Shown here: positions 1 through 64,000 of the stretch, in pieces
Layout: every line of letters begins with the position of its first letter
How positions within the stretch are numbered: position 1 is the stretch's first letter
Source: the human T2T-CHM13v2.0 reference genome, Homo sapiens
Length of the DNA: 64,000 nt
Assembly: GCF_009914755.1 (NCBI RefSeq)
Contig: NC_060927.1
Reading direction: 5' to 3' (one strand)
Notes under the pieces: model-generated
Database searches by the model: none
The model's input: the letters and a program-made list of their open reading frames with translations, nothing else
What the model was told of the DNA's origin: nothing
Translations under genes and position numbers: made by a program

Positions 1-1109
1 TGTGAATCCAGGCAGTATAATTCTTGTCAGGTTTTTGCTTTTAATTCTGTAAATCTCACTCAGCTTCTATGAGCAAGTCATGGAACTTTACTGCCCCACT
101 GAATCGCTAGATTTTGGTCAAAACTGAAGATTTTTTAACGCCAAGGCTAGTCGCTCTGCAACCAACAGACAGCCTTTTCTATCGAGTGTACTAGGCTGAT
201 TCGATGAGGTGTCAGTCATTCCATCTCTTACTTGGCTCTCAGTTCATGCACCAGATTGACAAGGAGTCTATGTCATTTGCCCTTCTTGTGATGTGGGACA
301 TGATCTCTACCAGAAACTCCTTTTCAGAAAAGGATTCTCAGCAGCAAGTCACTTCTATAACTTACCCTAATGGTGGTCTTTACATCATCGAAGTGCATAC
401 TAAAAATAAAGTTTAATGCTAACCTTTCCACATCATTCTTCTTTAAGGATTGTTCAGAATGTTCCTCCATGTGCTACATCTTATGGAATATTTACTCTAA
501 GGTTACCCCCCTGAGTCCATACCTGGTTAACTTAAGAAAACACCTTCCTTCCAAATAGGTAAAGTCAGCTTCTACAATGAGTTAAATTTATGATTTAGAG
601 AAATATTATGTTCTGGGTATTCAGAAGTTCTAATTGCCTTATGTTTTACTTCTTGACTGTCCAGGTGGCCTTTCACAAACCCTTCACACTCTTCAAAGTG
701 GCTTCCTTCTTCTTTTCAGGGAAGCTTGAAGAACTAAGAAAATGTACTCTAGCCCTCTTAATCTCTCTCCTTCCATACCCACAGTAACCAGTGATGCTTA
801 GCTATTTTGTAGTTTGAATTGTTTCATTTACATAACTCCCAGGGAAAGAACATGTGGTGTTTTCCACAGGATCTACCATAGACATGAGCATCAAAAATTG
901 CTCATTGAATATAAAAGCAATTCGCTTAGCGAGCTCTAATTTCACTTGAAGTTGTTTCCCATAGCGTGAGACTCCTCGGGCATGAGAAAACAAGAGAGAC
1001 TCCCTTAGGAGTCAGTTATTTAGAAAGGAGGCATTCAGTCCCATATACCAGTTGCCTCATACATTTTACCTTCAGACGCAGAACATAATATATATATATA
1101 AATATAAAA

Positions 1110-1347
1110 TTTTTATTTTTTAATCTTTTAAATTTTACTTTAAGTTCCAGGATGCATGTCCAGAACGTGCAGGCTTGTTACATAGGTATACATGTGTCAT
1201 GGTGGTTTGCTGCACCTCTCAGTCCATCATCTAGGTTTTAAGCCCGGCATGCATTAGGTGTTTGTCCTAATGCTCTCTCTCCCCTTGCCCCCCATCCTCC
1301 GACAGGCCCCAGTGTGTGAAGTTCCCCTCCCTGTGTCCATGTGTTCT
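1110..1347 (-). mobile_element. L1PA 3' UTR fragment (5'-truncated LINE-1)
   Basis: T-rich tail followed by tttaagttccaggatgcatgtccagaacgtgcagg...cccctccctgtgtccatgtgttct, the reverse complement of a primate L1PA 3' end. Confidence 0.9.
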
Positions 1348-2386
1348 AAGTCCTCTATGGGAAGAACTATCCAAGATGTCTAGGTTAATTCTTGTATTTC
1401 CAAAATGTTTTCATTGGCTCTCCATGATTTTTCTTTTTCCTTTGAAGATGAAGCATTCAAAGGCACCAGGTAAGGGAGATAAGGCTCAGTAAGTTAGTGA
1501 AGTTATTGGAGCTCGCTTATTGCAAAGGACAAAATATATACGCCTGAAAAGTGAAAATAGCAATAGAGTGATTTCCAGGGCCAAAGAAGTCAGGGCTTCT
1601 GGCAGCGAGGTTGAGATGGACAATGTGTTTGGAATCGTTTGTGTTTATGGTGCCTTTGTAGGCCTGTGACTGCCTGTGCTTAGGAAGATAAGAAACGCTG
1701 AGAGGTAACAATTTTCTGCCTAAGAATGTGAGAAATGACAGCAAAATAAGTAGGACTTTCGTGTTGCAGCAGTGGTAGCTGGAAAGCTTACTGAAGTTGA
1801 GCTACTGATAAGCCCAGAATGGAAATAAGGCCAACCCTCTGATGCTCCAACCACCTCCTTGAAAATGATCTTTGTGAGGCCAATATTCAAAATTCTCACA
1901 ATTCAAAGACATTACTGTGTCCTAATTATCTTTGACTTTCCATAGCATTTGGCTCCCCACTATTGATGGTAGTCTCTAATTTGACATACAGGTTGCCCCA
2001 TTCCTCTGTTGTCTTTTTTTTTCTTTTTTGGCCTACTCCCCTCTTTTCAGAGAAAAGGGACTAGGGGCTAAAGAAGGCTAAATGCTCACCACATGTCTTC
2101 TGATTAACTCTGTGTGTTACGTAAGGGGAATGACGGAGAGAGCAGTCTGTTACTAGGTGAGGTCAAGGACATCCTTCAGAAGAAACTGAGCAAGTGACTG
2201 CTTGGCAACTATGTACAGAAGGGATGAAGAATGAAAGTTAAGTAGACAATCTAAATGAATTCTCGAAACTTCTGAAAGGAGCTATCTTTGACCTTGAAGG
2301 GGAATGTAGGCAAAATAAAGGATAAAATAACTGACACTCATTAAAGACCAAATTTGTGTAGGGCACCTCATTTTATACATTATACA

Positions 2387-2500
2387 AGAAAAAAATTGAT
2401 AAACAAAAAAATTAGACATTTCTGCTCATTAGAGGACACTACTGAGAAAATGAATAGGCAATCCACAGAGAGAATAAAAAGAAACATTTGCAAAACATAT
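2387..2500 (+). mobile_element. Old L1M ORF2 fragment
   Basis: ttctgctcattagaggacactactgagaaaatgaataggcaatccacagag...tttgcaaaacatatat resembles the late ORF2 region of L1M. Confidence 0.55.
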
Positions 2501-2584
2501 ATTTGAGACCTCATTGTCTCATTTTACTTCAGCAAATTCTGGGGTGTTAGGAATTACAGTTTTCCTCTTTTAGAAAGTAAGAGG

Positions 2585-4360
<1,776 letters not shown>

Positions 4361-4599
4361 CTCTGAGACTTTTACATAAGTTGTCCAAGATTTCAGTTAG
4401 TAGATCAAGGGACATGAGTCCGAACTTATGTTTGATTGATAAGGCCATTTGTGTTCTTTCCCGATTTTTACCTAACGAAAAATAATACTATCAATTACCA
4501 ACACTTACTAGTCACTGTGATAATTGTCTTAGCATAGACTGTTTTATTTCATTTGTAAACTCTATTAAATAAACTTTTTTAAAAATAAACATTTTTATG

Positions 4600-4735
4600 A
4601 TGTCCACTTAAAGATAAGGAAACTAGGGCTCAGAGTGGTAGAATGTGTCAAAGCCACACAACTCATAAGTGACAAAACCAAAACTTGACCTGAGGCCTGT
4701 CTGAATCCAAAAATGGCTCTCCCAACCAGTGTGCT
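4600..4735 (-). mobile_element. MIR fragment
   Basis: agataaggaaactagggctcagag...ccacacaact...tgtctgaatccaaa matches the antisense MIR core. Confidence 0.7.
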
Positions 4736-4744
4736 ATGATGCCC

Positions 4745-7419
4745 TGTATTAGTTCCTTCTCATGCTGCTATGAAGGAATACCTAAGACTGGGTAATTTAT
4801 AAAGAAAAGAGATTTAATTGACTCACAGTTCTGCATAGCTGGGGAGGCCTCAGGAAACTTACAATCATGGTGGAAAGCACCTCGTCACAGGATGGCAGGA
4901 GAGAAAAATGAGTGCCAGCAGGAGAAATGCCAGATGTTTATAAAACCATCAGATCTTGTGAGAACTCACTCACCATCATGAGAACAGTATAAGGGAAGCT
5001 TTTCCCATGATTCAGTTACCTCCACCTGATCCCTCCCACGACATGTGGAGATTATGGGAACTACAATTCAAGATGAGATTTGAGTGGGGACACAGCCAAA
5101 CCATATCATTCAGCCCCTGGCCCCTTCCAGATCTCATGTATGTCCTCACATTTTAAAACACAATCATGCACTTCCAACAGTCCCTCAAAGTATTAACTCA
5201 TTCCAGCACTAACTCAAAAGTCCAAGTCCGAAGTCTCATCTGAGACAAGGCAAGTCTTTTCCCCCGATGAGCCTGCAACATCAAAATCAAGTTACTTACT
5301 TCCTAGATACAATAGGGGTACAGGCATAGGTAAATACATCCATTCCAAATGGGAGCAATTGGCTAAAACAAAGGAGCTACAGGCCCCATGCAAGCCCAAA
5401 ATCCAATAGAGCATTCATTAAACCTTAAGGTTCCAGAATGATCTCCTTTGACTCCATGTCTCACATCCAGGTCATGCTGATGCAAGAGGTGGGCTCCCAT
5501 GGCCTTGGCCAGCTATGCCCCTGTGGCTTTGCAGGGTACAGCACCCCTCCCAGCTGCTTTCACAGGTTGGTGTTGAGTGTCTGTGGCTTTTCCAGGCACA
5601 CAGTGCAAGCTGTTGGTGGATCCACCATTCTGGAGTCTGGAGGATGGAGGCCCTCTTCTCACAGCTGCAGTAGGCAGTGTCCCCAGTGGGGACGCTGTGT
5701 GGAGTCTTTGACACCCCTATTTCCCTTATGCACTGCCCTGGCAGAGGTTCTCCATGAGGTCTCTGCCCCTGCAGCCTGCAGCACACTTCTACCTAGACAT
5801 CCAAGTATTTTCATACATCCTGTGAAATCTAGGCAGAGGTTCCCAAACCTCAATTCTTCACTTCTGCACACCTGCAAACTTAACACCATGAGGAAGCTGC
5901 CGAGGCTTAGGGCTTGCATCCTCTGAAGCCATGGCCTAGGCTGTATCTTGGTCCCCTTTAGCTATGGCTGAAGCAGCTGGGATGCAGGGCATCAAGTCCT
6001 GAGACTACACACACCTGGGGAGCCCTGGGCCTGGCCCACAACACCATTGTTTCCTCCTTGGTCTCTGGGCTTGTGATGCTAAGGGCTGCTGTGAAGGTCT
6101 CTGACATGCCCCGGAGACATTTTAACCATGGTCTTGGTGATTAACATTTGGTCCCTCATTACTTACGCAAATTTCTCCAGCCAGCTTGAATTTCTCCCCA
6201 GAAAATTGGTTTTTCTTTTCTATCACAAGACCAGGCTGCAAACCTTCCAAAGTTTTATGCTCTGCTTCCTCTTGAATGCTTTACCAGTTAGAAATTTCTT
6301 CCACCAGGTACCCTAAATCATCCCTCTCCAGTTCAAAGTTCAGCAGATCTCTAGGGCAGGGGCAAAATGCCACCAGTCTCTTTGCTAAAGCTTAGCAAGA
6401 ACCACCTTTATTCCAGTTCTCAGTAAGTTCCTCACCTCCATCCGAGACCACCTCAGCCTCTCAGCCTGGACTTCATTTTCCGTATCACTATCAGCATTTT
6501 GGTCAAAGCCATTCAACAAGTCTCTAGGAAGTTCCAAACTTTCCCATATCATCCTGTCTTCTTCTGAGGCCTCTGATATGGTTTGACTGTGTCCCCTTCC
6601 AAATCTCATATTGATTCGTAGTTCCCATAATCCCTAAATGTCATGGGAGGGACCTGGTGGGAGGTAATTGAGTGATGGGGGCAGTTACCCCCGTGCTGCT
6701 CTTCTCATGATAGTGAATTCTCATGAGATCCAATGATCTTATAAGGGGTTTCCCCCTTTTGCTTGGCACTTCTTCTTCCTGCCATCATGTGAAGAAGGAC
6801 GTGTTTGCTTCTCCTTCCACAATGATTATAAGTTTCCTGAGGCCTCCCCAGCCAGGCAGAATTGTGAGTCAATAAATTACCCATTCTTGGGCAGTCCTTT
6901 ATAGCAGCATGAGAATGGACTAATACACCATCCAAACTGTTCCAACCTCTGCCTGTTACTCAGTTCCAAAGTTGCTTCCACATTTTTAAGTATCCTTACA
7001 GCAATGCCCCACTACCCAGTAACAATTGACTGTGTTAATCCGTTTTCATGCTGCTAATAAAGACATACCGAAGACTAGGTACTTTTTAAAGAAAAGAGGT
7101 TTTAATTGACTCACAGTTCCACAGGGATGGAAGGAAGAAATAGGCCTCAGGAAACTTACAATCATGGCAGAAGGGAAAGCAAACATGTCCTTCTTCACAT
7201 GACAGCAGGAAGGAGAAGAATGAGCGAAGAGGGGAAAAGCCCCTCATAAAACCATCAGATCTTGCGAGAACTCACTTACTATCGTGAGAACAGCATGGAA
7301 GGACTACCCTCATGATCTCATCACTTCCCAGGAGGCCTCTCCTGCAATACATGGGGAGTATAATTCAGATTACAATCCAAGATGAGATTTGGGTGGAGAT
7401 ACAGAGCCAGACTATATTA
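4745..7419 (-). mobile_element. Full-length THE1 (ERVL-MaLR) element: LTR 4745-5108, internal region, LTR 7031-7419
   Basis: Two LTRs (tgtattag...ccatatca and tgtgttaa...ctatatta) flank THE1-int sequence; degenerate 5-bp target-site duplication tgccc/tgtcc. Confidence 0.92.
6574..6927 (+). mobile_element. THE1C-like solo LTR nested in the THE1 internal region in opposite orientation
   Basis: tgatatggtttgactgtgtcccc...gagaatggactaataca; flanked by gcctc/ccatc (degenerate 5-bp TSD); THE1-int resumes on both sides. Confidence 0.9.
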
Positions 7420-10104
7420 TGTCCCTTAATGAAAATCAGTGTGCCAATCATACATTTTACCTTGTGGGAAGTAACTGAGACATTAGCTAAGATTGCTTCT
7501 ACTACATAGAAAATAAGCATATTTGATTCTATGTACTACCCTGAGGAAACTGGAATTTCAAACCAGTATTCCTCTAAATGGTAGCTCACTTTCTTTAATG
7601 ACTTATGTTTTTATTCTTTACTCTATATTTTACTGACAGTATTTGAATAAATCTGCTTGCAAATGTAATATAAAAGTAGCCCAGAGTAAGTATGGAAAGC
7701 TGAGCTTATAAAATTCTTCTTCCTTATCAGTTGAAACAAAACAGACATTTCAGTCCTCTGAAGTAATTTCTATAATAAGAATTCCAATCTGAGATCAGAT
7801 TTTCTTAGTTTCAAGAAATCTGAGGAAAAGCATTGTGATTTAAAATCCTACTAGGGCAAAAGCTACATGTCTATTTGTTCAGAAAATATTTGGTCATTAT
7901 ACTCTTAGTGTTTCAATAATGACCTAAAGAGAAAGGTGCTATCTCAATATATGTGAGATTTATTGCAAGTATATTTGTAAGGAGAATTGTACCAACTATT
8001 TTGCAAGAGCATGTAAAAAATTGAAGCTCCATACTATATTTCCTTAAATGTAATTCAGCAGTAACTTGAAATTGCTTTCATATACAAAAAATGACAATAG
8101 TATTTCCTCAAATGGATTTGAATACAATGGTTTTGTTCTTTAAATAATAATGGAAAATTGAAAATTGGCACAATAAGATATTCCTTCCTGCTTTATTAAG
8201 ATCAGTCATGGCTGCATTTAATAGAAGCAGGCAACTTTTTTTTTTTTTACTGTATTATTTTGTTTGTTCACTTTTGCCTCTTGTAGCTCTACATTAGTGC
8301 AAAGAAAATGGAGCTGTGAAGAGCTTCTGGGATTTGCTCTTGATCTTGCAAGCACAATCCCCTCCCCCAGTGTGACATTTGTTGAACTCCAATTACTACT
8401 TTTATCTGTGTTTGAACACACATTGCTAGGTTCAACAAACACATGCTTTACTGTGCTTAGAAGGAATAAAGATAACAATCTCATGCAAGTTTGTGACTGT
8501 TTCCTAAGGATTATACCTTGGAAGTATAGAAGAATAGATTTATAGTTCTATCTCATAATGGGGCTTCCTAAACCATGCCTATTTATAAAATTAAGAAGAG
8601 GATCAAATGAAATAGCTAAGTAATGTATATTTGTGAAGTATGAAGGGGCAGATTCTATTACTAAACAAGGAATTGCTTTCTTATTCCTTAATTATATTTA
8701 GTGCTATGTCATTCATCCATCAAATTTTACAGAAGTGAAAAGTGAATGGGTATGAGAGTTGTATAGTATAGTTAAGAAAATTTATAAAAGGTTTGGAAGT
8801 ATTAAAAATAAATCTACATTGAATGTAAATGAAATTGTTAAGGAAAGTTATCAATGATGAAAAGGTAAGATTTCTAAAGTTTTAAGAGAGTTTAAAATAG
8901 ATGTTCATTAGGTCAGAGATTGTTACATTTTTCTCTGCCTTAAGTTGCTATGTTTATTATATTTAACTTAAGCACAAAACAATATTGCTGATATATTAAA
9001 TATTAGTATTTATTTGAAGGTTATAATTTTACCATAATTCACCATGAATTTATCATAATTCACCATAATTTTATATACTGGTTGCATTAATAGTATATTT
9101 TTATAAAGTGTACATTTTTCTATTTTCCACAAGTTAGTGAAAAGACAAGATTCCACTAACAGAAATGTATTGTACAGTAAACCCTAGGATTACATATCTA
9201 TTCTACCTAAGAGATTTCAATTTTAGCCAAGGTCCAATACACAATTCTATATGTAATTGAGATGGTGACTGAGAATTGGGTTAGGAATTAAAGTTTAGTG
9301 ACAAATTTAGAAACATCCAAATCCATTACTGAGTTGCCACCATATGCACATACTATTGTATTTGCTTGAGAAAGTTGAAAAAATATTTTGAGACAATTTC
9401 TGTCCTTGGAGATTTTACAGTCTGATAGGAGAGATAAGATAAATGAAAAAATCTTAAACACACATGCACAGATGCATATAAGCAGGCACACACACATCCT
9501 ACATACAGATACACATAGTAATACGTGTTAAGTAAATATAAAAAACAGCCAGAAAAGACATGATGTGTTAGAAGTCTAGAGACTTTGTATCTATTCGTAT
9601 TCCTATCATTATTTTATTTGCTTAAATATTCTTATCCTGTTTTATTCTCTCTAAATATTTGAGATAGTAAAAAAAAAAAAGATATAATTTGCAAGATTTT
9701 TAAGACAAAGTTAATGGATGAAATATGTGTGAAGAAAAAATTTTGCTAGGAAAAAGTAATTTAAAAACAAAGGGACAGTAGAGTTCAAAATGGATGTTCT
9801 GCGATCTTAAGCACTTCATAGATGTAGGCAAAATCGTTGGATATGAACCTTCTAGAAAGCAATTAAAGGGAGATCTGATTAGGTTTGTCATTTTAAAAGT
9901 CTAAATAGAGCAGTTGCACAGGAGGGACTTATCTGTCCTCCATACTCAGCAAGGAGAGAATTGTTTTCTATCTAACCTCAAAAAGAGAACATTGTGGGAT
10001 AGAGTCAACATTCTCAACACATCGTTGCTATAAACATAACAGATTTCATGGGATTATTTTGATGACATCCTTCCAGATGGGCTGCTGGTTTAATGTTAAT
10101 TTGA

Positions 10105-10230
10105 TCTGGAGATAGTCGTGATGTGTAATTTTGGACCAGTCACTTGCCCTTTATAAGCTTTAGTTTAGTTTCTAAGTTTAGTTTCCTCATCTGCACAATG
10201 AGGGAATTAGACTGATTGGATGATTTAGAG
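10105..10230 (+). mobile_element. MIR/MIR3 fragment
   Basis: ttggaccagtcactt...agtttcctcatctgcacaatgagggaattagact, MIR core motif. Confidence 0.6.
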
Positions 10231-13200
10231 AAGAAATTATAGTTTAAGTGCCCGTGAGAGGTGAAATCATTGGTGTCAATGATGGCAAAGAAGGATTGGA
10301 GAAAGAGGTATTGAGTTTGGTCACAGACAAGTTGACAGTTTTGCAAAAACTTTAAGGAGACAGTTGGAAACAAGGCCGCAGATAATTACTGAAGCTGAAA
10401 AAAAATGTAGGTCCGTGCTACATATCAAAGATTAGAGATATGAAAAAAAAATTTATCCTGGGGGAAATCTGTAGATAAAAGACAAAAGCCAATCCATAAA
10501 GAATGACAGAAGTAAGAGTCACGAAATGAAAGAGGAGCCAACAAGGTGACAGAGAAATACAGAAATCAAGCATTTAAAAAGGATATAATGATAAATGATA
10601 ATTGTATGAATTATCATCAAAGATAATACTTGAAGATAAGATACAATAATAGGTGTGATAAAATACAATTGATATATTCAAATTAAACACACAAAGAAAA
10701 TTATATTAGTAACTATAGATGCTAGGTACCACAGAATATTTTTTTCTAAGACATTTATGGCTCTCAAAACTATATTATGGGAACAAAGTGCTGTAAATAA
10801 AAAATAATCAGAGCATAAGCTAGAGTATCACAAATACCCAAAGATAAACAAAAATTTCTGCATCTTTGGTAAAGATGGGTTACATTCAGCCAACAGTCCA
10901 TGGTGGGTTCAATTAAGTAAAAAAATTAAAAATTACACCTACAAGACAAAGAGACAAGATTAAAGAAGGGAGGAGGAGTAAAGTATTTTTGAATGTCAGA
11001 AAAAGCTTGGACAAAGGCTTAGACATAGGAAAGTTTGGGATTTTCAGAAAACAGCTAGTAACTATGTTGGTCACATAGAGTATGTGTAACGCAGTAGCTA
11101 TTGATATTTTCGAAAAAGTTAAGTTGAGACTCAATAATTCTAGAGTAAGAAAAGTTATACTTAATATGTTGGATGATGAAAAGGTATTCAAGATTTTTGA
11201 GCCAGTAAGTGGCATGATCAGGGCAGTCCCTTAGTAAGATGCATGTGACAGTTATAGATAGGACAAAGGAGAAAAGGGTTGAGCAGGGATAAGCTGGGAT
11301 GGGAGTTCTCATTACACCATGGCAATAGTGTAGGTGGCCTGAACTGGAGAAGTCACAGTAGAAATGAAAAGATCCAGAGGGCTAGCAGACCTGGGCAGAA
11401 ACTGAATGTCAGTGTGTAACTACTGGCAAATAATAGTGGACCCTAAGGCTAATTCCCTATCTCCCTGCCATCTTTCTTACTTAGTAAAAATGGATTATGG
11501 TGTTTTGCTTCTACCTATCTCAGTGATGCTGTCAGAATTGATTATGCATATTTCTCCAAAGTAATCTAAAGTGCTTTAATTCTTTGGAACTGGACACTAT
11601 GTAAATACGATTATTCATTACGTGTAAAAGAGGAATACAGAATGATGGATGTGCCTAGCTAACGTGAGAGAACTGTTTAAGAATACAGAGAGGGAAATAA
11701 GCTAAGTAATCAATATCATGTTTTAATGTGGAGAGCTAAAGACATTGATAGAAGGATACTGAGTGGAAGGGAAATAGATGAGGATAATGCGTTTGGGAGT
11801 TAAGACTGATAAAAGAGGGCTATGTTACACTAAATAATTTCAAGAGAAAAGGGGAATATTTTAGGTTCAGTGTTCAATATTATAAAGTAATAAGAAAAAA
11901 GTTTAAAATGAAAATTAGAGGCCATTTATAACATTTATTAAAAAGTTATAAGAACAGTTAGGTATGTAGATGTACATTCTGAATTTCACATCAAAAGTGA
12001 TCAACACATACACAAATGCATTATAGAATAATATTTTATTTCAAAGACAAGTCACTGGAATTGTACAGTTCAAGTGATTAAAGTCAGGTGACTAGTATTC
12101 AAAAGGATGGGCACCATTGTAGGCTACTATGGCATTGACATTAAGGTGTCAATTTCTCTGGAGTACACAGAGATCACTTTAGGATCATGTTTTTACTTGG
12201 TACCTATAACAATAGCCATGAAAAGAAAGAATTATGACAGTGAAATTTGGACTTTGAAACATTTTTTTTTTCTGTTTTCAGTCCAGGATTATGGATCAGA
12301 TTGACCTAGCATTTAACATAGATTAAAAGTCTATGGTAAACTGTTAGAAAATAGTGTATCACTTTCTTGTTTTCTCAAGCCACTGAAAAAATAATAATTA
12401 AAAAAGAAAATAGTACATCGCTTAGCATAAACTAAGTTATGTCACGTTTTGACAACTAATGCCGTGGCCTGGTGCAGAGAGTACTCTCTGCTTTGGATTA
12501 AGATAAGAAATGAATTAAATTGGTCTTTTAGGTCCCTTCCCTCCACCTTTATTGAAACCTTACCACACTAGCTGCTTGGTCTCCTTCCCATTTAGAATGG
12601 CTTTAAAGCTTTCCCTCCTATCAGCTGATAGTTTTAAGATTAAAGTGAACATATGAGTGTTGAAGAACATTCTAGGATTCAAAGCTATAATGGTGACATG
12701 AGGACTAGAGGTATTTCTCTGAGGGCAAGAAGTATCACTTGTGTCTGTTTGTCTGGCCAGTTGAGCACGATGATTCCAGCCACGAGAGAAGAGAACGCTG
12801 GGCTGAGAGGTTAGCTGTTGGAATAAGGTTTGGTTAACTTTGGAATTATACAATCAGCAAAGGGATGTCCTCACCAGTACTTCTAAGAGATCAAACAAGA
12901 GGCCTCCAGCTCCCTAAATTCTGGTTCTACTGTACCAACTCTGCTTTAATTTGTTTTAGGTAATGGGATTCCAGGTGCTATTACATTAAGAATTCTAATT
13001 TAACTCTTAAAAAGTGTTTTCTTAGATAAAGTAACTGGGACTCAGGGAGATAAAGTAACTTAGTGACTCACCTAAGTTTCCCCTTGTCTCCAATTCCAGG
13101 GTGCCACCCACCGTATTATGATGTTGATTTGTGAAGAGACTCTCAAGTAGGTTCAATTTCATAGTCCCAGTTTAAGAGAGAGGCCAAGTGAGGATTTGGC

Positions 13201-16200
13201 ATACCACGTCGGAAAGGTTGCCAAGTCCTGGATTTCACTGATGAGACGGTTCCATTCTCATCTATGTGGCTGGTCGGCTGCCACCTAAACCAAGGAGAGC
13301 TCCCATTTGCTTTGTGTGAACTGGCTTTGCTGTAGCAGTGCTAACTAGCCATGAGGTAGATTTCTTACAATCAGTTTGGCATGGCTCTTTGCTCATAGCC
13401 TTATGTATGACAATCAAGTCTACATGGATGCCTAGAGGATTCTTTAGGGATTGGAGGACATAAATGGGACTGAAAAGCTCATAAATGAGGGCATGTCACA
13501 AAAACTGAAATTAGAGAGTAATTATGGTACTTAGGGCTATGGGAAGAACTAATGGGATCAAACTAATAAAATATTTCTTGAGAGCAAGTGACATTAGCTT
13601 GTGTGAGGAGTCCAAAAAGACTGTGGAATTATGTTCTGTGCCATCAAAATCCTTACCCCATCCACCCAGAAGAGAAAAGTATATCCCTCACAGGCAGATT
13701 GGCCTCATATGCCTTTGCTCTAATTTTCCGTTTGTCTGAATAAAGATGTAACACAATACAATTGAAAAAGGATGCGGATTCAGTGCTGGACAGTAATAGT
13801 TCTAGCCATGGGTTCTCTGTCTTTCTAGTACCAATAAAGAACCCCCTCTCCTCTCTGTGAAAAAAATTAGTTATTCATGTGGCATAATCGGTTTTAACAC
13901 TTAGTTCAAGGCTCACAAAATCCAAGTGATTCTTCAGTAAAATGTTAATTTCCTGTTTTACTTGCAGCCTCACACCCATATTGAGATGTCACTGGGCTTT
14001 TTTTCTCCATGAACCATTTTACTGAATGTGCCAAGTGAGAAATGTAAAATGAGGTTGTCATTTCAATCTGGGGGGAAAGGCAGGGCATGTGTTGTGTAGG
14101 GGAAAACTCAATGCAGCAGTCTGTAATGCATATGTAAGACAAATTCAGATGATTTGGGGCCCTTTTGATAGCATGTTCTACTTTTTTTATAAGAATATTA
14201 ATTATTATATTTTCCCTTGAGACTTCATTGAAGAGTTAACAAGATTATTGATTTTTTTTCAAATTAAGCAAGGAATGTACTTGAGAATGCATAATTCATA
14301 ATAAATAAGCATCAAAACACTTTATAAAGTCAACAAGCAAAGTTCATTCTGACCTATTCAATTTTTAACTTGAATAAATTTCATATTTCTTACCATAACA
14401 TTATACTTCAATGCACTGAATACTGATATACAAGTATATTTAAATATGGCAATAAAAATCAGCTGGAACCAATCAGATTTATGTGATAGGACCCTTGAGG
14501 CTAATATTTTACTATATCATTTATTTAAACTCTTATCTTACTAGTCTATTTAATAGGACAAAGTGATTAGGTGCTTCTATTTGAGAGTGTACAGTATTTG
14601 CGTTCTGTGTCACTGACACTAATGGCAGGGATCTGTGTGATTTTCGGTACTGGAAATTAGACAACAAAATTCACTATCAGTAAATTTCCAAGAGGATTCA
14701 CAATTTGGCTTAATCAGTGGATATTATTATTTTACAAAGCCACCTGCTTTGTGCAAGTAGCAACAATGTTCTTTCTATCAAAAATGCTCCTACAAAATAG
14801 ATGCGGCAGTAAATGTTTTACAACTAGCTAATTGCTACCTGTTCCTATGAAGGCCATTATGGAATGATGTTATTTGCACTCCATTCTTATCCTCGTACTA
14901 TCCCAAAGCACATGTGTAGGACTTTACTTAGAGTTATCATATTGTCAGAGCAATATTATCATTTTAGGGGGATAGTGTTGTGTTGAAGAAAGTACCCCCA
15001 AAATGAAATAAATAGATTGGGTGAGTTTCTTGCCTTTAAAACTTACTATCAGGTGTTTCGGGGCCAATCTCTAAATATCCCTGAGCCTTAGTGTGCTTCT
15101 CAACAAAGTAATAGTAAAATATTTTGCTCTACTCAGGTCTCAGGACTGTTATGATAATTAAAAATGACAATAAAAAGTATTCTGTAAACTGTAGGACAAC
15201 AGAAAAATGGCCATAATTATATTTTTAAAATGTATGCTTCTGGTGGTCTTGTAAACACAATTTTATTAACTACAAATGTACCATTTGAAATGGACTATCT
15301 ATACAGTTTTGACATCATATTTAATTGATTCTGTTTTTTCAGTGGGTTTACCCAAGCTTCAGTTAGTTTGAAACTGTTACAAATAAACATTTGTATACTT
15401 TTAAAATTATTGTTTTGATGTGCTGGTATTTGGGAAAAGAGCAGTAAGTAATGGGTAAAACTTAATGATCACTGTCCTCTAGGTGCTAGCATTGAACAGT
15501 TGTGTCCCTTTTTGGCTTCAACTCTTCCTTTCCCTGCTTTCTTTCTTACTCGAGCCATCTTGTGTCTACTCTCTTTTCCTATTCCCTAATCCTTGCCCTT
15601 TTCCTTCTTTTACTGTTCAATTCATCCATTTCATTTGCTACCTTTTCCTTGGGTGTCTAGTTATTAGGAAAAAACATTCACAGCATTACATTACACATGA
15701 TTACTTTAGAAATTTGATTTTCTTTGCTTATATTGAATATATTCCCTATATTGAAAACTCTGAAATTTTCAATATAAGGATTTCTGAAATTTTCAATATA
15801 AGGAATTTATTTATGCCAAGCTTCTTGAATATCTTTTCTATTATCAAATACAAATCTGAGCAAGTTCCTAAAACTTAAGTAGTCTTGGAAAAAAAATCAC
15901 TGGAACTTTTAAGGACATAACAACAGTTTGCCAGACTTCTATTAAAAAAGTAGATTTGCTCAAAATATAGCTTCTTTGTGAACTATAGGTATGGCTTCAA
16001 ATGTTTTCACTGACTGCATAATGAGCAACTAGAGAGCAAGGATTTGGTCTAATTTATGGCTGTATACCTAGTATCTAGCTTGGAGCTCTGAGTAACTAAA
16101 ACAAAATGGTAAATGGACTTGGTGTAGTCCCAATTGCTACATGGAGACTCTTGCTATGCAGCAAATTACACACACATGCAAGTAATTTTATTCAAGAATT

Positions 16201-16789
16201 ATTTGACAGTAAAGACCTAGGCAGTTGTGAGAAATAGTGGTATCTAAAATAAAATCAATCATTAACAAAGAGTTTACAATTTTGAAAGAATAATTCAATG
16301 AGTTCTATAAGAAGAAATTATTATGTTGGCTTACATAACCCTTCATTATCTGATCCTCTCTTTATTCTCTATTTTAGTTTCTTTCCATCCCTCCTCCCTA
16401 AGCTTTAGGGGTTCTGAACTGGTGCTTTTCAAATTGTGTGGAAGAATGATTTGCTTTTGTTTGTTTGAATATTTCATTTCTAATCCACTGTGGACGTGTG
16501 CATGGATCCTGCTGCATGCATATGACTAGTACACTGCTCATTTCACATGACAATACAAGAACTGGTCCAGACTATATTCAAGGCCATGATGATGAGTTCA
16601 CTGATACTCTAATGTTGTAACAGTGTCCACTTTCCATAAAAGTTTCTAAGCACTTATTCGCAATGTCCGATCTTATTTCTGTGCATAGTCTGACAGTGAA
16701 TTAGTGAATTAGTGGATCACTCTCCACCAATTAGCACACTCTTAAATTACTTGCAGTTTGCAAGCCAGTTGATGCCCCCTGCCATTTTG

Positions 16790-17440
16790 CTTTTGGTTTC
16801 TCCTTCCTGTAATGACCCTTTCTTCTGCTCCCGACTAATCTTCTACTAGTCTGTTGAGACTTAGCACTAGAGTCACCTCCTCCAGAAAGCCTTCCAAGAC
16901 TGATACAAAACTCTATTACTATGCTTATCCTCCACATATATCACAGCACCTATTGCCTGGATCTGAACATGTGTGCTCAATTTTCTGAATATCAACTCCT
17001 TAAAGGAGCTTGCTTTTTTTTTTTTTTTTTTTCTGTCCAGTGCCTAAAATGACCTGTGGTCATCATTTACATTTAATATCTAATTATTGAATAAATTAAT
17101 CATCAAATGAAGCAAAAGACATGTAAATGACTCTGGACCCACAAAATAGGGAGATACTGATTCTGGTTGAGGGAACTGGGAAAGTTGTCGCTGAAAAAAA
17201 ATTTTGAACCAACGTTGGAAAGAAGAGAAAGTTGGCAGGCATAGGAAGGAACAACATATTTTAGGCTGCAGAAAAGGCAAAGAGGCCAAAAGGGCACCGA
17301 ATTGTGATCTGATCAAGCAATGATGACTTGTCTTATGTGACTAGAATGTTGAGTCTCTGGCAGATAAGGCTGAAGAAAAATCTGGAGAGGGAGGCATTTA
17401 GATTTAACTTGTGGGATGTGTGAAATCATTAAAGATTTTA
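16790..17440. mobile_element. L2 fragments (highly diverged)
   Basis: gtcacctcctccagaaagccttcc and related L2 3' motifs. Confidence 0.45.
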
Positions 17441-17869
17441 GGCACTCTAGGAAAATTCATTCCTGTGTTCAGTCCACAGCTCCTAAGCAACAATTGAATG
17501 CCATATACCATGTTTGGCCCTGCTACTGAAGCATAATCCCCATCTTCAAACAGCTAGTGGAGTAGACACACAAGCAACATGAAACCATTCTCAAGACTTT
17601 TGGTGAGAAGTAAATGTGTAAAACACTTAAAACAATGCTTGGCATATTACAAGCACTCAATAATTGTCAGCAATAATCATTCTCATACCTGACTTATTAT
17701 TCTTTAATCTTACAAGTTTACAACATTCTTAATGTCAGGTGTGCCTATCCAATAAAAGTGGACATTGATTTTTTTTTTTTGCTACTTTTACAAGTAGGTT
17801 ATAGCCCATTGTCTCTGTCCTAGTAGAATCTGAAAATAAATTGTGTTATCGAATAAGAGAGCAGATTAT

Positions 17870-18065
17870 ATGCTAAGTATTGTGCTCTGGGCTTTACATG
17901 TGTTACCTCTATTATTTAATTCTCATAGCTCCATGAGCCAATACTATTATTACTTCCCTTTAAAGATGTATAACCTAAAGCTTAGAGGGGTTAAGTAACT
18001 TGTCCAAGGGAATCTGAGCACAGGTCTATCCCCAGAAAGCAAATTCTTAACTATAACATTCTACA
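17870..18065 (-). mobile_element. MIR
   Basis: attgtgctctgggctttacatg...cttagaggggttaagtaacttgtccaagg. Confidence 0.75.
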
Positions 18066-19503
18066 GCTATTTATTCAGAAATACATTTTTTATATTTTGC
18101 CGTGATGTAATGAGTATGTTGGTAATTCCTCGTGTCTGCATTTGTTTCTTACTTTATTGTTCCTCTTCTTTCAGATTATCAAAGTGTGATGTAGGCTGAT
18201 TTTTTTTAAAAAAGCTTCTTTTTAAATAATATTTTTTCTACTGAAATAAGTAATTTCTTTTTCTTTTCATTGAATTGTATGTCATATAAAATGATTATTC
18301 TCATGTCATTGTAACAAACAGACCTATTTGTTACTTTTTTCGCCTAACTCAGGGACATAATTTCCTTAAAAAACGAGTAAGCTTTGAATCTCTCACTGGA
18401 GCAGGTTTTACTTTCAGTGCAAACGAGAATCCAAAGTTTGTATCATGGAAGTTCTCTAATACCAGCATACATAATGGGATTTTTATAGTCACTCCTCAAA
18501 GATAAAGGCCATTTATTTTTTTATTTTCCCATAATGAACCATTTAATAAAACACTAAGTGTCTGTATGCCATTTACAAATACGTTCAAGCACTATATTTC
18601 AGACTTAAGGAAGCCATTCTCCTTTCAGGCAGTTTTAATAAATTGAGAAGCCTTGTCACTTATTACGGTAAACATGAACTCAATCAAATTATTAATAAAA
18701 GCTTTCTAATTCATCTTTGGATGTTTTCATTCCCCTAGGAAATACAGTTTTATAATCTAACTTTTAAGCCATATATATATATTTTTTTTCATTTTTCTAC
18801 ATTATGATTAATCACTTGCTGATTGACATTTTCAGTTGGGTCTTATTTTCTTCCTGCCTAATTACATCCAGTCATTTTGTTATCCTTCTGTAATTTCATG
18901 ACAACTCTACTGAAAGTATTGTGACTGTAGATTGATGTTCCACAGCTTCTTATAGTCTTGTAATTTAGGGCCTATTAATGGCAGACTGAGGGGAAAAAAA
19001 AAGAACTTAATTGGTTTTAAATTGCCCTTAAATTGTAATTAGAGGAGAAGAGAAGTAAGTCATAACTTAAGTATTTTTTGTCACAACAAAATTTAGAGGC
19101 ATCCATGTGACACGGTACTGTTTTTGATGGGGACGGGGAAAACTTCTTGATAACTAGATGTGTGAATGCTACTGCAATGCTTACTGGGAAAATAAACCAG
19201 CACCTTATGGAGATGTGTATGAGCCTGAATGTGGCACAAGGGCCTGCAGGGAAGGAATCCCATAGTAGCAGTATGACCTTAGGTCTGGGGGTGACTAGAC
19301 AGAAAGGTGAAAGCATAATTTAATATAAAAACAAAATCTTCCAGCAAGACATGGGGCATAGAAATGAGTTGCTTCCTAACAGAATTTGAGAAACAGCCCT
19401 ACATAAGATAAGTCTTCTAATCTTCCATGTGTATTTTTGTTGCCACCATGAGTCGACTTTGGCTGAAAGTACATTGATCCTGCCATGGTTTTGGTGTGGC
19501 CGT

Positions 19504-19617
19504 GGATGGAAGGGCGATCTGGCTGCCACATCTGTCACCCATTGATTTTCCAGTTGATTTTGCCATGACTTGGTAGGTGGGGTCTCCTTTCTTTCTCCAT
19601 CTGCATCTCTCCCAAAC
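19504..19617 (+). pseudogene. 7SK RNA-derived pseudogene fragment (5' portion)
   Basis: ggatggaagggcgatctggctgccacatctgtcacccattgattttccagttgatt closely follows the 7SK 5' end (GGATGTGAGGGCGATCTGGCTGCGACATCTGTCACCCCATTGATCGCCAGGGTTGATT); similarity decays after about 110 nt. Confidence 0.88.
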
Positions 19618-20339
19618 CTCAATCAAAAAGAATGCCCTTATAAGGAGCAGAAATCATCTTTAGTCATGTTGTTGAATTCTATGTGTATAATTTCAAAACT
19701 AGCTCTGCTTGTAGAGAGTAGATAATTTTATATAATTTGCTAAGTTACTCTACCTCTTTTACAGTGGAGGGAAAATAGTCTTAGATGTTGAAGAGAAACA
19801 CTTGTGGAGTCAAATACAGAAGGAAGAATATAAGATTTAAGATTGGCATAGGTTATGATTTTGAGGGAAGAGACAGTTGTAGCTAAGATGATTTATTTGC
19901 ATTATCAGTGAAGTGACTGTTGAAATGCAGTAACAATTCAGATGGCAAGTGGTAACAAGGCAGGTAAGAGTATATTCACCAGTATTTTTTGTGCTTCTTT
20001 TGTCAAGTGAGTGATTTCAAAGCCTTTCATATCATTATTCATGGATATGCAGTTTGTGCATCGGGAATTAGCCAGAGAGGCAGTTTTTATTTTCACAGTT
20101 GACTTTCAGAATTATGAAAACCTAACTTCTTTAACTCCATTTGCTTGTACATTGTTTTGACACATTCTGTAATGAAATTTTATGACAAGGTAAAGCATTT
20201 ATACTGGAGAGTACCTGATTCAGTTAAATTAGATAAAAGCATCTGAATTGGACACACTTCCCATCCCCTTGCAGATGAATCTCACTTTTACAGATTGTAG
20301 AAAAGAGCAAGAGGGGTGCCATGTTACAACACAGAGAGA

Positions 20340-20430
20340 TTTTCATCTTGCTTCTTTCTTACCCTTTCCTAGTGCCTGTCAAATTGCCTGAAACACAGTA
20401 GGTAGATACTCGTATACATTTGTTGAAAAG
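20340..20430 (+). mobile_element. L2 3' end
   Basis: cctagtgcct...tgcctgaaacacagtaggt...atacatttgttgaa. Confidence 0.55.
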
Positions 20431-21529
20431 TTCATAAGTAAGTAGATGAATATTAATTACAAACTATGTAAAGAATTTGTATCATAAATCAATTTTTCAT
20501 ATACATTTTGAAAATTAATAAAACTATTAATAAGTCTCTTATTATTTTACCTGACCTACCTCTGCCTGAACCTGTATGGGTAGTTTAGTGGTAGACATGT
20601 ACCTTGTATAGTTATAGTGAAAAAAAAATTCCTTATAGTAATCCATGTCATTTATCTGAGATTTTTTTAAGAGGCATATTTGTATGTAAAAATACATAAA
20701 GCATTAAATTTTTCAGTACTTCCTTGTCTATAGATAATTTCTGTTGCCAAAGGTTCAGCATTTCCTTGGGCGGGATCTTGAGAACTCAAAGCAAATGCCA
20801 GTTCTTTTACACTCAACCCTGCAGGCTTGAGGATGAAATATGAATAATCTGATCTACAAATACATTCACAAATGTGTATAACAGCTGTATGTAGACAGAA
20901 TATGAACAGTTTCCCGTTGCTGTTTAATACTTTTCTGAGCTTTCTTCAAGTGTTTGGTGCTAACTGGGCACCTCAATTATTCTCCATCTGTGCTCACTAC
21001 CAAAGCTGCCAGCCATCATACTGCTTGGGCCCCGGAGCCTATGGCAGAGAGCCTGACGGGGTAAATGGTGCAATCTAGTACTTCTTCCTGGGCTAGCCTA
21101 GCTAGTTAATCTAGTGAACAGATTACTTTGTCTTCAGCATTGACTTAGACTACGAAATAAAGCTATGGGTTGTCACAGCCTCAAAGGCAACTTTGAATGG
21201 AGAGGATATTATATTAGAATTCCGTTCAACAGTGTTTTTCATTGCAAATGGGATGAAATGGTTTAAAAGTGAAACTGCTATAAATGAAAGGTTTTGGGTG
21301 GGGCAACAAAGGAGTTAAGTAATCAAATTAGAGGATGAGATATAAAATCCATCAGCCTCAATTTCCAATTTCACTCCCTATCAAATAGTATGCTAAGCTA
21401 AACCAGAGAGCCTTTTGTTCTTTAAGCCTATAGACATTTTTCACTGATATGGAGACTTTTCTTGGTAAAAATGGACATCCATGATTTCTCATAATATTTG
21501 AATCAAGTAATATGTCTTATGATGACCAC

Positions 21530-21760
21530 AATTACCATTTATGGAGAATCCATTATGTGGCAAGCTCTGTGCAAGAAGCCCTATGATAGCTAATTCTTGT
21601 AATAACTCCACAAGTTAAATGCTATTACAAATTGACAGGAAGGAACCTAGGTTCAGAGCAGTTAAGTAATGCTGAATTTACACGGCTAGCAAGTTTCTGT
21701 GCTAGAGATTTGAACCTGGCTGCATTTGGCAGCATAACAGTTATTCTTAATTTATTTCAC
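21530..21760 (-). mobile_element. MIR
   Basis: ttaccatttatggagaatccattatgtggcaag...gttcagagcagttaagtaat...gatttgaacctggc. Confidence 0.7.
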
Positions 21761-24700
21761 ACTCTGCATCTAAGAGCCCAAGGCTCTCATGGGTTTGGAA
21801 CCAATTTCTGCAGCTTCTGGATTCTTATCTTCACTTTTTATAAAGCTGCAGATGAATTTGTGAGTGGGAAGAGGGACACTCAAAAACGTCACTTAACTTT
21901 TCTAAGGGCATTGAGGACAATCATCATGGCACCACCAATGTGATCCTAAATTCAGAGACTTTTTACAAAAAATTTGTATTTCTACATGGTACTTATTTTA
22001 TGGTTATATTTCACCATGGTATAAAATATTAAAGAATATATATTTTTTAAAATTGGGGGTTCAGCTGATGAAATGGTGGAGAAAGCAGTGAATTGGAATG
22101 TTTTCTCTTTTCCCACTAAGCCTGAACAGACTGCTCCATCTCATATGTTAACAGATCACACAGCCTCAGCCATGGATAACTTGGACTTTTCAAGTTGATG
22201 TGAAGAATAGGGAAAGAGGAAGAAGAAGGACAGGAAAAGAGAAAATGGGAAGCAACTCAGGATCTGATTTAAAACTGTGAAAAGAAGAACCAGAACATAT
22301 GCCCCCCTTTACCCTCCTTGAACAGTAGGACTTAAAGCAAGTGGAACAAAACTTTTCCCTTTCTTTGTCTCTCCCTAAGCAAATATTCATTTTCTTGAAG
22401 GAGATTGCTGATCAGAATCAAGCTCTCCCTACCTCTCTCTTGCCACATCCCATCTTGCCCTACAATTCAACTTGCTTACTCCTACACCTTCAAGATTCCC
22501 CCACTTTCAGTCAATCAATCATGTGAAGAGCCATGCTGTAATTTTGTGCTTTTCACATCCTCAACTTATGTTACAATGAGATTTCGAGGTGCTTTTTGCT
22601 GGCTCAAGCTGATAAGAGAAAATATGTAAGAGTGTTGGCTTCTTGAGCTAACATCAGTGTTGTGAGTTATATAATGAAACCTGTCTGGATCGGAATCCTA
22701 AAGCTATTATCTTTCTAGAACTGAGATAGGACACTTAAGGAGCCATTTAGAATCTCTTAGCCACTTATAGGTTGGGAAATCAGGTTCTTTTCCTCTTAAA
22801 AAAGGTTTGTTGAGGGTAGCTTACCATATTGTCAGCATTTTGCCTTATCAGACCTTGGGAGATATACTGAATTCTAAGGTATGATTTCTCCATACGGTTA
22901 TTTTGCCTATTAAATAAGGTCTCAATATCTATTCTGGTGGTGTTTGAAAAGTTTTCACTTGGGATCTTCTGTGACCTTGGTGTTGTGTGCCATTTGTGCA
23001 TCATTAAAAGGTCGTAATGAAGTTCTGCTGCACACAGATTGTAAAAGGTCAAGCAGAAAGTTGGGAGCCAATGAGGTTGGGAAGAAAAATTGTGCTTGCT
23101 GCAGAAGTTGAGGGATTCATTATATTGATGCTATGGGGTTTTCAGCAGAGTAATAACTGGGTTAGCAATAGAAAGTAAATCTTCTCAGCCACTTAGTCTG
23201 AATCTGCTTCTTCTTGATTTGTGGGGATATATTTTTAACAGAGTACAAGGAAAGTCATTACACTCAGAGGAAAGCCAGTAGAATTGGTAAATGCACTGTA
23301 GATAGACCAGCCAAAAGAAGAGCAGAGCTAGAGGGATAAAGCATGTCAGCTTCCTGGTTCCCACTCTGAGAGGTATTGTCAACCCATATAAAATAATTGG
23401 CTGAGAAGAACTTTGCATAAGTAATTATTTTAATTCTTTAAAGGATCTAAAGGACTGTTTTTTAACTTTAATGTCCTGGAGGTACAAGAATAGCTAATTA
23501 ACTTGCTTAAAATAGCTATCAACAGAATTAATTAAAATGATTTAACATAAAAATAACATCAAAATAGCAGCAACTTCAAGTCAATTTATTTAGAAAGGAT
23601 CAGCAAGGTAAGCTAATAAGGGCTTGGCTACTCTATAAAGTGCAGAAGCTCCAGTTACTGGATCTCCATTGAATATTCCCTGGTTGCAGTTTCTTAAAAT
23701 GGGACTCTAGAAATTATGTGTAAAAGTGCAGCAGTTGATTGCATGTCTCACAAGCTTACATATGGAGTGAGATAATTTCTTCTTTAAACAAGCCCCAAAC
23801 CATCTGTTGACTTAAGTCAACCCTCTGAATTTTACTTTGAAATAAATCGGAAGCCTAGTTATTCCACAAGACTAGTTTAATGTGTTTTCTAAATTCATAC
23901 ATGTGAATGCTTGGGGGGGAAGAAACTGTAAGAAAGCTTTTTCTGTAGAAGGATAAAAGTCATTAAGATATGGCTTATAAAATTAAGACTATTATTAGGA
24001 ATTTCAACTTAATTCAAATCCACTGATCTTAACTGAGTGTTTAAAAGGTTTTAAAAAAGAAAAAGTGACTTTTAAGAAAGCTTTTGAAGCTTGGGAGTGA
24101 GGGACAATGGGCGGTTACTGACAATTTATTTAATTATTATGTTGTATTATCAAGTATTTTGGTATTAAGGCACATAATCTAAGGTAGAAGGACTACGTAT
24201 AGTTCTCTTTTCCATAGGTGGCACCCTGTTTTATATAGAAACTGATTTTTTTCTTCATCAATACCACATGTTGGCTAAATGGCCAATGTATCAAGTGGAG
24301 TTAATCTTTTATTGCTGTTCACATATAATAATCTCAACATCTTTTAAATTTTTGCTTTTAAAAAATTCTGATTAAATGCCAACTAAGAAGACAGTAAATT
24401 CAATGGCTTGAACGTATTCTCTAAAAAAAAACACTAATTATATGAACCAGAATGTTACATGACAGCCCTTTAGAATCAGAATAGTGTATGTCATATATAT
24501 CATTCACTCATATAGCCTTGTTATTCAGAAGATGAAACTATTGTTTCTATCTAATTTTTTTCTCTAAAATGAAAATGTTGTTGAAATTGCTATCTTTGTG
24601 ATGAAAGAAACAATATTTATTAATACATTTTTCTTTTATCTCTTTAGAAACTATTTTTTCTATTAAAATGTACATACTCAGAATACTATCATTATTAATT

Positions 24701-24899
24701 TAACAGTGATTTAAATATAATAGTTATGTGGAAAAATATTACATTTATTATTTTCTTCCCTCAGTATAACACTGTATTAGATACTGATCATAACAACCAG
24801 AACCTTTGTCATGGCAATCTTATTCATTCATTTACTCATCCATCAAACAGTTCCTTAGAAATTGTTCCATACCAGGCTTTGGAAAGTTTCCTCTGAAAG

Positions 24900-25725
24900 A
24901 AAACTCTATTATCTAGCAAAGAACCAGAGATGTAGAAAAACGATTGCAATCTAACATGATAATGTTGGATGTAAAATATCATTGCATACATAGAAACAAT
25001 AATATGGAATACAGCTGATCTCTCATGAGAATTAATGGAGTATGGACAACAATGGAATGACATCTGAAAAATGTTGAAAGACTGTGAAAACTGAACTCAG
25101 AATTTTATTTCCAAGGAAAATAACTCTCAAAATTAAGGCTTAAATAAATACATTTTTAGATAAATAACAACTGGCAAAGTTCATCACTGCAGACCTGTTT
25201 TACAAGAAAAGCTAAAAGAAGTTCTTGATGCTATGGGAAATGACATCCGTAGAAACTCTGATCTGCAGAGAGGAATGAAGAGCACTGGAAATTATCAATT
25301 TTGAGATAAATAGAAGAGATAAACTTCTTTTATTTTCTTATTTTTTTAGGTACACTAATGTCTGTTTAAAATAATAACAAAATATTGTGAGTTTTCCCAT
25401 ATATAGATGTAAAATATGACAACATTTGCACAAAGGATGAGAAAAAATAAAATTATGTCATGAGGTTCTTATATTTTATATACAGTACTAAAATTTGTTA
25501 TCAACTAGCTTAGCAAAAATGGTAATGTGTGTATTTATGTGTGAGAGAGAGGGAAACAGAGAGACAGAGACAGAAAGAGACAGATTAAGAGAGAAAAAGG
25601 ATGTTGTAAAATTTTAACAGTTGGTAAATTTAGGACAAACATTTGTAGGCATGTATTGCATTAGTCTTTTAACCTTAGTATGGTTTTGAAATTTTTAATA
25701 GTAAAAGGGTTAGAAGTAAAAGGAA
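24900..25725 (+). mobile_element. Old L1M (ME-like) fragments: ORF1 end, inter-ORF region and 3' end
   Basis: aactcagaattttatttcc...acaagaaaagctaaaagaagttctt (L1M ORF1 end); ttttgaaatttttaatagtaaaa (L1ME-type 3' end). Confidence 0.65.
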
Positions 25726-25745
25726 AAGCAGATCCTAAAGGATTA

Positions 25746-26050
<305 letters not shown>

Positions 26051-26264
26051 AAAAAACAAGGGAAGATACCAGGAAAAGCATATAGAAAGCTTCATGAAGA
26101 CAACACTTTTTTCCCAACACCTAATATAGTGATGGAATTTAGTGTAAAATATTTTTTGGTGAATTATTAATTATTAATGAACAGGAACTTGACAGGTGAA
26201 AGAGTAGAAAAAGGAAAAGGAAAATAATTCGGAATATTAGCCTATCATCATAACTACATTAACA

Positions 26265-26800
26265 TATAGTATAGTGATCAAGAGCAGGAATTCTGGAGCT
26301 AGATTAATAGTTTGGGTTTGAATCTTGACTCCACTACTTACTAGCTGTGTAATCTTGGACATATAACTTAACCTCTCTATGCCTTAGTTTCAAATGAATT
26401 TAATTACAATGCTTATTAATTACATTAATATTAATTATAATATTAATGTATGATACATATATTAATAAGGATATATGAGAATATGTATATGTATAATAGG
26501 ATATATGTGTGAATATATATATGTATGTATAAATTTAGGGAAAGCAGTTACAGATATTCATTACATTAGTCTTTCAACTTCTCAATAGTTTTGAAATTTT
26601 TAATAATAAAAAGGTTAGAAGTAAAAGAAATAGTTCCTGAAGCACTAATTATTAGACAAATATTCAGAGTAAAAAAAGAAATAAGAATGTAAGGTTATAT
26701 ATATGGATATACATTATATTAATACACATAGTAAGTACTATATATTAAGTACTATATATTAAGACACATAGTAAGTACTATATAAATGTTAGCTTCTATT
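26265..26800 (+). mobile_element. MIR split in two parts (26265-26395 and about 26720-26800)
   Basis: gggtttgaatcttgactccactacttactagctgtgtaatcttgg...ttaacctctctatgcctt, later cacatagtaagtactatataaatgttagc. Confidence 0.7.
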
Positions 26801-27408
26801 ATATTGTCTTATAAAACATTAAAAAATATCTTAAAGAAAACTGCATATTCAATTCAATGAGGTGTCAAGTATTTTATAAATAAGTACAGTATATAATCCT
26901 TAAATTAAAAAGAAATAAAATTGTATTTTTTGAAATAAGTAGAAGAGATACACTTTTTATTTTCTTATTTTTTGAAAGACTACTATCTGTTTTAAAATAA
27001 TAATATGTTATGGGTTTTTCCATATGTAGATGTAAAATATGACAGCATTTGCACAAATAATGAGAAAATAAATGAAATTAAGTTGTGAGGTTCTTATATA
27101 AGTGCTAAAATGTATTATCAAAGAGCTTAACAAAAATGATAATGTGTGTGTTTCTGTGAGAGAGGGAAACAGAGAGACAGAGAGAAAGAGACAGATTAAG
27201 GGAGAAAGAGGATGTATGTATAATTTATATGTATAAATTTATCATTCACTCTTTGTCAATTATTTGATCATATCTTTTGAAATATATTAAGTAAATATTC
27301 TCAAAACACATAACCAAACCTTGACTTCTGAAAGAGAATTTTTCTTGGTGTGGAAGAATAATTCAAGCGTGATTTAAACATTTTAAGACATTGATTTGAA
27401 TTCCTCAG

Positions 27409-27912
27409 TGTAGTGTCATAGCCTGCTTCGAAAATACGTCTCATTGATTCCTGCCTCCTGATATTCTTGTTCTTGTGTGTGTAGATACTTCTTCTGGTAT
27501 ACAAAGTTCCTACTTACTTGCTTCTAGTGAATAGAATATGTTAAAAGTGATGAAATGTTACTTCTAAGATTACATTATTAAAAAAAAAAACAACATGACA
27601 TTTCTGTTTCCCTTGTACTCTCTCCCTCTCTGGCTCTTCTCACCTGCTGTGAGGAAGACAGCCACCATGTTGTAACCTTCCCTATGGAGAGGCCTATAAA
27701 GCAGAAAACTAAAGGCAGTCTCTGACCAATAGCCGGCAAGAAACGAGACCCTCAGCTCCACAGCATGCAAGGAACTGAATCTTGCCAACAATCACATGAG
27801 TGAGCCAGAAGATCCAGCTAAGCAGCACCAAAATTTGTTATCCATAGAAACTATGATGTAATAAATATAATTGAAGTTTTGGGTTAATTTGTTACACAGC
27901 ATTACTAATGCA
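27409..27912 (+). mobile_element. MLT1 (F/G-like) MaLR solo LTR
   Basis: gattcctgcctcctgatattc...gccaccatgttgt...aaggaactgaatcttgccaacaatcacatgagtgagc...tttgttacacagc. Confidence 0.8.
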
Positions 27913-28376
27913 CTTGGATTTGTAAGACTGCTTTTTAAAGCAAATTTAAATAGCTAGATAACTTAATGACATTTCTGAGATCTTAAAAAAGGGTCATTAC
28001 AACAGACTTGATGCCAACTTTCCCACAATACAAATAATTTGCAGGCTAATTATTTATGATCTCACTAATACAAATTTTCAGAGGAAGTTTATTTTCCTTA
28101 TTTTCTTCTGTTTCCCTCATTTAGAAGAGATAATCTAATAACTAAAGTAACTTGAAAATTATGGACAGGTTTTTTTTTTAAGATTCTAAAATTATCTGCC
28201 TCAAAGGAAAAACTGAAATCATATCAAGATAAGGTATTTATTTCAAATATTTTTAAGTAAACTGTCAACCTGTTCCAAGGTTAAGTGTGGTTTTACAAAA
28301 GTTGATTCTCTTTCCTTTCACTTTTGACCCAAATATCAGTTTCATCTAACCACAGTTTTTAAATAGATTATGGAAC

Positions 28377-28379
<3 letters not shown>

Positions 28380-28451
<72 letters not shown>

Positions 28452-28460
28452 TGTGTGTGT
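28380..28460. repeat. Compound microsatellite (CT)n(GT)n
   Basis: Uninterrupted ct run followed directly by gt run. Confidence 0.98.
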
Positions 28461-29933
28461 ATCTCATAATTTTGGTTGGTTTTAGGTTATAGATAGTTCC
28501 ACTGTAGTGAAGTAAACCAGTGTGTTATCAACAAATATGTATTACATGATCTAAAGGTAAAATTATGTCTTGTTAACACTCTTTTTAAAATGCTAAACTT
28601 AAATGGGTCCTTGCTATGGGCAAGGTGTGATTTGGCAGGACCTTAAATCTAAATGACTTGTTAATGTTGGAAATTATGACCAATACACAAAGGGTTGGAA
28701 CCTACAGTCTGTTCAAATGACTGTTCTGGTGTTTGATATAAAAGGAATGTAATAGTAAGTTCTTCAAATATTCTCAATGAAACTAAAGTGTTTTTCTCAG
28801 ACTGTGATGCTCTTGGTGATAAAAAATAACATCAACACAAGAAAACTTACTTGACATACTTAATTTCAAATGCTTTTGCTTCTCTGTATTTCTGAATTTG
28901 TTGTTTAATAAACCTCATAAATATTTCACTGTTTCACTGAGAGAAGTTACCTTAAATAACTCCTTCAGATAAAGAAAAAAATTAAAAACAAAGTCACAAA
29001 GGAATATAGTTATATGATACTATGTTGAAAATTGTCAGGTTTGGCAAATCCTGATCATTTTTCTTCCGTTGCTGAGAGACTGAAATAAATTTGATTAATC
29101 TACCTCTCTACCTCCAAAGCTCCATTAAATTAATCAGAATACAAATGGGAATTTAGTAAAACTAGAATATATTTGAGGGGGTATATTTTTGCTGATTATA
29201 AAAGCAGTCTGAACTGTAATAACTTTTATTTCTACCAACTATTTAGAAATAGTTGATCAATAATTGCAAATTCAATACCCAGAATTGATTTCCTTCCTTG
29301 TTAAATTAGAGAAGGTATTTACAGTGGCATTTGTTTACAAAATGCAGCTTAAACATCTGCTTCCAAAGTCGGTGTTTTCTTTCTTCTACCGTTACTGAGT
29401 CAGATGAAGTCTTAACTGCTGTCAACGTAGGCAGATCTGAGTACATTTCTATGAAAATACTTGTCCTCAGGTCTCCTCTACTCTGATGGGCACAGGATGT
29501 TCCACTGGAGGAATTTCATCGGACAAAGTTTTCACAAATCTGTGCAGATCAGTTCTATTTAGTACTTTAAGTCCCCTGTTATACCCTGTACCAGGGCCCC
29601 CTGATGACTAAACTTAGATATCCTTTAAAAATGGAATGATCAGATTCAACTATTTGAAGAAAATACTTTGGGGCACCTGGGGAAAATTCAAAAGGACGTA
29701 AATATTAAAGAAAGTAAAATGTGGAATGTTCAAGTACAGAGAATTGTCTTGAGAATCAGGACACAGAAGTTTTCTAGTATCTGTTCTACGAATAGCATAC
29801 CCTAGTTCTTTAAAGTAATATAGGATCTCCTCTCAACAGGCTGGCCTGAGGCAAACTGGGAAGTAGGTGAGGCTGGAGTGTTTGTTTCCCACTTGTATCA
29901 TTCCTTCTAGCAATAAATATGCATTAGCATTTT

Positions 29934-30403
29934 AAGTGGGTGTCCTTGCTTTGACTACTGGAAATTGGCATTTTAGGCACTGTGAAGATAGCTAAGAGAA
30001 AGTGTTTCTGAGTAGCAGTAGCCTTTTAGAGCTCCAAGATCAGCATACAGCTGGCAGCCCGCTCTGCCTAAGTACTCTGGGGCTCTACTATCTTGAGGAC
30101 ACATTAGGTAGCACAGCAAAAATGTTGTATAGAATACATAGGTATCCATAGGAAAGCTTCAGGTCTGTCCCACTCCCTTCCAGCCTGCAACCGTGAGCCC
30201 AGTATGCTAGATATTCTGACCTCTATGCATCTCCTTTCTAAATCAATAGTAGAGCCCCAGAATGCTTAGGCAGAGGGGGCAGCCAGCCATATGCTGAAGT
30301 TGCAGCTTTCAAAGGCTACTGCTACTCAGAAACACTTTCTCTTAGCTATCTTCACAGTGCCTAAAATGCCAATTTCCAGTAGTTAAGGCAAGGACACCCA
30401 CTT
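29934..30403. repeat. Long inverted repeat: 158-bp arms (29934-30091 / 30246-30403) with 154-nt spacer
   Basis: Manual ungapped alignment of the left arm with the reverse complement of the right arm gives 13 differences in 158 bp; 29954-30026 is a 73-bp perfect match. Confidence 0.97.
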
Positions 30404-31679
30404 TCTAAACCGCGCATGTACTTGACCTGAACCTAAGTCTATCTTATACTCAGAATTAGCTAAATATTATTTGCTTAACAGAAATATTTGCCTTAGACTG
30501 ACTATTTGCAGGCTTTCAAAATTTGTTTTAAATATGGATTTAGAGAATGTTGATGACCTCAAAAAGAAGTTATATTTGATATAAAAATGATTAGAGTCAC
30601 CATTTCGCTTTAATCAATCTCAATAATCTTCTGCTTCATTTTTTAAACTTTTAATGAGATTTATCTAAGATAATAGGTGAGGTCAAATAGATTTTTTATT
30701 TTTAATATAAAAATGTGAACAGAAAGCATTTTATTGAATAGCAAGCGTATTCTACATTAATGTGTGTGCCGATGCTGTGGGGTAATTCTAGAGATTTATT
30801 TAACACCTGTAACATGCCACGTGAGAGAAATGAGTTGGTGGGAGAAAAGAGTTATTGTTAAACATAGTAGTATTTAATTCTGTGCCAATCTGTGTGGTGG
30901 ACTTAAGGAGGATAACAGAGTTTCAAAGGCAGGGGTCATATTAGAAGACAGGAATGTTGCACAGTCTTTGGAGAGATATAAAGAATGGGGTTTAATGTTT
31001 CTTGAAGATCCAGGAGGAGCCCCATGGTTTAGAAGCCAGAATAGACATGACTTTTCATAAATCGTAGATTAAGTAATACTTTATCTATAGTAGAACCTCA
31101 TGGGGAAGTGAGGTAAAGTGCATAAGAGGAATTTAACTGCCTTGGATATGAGGCTAAATAATAAAAAGTTTTTCCTGTAGTTTGTGAATCTGGGTGTGGT
31201 ATTACCAAAGTAGTGTTTTGGAACTATAACTCTGATAGCTGTGCCCAGGCCTCATGAGACATGAGAGAGGAGGCCAGATGAAGGAGACCAATTAGAAGGA
31301 TATTGCAGTGACGGGAAAGATGATCATAGTGGGAATGATAAGGAAAGGAATGTCCTAGGGACAATTTTCAAAAGTAATTAATGAGACTTCCTATTTATAT
31401 AAACCTATGTTATCAAAACATATATTTTTCAAAGCAAATGAACACTTTGAGGCTGGATGAAGGAAAAACAGCACACTTGGTTGTAGACAGCTGGGCAGGG
31501 AAGTGTGAAACTGCCCACAGAGGGTACAGTATAAGGGGTTCATTGATTGTTCAGCTGTTTGGGCAACTTCTGCCCTGAATGTAAAAAGAAGATGAGGAAA
31601 TCATCTCAGGGTGTCAGATAAGTACCAGGAAAATAATTCAGTCTTCAATTTTGATATTATTTCTGGAAAATCAGTAAAG

Positions 31680-31930
31680 TGGGTATTAGCATAGGCTCGG
31701 AGTCAGAAAGACCAGGTTTTGAGTTCTATTTAGCTGTAAACCTGACTACTTGTGTGAACTGGGTTGAGTGACTTAAGCATCACTAAATCTCAGTAACCAC
31801 ATCTGTAAAATAGAAACAGTAAATGACCTTTATAGTTTGATTGTAAGGATTAAATGAGATAGCTAATGTACAATACTGAGGAGAGAGTTTGACATGTAGT
31901 AATTAGCCAGTACATAAATATTAGCTGTCG
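31680..31930 (+). mobile_element. MIR
   Basis: ggagtcagaaagaccaggttttgag...catctgtaaaatagaaacagtaa...gtaaggattaaatgagat. Confidence 0.75.
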
Positions 31931-32199
31931 CTGTTCTTATGGTGACGATGTTATAAAATGGCCAAAAGAACATAGGATGATGGCTTTGGAAGGAGTTAGA
32001 AGCAACATTGCAAGTCTGATATTTTTCTGCAGCTCTGGAGAAAACTAAGGCTATGAAAGGCTAAATTTAAGTGAAACCAGACAGAAGATTCCTACCTCAC
32101 ATTTTTCTATTAAAATGAGAATAAAAGCCTGAAACTATGCCTTCTACTTGGTTATTATTTGCAAGATAGTTCATAACATATACCTCACTATCTCTGACT

Positions 32200-32497
32200 T
32201 TTTGTGTTTTTTTTTTTTGAAATGGAGTCTCGCTCTGTCACCCAGCCTGTAGTGCAGTAGTGCAATCTCAGCTCACTGCAACCTCTGCTTCCTGGGTTCA
32301 AGTGATTCTCCTGCCTCAGCCTCTTGAGTAGCTGGGATTACAGGTGCCAGCCACCGCGCCTGACTAATTTTTGTATTTTTAGTAGTGATGGGGTTTCACC
32401 ATATTGGCCAGGCTGGTCTTGAACTCCTGACCTTGTGATCTGCCCACCTCAGCAATCCAAAGTGTTGGGATTACAGGTGTGAGCCACCGCGCCCGGC
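32200..32497 (-). mobile_element. AluS (Sg/Sc-like)
   Basis: Full antisense Alu ending ...gagccaccgcgcccggcc; TSD tatctctgac. Confidence 0.96.
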
Positions 32498-32642
32498 CTT
32501 ATCTCTGACATTTTTAAATGAAAAGTTAACATATTAAATATTAGAACATTATAAAACTATTTTTATGAGAATGTCAGGGTTGGCTAAATATATAAACTGA
32601 TAAATTACTATGAAGTTGGTATACTCATTGATAGTAATGGGC

Positions 32643-32945
32643 ACTGGGTGCAGTGGCTCACGCCTATAATTCTAACACTTTGGGAGGCCAAGGTAGGAGG
32701 ATTGCTTGAATGCAGGACTTCAAGATCAGCCTGGGCAACATGATGAGACCCCCATCTCTATGAAAAATTTGAAAATTAGCCAGGTGTGGTAGATGCACAT
32801 GTGGTTGTAGCTACTCCAGAGGCTGATGTGGAAGGATCACTTGAGCCCAGGAGGTCAAGGCTGCAATGAGTCATGATCACGCCACTGTACTCCAGCCTGG
32901 GCGAGGGAATAAGACCTTGTCTCAAAATAAATAAATAAATAAGTA
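32643..32945 (+). mobile_element. AluJ
   Basis: ggaggattgcttga, ggatcacttgagcccaggaggtcaaggctgca (J-type diagnostics); TSD tagtaatgggca. Confidence 0.95.
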
Positions 32946-33268
32946 GTAATGGGCAAGAGTAAGATACAAAATTTTTAAACATTGAAAATTTACGTAGGAA
33001 AACTCCGAAATTTTTTGGTGACCACAGGGAAGAAAAACAGGGAAGTGAGGCAGCTTTTAGTTTTTTGACACTTTAGCATTTATTCAGAATTTTATTTTTA
33101 AGATGGCAGCATTTAAGCCAGGAAGACAGAGAAATGTTGGTAGAATACTGAAGGACATAGCTAGTTAGGAAAATAGAATCAATTAGGAAAAAGGAAGTGA
33201 ATGCTTAGTTTTCTTGTATGAAACCAGAGGCAGGAGTAGGCTATCCCATCTAAAAAAGATGTCAGGTG

Positions 33269-33605
33269 GATCAGGTTTGATGTCTTATGCCTGTAATCCT
33301 AGCACTTTGGGAGACCGAGGTGGGTGGATCACTTGAGTCCAGCTGTTCAACACCAGCCTGAGGAACATGGCAAAACCCTGTCTCTACAAAAACAAAACAA
33401 AACCAAAACACACATGAAAAAACAATTAGCTGGGCGTGGTGGTATGGGCCAGTAGGCCCAACCACTTGGGAGACTGAGGTGTGAGGATCACTTGAGCCTG
33501 GGAGGAGAAGATTGCAGTGAGCCAAGATTGTACCACTGCACTCCAGCCTGGATGACACAGCGAGACCCTTTGCGAGACCCTGTCCCAAAAAAAAAAAAAA
33601 AAAAA
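33269..33605 (+). mobile_element. AluJ
   Basis: Dimeric Alu with expanded linker, ggatcacttgagcctgggagg and poly-A tail. Confidence 0.93.
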
Positions 33606-36600
33606 TCAAGTGTGCATTTGTTTGGAAATATGAATCTGACAAGTGAATAAGAAATATTCTCAGTTCATTCCGTTATTTATTATGTACATGTTTTCTGACC
33701 GAAACCGTATTCTGTGAGAAACTAAGTATTTCCAAGAATATAGAGACAATGGTTTGCTCTCAAGAAGCTTATGTCCAAGTAAGATCTAGTCGGAAGATCT
33801 GGAAACCCTTCTGAAGAAGTTAGCATTGAGAATGTCTTTAAAAAAGATTTCAGAGGGCAGAGATTAGAAGGCGCCTCATGTGGAAAGGACCAGAATGAAT
33901 TAAAAGGTGGAAAAGATGCATAGTTGATAACAGAGAAGTAAAAGTAATTATGTTACCTGGTTGCAGAAAAGGGAAAATAAAGGGGAGAATCTTTGAAAAG
34001 TAAGTCTAAGTCTACTTTCACGTTATTGTATTTATCCTCGCAGTTACTCTGAGTGGTAATTGCATGCTCCTTTCATTCTACAAATGAACCAGAGAATTCA
34101 TGGGTTTGCCTAAAATCACTTAACAAGAAAGTATGGTACAAGAACTCCCCATCCTAAGGAGAGACTATGTCCTTGGGGAAGGAAGCAGAGGATAAGATTT
34201 TGACCTTGGGTGAGTTAAAAGATGGCATTGTAAGATAGGGACTAGAGAAAGCCAACAGAGAACTAACTTTGGCATGAGGATGAACAGTGTGTGCTGTAAT
34301 GGTTATTTGACAGGTGCCAGTAAGAGAACAAAAATAAGATTGGAAAATATAGACTCAGGAGTTTTATGTGAATAAAACCATGAAAGTGTGGGGCACATCA
34401 AGGATACTGAAGGCAAAATAGAGGATTTGGGTATAGTAGTGAGGTCTGAATTAAAATTGAGCAACGGGAATGTGAGGGCAGCCACGTCTGTAAAGCTGTC
34501 TAACTGCTTCCCACAAAGCTTGCAGTCCAGAGCAGGAACAGACCAAGCAGACACAGTGAGTGACAGAGAGAAGGGTATTGGTGTTTGCCACTTTAGCATA
34601 AGGTAAGATGTCAAAGATTCGTTTTGGAGCCCCCCTAGAAGGAACTGACCATGGAGTTCAAAATGAGTTCATAGCAGAGTAGCAATGAGGAAGTTAAAGA
34701 GAATGGCTGAGTGAATCACTACCAGTATTAATATGTCCATACCTATGAAGTAGATTTGAAACATAAATGACTCAACTTGAAGACAGTAAGATATATTGCC
34801 ACTCCCAATGTAAATAGTATCATATTTTCTGATTAATAAATTAAATGACTGAGTAAAACATGCCCTCTTGAGTGGAATTTTCTGGAGTGAAATTCCATAT
34901 AAATATCAAATGGCTTCATTACCTAAATAACTCCTTAGGCTATGTTTGTATGATATTGATATAAATATATATAACAACTATCTAATCATATTTTTAAGAG
35001 AATAATGAATCAATAAAAATAAAATTTTAGATACAGTGAGTTCAAGAAAATCATAGGTTTTTTTTTCAAGTGAAGAAACAGAATGAAGTCATGCTAGGGA
35101 TACAGAAGCCATTCTTTTAGAACATTATTCCATTCCATCGCAAAGTTTGTGTACAACTTCTACAAGTTTTAGTTTATATTTAATTAAGATTAGCTAAGAG
35201 GTTATGCTGCATGTATTTCAATAACTTTTGAACAATAAAATTTCAGAATTTTGGCGGGGGGGCACTTTAGCATATGTAAATAGTTTCAGTATGAACATTG
35301 AGCAGCACATCTTTTGAACATAAGAGCTAATGAGGTTTAACTAAAATCATTTCTTCCACTGGTAGAAAATTCCAAATCTTGGCGTCACTCTTTTGGATGA
35401 AGACACTGGTTCTCTGAGTTCTTTTCCTTCTAAAAGTCTATATGTAGCAGTGAAGCCTGAAAGATCATTTTCAATGTTTTGGAAATTCTAATGAAACTCT
35501 TAATTTACTTCTTCCCATTTGGTTGAAAGTATCACAGTTCTAAATTCGTGCTAATCAGAAGCTCAGATTAATTGCCGGTGATATCACCAAAACTTCTGGA
35601 ATATGATGATAGAGCAGACACACTTACCTGAATCATATGTCTGATTATCACAATACCCATATCCATCACTTATTTTCTTACAAATACAAAATGACAGTCA
35701 AAATCTTTCAAAACATAAGATCCACAGAGGAATAATAGAGTGGTCCTTTTAGTTAAATAAATGATAAATACTATATTTAAGGTACTAGGAATATCTTGAC
35801 TTAAATGTAAATGTTTCCTGGAATGAGGTAATAAGCAAATTGTTAGCTTTCATCTAATATAAATGTGGAGAATGGTTTGTCAGATACACTAGCAGAAAGT
35901 AGTCTGTTACAGTATGCAGGAAGGGTGTCAGTGCACTGAAAAGCTTGGGAATAGAATTCTTTTGGGAATGTTTGTAACATAAGCTTGTTTGGAATCCAGT
36001 GTAGAGGGAGCATCTCAAAATAAAAGGCTTGATTTCAAATGGAGAATTGAGGATGTAAATAACTCTCACGTGTTTCTGTCTAAGACTGACTCTATATAAA
36101 TACCTAGGAAAATTAAGAGAATCAAACAGACTTTATAAATCACAATTATTGCCCATTTCCTATTGGCAAAGATGATAATGTGCTAATATTTATGGTTAAG
36201 CTTCTGTGGTTGGGGTGTTGTTTGTGATTATAATTTCACACTAATTTAAATGATGTTTACTTTAGTAGAAGCATAAATATACAAAAGGAATTATTTAATT
36301 CCAAACTGTTCTTTATAGTAATGACCAACTACATGATGACAAGGGTGAGTTTAAATTCTGGGTGATTACTTATTTTCTTGTTGCAAACATATTGAAAATC
36401 TGGAATAAAATGCAAGTCATAATATTTACGATCAGACACGGATGTTACTTTGGCAAATTACACAGGGTTTACTTTTCTAAAGGATAGAAAGGGAAGCCAG
36501 TACAATCAAATTTGAAGGCAGAGAATTCAGCAACATTATTTTACCACAAACATTGATATAAGTTTCTGAGCTTCCCAGTGCCAACTCACTAGTGGAAACG

Positions 36601-38546
36601 TAGTTGTGGATGATTCTTAGCGTGTAAGGGGCACATCAGACCTTCTGAAAGTTCAATTACTCTCTTCAGCCTAGCTTTAAAAAGACAAAAGTTAAGCAGT
36701 CCGTTACACAGTCTTGCCCAGATACATGCTGGCCACAACTACCACTGAGCCGTGGGCTTCTTAGTCTTAGGGTTCTACCGTGCACAATGTGATTGCTAGT
36801 ATATAACAGACACACTTAATTTGGAATAAACTTCTAATCCACCACTCTTGGTCTTCCCAAGATTGTCTCACTTAGACCCAATACATTCCTGATTCTAGTG
36901 CTGTGGCATCAGAACAAGCCAAACATCTCTTGGAGTGGCTAACAGACCCTTGGATGAGCTATAGATGTTATTTGGCAGGAGATTACAAAATCTACCATAA
37001 ATCTGCATCCTGAATTCTGGTGGCATTTAAAATATGTTCTTACAATGGTCGAACTTAATTTTTAACTCTACTAAAAATAAATACAAACAATCTCATTATA
37101 TTTCTAAAGAAATATGTTTCCACATCATAAGAACTGGGGAAACTTAGGATACAATCAATAATTCTTTATTTTAAGAAAGCATACTGTCAAGATAAGTTAT
37201 TACATGAAGATAATGATTTTAAACCACATAATATTGGTTGATTTGGATCCTTAATCAATAAAAATTAGCAAATCTATTTAAATGATAATCAGAGCTCCTA
37301 GATTAGAAATAATTTTGATGAAGCGGTCCTTTAAAGTAAATGCCAGACATGATTGAAAATGTCACAAAAGGAATCGGAATTTCCTCCTGATGCCCAACCT
37401 GACAGTACGACTTGCCCAGGAATTACACATTCTTATTGAGAGGAGAGTGGAGCCAGATAGGCACAGACATTTCTGCAAATTTATATGACTCTTTTCAGTT
37501 TTTAACAGTAAGACTGGTAAGCATTTCTATATTAAAAAATGTCTTAAGGAAAAATAAAATTTTATTCCAGATACTTATGTTTCATCATTAGAGCTAAAAA
37601 GAAAAATGAAAAGGACATAAAAATAATGCATAAGTGGATTATTGATTCTTGAGCATGCCAGTATTTAGATATAAATCTCAGTGGAACTGAAGATAAGCTA
37701 TTAATATTTAAATTTCATTGCTTTAATTAATTTTATCAGTATCAAATCATGCATGGAAATAGCTAATTTGACACTAAAAGTATACACTTTACATTGCTAT
37801 ATGAAGAATCACTGTGGGTGTAACAACATCTGACTAAGTAATTAAACTAGGCGACATCACTTTATTTTACATATGTCTGCCTACACTATATCATTCAATT
37901 AGCTCATAATTGTAAAACCAATTAAATTCTGATTTTTATTAATTATTTGTCAAATATATGTGATATTCTGTGTCCAAAATTTGACCAGTGGTTTTAAAGC
38001 AAGATGTTTTGTCATTTTAAAAATAATTTATTTTCAAATAAATTTTGTTTTATTTAGAAGTGATACAGGCAATAACATAATTCTAAGTTTTTGAAATATA
38101 TTTAACATTTCTTTACATATATGTATATATGAAAAGAAATGCTATGAAATGTCATATGTTTTATATATATTTATTTATTTAACAAAGTCTGTAAGAATTA
38201 GACTCAGTTTCCTTTATTGGTTTAGCCGTTTGAAGAGCATAGGGAAATAAGGCCTTACCCTTCTTTGCATCACTCCATTCAAACCTCAGTGCCATTTCCT
38301 GAACACTCACATTTGGTCTGAATCTGCTCTGGATTCTGGGGACTCAGGATGCGTCTGAAGAGGCCCAGACAGCGTTCCTCTGTTCTCAACCAAAGGTTTC
38401 ATCTAAACTGGAAATGTTTTTCTGTATTCTCTTTGCCTAATAAATTCCTATACATCTTTCACAATCCAATTAAATTGTCATATTTTCTATGAAACCTTTC
38501 CTGAAGCTGCTAGAGAGTGCTAATAGTTCCTTTCTCCTCTGGGACC

Positions 38547-38548
<2 letters not shown>

Positions 38549-38630
<82 letters not shown>
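38549..38630. repeat. Compound microsatellite (AG)n(TG)n
   Basis: Direct reading. Confidence 0.98.
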
Positions 38631-38633
<3 letters not shown>

Positions 38634-39332
38634 ATCCTCACATGTGTGTATGTACATATGTGTGTTTCTAAAACCATCAACACTTGTCAAGGATTGTATA
38701 CAGGAAATGGCTAATGAATTCTATCTATGTGGCTGTTACTTTTAAAGGGTTAAAGAGTATCACCACTTGGTTAAAATTGTTTGTGGCCCTTGGAAATCAC
38801 TAACAATGGTACCTAAATAATTCAAATTTCTCCTATCCAAAGCAGCTCCAAGTATGTTCAGCTTGTGAACAATTAACATACAGAATTCTCTACAGCTATT
38901 AATAAATGCTGATTTGTTTAAATAACTGGACATTTAAAACTGATTCTCAATAGAAAATTTGCCTTATGTATCTTACATGCATATTTTCCTACTAAATCAA
39001 TACACTGATGGACACATCGAGTGACAAATTACAGATAAAAATATATTTCTTTCCAGGAAAAAAAAAAACCTATTCCCACTTTTAAAATGAGATTATGTAG
39101 AATACATTGTGGGAGGAAATGAAGCATTATAGTACTTAGAAAGTAATGCTCCCTTAAGATCCAAATGCATCAACCTAGATACCCTGACTAATTTTACAGG
39201 AGTTTAATGCACTACTAGAACATTGAAATCTGTGAAACAGCTCCACTAACTTGATTTTTAAGTGAAACTTCTGTTGTTTAAAGGAAGCAGTTTACTTTTA
39301 AAGTTGTTAAAATAGAGAAATTAATTGTATAA

Positions 39333-39722
<390 letters not shown>

Positions 39723-40960
39723 TATCTTCTGTCTTTTTAATAATTTCAGCCAAGGAAGGCACATTTGATCTTTATAGGAAATGAAAACCAGAAAATTTCA
39801 CAGATGTGCAGTTACTCTCTAATGAGTTAAAATACTGTTTCCTGGGAGGTGGGGGAACAAAATGGAGGAACAAAACCAAACAGTGAAATATGTATCTATA
39901 TATGCCACATAGTCTTTTGTCTACAGAAGAAAAAAATCTCAATATTGCTAAAACTTAAGTAGAATATTTCAAAAACCATACTATATGATGTCTCTATTAT
40001 ATTTTTAGAAAAAAAACACTAGTGAGGTTTTCAAGGAGAGGAACAGGTAAGATAGATTATTTTGCTAATTAATGTATAGCATGTAATTCTGGAAAAGGAT
40101 GACTAGTATGTGTGTCAGATTCATCCTTTTGGAGAGATGTTTGAAAACATCCCATTTCATTATGTCAATGTAGTTCCCTGAATCCACACAGCTTGTGCAG
40201 TGTGGAAACACAGAAGAACTCAGTAACATTTATTAGAAGTATTAATAGTGATCAACTGTCCATTGGAAGGGTTCTAGGCAGAAATTTAGACTAGATTGTT
40301 TCTGAAGTGTCTTGCAACTCTGAAATTATATGTTGTCTTAATTTTGTTTTCCTATTTATGTGTGTATAGGATTAGAATATTTCTTACACAAAAGTATATA
40401 GACATTTTAAAAAAAAGAAGTAATGACCTAATGGAAGGGTTTTACTCTTTGGGGTCACAAAGACCAAAATGTAAATCCTAAATCATTATGATGCTACTTC
40501 CTACCTATGTAGCATTAGGATTATTTATTTAGTTTTTGAGACGCAGGTTCTTTCTTCATAGGGTGATCTTAAGGTTGGAAATTACTTTCTCTGTTTTACG
40601 CCATAGTCTCTGAAAAAGAAAAGGACTGACAACCACAGTGGTTTACTGCTGTTTCAACTTAGAAGAAACATTGGATTTGTTAATTTTAGAGAAACTTTAT
40701 TTCAGTCATATTTTGCAACTTACTACTCTGGGAATATCTTGCATTTACCCTCTCCTTTCCAAATCAACAAATCTAAAGAATGATTCCTTAATACTAGCTG
40801 CATTTCTATAAATGAAGATTATATATCCTTTATTTTTTAGTGACACAAGTACCGTAATACAACGGTGTGTGTGTGTGTGTGTATGTAAATGTGGATATAT
40901 TTTTCCCTTTAGTCTCAGATTGCAACGTTAGTGCATTTGGCTAAAGACTGTATATACTCT

Positions 40961-41945
40961 CAAACAGACAACCTGCAGAATGGGAAATTATTTTTGTAAA
41001 TTATGCATTTGATAAAGGTCTACTATCCAGCATCTACAAGACACTGAAAAAAATTTACAAGAAAAAAAAAACTTTCCCATTAAAAAGTGGGCAAAGGACA
41101 TGAACAGAAAATTTTCAAAAGGAGATATACATGCGGCCAACACTCATATGAAAAAAAGCTCAGCATTACTGATCTTTAGAGAAATGCCAGTCAAAATCAA
41201 AATGAGATACGATCTCACACCAGTCAGAATGGTTAAAGAAATTTAAAAGTCAAAAACAACAGATGCTGGAGAGGTTTCAGAGAAAAAGGAATCCTTATAC
41301 ACTGTTGGTGGAAGTGTAAATTGGTTCAACCATTGTGAAAGACATTGTGGTGATTCCTCAAAGACGTAAAAACAGAAACACCATTTGACCCAGCAATCCC
41401 GTTACTGGGTGTATATCCAAAGGAATAAAAATCATTGTATTATAAAGACATGCATATGTTCATTGCGGCAATATTCACAAAAGCAAAGACATGAAATCAG
41501 CCTAAATGCCCATCAATGGTAGTCTGGATTTTAAAAAATGTGGGACATGTACACCATGGAACAGTATGTAGCTATAAAAAAGAATGAGATTATGTCCTTT
41601 GCAGGAACATGGATAGAGCTGGAGGCCATCATCTTTAGCAAACTAAAACAGGAACAGAAAACCAAATAGTGCATGTTCTCACTTATAAGTGGCAGCTAAA
41701 TGATGAAAACACATGGACTCATAGAGGGGACCTACACACACTGGGGCCTATTGAAGGGTGGAGGATGGAAGGAGGGAAAGGATCAGGAAAAATAACTAAT
41801 GGGTACTAGGCTTAATATCTGGGTGGTGGAATAATCTGTACCACAAACCCCCATGACACAAGTTTATCTATGTAACAAACCTGCACACGTACCCCTGAAC
41901 TTAGAGTTAAATAAAAAATATTAAAAGATAAACAATGGAAAAAAA
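40961..41945 (+). mobile_element. L1PA15/16-like 5'-truncated LINE-1 (ORF2 end and 3' UTR)
   Basis: cccattaaaaagtgggcaaaggacatgaacag...acctgcacacgtacccctgaac; 15-bp TSD actgtatatactctc/actgtacatactctc. Confidence 0.93.
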
Positions 41946-42109
41946 ACTGTACATACTCTCCACATATTACATTTGATTCTTTTGGCCCTTTGCTGTAATA
42001 ATTTCTGTCCAATCAAACATTTCACCAGTGCCTACATCCAAAATATATACCCAATGCGATGGAAATGCTCAATCATAACATAGAATAAATTAACCCTTTC
42101 CTATAGTTC

Positions 42110-42790
42110 TGTTACCGGCAGCAAATCCGTACGGGTCTGCAACAACCCCAGTTCTTGCCTCCTCAGAAGAAAGAATTTGACCAAGGAGGCATAGGGCAGA
42201 AGGAGAGACTGAGACAAATTTTACAGGAGTGAAAGTTTATTAAAACATTTTAGAGCAGGAATGAAAGGAAGTAAAGTACATTTGGAAGAAGGCCTAGCAG
42301 GCGACTTAAGAGATCAAGTGCGTCATTTGACCTTTTGACTTGGGGCTTTGTATGTTGGCATACTTTTGGGGTCTTGCATTACTTCTCACCTGATTCTTCC
42401 CTTGGGATGGGCTGGCACATGTGCAGTGGGCTGTCTGCAAGTTCAGTGGCCAGTGTGTTTAATGGAGTCGTAGGTATGCTCACTTGAGGCATTCTTCCCT
42501 TACCAGTCGTTCCGAGAAGAAGATCTAGGTTAGACTCCACCATTTTGCCTCTTAGTGTGCATGCTTAAACCCACTTGCCCAGCTCCTGAGATCTTATCAG
42601 GAGGCTGCTGATCATCAGTTTCAGGTTTTTTTTTTTGGTTGTTTATTTGTTTTGTTTTGCTTTGCTTTTGTTTTTTTCTCTATTGGGAGACTGCCTTTCC
42701 CTGGTGCTGGCTGAGACCAATTATTATTTTAGAGAGACAGTTAACAACTGCCTAACCATCATTTGAATTTGATGGTCGCCTGACATTCCT

Positions 42791-42827
<37 letters not shown>

Positions 42828-42884
42828 TGATAGGGGAAGCGCTCTCCTGCCCTGCTCATACCTGACTAGCTACCTACTGTAATA
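42110..42884 (-). mobile_element. MER50-like ERV1 solo LTR
   Basis: Ends tgttacc.../...ctgactagctacctactgtaata (reverse complement of the MER50 5' end); 4-bp TSD gttc; internal (TG)n. Confidence 0.8.
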
Positions 42885-43145
42885 GTTCTGGTAAAAATTA
42901 AACGTGAGAAATCTAGTTATTGTGTTGGGTGGGCTGCTGAACTTAAAGATCATGTTCATCAGTGGATAAGTTGCATCCTTCATCCAGTTTACAAGTCACG
43001 GAATACACTTACCCATGACTTATAACTTAGACAAGAAAAAGTCTGAATTGCTCCATGTTGGTGTGCATTGGAGGGAGAGAAAGACACATATTATATTTAT
43101 TTATGACTTGGTGAAATGGGGATACTTAAATTATAGAAGCTTCCT

Positions 43146-43790
43146 TTCTTAGTCCATTTAGGCTGCTATAACAAAATACTATAAACTGAGTGGCTTATAA
43201 ACAACAGAAATTTATTTCTGACAGTTCCAGAAGCTGAGAAGTTCAAGATCAAGGCACCCGAAAATATGGTGTCTGCTGAGGCCCACTTCCTGTTACATAT
43301 AAGGTGTCTTCTCATGGAGTACTAGCATGGCAGAAGAGGGCAAGACAGCTCTATGGGGACTTTGTTACAAGGACACTAATCCCATCAATGAGGGTTCCCC
43401 CAACCTGATCTAATGCCCCCCTTACATGTCCCACTTCCTAATACCATCAAATTAGTGATTAGGTTGTTTTTTTTTTTTTTTTTGAGACAGAGTTTCGCTC
43501 TTGTTGCCCAATGGCATGATCTTGGCTCACCGGGTTCAAGCGATTCTCCTGCCTCAGCCTCCCGAGTAGCTGGGATTACAGACATGTGCCACCACGTCCA
43601 GCTAATTTTGTATTTTTAGTAGAGATGGGGTTTCTCCATGTTGATGAGGCTGGTCTCGAACTCCCGATCTCAGGTGATCTGCTCACCTTAGCCTCCCAAA
43701 GTGCTGGGATTACAGGCATGAGCCACCATGCCCGGCCTAGGTTTTCAACATATGAATTTGAGGGAAACACAAACATTCAGACATTACCAT
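43146..43790 (-). mobile_element. MLT1A-like MaLR LTR interrupted by an Alu
   Basis: tcttagtccatttaggctgctataacaaaatac...aagatcaagg...ttcaacatatgaatttgagggaaacacaaacattcaga. Confidence 0.82.
43468..43737 (-). mobile_element. AluS (Sp/Sq-like) with small internal deletions
   Basis: gagtttcgctcttgttgccca...gagccaccatgcccggcc; taggtt on both sides. Confidence 0.93.
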
Positions 43791-44587
43791 CCACCTTGAA
43801 TTATTTAATCGAATTTGGGGACATTCCTACTATCCAGTTTATCCATATGAGAGAGTAGTTGATGATTCCAATGTGAGCCATTTAGGCTGTAAGATTGATA
43901 CTGAAAAATGTACAATGGCTGCAGTGTAATTATTACTTTCCTAGTGATGTCATTAAAATGAAGATCTAAGAAACTGATTTCATTATTCAAAGTGGGCTTT
44001 TGTAACTGCTCCTGTATTTAAAGAGAAAATATCAAACAACTTTAATAGAGCCTTCCATCCGAGGATTCTCTGTTGAGGCAAACCACACATTTATATAAGA
44101 TATATACATATATTCCCAATACTTTCTTGACATGACTACCCAGCACTCACTTTTGATATGCCCATCCTAATGTTCTTTTATTTAAAATCCTACTTAGATC
44201 ATTGGGCTAGTGAAAAGTCAATTAAAAAAACAAATAATAATTTAAATAGGGAGGGTAGATATATTACTGGGCTTATTAACACTAGCTTTAGCAATCATTT
44301 TTCTATGACTTTTCATTTAAAATGAGACACTTTTAAATGCAAGCAATTGGCAGCATGTTATTCAGCCATTAAAAATAATGGTAAAAAAGACTACATAATA
44401 GAGTTTAAGATATAATAGTAAATAGAATATATACAATAGTATATACTGTATATACAATAGTAAAAGAATATATACAATATCTACTAAGATTGGAGCTTTG
44501 TTTTAAAAAGCAATACATTTTTAATAAGAAAATATATAAACATATTAATAGTATTTATTTTTACGTGTGTGACAGAATTTCTGTTCA

Positions 44588-44954
<367 letters not shown>

Positions 44955-45057
44955 TAAATAACATATTAGATCTAATAAATGAAATAAATATCAGACATAT
45001 AACATATATGTTAGAAAATGACATGTATAGTAGATGAACATATGTTAATATAAAGCT

Positions 45058-45305
45058 ATACAGTGTAGGGAAATAATCCTGTAGATTCTGGACTCTGACA
45101 GAACTTAGATGGTGATTCCCCTTAGCAAGTTAGCTCAACTCTGTGTAGCTCCATTCATTCATGTATAAAATGGGTATATACAAATAATCTTAATTTATGA
45201 ATTAAGATAAATATATTGTTAGGAACAGATGTATTTATATATATAATGAAACTAAAATAGTGTCTCGCACATAGTAGGTAGTAAATATGTATTAACTATT
45301 ATGAT
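45058..45305 (+). mobile_element. MIR
   Basis: cttagcaagttagctcaactctgtg...tgtataaaatggg...gcacatagtaggtagtaaatatg. Confidence 0.65.
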
Positions 45306-46989
45306 GAAATTTATACTATAATGAAAACACTTTAAAATTGCAGACAACCTAATATTCAGTGTTCTTCGAAAACACATAGTGAATTCCTGGAATTTAATTT
45401 AAAATACATAATAACATCTCATATATTGAGGTTACTTGCATGACATCTTTAACTATTTGGAAAAAAGTAAACAATATAGATTTTAAGTATTGGAATACTT
45501 TTAAAAAAGAAATGCCGGAAAGTTCATAGGCTGATGCTCATGTAACTCATTCTTCACATAGTCTCAAGCTCTCACTCAGAGAATTTCTTCTTATTTTGCA
45601 TCCAATGCTAATACCCGGCTAATATAGAAATTTTTTTCCCTTATAACCACAGCAAACAAGGAACAGGTAAAAAAAAAATGGTGGCCATTGGAAACAGTCT
45701 CTCTGACAAGAGTGAAAAAAAAGAGCTGATAGCCACATGGTGGAAACAGAGACAGGACTGCTGCACATTATGAAGAAACAAAACCACGACCACAACAAAA
45801 CCAAGCACTGTTCATTCTGTAGAGGGATAAACAGCCTCTAGATGGAAAATATCATTTTGTATTTTGCTGTAGAGTGAATACAAAAAGGTGATGCTTCTGC
45901 TAAATTATTATGATTGTTATGGTTAGAACTCACTGTTTCGGAAAGCAGGAATATTTTTTCACACATTTTTAAAGAATTTTTTTAACTTTAGTACTTTTGT
46001 GTGGGATGGGCTATGGAAAGAAATAATTGCATTAAATAACTTATTCCTTAACAATTTCAGATAATTGAGTAACAATACAGAAATTCTAAATCACAATTTT
46101 TTAAAAAAAGAGTTTTCCTCCTTTACAGTTCAGAATATTTAAAAAATAATCTACAGGCACTTACATTACAACAAAGTCAATCAATTTAACTAACAATAGT
46201 TATTGAAGAAGAAAATTCATTAGTGAATAGGTTGCAGCAAAAATTAACGTATCTTCACATAGAAATTTTCTCCAGATTTTACATTTTTAAAAAAATAAGA
46301 CTTTCTGCTCTCTAAAAAGACAGTGCAAAGTGAAAAATGAGGAAGAAAAATCAACAGAAATTGAACATGCAAATTATATTCATTTAATCTTTGTCCTCTA
46401 AAAATTCAGAATATAATAGAAACCAGATAACCAAAATAAGGGAGAGATTATAATTGTGTTTATCAGTATTCAGAAGTCAAAAAATGGTAAGAAGGGATTA
46501 TCCTGGCCTAAATAATGATAGAGTGATATCAACCACCTAATAACTTCTCTGAGAAAATACTGTTCCTGACATTTAATGCTCCAAATTCTTCCTGTAATCT
46601 TTGTTCCACTTTTTGATATGTCATAAAAGTTTACACTTTTGTAATTCAATCATGATTCATGTTTTTATATTGGAATAATGAGCTTCAGTCTTGATATCTT
46701 GCTAAAGTTAACTCCAAATACTTAAACAATGTGAAATATTTTTCTTTTAAAAACTAAACACGAAACTCAATAGGAAGACTGAACCATAATTCTTCTTTTT
46801 TGTCAAAACTAAGACTATATTTCCTCAATTGCAAATTATCTTTGATTGTAAGAATCATCACCAAACTAGCGAAAATTCTTGAAAGAAAAACATTCTCATA
46901 TTTAAAATATATTTTGGTTGTGAAATGAGATTTAACTTCACAAAAGTTAAAATTATAAAAATGTAAACATTATTTCTTAAAATTTGCTC

Positions 46990-47112
46990 CTTAGGGATGG
47001 ATAGATAATGTGATAAAGCAAGTGTAACAAAATGTTAGGTGTAGTTATATGAATTTGTATTATATTCTCTTTACTGTATGTTTGAAAATTTTCCAGATAA
47101 AATCTTGGGAAA
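46990..47112 (+). mobile_element. L1ME-type 3' end fragment
   Basis: ggatggatagata...gataaagcaagtgtaacaaaatgtta...ctgtatgtttgaaaattttcc. Confidence 0.6.
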
Positions 47113-47712
47113 AATATGCTTCTTAGAACAGAGAAGTTTAAAACTCCTTATTCAAATTAAGAAAAATAACATTTATTAGGCTTTCAATTGCATTTACTGA
47201 ATTCCCTCTCTATGATTACTCATTTATAAATGGTTTTATAAAATCGTATCCTCATAAGTCAGGTGTGAATTAAAGTCATTTCTTGGGCAATACAGTCCAC
47301 ATAAGTAACTTCATTCTTACCCATTAGTCTTATTCACATTTTCTCCTTTCCTGGTACTCCAAACCTCCTCCCAAAGAATTTTCAAAATATATAGATCTTC
47401 CCTTTGGAGCACTTTTCAAATTAGACCTTGTATTGTGGTCATTGTGTCTGACCTTAAGCATTTTGAGTGAACATATTTTGTACTTTATCCTTCATAGCAG
47501 AAGATTACAGAGTAAGAAAGGCTACCCTTAGAAAGAAAGTGGATATGTTTTTCTTCTTTAAATTAAAAATCTAATGGGCAAATTTCTAATTTTTAATCTG
47601 TCACTAAACTATTGAAAAGTAAATATGTTGTCTGTTGGCAGCAAAAAGATTTAAAAATACATATAAGCTCCACTTTTTTAAATGAGCTATTCATTCTATA
47701 ACTTTTCACATA

Positions 47713-47762
47713 TTAGGCTGGTGCAAACATAATCGCGGTTTTTGCCATTACTTTTAGTGGCA
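47713..47762. mobile_element. MADE1 (Hsmar1-derived MITE), partial
   Basis: ttaggctggtgcaaacataatcgcggtttttgccattacttttagtggca matches one TIR plus the centre of MADE1, preceded by TA. Confidence 0.85.
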
Positions 47763-48039
47763 TTATCTGAGCTTCTATCATGGTCAAGAAAAGACTCTGA
47801 CTAGAGCAGTCTTCCAACTTCCGTTACAATGATGATTGTCAATGGATTTGTAATGAAATTAACAAATTTTTGGATAAAATCATTAATATTTATGCATAAT
47901 TTTTAAAAGGCCAAATAGTACAAAAACGTATATATGAAAGTTATTCTTTTCTGATCATACATACCACAAGCACCAAATATTTTACCAACTTTCTACAGTA
48001 ATGACAATCACTTTTTCCTTTCAGGAATATTTGATGAAG

Positions 48040-48471
48040 TATATATATGTGTGTGTGTGTGTGTGTGTGCGTGTGTGTGTATATTTATGTATGTGCACAT
48101 ATATATTTATGTATGTGCATACATATATATATTTATGTATGTGCATACATATATATATTTATGTATGTGCATACATATATATATTTATGTATGTGCATAC
48201 ATATATATATTTATGTATGTGCATACATATATATATTTATGTATGTGCATACATATATATATATTTATGTATGTGCATACATATATATATTTATGTATGT
48301 GCATAAATATATATTTATGTATGTGCATAAATATATATATATTTATGTATGTGCATAAATATATATATATTTATGTATGTGCATAAATATATATATATTT
48401 ATGTATGTGCATAAATATATATATATTTATGTATGTGCATAAATATATATATATATTTATGTATGTGCATA
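48040..48471. repeat. (TG)n tract followed by a ~26-bp VNTR of about 15 copies
   Basis: Unit (at)n-ttatgtatgtgcata(c/a) counted about 15 times. Confidence 0.97.
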
Positions 48472-49104
48472 TGACCGGTTTTTGGATTATATTATATGAT
48501 TGTTAAACAAATACTTTTTAATTTTTTTGCCTAATCTTAAGACATTAATTACTAATAGTTTTAATATGCAGCCTTTAGGAAAGAAATCACATATGTAAAA
48601 ATATTCACTACATGCTCTAAAATGAGCCTTGGTGGAAACATGAAGAGGATATAACATAACGTTAAGTTCAGAAAAGAATACGAGTTTTATAACTCAGTAT
48701 AAGCCACTATATAAAACATATAGTTACTTAAGATGATTGGAAAAAGAAACTGAAAAATTTTAATAGCCTTTGTACATTTGTGGTGAAATTTATGGAATTT
48801 TTTCCTCCTATTTCACCCAAAACTATCCCAAAACTTTAAAAAATATTCAAAATCTTACTATATTTAAAATAAATATTTGAATAATGCAAAATAAAATAAT
48901 ATGTAACATTTATTTTTTTCTTACTTTAAATGAAAAGTTTACAGTAGAATCTCTACAAAATCGTTTGTGTTTGGCACAGTTATTTTATTTTTCTTGTTAT
49001 AAATCCCCAAAGCCAAGATTCAGAATCTTTTAGCATCCAAAATGTAATCTGGAAATGTGGTGTAAAATATTTCCTGAAGGAATACTATTATCTTTACATA
49101 GACA

Positions 49105-49420
49105 AAACGTGGAGCTGGAGGCCATTATCCTTCGCAAACTAATACAGGAACAGAAAACCAAACACTGCGCATTCTCACATATAAGTGGGAGCTAAACAAT
49201 GAGAACACATGGACACATAGAGGGGAACAATACACACTGGAGCCCACTTGAGGGTGGAGGTGGGAGGAGGGAGATAATCAGAAAAAATAACGATTGGGTA
49301 CTAGGCGTCGTACCTGGGTGACAAAATAATCTATACAACAAACCCCGTGACATGAGTTTAGATTATCCATATAACAAACCTGCACAGGTACCTTTGAACC
49401 TAAAATAAAAGTAAAAAACA
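49105..49420 (+). mobile_element. L1PA16-like 3' end
   Basis: ggagctggaggccattatcc...gagaacacatggacacatagagggg...acctgcacaggtacctttgaacctaaaataaaag. Confidence 0.9.
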
Positions 49421-50604
49421 AGTATGTGGGTGTTTGTCAGAAGCACTCATTTCCTTACAGCCATTTTGTTTTATATCTAGCGTGGTAATAACAAGCTGAT
49501 TAACTTTTCTGGAGTAGTTAAGTGTAAAATTACAAAGCTGCCAATGCATGCGTATTCTGCTGGTATCTCAGAAAAAGGTTTTATGAAAAGTGCTTTTATT
49601 ATTTTAAGCCACAATTATACCACGAAAGAAAAACACATACCTGCATAATTTTCCAAAGTATTAAGTAACTACCAAATACGTCCCGTACTCTCACCCCTAA
49701 ATCCAAACCCAGACCTGGGTTTCAGATCTTTGCATACACACATTCTCTGCATTTTTTCATGACTGTGTATCCTGGCCTTTAGATATAATGTAAAGTTCTA
49801 TGCCACAACTATACCTGTGGTCACTACAAAATGAATTTTAGTATGTTTATATTTGCCCACATAATTATTTGACACTTCATAATTGATCGTAAGGATCCAT
49901 CACTCAATGAATTTCCCTTTTGAATAATTAATTATGAATAAGAAATGCAGTCAGTCATGTGTTTAATTTCTCTTAGTCCCAATTATGTATCAGGGAAAGA
50001 AAGCAAATGAGTTCTCCATTTTAAGAAGTATTTTTTGTTTGCCTTTTGCTTTGTATTCCTGCAATATGGCATCATTTGCTGCTCAGGGCAGAGACTTTTA
50101 AATCATTATGAATGCAAGCAAAGTGTTAATAGGTTTTGCTGCATGGCATATATGCTATTATATATGTGTATGTATAGCGTATATATGCTAATATTACATT
50201 TTGTTTTTTCCTCAAATGCCAAGATATAAAATAAAGTAATATCATAGAATAATAATAAAAAACATTCATTTTGCTTCAAAACTTATTTTGTATTGACATT
50301 AGTAACATAAGTGAATGATTAATTTGCAAAAGGTAAGCAATTAATATCAGAGGCTAGCAAAGGTTCAGATACTTTACGAGAGAAGGCAATAAGGTTCAGA
50401 AGCAAGTGACAATAAAAAGGAGACTAGAACAGGAAATAGAGATTACGTAGGAGGCCTTTGGAGAACATTCAAATGAAGGACATGTTACAAGTTCCCATTT
50501 TACTGCCTTTATTGCCGCAATTGAGGGCGTTGTTTATCAAACTGTCAAAAGAAAAGAGAGAGAATAGGATTTTTAAAAATCATTAATTAAAACTAAATTA
50601 TTTT

Positions 50605-50935
<331 letters not shown>

Positions 50936-52314
50936 CTAGATTATTTTTTACTTCTTAAAAATCAACAAGGATCCAAATATTTCAAGACACAGTAAAGAAG
51001 GTGCCTGAAATTCATCACACCAAGTGTTGGTCTCTGCAGAGTACCTATTTTATGACAGGTTTGAAATAGAAGTTGGGGATACCATAGAATATAAAAACTC
51101 CGATCTCTTTTTAAAAATCAATAGCTTTTAAAATCCTAAATGCTCTCACTTCTGAGATTAATAAACACTAAGAATCCATCCTGAACACACACAATGGCTT
51201 CTATTACAAAAGGAAAAATGAAAACAGTGCTATTACTGACACAGTCAATAGATCCCAACTCAGTGTATATTGTACTTTCTATATTTTTAATTTAAATGCA
51301 TACAGTTCTAGGGACGGGAGCGTGATCAGCATTCATTCACTTCAGAGCATAATAGAAGATATGGAAGTTTTTCCCATAAATAAACATATAACCTGTCTTG
51401 GGTACTATCTGCTTAAAATATTTTCTCTGGAAACTTATCTAGCCATTCTCAGTACGTGGTTCTTCCGCTAGCCTGTTCTTTATTACTGCTTTCCTTCCTT
51501 CCACTAAAACTTGAGCAGAAAATCATGAAATTGTGGTCTCTGCTTCAGGTTTGAGGACATAAAACCTAGAGTCCACAAAAACAGCAGCCTTCCTTGAAAT
51601 AAGAGAGGATACAAGAAAAGTTTGCATTCACACTTTCCTTAGCTTAAAGGAACACACAATTTTAGAAGCATAATGAATTTTCAGAGTACCTGAAAATATT
51701 TCTTACTTTTTGTGTTTATATGCCCTTACAGTAAAAGGGACCTCTACTTTAAAAATTTTTAAAGTAGTTAATATATATTAACTCAAACAATCCTTCAGCA
51801 AGACTTCTATTCTTATTATGAAGGGTGAGACTGCCAATAAATCATTCGAGAGAGCTTTACAGTATTCATGTGGAGTGTGCTGCAGATCCACTTAATCCAA
51901 TTAAGTTCAAGAAGTAATTCTCTCACTGATGGCATCCAGAATTTCTATGGCAAATTCACAAATGCATTCAGAGGGCAGAGTAAGCTCTATAATATTTGCC
52001 TTGGGGACTGCATAAACAGGCTTTTTTTTTTTTTCTTTTAACATATTATTTGGCAGACGTAGGTTTTAGTGGTGGTACAATCACTATATCTAGAGTTATC
52101 AGTTTATTTTAACTCATTAACTCTTTATCAGCCAAAAGGCAGTTCTATAATGAAATTTATCTTAATGAAAAGCAAGCCTTTATTTATTGAACTGCCTTAT
52201 TAAAAAATGTAATCACTTTTTCTGTATGTGAACCAGCAAAGTGTTCTGTTTACCTAATGTAAATTATTTTGTGTTAGAATTTTAAATAGAAAAAAGAAAG
52301 AAAAAGAGACTAAG

Positions 52315-52798
<484 letters not shown>

Positions 52799-52919
52799 TC
52801 AAAACCCCAAGAGAAATGGCAATATTTGTACGTGACGGAAGGTGAAATTTAAGAAAACAATGATTTTTTTTTTTTTCAGAATGTTATGGCAATCTTCCAG
52901 AAAGCCACAGATGATTCAG

Positions 52920-53045
52920 CCCCTTGCTACTCGAAGTGTGGTTCTCAGACCAGCAGTATAAACATCATCAGGGAGATTCTTAGAAATGCTGGCGTCAGGC
53001 TTCATTCTGGCACATCCAGGGGATTCTTATTCCTTCTAAACTAAG
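52920..53045. mobile_element. MER5A (hAT-Charlie) fragment
   Basis: ccttgctactcgaagtgtggttctcagaccagcag...catcagggagattcttagaaatgc. Confidence 0.75.
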
Positions 53046-56000
53046 AGTAGTAATTTTTGCCTTCAAAGATACTTGCCATCCCCACTGGATTTTAACAATT
53101 GTAAATAACATTGTGACATTGATGCATTGCTAGACCATCAGTTCTTGCAGCTGAAGAAGTACAGTGCTGCAGCCAGGAGGCAGGATTTCTCTTTTTCAGA
53201 CAGCTCTGACCTTCCCAGGGCAGTGATTGATTTTAGATGACCAGGTGCCTGAAGAAAATTAACCTGGAGTTGTAAAATCAAGATGAAATTTGAGTTAATC
53301 TCTAATCAGTCTGACGAATGATTCAAGGGCTTCAACATTGGTCATCTCCAGTGAAACCTTTTAAAACAGCTATTTGTGTTTATAGCTTTCTCTTATAACC
53401 ATCAGGCGGTTTCTATATTTATTCAAAAATTATAGAATGCATTCTACTCTGAGTTTTTAAAAATTTCTCTAAGTGATTTATGCTGACTTAACACCTGTTG
53501 AAAACAAATGCCTTTCAGTTACTTAAAAGAAAAACTCAAATTAATAATAGGCTTGCCTTCAAACTTTGCCTGTGGCACAAATATTTTCTTTAACTAATGT
53601 ACTATAGTATTTAGTCAGGGACCATGCTGCTTCCAAAATAGATCCAGAACTATTGTTTGTTCATTCACAACAAATTAACGAAGAGGTCATGCTGCAGCTA
53701 CCATGATTTTTAATCCAAAAATACTGTTTTTAAACATAGGTTGATGAATCATTTATTTTCCTTCTCAGGAACCAAATACATATTTTTGTTACAGTGACTG
53801 GTTTTATAAAAGTAATATATAAAGTTTAGGGTATTTTATTTTTGCATTTAAGATACTGTAAAACTTAAATCCTACCTAGTTACAAGTTAAATAAATGGTT
53901 ATGTTTAAAAGATAATTTCTAATTCATTAATTACTAATTAGTGGCTCCGCTGCCTCTTCCTGCCATGTAGGCTTTGATTATTTTACTACTGTTATAAGCC
54001 TCCCCAAACATGGCCAAGTCCCAAAGGGAAGAGCAATCAATCAAATCTATTTTAAGAGTACTGTACTAAGGAAGTTTTGGAGTAAATGAATTTTAAAAAT
54101 AAATCTCTGACCCTCTCCCAGCTTATAATCTTTCAACATATAAAGATAAATATGTCCAAATTACTATTACAAATAAAAGTGCATAGAATATAAATATGTA
54201 TGAAGAGATAAATAAAAGGAATATGTTTGTGCAAAGCATTCCTCTTAGCCCATGAATATGTGCTATAAAATGGAGTTGCACTGAGAAGGCACCAGAAACA
54301 GATGACTCTTCAGAGCTTGTAAGACGGTACTGAACTGGTGAATGGAAGGAGGAAATTATGAGCTGGGGAGAGACACATAAGCTAAACCAGGGGAAAGAAG
54401 ACATGTAGAGGAAAATATCCAAGTATGATAGAAAATAAAGAATAATTTCACCAAAAATGGGGAACAGGTACTGTAGGTATAGGCATAAGATTGGGAGTCA
54501 TTTTAACAATGTCAGGGAAAATTTTGTGGAAGATGAAATGAGGATTTTGGCAAAAAAGTTTTCATTTCTTCATATATGCTCTAAGAGCTATGTTTGCTTC
54601 CTGTTAAAAACACTTGTCACAACAATTTGCCATTTGGCAATTATTAAAAAAAAAAAATGAAAGTAATACCAGTGATGGCATTCTGTTTTCTATTTTTGAG
54701 ATAAACCAAAGAGTGACATTAGTCATAACATTATAACGTTTCTCTTATTATTATGATGATGGTTATTATTATTATTATTATTTTACTTCAGCAGGGAAAT
54801 TGGGTCTCTAGGGCCCATATCTGCTGCCATATATGCACTCCAATGCATGACAATACTGGCCACTTCATGAAGATATATAGTTAGTCCATTCCAGGTGTCC
54901 CTAAAGAGAATATGAACATTCAACTTAATGATTATTCAAAAGTTAGGGACAATTGCCAATTCAAATGTGGACCATGGATTCTAACTTCAAATCTGTTCTC
55001 TGTCTCCCTTTCCCCCAATGTTTCATTCATCAAGTCCTTAAATTTTCTAAGCCATTATCAAAATGAACTGGATCTGCACCAGGATTTTAGAAAGGAGCAG
55101 TCCCATAGCTCATTGTCATTCCCTTGAGCTAGCCAGTCCCATGGGCCATACCTAACAACAGTGAATGCAAAGAATAAATCAAACTCTCGGGTCACTTTAA
55201 AAAGCTTAGTTTTCTTATGAAAATGAAGCTTTAACTTTGCCTGGCACATCAGGGATCTAAAGGAATACAATCTTCCATTTATTTGCATTAGCCGGAAAGG
55301 TATTGTGCCAACACGGAACCTTATTTTCAGCAAACGCAATTTTGCAGGAGAGAAGGAAAAGGAAGAATTAAGATATCTATCTGAAGTGAATTTAACCAGA
55401 TACAAAAATTCTGTTATGGCTAAATAAGTGCAAGTAATAAAGATACCTGTTTACAGAATAGTGCTTTCTTTACTAAAATTCTACATTGCCTGTTAGAAGA
55501 TGAGAGTATGTCAGAAGCACACAGCTTCGAGCTAAGCAGCTGCAACATATTTCAAAGCTGTACATGAGCTATGCGTTAGAGGAAGGAAGTAAAGGCTCAT
55601 CTCAGTATATTTTAGAGAACAAATTAAAACAGTAGTTTGTCTCTCTGAAGCAAACTGATTAATAGTTACACACAAACTCATCAATAATGCTAATGCCTAG
55701 CAATAGGTTAATGCTGTACATTAGCCTATTTGATATAAATGAAACCACAGGAAACATTTATTTAAGTTGTGAGTTTCATTGTGTGATTGCCTCTTTCCCA
55801 AGTTTGACCTTATAATTAAATTGTTCACACCACACATATAATTATTTTCTGCTAGTTGGTGTACATTTAATATTCAGGCAATCCTTTTAGCCAATGTCAG
55901 TATAATTTAGTTAATAATCACTATCTATTACAAATACAAAGATTGAGCCTCTTTGCTCCTCTCACCTCCAACATATATGCATTCTAAAGTGTTTCAGACA

Positions 56001-56485
56001 TTTCCTTTTTTTCCCTCTCTAATGGTTTTTCTTCCATATAATCTCATATATCTCATGAATAAAATTTAGTATCACAGTTTGGGAATTTAAGTGAGGAAAT
56101 TTTGTTTTCCACTGAAATTAATTTGGGGAAATTTTTCTTTATTATATAAATCTACAAATCTGAACATAATCCAAAAAAGTAAAAATCTATATACCGTAGT
56201 GTGCTGTATAGTATAGACTAGATTTAAAGAATTAGTGAGGCTAACCAAAAACTAGTGGTAACAAGATGGTTTTATATATTTTCTTAAACTGTTTATTTAC
56301 TTTATATTTTATTGATATATCATTTGATTATCTAAAAAGCAATTTATAAGTTACGCCCCCAAAATAGCACCGTATAGACACATAAGTGAAAAAATAATTT
56401 CTACCTTTTGTTTTTCATTTAATATGTTTGAACATTTATATTTTAAATACTCATTATCTTATATAGAGACTTGTAGCTATAGAGC

Positions 56486-56566
56486 GAGCTTGTCCAACCC
56501 ATGGCCTGGTGGGCCGCATGTGACCTAAAATGGCTTTGAATGTGGCTCAACACAAATTCGTAAACT
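56486..56566 (-). mobile_element. MER30 (hAT-Charlie) terminal fragment
   Basis: agcttgtccaacccatggcc...ggctttgaatgtggctcaacacaaattcgtaaacttt. Confidence 0.85.
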
Positions 56567-56608
56567 TTTTTTTTTTTTTGAGATGACATCTTGCTCTGTC
56601 ACCCAGGA
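56565..56608 (-). mobile_element. Alu 3'-end stub
   Basis: poly-T + gagatgacatcttgctctgtcacccagg, then abrupt end. Confidence 0.75.
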
Positions 56609-57589
56609 TACATGACATTGCTTCACAAGATATCTTCAAACCCCTTGTCTCCTAACTTAGCACTAATTTGGTAATCATTCAGACGTTATCATTACAAAAA
56701 CTACAAAGCCTATTCTTTCTTTCAGGCAGTCTGCCCTGAGGGTATAAACAATAGTATTTATTACATATTCTTTAGGACCCCCATGTTATACCCTATTAAA
56801 CCTTGATAAATATTCTTCTGTGTTTCTAGAACAAACAAATTGCTTTCCTGCTCATTGTTCCTTGGCTCCGCTAAAAAAAAAAAAAAAAAAAAAAAAGTCA
56901 AGCATATTTCAACTAGAAAAAGGAAACCATAGGCAGCCAGACACAGAGACTATACTGTTTCTCATTTCATCAGCCTTGGGACTTGAACAGCAGGTCACTC
57001 CATTTGAAAACTAGCAGACGTAATAAATAGAAAGAGGCATAGAAAGCAAGCTGACCACAGATTGGGCTGTAGCACCCAGCCATTTCTGTCTGTCTTGGAA
57101 AGGCCAAAGAGAATGCACTGTATACTGCCATTGTATCAAATGTTTTGGGCACCTTTTTCAGGGCATTTATGAAAGAAAAAAAGAAAAGGGAGGGATTAAG
57201 GACTGGATAAGCCTTTTCCTGCCTGAGTACCTGTTTCATGATGTTTCTTTATAGTCATCATGACTGGCAAAATAATCTTTAAGGTTGCTTGGCAGTGTCC
57301 AAAAAGTAGACAAATAGACCTTGTACCTGTGGAAGAAATTTTAAAAACTAAAAAAAAAAAAAACCATAAAGTTGCTTTATGAAAAATAAATTATATGGGT
57401 ATGGAGCTAAATTTGGCTAAAGAAGAAAAAAAATCTGATTTTAGTAACAGGTAGCCAATGAAAAGCAAATTAAGAGCAGCCCTCACATATCTTATATATT
57501 AACTTCCCAGAAAGTCACTAGCAGTTGTAAAAAAGTATGCTAAATTAGATTGTACACATGATAGGGGAGTCACTTTCTTGTGCAAGAGC

Positions 57590-58167
<578 letters not shown>

Positions 58168-60732
58168 TTATAAACACCATCATGAGCCTTATATACAAAG
58201 AGTGAGTTTTCAAACATTTTTAACTGCAGAATAGCTTTTGATATAACATTTTTAATGGACACAATGTATATAATAGACAAAAATGGAATTAATGTGATAT
58301 GTGTGTATAGAATATATAATACATATGTAATATATATGTGTATATGTATATATGCATATAATATACATAAATATAATATATGTAATATATAAACGTACTG
58401 TTATTGAGAGGAACTAGGAACAGAAACTGGATTGTCTCCTCCATCTCCCTTGGTGACCCATGAAGGGTTCTCCGCAGAACATGGGTTGATTTAGTTAAGT
58501 ACAAATATAACCTAGTTATACTATAATAGTGTAAAACTTTCTAAAATGCATTTAACTTAAACAATATAATCATGGAAATATCATTTTATAGAGCATTAAT
58601 TCCCTGAAAGATATTGTAAATATACCTCTACCATCAGAATACAAAAGTAGATAGAAGGTCGGTTTGAAAATGGATAACTTTTAAATGGGAAAGTCCCCAC
58701 CAAAATACCTACACCATTCAAGGTGAATGTTTAAATGAGATGACATTTGTGGTAATATATTATAAATTTTAGAAAACCAATTATAACATGATTTGTAACA
58801 CTAAAGTCCACCTGGCTTCTTTTATGTCATTTAAGTTTTTATTAGATGTGATCATTTTTGAGAAATCATATTGAAATATATTATTCTAGTGAGTACTCTC
58901 AATATTGCTTTTTATAATTAAGAATATTAGAATTTTTCTAATGTAATTGAACGTGTAGAAACCATGACAGTGGTATTTAGAAACAAAAATTTTCATAAGT
59001 GACCTCAGAAGACAAGGTAACATATTTCTGGAATTAACATCTGGGAATGAAATTTAAGAAAATAAATAAATAAGTTTTTGTGTATGTATGTCTGTGTGTA
59101 ATCATGTGTGTCTATAAGTTTTTTTTTTTAACTAATGGCTTGTGGCTTTTGCCACAACTGAATATTTAAAAGGCTTCCATTTATTCACCTTGGGAACGAT
59201 TTGAGGGTTAAGAAGACAATAGGACTATGAGCGCCACTGTAGAAAGATGCTAGCTAGATATAAATGATTATAATTATCCAATATTCTGAATGTTTTCTTA
59301 ATCAACAGATGGGATATTTCTGTTCATGGCAAAGAATTTCAAAGATGTAATGATTTCATTTTTATAACTATTCAAAATTTTAAGTATAGCTCTGTTTAGA
59401 ACTCAAATCACTTTAGAAATCATTCATATTTATTCTTCAGGGCAATAATTAGTGAATGGATATGAGTATCTTTGGACTGTCTACACACCAAACAGCAAAC
59501 TGAAAACTTGGCAGTTGTTCAATTTATTTGATCACTGTGGATTGTCAAAGGGAATATTCATGGCCCAAAAGGGAACCTTTAAAATTATTTGAATTTAGAG
59601 CTGCAAATAATCATTTTTATGTTTTAATATAATGTACATGAGTCATTTCTATCCAGTCTGTGTTATAAACAGATAATTCTGCCAGTCACTCACTCAACCT
59701 TTTGAATCTCAATCATTAAATCTAAAATTATTTCAATTGATGTGAATGTAGGGCACAATTATGTAGTGTTTTGGAGTGAGTTTATCCAGCCAGCTATGAA
59801 GAAAAACATAATATGTAATGGAAAAATATCTGATCCAGTTTACAAAGAAAGTGGTTATAAAGAGTTACTGAAATAGCTCCTGGAGTTTGACAGAGATCAA
59901 ATCCTAAGGGAAGTGGTCAGAGGTGTGGTACAGTCTCTAATTATGAACAAGGATACTGCTCATTATCACTCCAACACCAGTTCACCCTAAGAAGGTAGTG
60001 ATTCATTGTCAGTGGGTGAGTGGTGCATAGTTAGCAGAATAACTGCCCGCCATTTAACTAACTCGTGTAGCTCTAAGCATGTGTCTGGATTACCTGTTTT
60101 ATCAGTTAATCCTCCTGCAGTAGCTTCTCTGCAGTATATCACTGAGGTGGTATTAACATTCGTCTGATAAAATCAAAGCATTTCTCCATAAATGTTGGAC
60201 CACAGCAAACACATATACAGGAAAAATAAAAAGGAAATTTACATACAAATCACCTTCATAATGTTACTAATTTGTTGCTACTTGCAGTAAAGCTCTTAAT
60301 GAGATTATCCAGGATTGGGACTATTTCCTTTGAGAGTTTCATTTGCCTCCCGAACATTTTTCCTTCAATTGTGGCTGTGCATTTATTACACTCCATTACC
60401 TATATTTCACATTTTGTAATTCAGTTTGTGCAAATTTGTAAAATGTGTTCTTACAACAAAAGGAAAAAAAAATTAAGAGGAAGCTTGTGCATGATCACAC
60501 TTTTCTTACTATAATATGCATGTCTATGTGCATTTACCTCTATACCCACCTAGCAAATTGGTGAGGGTAAAAGGAGGGTCAGTGGGAAACATTTTTACCA
60601 AATTCAGAAAATCTGCTGCCTCAAATGATTTTTCCAGTGTAGTAGATGCTAAGAAAATAAATAGACATTGGATGTCTAGCAGTCTCATCTTTCTGCAGTC
60701 CTACTGAGGACTGATTTCACTAGAGTATAGAA

Positions 60733-60895
60733 TGGTACTTCTCAGACTTCCCTGTGCATTGAAATCACCTGATGGTCTTGTTAAAATTCAGATTCTGATT
60801 TAATCAGTTCAGTGTTAGGCCTGAGTCACTGCATTTCAAACCACATCCCACAAAGGCCACTGGTCCACAAATCGATCACACCTTGAGTAACAAGA
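60733..60895. mobile_element. MER5A (hAT-Charlie)
   Basis: gtgcattgaaatcacctga...ttgttaaaattcagattctgatt...tgcatttc...cacaccttgagtaacaag. Confidence 0.75.
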
Positions 60896-62559
60896 GTATA
60901 ATCGATTAAACTACTAGTAGATAAACTCACTTTCAGTTTAAATAACTGAATATAAAGCAAATGCATGTTGTAAGCAAACACCAAAAAAGTGAGTAATGCC
61001 TTAAAAATGCATAAGCCATTAGAAGATTTATTACATAAGAGCTTGTTTATACATTTAATGAGATTTTAGCTTTGTTAACTTAAATGAGATCTCATTAAAC
61101 CAATGAAAATGCCACAAAATTAAGATATCAACTAAGTTGGGCTCCCTGCTGTGAAATTCTCATAGTCATAGTGAAGATAAATTATTAAAACTGGACATTT
61201 CTATTAAAATCAAAACAGTCTTTAACAACAAATGTATAAATCAAAAAGCCAATGTGCAAAGGAAAACAGTAGAAGTTATGCAACAGACGTTTTAGTCCCA
61301 GCTATGCCATAGAACCCGTTTGCATTATTTATACATTGAAGATGATAAACACCTGGCTCGAATCTCATAAATATGTAGTTAGATCTGAATATGATAATTC
61401 ATTTGTAAGCATCGTGAATGAATTATAATTTATACCTAAGACTTTTTTAAAATTGCAATATTATTTGCTGCTGTAGATAACATGCATATGCTAATTCACA
61501 GTGTTTAAGGCTGTTTATGATCTCCAGGTTTTAAGATATGTGTGGTCAATTTTAGTTGATATTGCATTTTTAACAATGCCCCAGTTTCACTGCAAAAATA
61601 GACTTAAATGCACAGATTTTGTTGAAATTTATAGCAATGCGTAACAATATTAGTTCTTATTGAAGGCTTTCCCTGGACTTCTGAGGATTAAAGGTGAGAA
61701 TATAATTCCAAATCTGAGTAAACACTTATAGAAAGTGATTAAAACTTATTTAGTGATAGAAATCAGTGATTATTTTAACTTGGCAGTCTATGTGCCACCA
61801 TTTTAGCCTTTTAGTATGACATAGTAAAGTAATTCAAAGGGAAGGCTTAATTAACTTCAGAAAAAAAAAGTTCAAAAGAATGCAGTAATAAAAATAGGCC
61901 CTCTTGTGAAAAGAAAACTTGTTAGTTAATTCTTATATCTCAAAGAGAGATAAACTGTGAAAATACCTGTAGAGTTCATTCTCAAGGCAATAGAGTGTTT
62001 CTCGACGTCCACGTGTGGACAGGATGCAGTTCTGATGTGTTTTGCTGAGTCAGGGATTTCTTGTGGCAGCTGTCACTGTTGATGCATCATCTTTAAAGAC
62101 GTGCCTGAGAACTTTGCCATGACCCTTGGCGGCTTGTTGATTTTTCTGTGGAAATGTATGAAAGTATAATTTAGTTTGTTTGGGTTTTACATGAATTAAA
62201 TATGGGGTTTTTGCTCCTCATTGAGCAAAATAAGGTGAAAAAAACTTCCTTAAATATTTCAGAGTTTGACTCGAAACGAAAACTCAAAATGTAATCTTGT
62301 GCTGTTATTTTTGTTTCCATTGTGTGATGCCAGAGGCTATAGACAACTAAGGAATCTTTCAACATGGCTTGAAATTTTGCATGTATCAATAAATACCTAT
62401 GGTAAAAAAAAAAAAACTTTATTTTAATTTTAGCTACTCTATAATGTTCACCGTAAAGTATAATTATTTTCACTTATTTTTATCAATTTAATTAAACATA
62501 TTTTATTGAGCTCTACCCCACTGCTAGAAACATATTCCAAAAGTACAAGGCTCATCTTG

Positions 62560-62880
62560 TCTCTCTTGGTTTAAAGTCTTTCAATGCCTTTGCTTTCCCA
62601 AGGCATTTGCCTAAAGTTAAACCCTTTCAGTGTGGCCCACAAGCCCCCTTAGGATCTGTCTCTGTCTGCTTGATGTATAACCCAACTTCTCCCCTCACCC
62701 CATCACTTCACATGCTGGCTTCCAGCCACACGGAACTCTAAAAGTGGTTTCTCCAATGTGCCATCTTCTCTTAAGCCACCAGGCTTCACATAGGCTGCAG
62801 TTTATCACTAAAAAGGAAGTTTCCTTTTTTTTTTCTTCAAAATCCCTTCATTTCAATTAAGAAGTCACCTTCTGCCTCCT
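62560..62880 (+). mobile_element. L2 fragment
   Basis: aagtctttcaatgcc...tggcccacaagccccctt...ttccagccacacggaact. Confidence 0.55.
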
Positions 62881-62927
62881 GCTTTCTAAGATCTTCATAA
62901 GGGGTAAGAAAGGTGCCCCTTCTAAGT

Positions 62928-63070
62928 AAAGTGACCATTTTTTTTCTAGTTCACCAGAGAAAGTCTCAATTTATGTCAATTTTCTCAACATTTCATTTAT
63001 TTAGCACTCCCTTTCACTCACAATGGGGTGTGTCATCCTGGTTTGGATGACACACTCCACAGCCATCATA
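62928..63070 (-). mobile_element. MER94-like (hAT-Blackjack) relic
   Basis: gtgaccat...tagcactccctttcactcacaa...cctggtttggatga resembles antisense MER94. Confidence 0.6.
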
Positions 63071-63104
63071 CTTCTAGAGGCTCCGTTTTCCCCTCTGCAG
63101 CAAG

Positions 63105-63345
63105 TACGAGGCCAAGAGCATAACTGTTTTGGAGTCAGCCAGGCCTATTTTCAAAACCCATGTCTGCCTTCTGTCAACTATGTGATATCAACATAGGTAG
63201 TTGCTGAAAATTTTTGACCTTGATTTTCTTACTTATAAAATTGGGACAGTGATGTTTAACTTCTGGTACTTTTTGATTTTTAAATTCAACCATGCAAGTA
63301 AGGTACATGGCTTAGCACCTGGTACATTTTAGGTTCTGTTAATAG
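63105..63345 (+). mobile_element. MIR
   Basis: ttttggagtcagccaggcc...ttttcttacttataaaattggga...gcttagcacctggtaca. Confidence 0.65.
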
Positions 63346-64000
63346 ATAAATGTAGGCACATTAAAATGTTAAAGAGTTACTTCGGACGAGGATTCATGAA
63401 TCAGGCAAATCAAACTATAAGCAGTTTGGACTCCACCAAAGGAGCATGAGACGAAAAATTGTATAAGGTGTTTGAGGAATTAATACACAGAAACTATTTG
63501 CTTGTTTAAACTGGAACAGTAGCTTTCAGGTCTCTAGTCAGAGATGAGTTGGCAGTTTCTGGTTGGTTCAGCTGAAGTTTCGTTTTACTGTTTACACTGA
63601 GTTAGGTTTGATCAGCTTACGTCTGAACCCAAAGTGCTGGAGCCATCTCAGCCTAATGGCCTCCCAATTAATTTTGTAAACAACTTTCAATGAATCACAG
63701 CTTTTTAAAAACTTAATGATAGCAATAGCACTGTGTTCTAATGATATGTTACTTCCTTCACAGGACTGTATACCTCTTAAAGTCAAAAACGTGTCTTTGT
63801 CTTTTATTTGTTTTTCCGCAGGCCCTCGCACAATAGTGCCCACACTATAGATTCATAATAAATAGTTATCAAAGGGATTAGTGACTAGAAAAATGACTGA
63901 CTGACTAAAAAATGAATGAAAACATATTATCTGTCCTCAAAGGAAGAAAGGTACTTTTAATGTAAGCCACTCTCTGTGTGTCATAAGTGCTCCCCAAAAG

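What the first reader, a model, noticed from the sequence alone, without database searches (positions are those of the whole stretch)
29934..30403. Long ungapped hairpin in apparently unique sequence: 158-bp arms with a 73-bp perfect core
Seen: 29934-30091 pairs without gaps with 30246-30403 (i+j=60337). The distal 93 bp differ at only 2 positions, both G-U wobbles in a + strand RNA; 29954-30026 is perfect; the loop-proximal 65 bp carry 11 differences; weaker remnants of complementarity continue into the loop. The arms match no Alu, L1, LTR or MITE I recognise and show no clear TSD or transposon termini. Established: duplexes this long are substrates for ADAR, Dicer and PKR and can extrude DNA hairpins. 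Inference: the identity gradient (decayed near the loop, near-perfect distally, no indels) suggests an old inverted duplication whose distal duplex is being maintained by selection on dsRNA or by arm-to-arm gene conversion. It is a candidate non-Alu structured RNA element (editing-inducer, endo-siRNA/hpRNA source or splicing regulator).
Basis: partly seen in the sequence, partly recalled or inferred. Interest (0 to 1): 0.8.

Follow-up and report, generated by a model that had tools for sequence, protein, structure and literature searches.

The report
Single-copy 158-bp hairpin in NLGN1 intron
A real, one-of-a-kind inverted duplication inside an intron of the neuroligin-1 gene would fold into a very long RNA hairpin, but it looks like a by-product of DNA copying errors and nothing yet shows that it has a function.

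Summary
The arms are 29934-30091 and 30246-30403: 158 nt, ungapped, 145 of 158 complementary, with a 154-nt spacer and a 73-bp perfect core. Both RNA strands and the DNA fold about 21-24 SD better than shuffles.

It is single-copy in the T2T genome, as is the 4.25 kb around it. The same tool found thousands of candidates for a control repeat. There is no Rfam match in the element and no target-site duplication around the whole element.

The 13 differences are unevenly placed (P about 0.002). A proximal-to-distal gradient, a perfect 73-bp block and a diverged 49-bp patch all fit similarly well.

A 9-bp direct repeat brackets the right arm only (P about 0.01 per test). This hints that the right arm is an inserted inverted copy.

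Best reading: a locus-specific template-switch inverted duplication, later unevenly homogenised or mutated, carried passively in NLGN1 pre-mRNA. No strand bias or compensation points to selection. Age, conservation, editing and small RNAs could not be tested.

The parts
29934..30091 (+). Left arm of the inverted repeat (158 nt). Under the insertion model this is the source copy.
30092..30245 (+). Spacer or loop, 154 nt, with no excess self-complementarity.
   Evidence: 14 of 77 pairs in register; z +1.2
30246..30403 (+). Right arm, the reverse complement of the left arm at 145 of 158 positions. Under the insertion model this is the inserted inverted copy.
29954..30026 (+). Left half of the 73-bp perfect core (arm positions 21-93).
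30311..30383 (+). Right half of the 73-bp perfect core.
30027..30075 (+). Left half of the diverged patch: arm positions 94-142, 11 differences in 49 bp (5 transitions, 6 transversions).
30262..30310 (+). Right half of the diverged patch.
30234..30242 (+). First copy of the 9-bp direct repeat CTTTCTAAA. It ends 3 nt before the right arm.
30401..30409 (+). Second copy of the 9-bp direct repeat. It overlaps the last 3 nt of the right arm. The two copies enclose exactly 158 nt (30243-30400).

Best explanation
This is a locus-specific inverted duplication, not a transposon. A 155-158-nt stretch of unique intronic DNA (the left arm) was copied in reverse-complement orientation about 150 bp downstream. 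The likely cause is a replication or repair template switch (a templated inverted insertion, or a four-point template-switch mutation whose return point lay upstream of the departure point). That would leave a 9-bp direct repeat around the new right arm. The arms then diverged unevenly. Either an old repeat, about 15% diverged, was re-homogenised over a 73-bp block by arm-to-arm template switching or gene conversion. Or a young repeat, about 2% diverged, acquired a 49-bp heavily mutated patch. The element lies on the sense strand of an NLGN1 intron, so it is transcribed passively. It should fold into a duplex of about 158 bp that nuclear ADARs would edit, and it is removed with the intron. Shown: the structure, its uniqueness, the uneven differences, and the flanking direct repeat. 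Inferred: the mechanism of origin, the homogenisation, the transcription, the editing, and the absence of a selected function.
For: The arms are an ungapped reverse-complement copy, 145 of 158. Arms, loop and the surrounding 4.25 kb are single-copy in the genome. The same tool returned 4571 first-look candidates for a control repeat. It also found 78-82% identical hits of 60-87 bp for another part of the 4.25-kb query. No target-site duplication flanks the whole element: the longest shared flank word is 4 nt, which is the mode of the null. A 9-bp perfect direct repeat brackets only the right arm and encloses 158 nt. At 20,000 random places in this window with the same geometry, P(>=9) = 0.0095, with 4 such tests made. 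Complementarity stops abruptly at both ends of the arms. Template switching is documented to create whole hairpins in one event in primate genomes, to create inverted plus direct repeats, and to homogenise arms (PMC5453318 passages; PMC10710096 abstract and passages; PMC8794818 abstract; PMC8604942 passages). The differences are non-uniform (P=0.0025 and 0.0018), as a second local event would produce. There is no strand asymmetry in folding or in G.U against C.A differences, as expected without selection on RNA.
Against: The 9-bp repeat is only suggestive. It is about 0.04 after correction for 4 tests, the sequence is AT-rich, and a 3-nt filler (30243-30245) has to be assumed. Published template-switch events are mostly tens of nucleotides. 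The miRNA study I read selected stems of 30-55 bases, so a 158-nt copy would be unusually long. Neither way of explaining the uneven differences is comfortable. Homologous gene conversion between 158-bp arms that are about 85% identical should be inefficient (recalled knowledge). And 11 differences in 49 bp is far more than polymerase error. No outgroup sequence was available, so the polarity (which arm is derived) and the age are unproven. An ancient low-copy transposon family below about 75% identity cannot be excluded without Dfam.
Confidence: 0.55

Rival explanations
1. It is a relic of an ancient or very low-copy palindromic non-autonomous DNA transposon (MITE-like, with long terminal inverted repeats). 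Its relatives are now too diverged to find by BLAST-type search, and its arms were later partly homogenised.
For: The architecture is MITE-like: 158-bp terminal inverted repeats around a 154-bp core, 470 bp in all, with sharp ends. G+C is 0.43-0.48 across the element. It is 0.25-0.34 just downstream and 0.37-0.41 upstream. The genome search cannot see families below roughly 75% pairwise identity. The hub's mask carries no family names, so old families are not excluded.
Against: No other copy was found with the whole element, an arm or the loop, even at E<=10. A sequence-only model of the arms found nothing else in the 64-kb window: 46 matches at E<=10, of which only the two arms are significant and the next best is 9 bits at E 0.065. 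There is no target-site duplication around the element. TA, TTAA and 8-bp duplications read by eye do not fit. A family old enough to be invisible should have arms 25-30% diverged, not 8%, so homogenisation must be invoked as well. The 9-bp direct repeat brackets one arm, not the element.
Confidence: 0.2
2. It is a selected structured-RNA element in NLGN1 pre-mRNA. The long duplex would be maintained because it recruits ADAR, yields small RNAs, or controls splicing of sequence in its loop.
For: There is a 73-bp perfect duplex and the differences are non-uniform (P about 0.002). Both distal differences are G.U on the sense strand. It lies on the sense strand of an intron of a neuronal gene (hub annotation). 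A splice-acceptor-like and donor-like pair encloses 9 nt at 30184-30192 near the loop centre (read, not scored).
Against: The antisense RNA folds equally well. Of 7 transition differences, 4 are G.U and 3 are C.A on the sense strand. Two of 2 distal G.U differences has P=0.25 by chance. Nine of the 13 differences are unpaired mismatches in + strand RNA, with no compensation possible to see in one genome. There is no Rfam family. Long hairpin dsRNA expressed in mouse somatic cells was reported as poorly processed to siRNA and only slightly edited (PMC3245926 and PMC3903663; only the start of each abstract seen, in the listing). Intronic dsRNAs are described as edited in the nucleus and removed by splicing (10.1101/2022.08.29.505707, passages). 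Full-text searches for NLGN1 with inverted repeat, hairpin or dsRNA found no report of the element.
Confidence: 0.08
3. It is an assembly or sequencing artefact, such as a chimeric palindromic read.
For: None from the sequence. Palindromic chimeras are a known long-read artefact (recalled).
Against: The arms differ at 13 positions and are separated by a 154-nt unique spacer embedded in continuous unique sequence. Artefactual fold-back reads give perfect palindromes without diverged arms (recalled).
Confidence: 0.02

Closest known systems
Template-switch mutations that create inverted repeats or hairpins (four-point model; Loytynoja and Goldman 2017; Monttinen et al. 2022, 2023)
   Same: A reverse-complement copy of adjacent unique sequence produces a near-perfect hairpin in one step. 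Such events are often intronic and on the sense strand. The model also yields flanking direct repeats and later arm homogenisation.
   Different: The copied tract here is about 155-158 nt with a 154-nt spacer. The events in the papers I read are mostly tens of nucleotides, and the miRNA study selected stems of 30-55 bases. The ancestral state is not known here, so membership is unproven.
Inverted Alu (or other repeat) pairs that form intronic dsRNA edited by ADAR
   Same: A long intramolecular duplex in pre-mRNA with a short loop. The expected fate is nuclear A-to-I editing and removal with the intron. The window has an ordinary example at 6745-6845 / 7142-7242.
   Different: The arms here are not interspersed repeats. 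They are single-copy. They are also much better paired, with a 73-bp perfect run, than the 80% pair at 6745/7142.
Palindromic MITEs such as MADE1 (source of the mir-548 family) and other MER-type DNA transposon fossils (recalled)
   Same: A short element made of long terminal inverted repeats and a small core, which folds into a long hairpin when transcribed.
   Different: There is no family (no other copies found), no target-site duplication and no Rfam miRNA match.
Hairpin RNA (hpRNA) or endo-siRNA loci of Drosophila and mouse oocytes (recalled)
   Same: A long inverted duplication of unique sequence that gives a long perfect duplex.
   Different: There is no known target gene: the arms match nothing else in the genome. 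No small-RNA evidence exists. The somatic neuronal host gene is a setting where long dsRNA is poorly diced (starts of abstracts in the listing).

Membership tests
Non-autonomous DNA transposon / MITE | Belongs to a multi-copy family in the genome | tested here: not met
   The whole element, one arm and the loop each hit only themselves or each other at E<=10. A control repeat gave 4571 candidates. The tool did find 78-82% hits elsewhere. Families below about 75% identity were not testable.
Non-autonomous DNA transposon / MITE | Target-site duplication directly flanking the terminal inverted repeats | tested here: not met
   The longest shared word within +/-15 nt of the two outer ends is 4 nt, the mode of the null distribution.
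Non-autonomous DNA transposon / MITE | Match to a curated consensus (Dfam or Repbase) | not testable with these tools
   No repeat library is available. The hub's mask list does not include the arms but carries no family names.
Template-switch-generated inverted repeat | One arm is an exact reverse-complement copy of nearby sequence on the same molecule | tested here: met
   145 of 158 ungapped, 154 nt apart.
Template-switch-generated inverted repeat | Ancestral or outgroup sequence lacks the copy, so the event is explained by one switch | not testable with these tools
   No other mammalian genome is held. The supplement of PMC7954356 had no row beginning with my approximate, recalled hg38/hg19 coordinates. 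This is a weak negative.
Template-switch-generated inverted repeat | Junction signature (microhomology, or a short direct duplication at the return point) | tested here: inconclusive
   A 9-bp direct repeat brackets the right arm, P=0.0095 per test with 4 tests. The 3-nt overlap (CTT) could be microhomology. A 3-nt filler has to be assumed.
Known structured RNA / miRNA family | Match to an Rfam covariance model | tested here: not met
   Only 2 matches at E<=10 in 29000-31400. Both lie outside the element and far below the gathering score (16.8 against 70; 16.7 against 80).
Selected RNA duplex (editing inducer, hpRNA source or splicing element) | Sense-strand-specific pairing or compensatory change | tested here: not met
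   The - strand MFE is -319.9 against -313.5 for the + strand. Transition differences are 4 G.U to 3 C.A on the sense strand. Covariation across species was not testable.
Selected RNA duplex (editing inducer, hpRNA source or splicing element) | A-to-I clusters, 21-23-nt small RNAs or duplex-capture reads at the site | not testable with these tools
   No expression or editing data are held. Literature searches found no report.

The most novel reading that the evidence does not exclude
The hairpin is an ancient inverted duplication shared across mammals, and its 73-bp perfect duplex is actively maintained because the NLGN1 pre-mRNA needs it. It might act as a non-repeat ADAR-recruiting or ADAR-sequestering element, or as a stem that presents or hides the splice-site-like pair around 30184-30192 in its loop. 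That would make it a rare selected long dsRNA in a human synaptic gene.
Probability: 0.07. Interest if true: 0.7.

Novelty: new member of a known kind. Interest (0 to 1): 0.3.

Why it matters
Long, nearly perfect duplexes made from unique rather than repeat sequence are uncommon in human genes. This one is a clean candidate for a large single-step template-switch insertion. It could show how far that mutational process reaches beyond the tens of nucleotides usually reported, and how the arms are later homogenised. If it proved conserved and edited, it would be a non-Alu dsRNA element in a gene linked to synapse formation. If it is lineage-specific and silent, as I expect, it is simply a well-preserved mutational footprint.

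Tried and rejected
- **Rfam scan at E<=10.** Nothing in the element.
- **Whole-genome search with a sequence-only covariance model of the arms.** The tool does not take models for this genome. The model found nothing else in the window.
- **Error-prone-polymerase signature in the diverged part.** Rejected as unsupported. Adjacent or near-adjacent differences are not in excess (P 0.54 and 0.38), and 6 transversions of 11 is not significant (P 0.12).
- **APOBEC-like pattern.** Looked at by eye output. The contexts are mixed, so I dropped it.
- **Flanking repeats around the left arm, the whole element and the loop.** Only 4-5 nt, at chance level.
- **L1-endonuclease/TPRT origin of the right arm.** There is no poly(A) and the 9-mer does not start A-rich (read). 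Rejected.
- **Extension of pairing into the loop with a 2-nt bulge.** This gives only 3 more pairs (read), which is chance level.
- **Literature.** NLGN1 + inverted repeat + intron gave 6 papers, 5 listed, none on this element. NLGN1 / hairpin / dsRNA gave none on it.
- **Supplements.** Those of PMC8052449 and PMC10691357 have no NLGN1 entry in the files held. The supplement of PMC7954356 has no row at my approximate, recalled coordinates. The full catalogues of those studies may sit in files I could not see.
- **Tandem repeats in 29000-31400.** Two trivial rows, unrelated to the hairpin.

Full report
**Observation**

The sequence and an independent repeat search show one inverted repeat with arms 29934-30091 and 30246-30403. 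The arms are 158 nt, ungapped and 92% complementary, with 154 nt between them. One search lists 13 differences, at arm positions 17, 20, 94, 96, 101, 105, 106, 115, 116, 123, 128, 140 and 142.
- 2 differences in the distal 93 bp;
- 11 differences in the proximal 65 bp;
- a perfect core at 29954-30026.

The two distal differences are U.G and G.U on the + strand.

The structure is far beyond chance:

| Molecule folded | MFE (kcal/mol) | z-score | Shuffles folding as well |
|---|---|---|---|
| + strand RNA | -313.5 | -23.7 | 0 of 100 |
| - strand RNA | -319.9 | -22.8 | 0 of 100 |
| + strand DNA | -179 | -21.0 | 0 of 100 |

It is the best of the 31 inverted pairs found in the 64-kb window within 3 kb (25 shown). 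Many of the others shown fall in stretches the hub lists as masked repeats.

One sub-claim fails. In the arms' register only 14 of 77 loop positions pair, and only 13 of 54 positions pair outside the arms. The loop alone folds no better than shuffles (z +1.2; 188 of 200 shuffles at least as good). The duplex therefore has sharp inner and outer ends.

**Is it a repeat family?**

The own-genome DNA search returned only the locus itself and the arm-to-arm match. This held for the whole 470 nt, for one arm at E<=10 and for the loop at E<=10.

A 4,251-nt query around the element (27900-32150) is also unique, apart from two short hits of 78% and 82% identity to window 31771-31863. Those hits show that the tool can see old, short repeats.

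As a positive control, the masked stretch 25680-26064 gave 4571 first-look candidates, and the 40 that were scored were 85-91% identical.

A sequence-only covariance model of the two arms found nothing else in the window with filters off. It gave 46 matches at E<=10, of which only the two arms are significant; the next best is 9 bits at E 0.065.

Rfam gave two weak matches at E<=10 in 29000-31400. Both lie outside the element and far below the gathering score.

No target-site duplication flanks the whole element. The longest shared word is 4 nt, which is the mode of the null.

So the arms are not a young or middle-aged transposon. A family below about 75% identity can only be excluded with Dfam, which I do not have. 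The hub's mask does not list the arms, but it carries no family names.

**Anatomy that bears on origin**

A perfect 9-bp direct repeat, CTTTCTAAA, lies at 30234-30242 and at 30401-30409. It brackets the right arm only and encloses exactly 158 nt (30243-30400).

At 20,000 random places in this window with the same geometry, a shared word of 9 nt or more occurred with frequency 0.0095. I made four such tests, so the result is suggestive, not decisive.

It fits a model in which the right arm is an inserted inverted copy of 29937-30091, plus a 3-nt filler. The return of synthesis would lie 9 nt upstream of the departure point. The last three paired bases (CTT/AAG) could be microhomology.

The four-point template-switch model describes such outcomes, including inverted repeats and direct repeats (PMC5453318, passages). 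Template switches are reported to have created over 6,000 hairpins in the primate lineage, with the resulting miRNAs mostly intronic and on the sense strand (PMC10710096, abstract and passages). They are also reported to create and maintain stems (PMC8794818, abstract). Those events are mostly much shorter than 158 nt; the miRNA study selected stems of 30-55 bases.

**The uneven differences**

Thirteen randomly placed differences give a perfect run of 73 or more with P=0.0025. The post-hoc comparison of the outer 93 bp with the inner 65 bp gives Fisher P=0.0018.

The shape of the unevenness is not determined:

| Model | logL | Source |
|---|---|---|
| Uniform | -44.9 | |
| Diverged patch at positions 94-142 (11 of 49), rest 2 of 109 | -36.1 | |
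| Perfect block at positions 21-93, rest 13 of 85 | -36.4 | my arithmetic, same formula |

The outermost 20 bp (2 differences) do not differ from the inner 65 bp (11 differences) (Fisher P=0.72).

Clustering of the inner differences is not significant (P 0.54 and 0.38). The share of transversions, 6 of 11, is not significant either (P 0.12). There is therefore no statistical support for an error-prone-polymerase signature.

Two histories remain.
- **(a) Old repeat with a recent perfect block.** The repeat is about 15% diverged (JC 0.17). That corresponds to roughly 85-170 My at recalled rates of 1.0-0.5e-9 per site per year. The 73-bp block would have been re-homogenised recently, with a 95% upper bound of 20-41 My.
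- **(b) Young repeat with a mutated patch.** The repeat is about 2% diverged, roughly 10-20 My with very wide limits, and one heavily altered 49-bp patch.

Arm homogenisation by template switching or conversion is well documented (PMC8604942, passages). One alignment with outgroup genomes would decide between (a) and (b).

**Selection on RNA?**

I find no sign of it in this one sequence.
- Sense and antisense RNAs fold equally well.
- Of the 7 transition differences, 4 are G.U and 3 are C.A on the sense strand.
- The 6 transversions are plain mismatches.
- Two of 2 distal G.U differences has P=0.25 by chance.

**Likely behaviour**

NLGN1 is on the + strand and the window lies inside one of its introns (hub annotation). 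The hairpin is therefore transcribed with the host gene; this is an inference.

A duplex of this length is a substrate for promiscuous ADAR editing (recalled). Intronic dsRNAs are described as edited by nuclear ADAR, removed by splicing, and hence not sensed by MDA5 (10.1101/2022.08.29.505707, passages).

Long hairpins expressed in mouse somatic cells were reported as poorly diced and little edited (PMC3245926 and PMC3903663; I saw only the start of each abstract, in the listing). An endo-siRNA role in brain is therefore unlikely.

At the DNA level, a 154-bp spacer should make hairpin or cruciform formation rare. A review states that inverted Alus with a 52-bp spacer no longer stalled forks in eukaryotic cells, and that longer spacers lower the risk (PMC7999016, passages). 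Persistence of the repeat therefore needs no special explanation.

Standard inverted-repeat catalogues would miss it. invertiaDB keeps only spacers of 8 bp or less and perfect arms (PMC12019632, passages).

**Literature on this locus**

Full-text searches for NLGN1 with 'inverted repeat' and 'intron' gave 6 papers, 5 listed. A search for NLGN1 with 'hairpin' and 'dsRNA' was also run. Neither found a report of this element.

The held supplements of two catalogues of long-range RNA structures contain no NLGN1 entry. A great-ape template-switch supplement has no row at my approximate, recalled coordinates. Larger data files of these studies were not visible to me.

**Verdict**

The element is a real, single-copy inverted duplication of 2 x 158 bp. 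It is most likely a mutational footprint of template switching with later local homogenisation or mutation, carried passively in NLGN1 pre-mRNA (confidence about 0.55).

| Alternative | Confidence |
|---|---|
| Ancient transposon relic | about 0.2 |
| Selected dsRNA element | about 0.08 |
| Assembly artefact | about 0.02 |

It is a new member of a known kind. Interest is modest until conservation, editing or small-RNA data say otherwise.

Noticed in passing
window 30184-30192 (context 30165-30198): Near the centre of the loop, a pyrimidine-rich tract ending in AG (30182-30183) is followed 9 nt later by GTGAGC (30193-30198). The pair resembles an acceptor and donor around a 9-nt microexon. It was read by eye and not scored. 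Such pairs are common by chance.
   Followed up: no
window 48048-48471: A (TG)16 run is followed by about 14.7 copies of a 26-27-bp AT-rich unit that is itself quasi-palindromic. This gives many overlapping inverted repeats of 70-88% with spacers of 0-46 nt. The region lies in a masked stretch and could be a non-B-DNA or fragile motif.
   Followed up: partly
window 6745-6845 and 7142-7242: A 101-nt inverted pair, 80% complementary and 296 nt apart, lies inside two masked repeats. It looks like an ordinary inverted pair of interspersed repeats in the same intron.
   Followed up: no
window 31771-31863: This is the only part of the 4.25 kb around the hairpin with relatives elsewhere. There are two hits of 78% and 82% identity, on contigs C1 and C5. 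It is probably an old, unmasked interspersed repeat fragment.
   Followed up: no
window 26065-32193: About 6 kb around the hairpin contains no masked stretch in the hub's list, and 27900-32150 is essentially unique in the genome. Only 13% of the window is masked, which is low for an AT-rich human intron.
   Followed up: partly
window 25680-26064: A high-copy interspersed repeat was used as the positive control. It gave 4571 first-look candidates, and the 40 that were scored were 85-91% identical over about 250-280 nt. It is Alu-like by length and copy number, but I did not name the family with any tool.
   Followed up: partly
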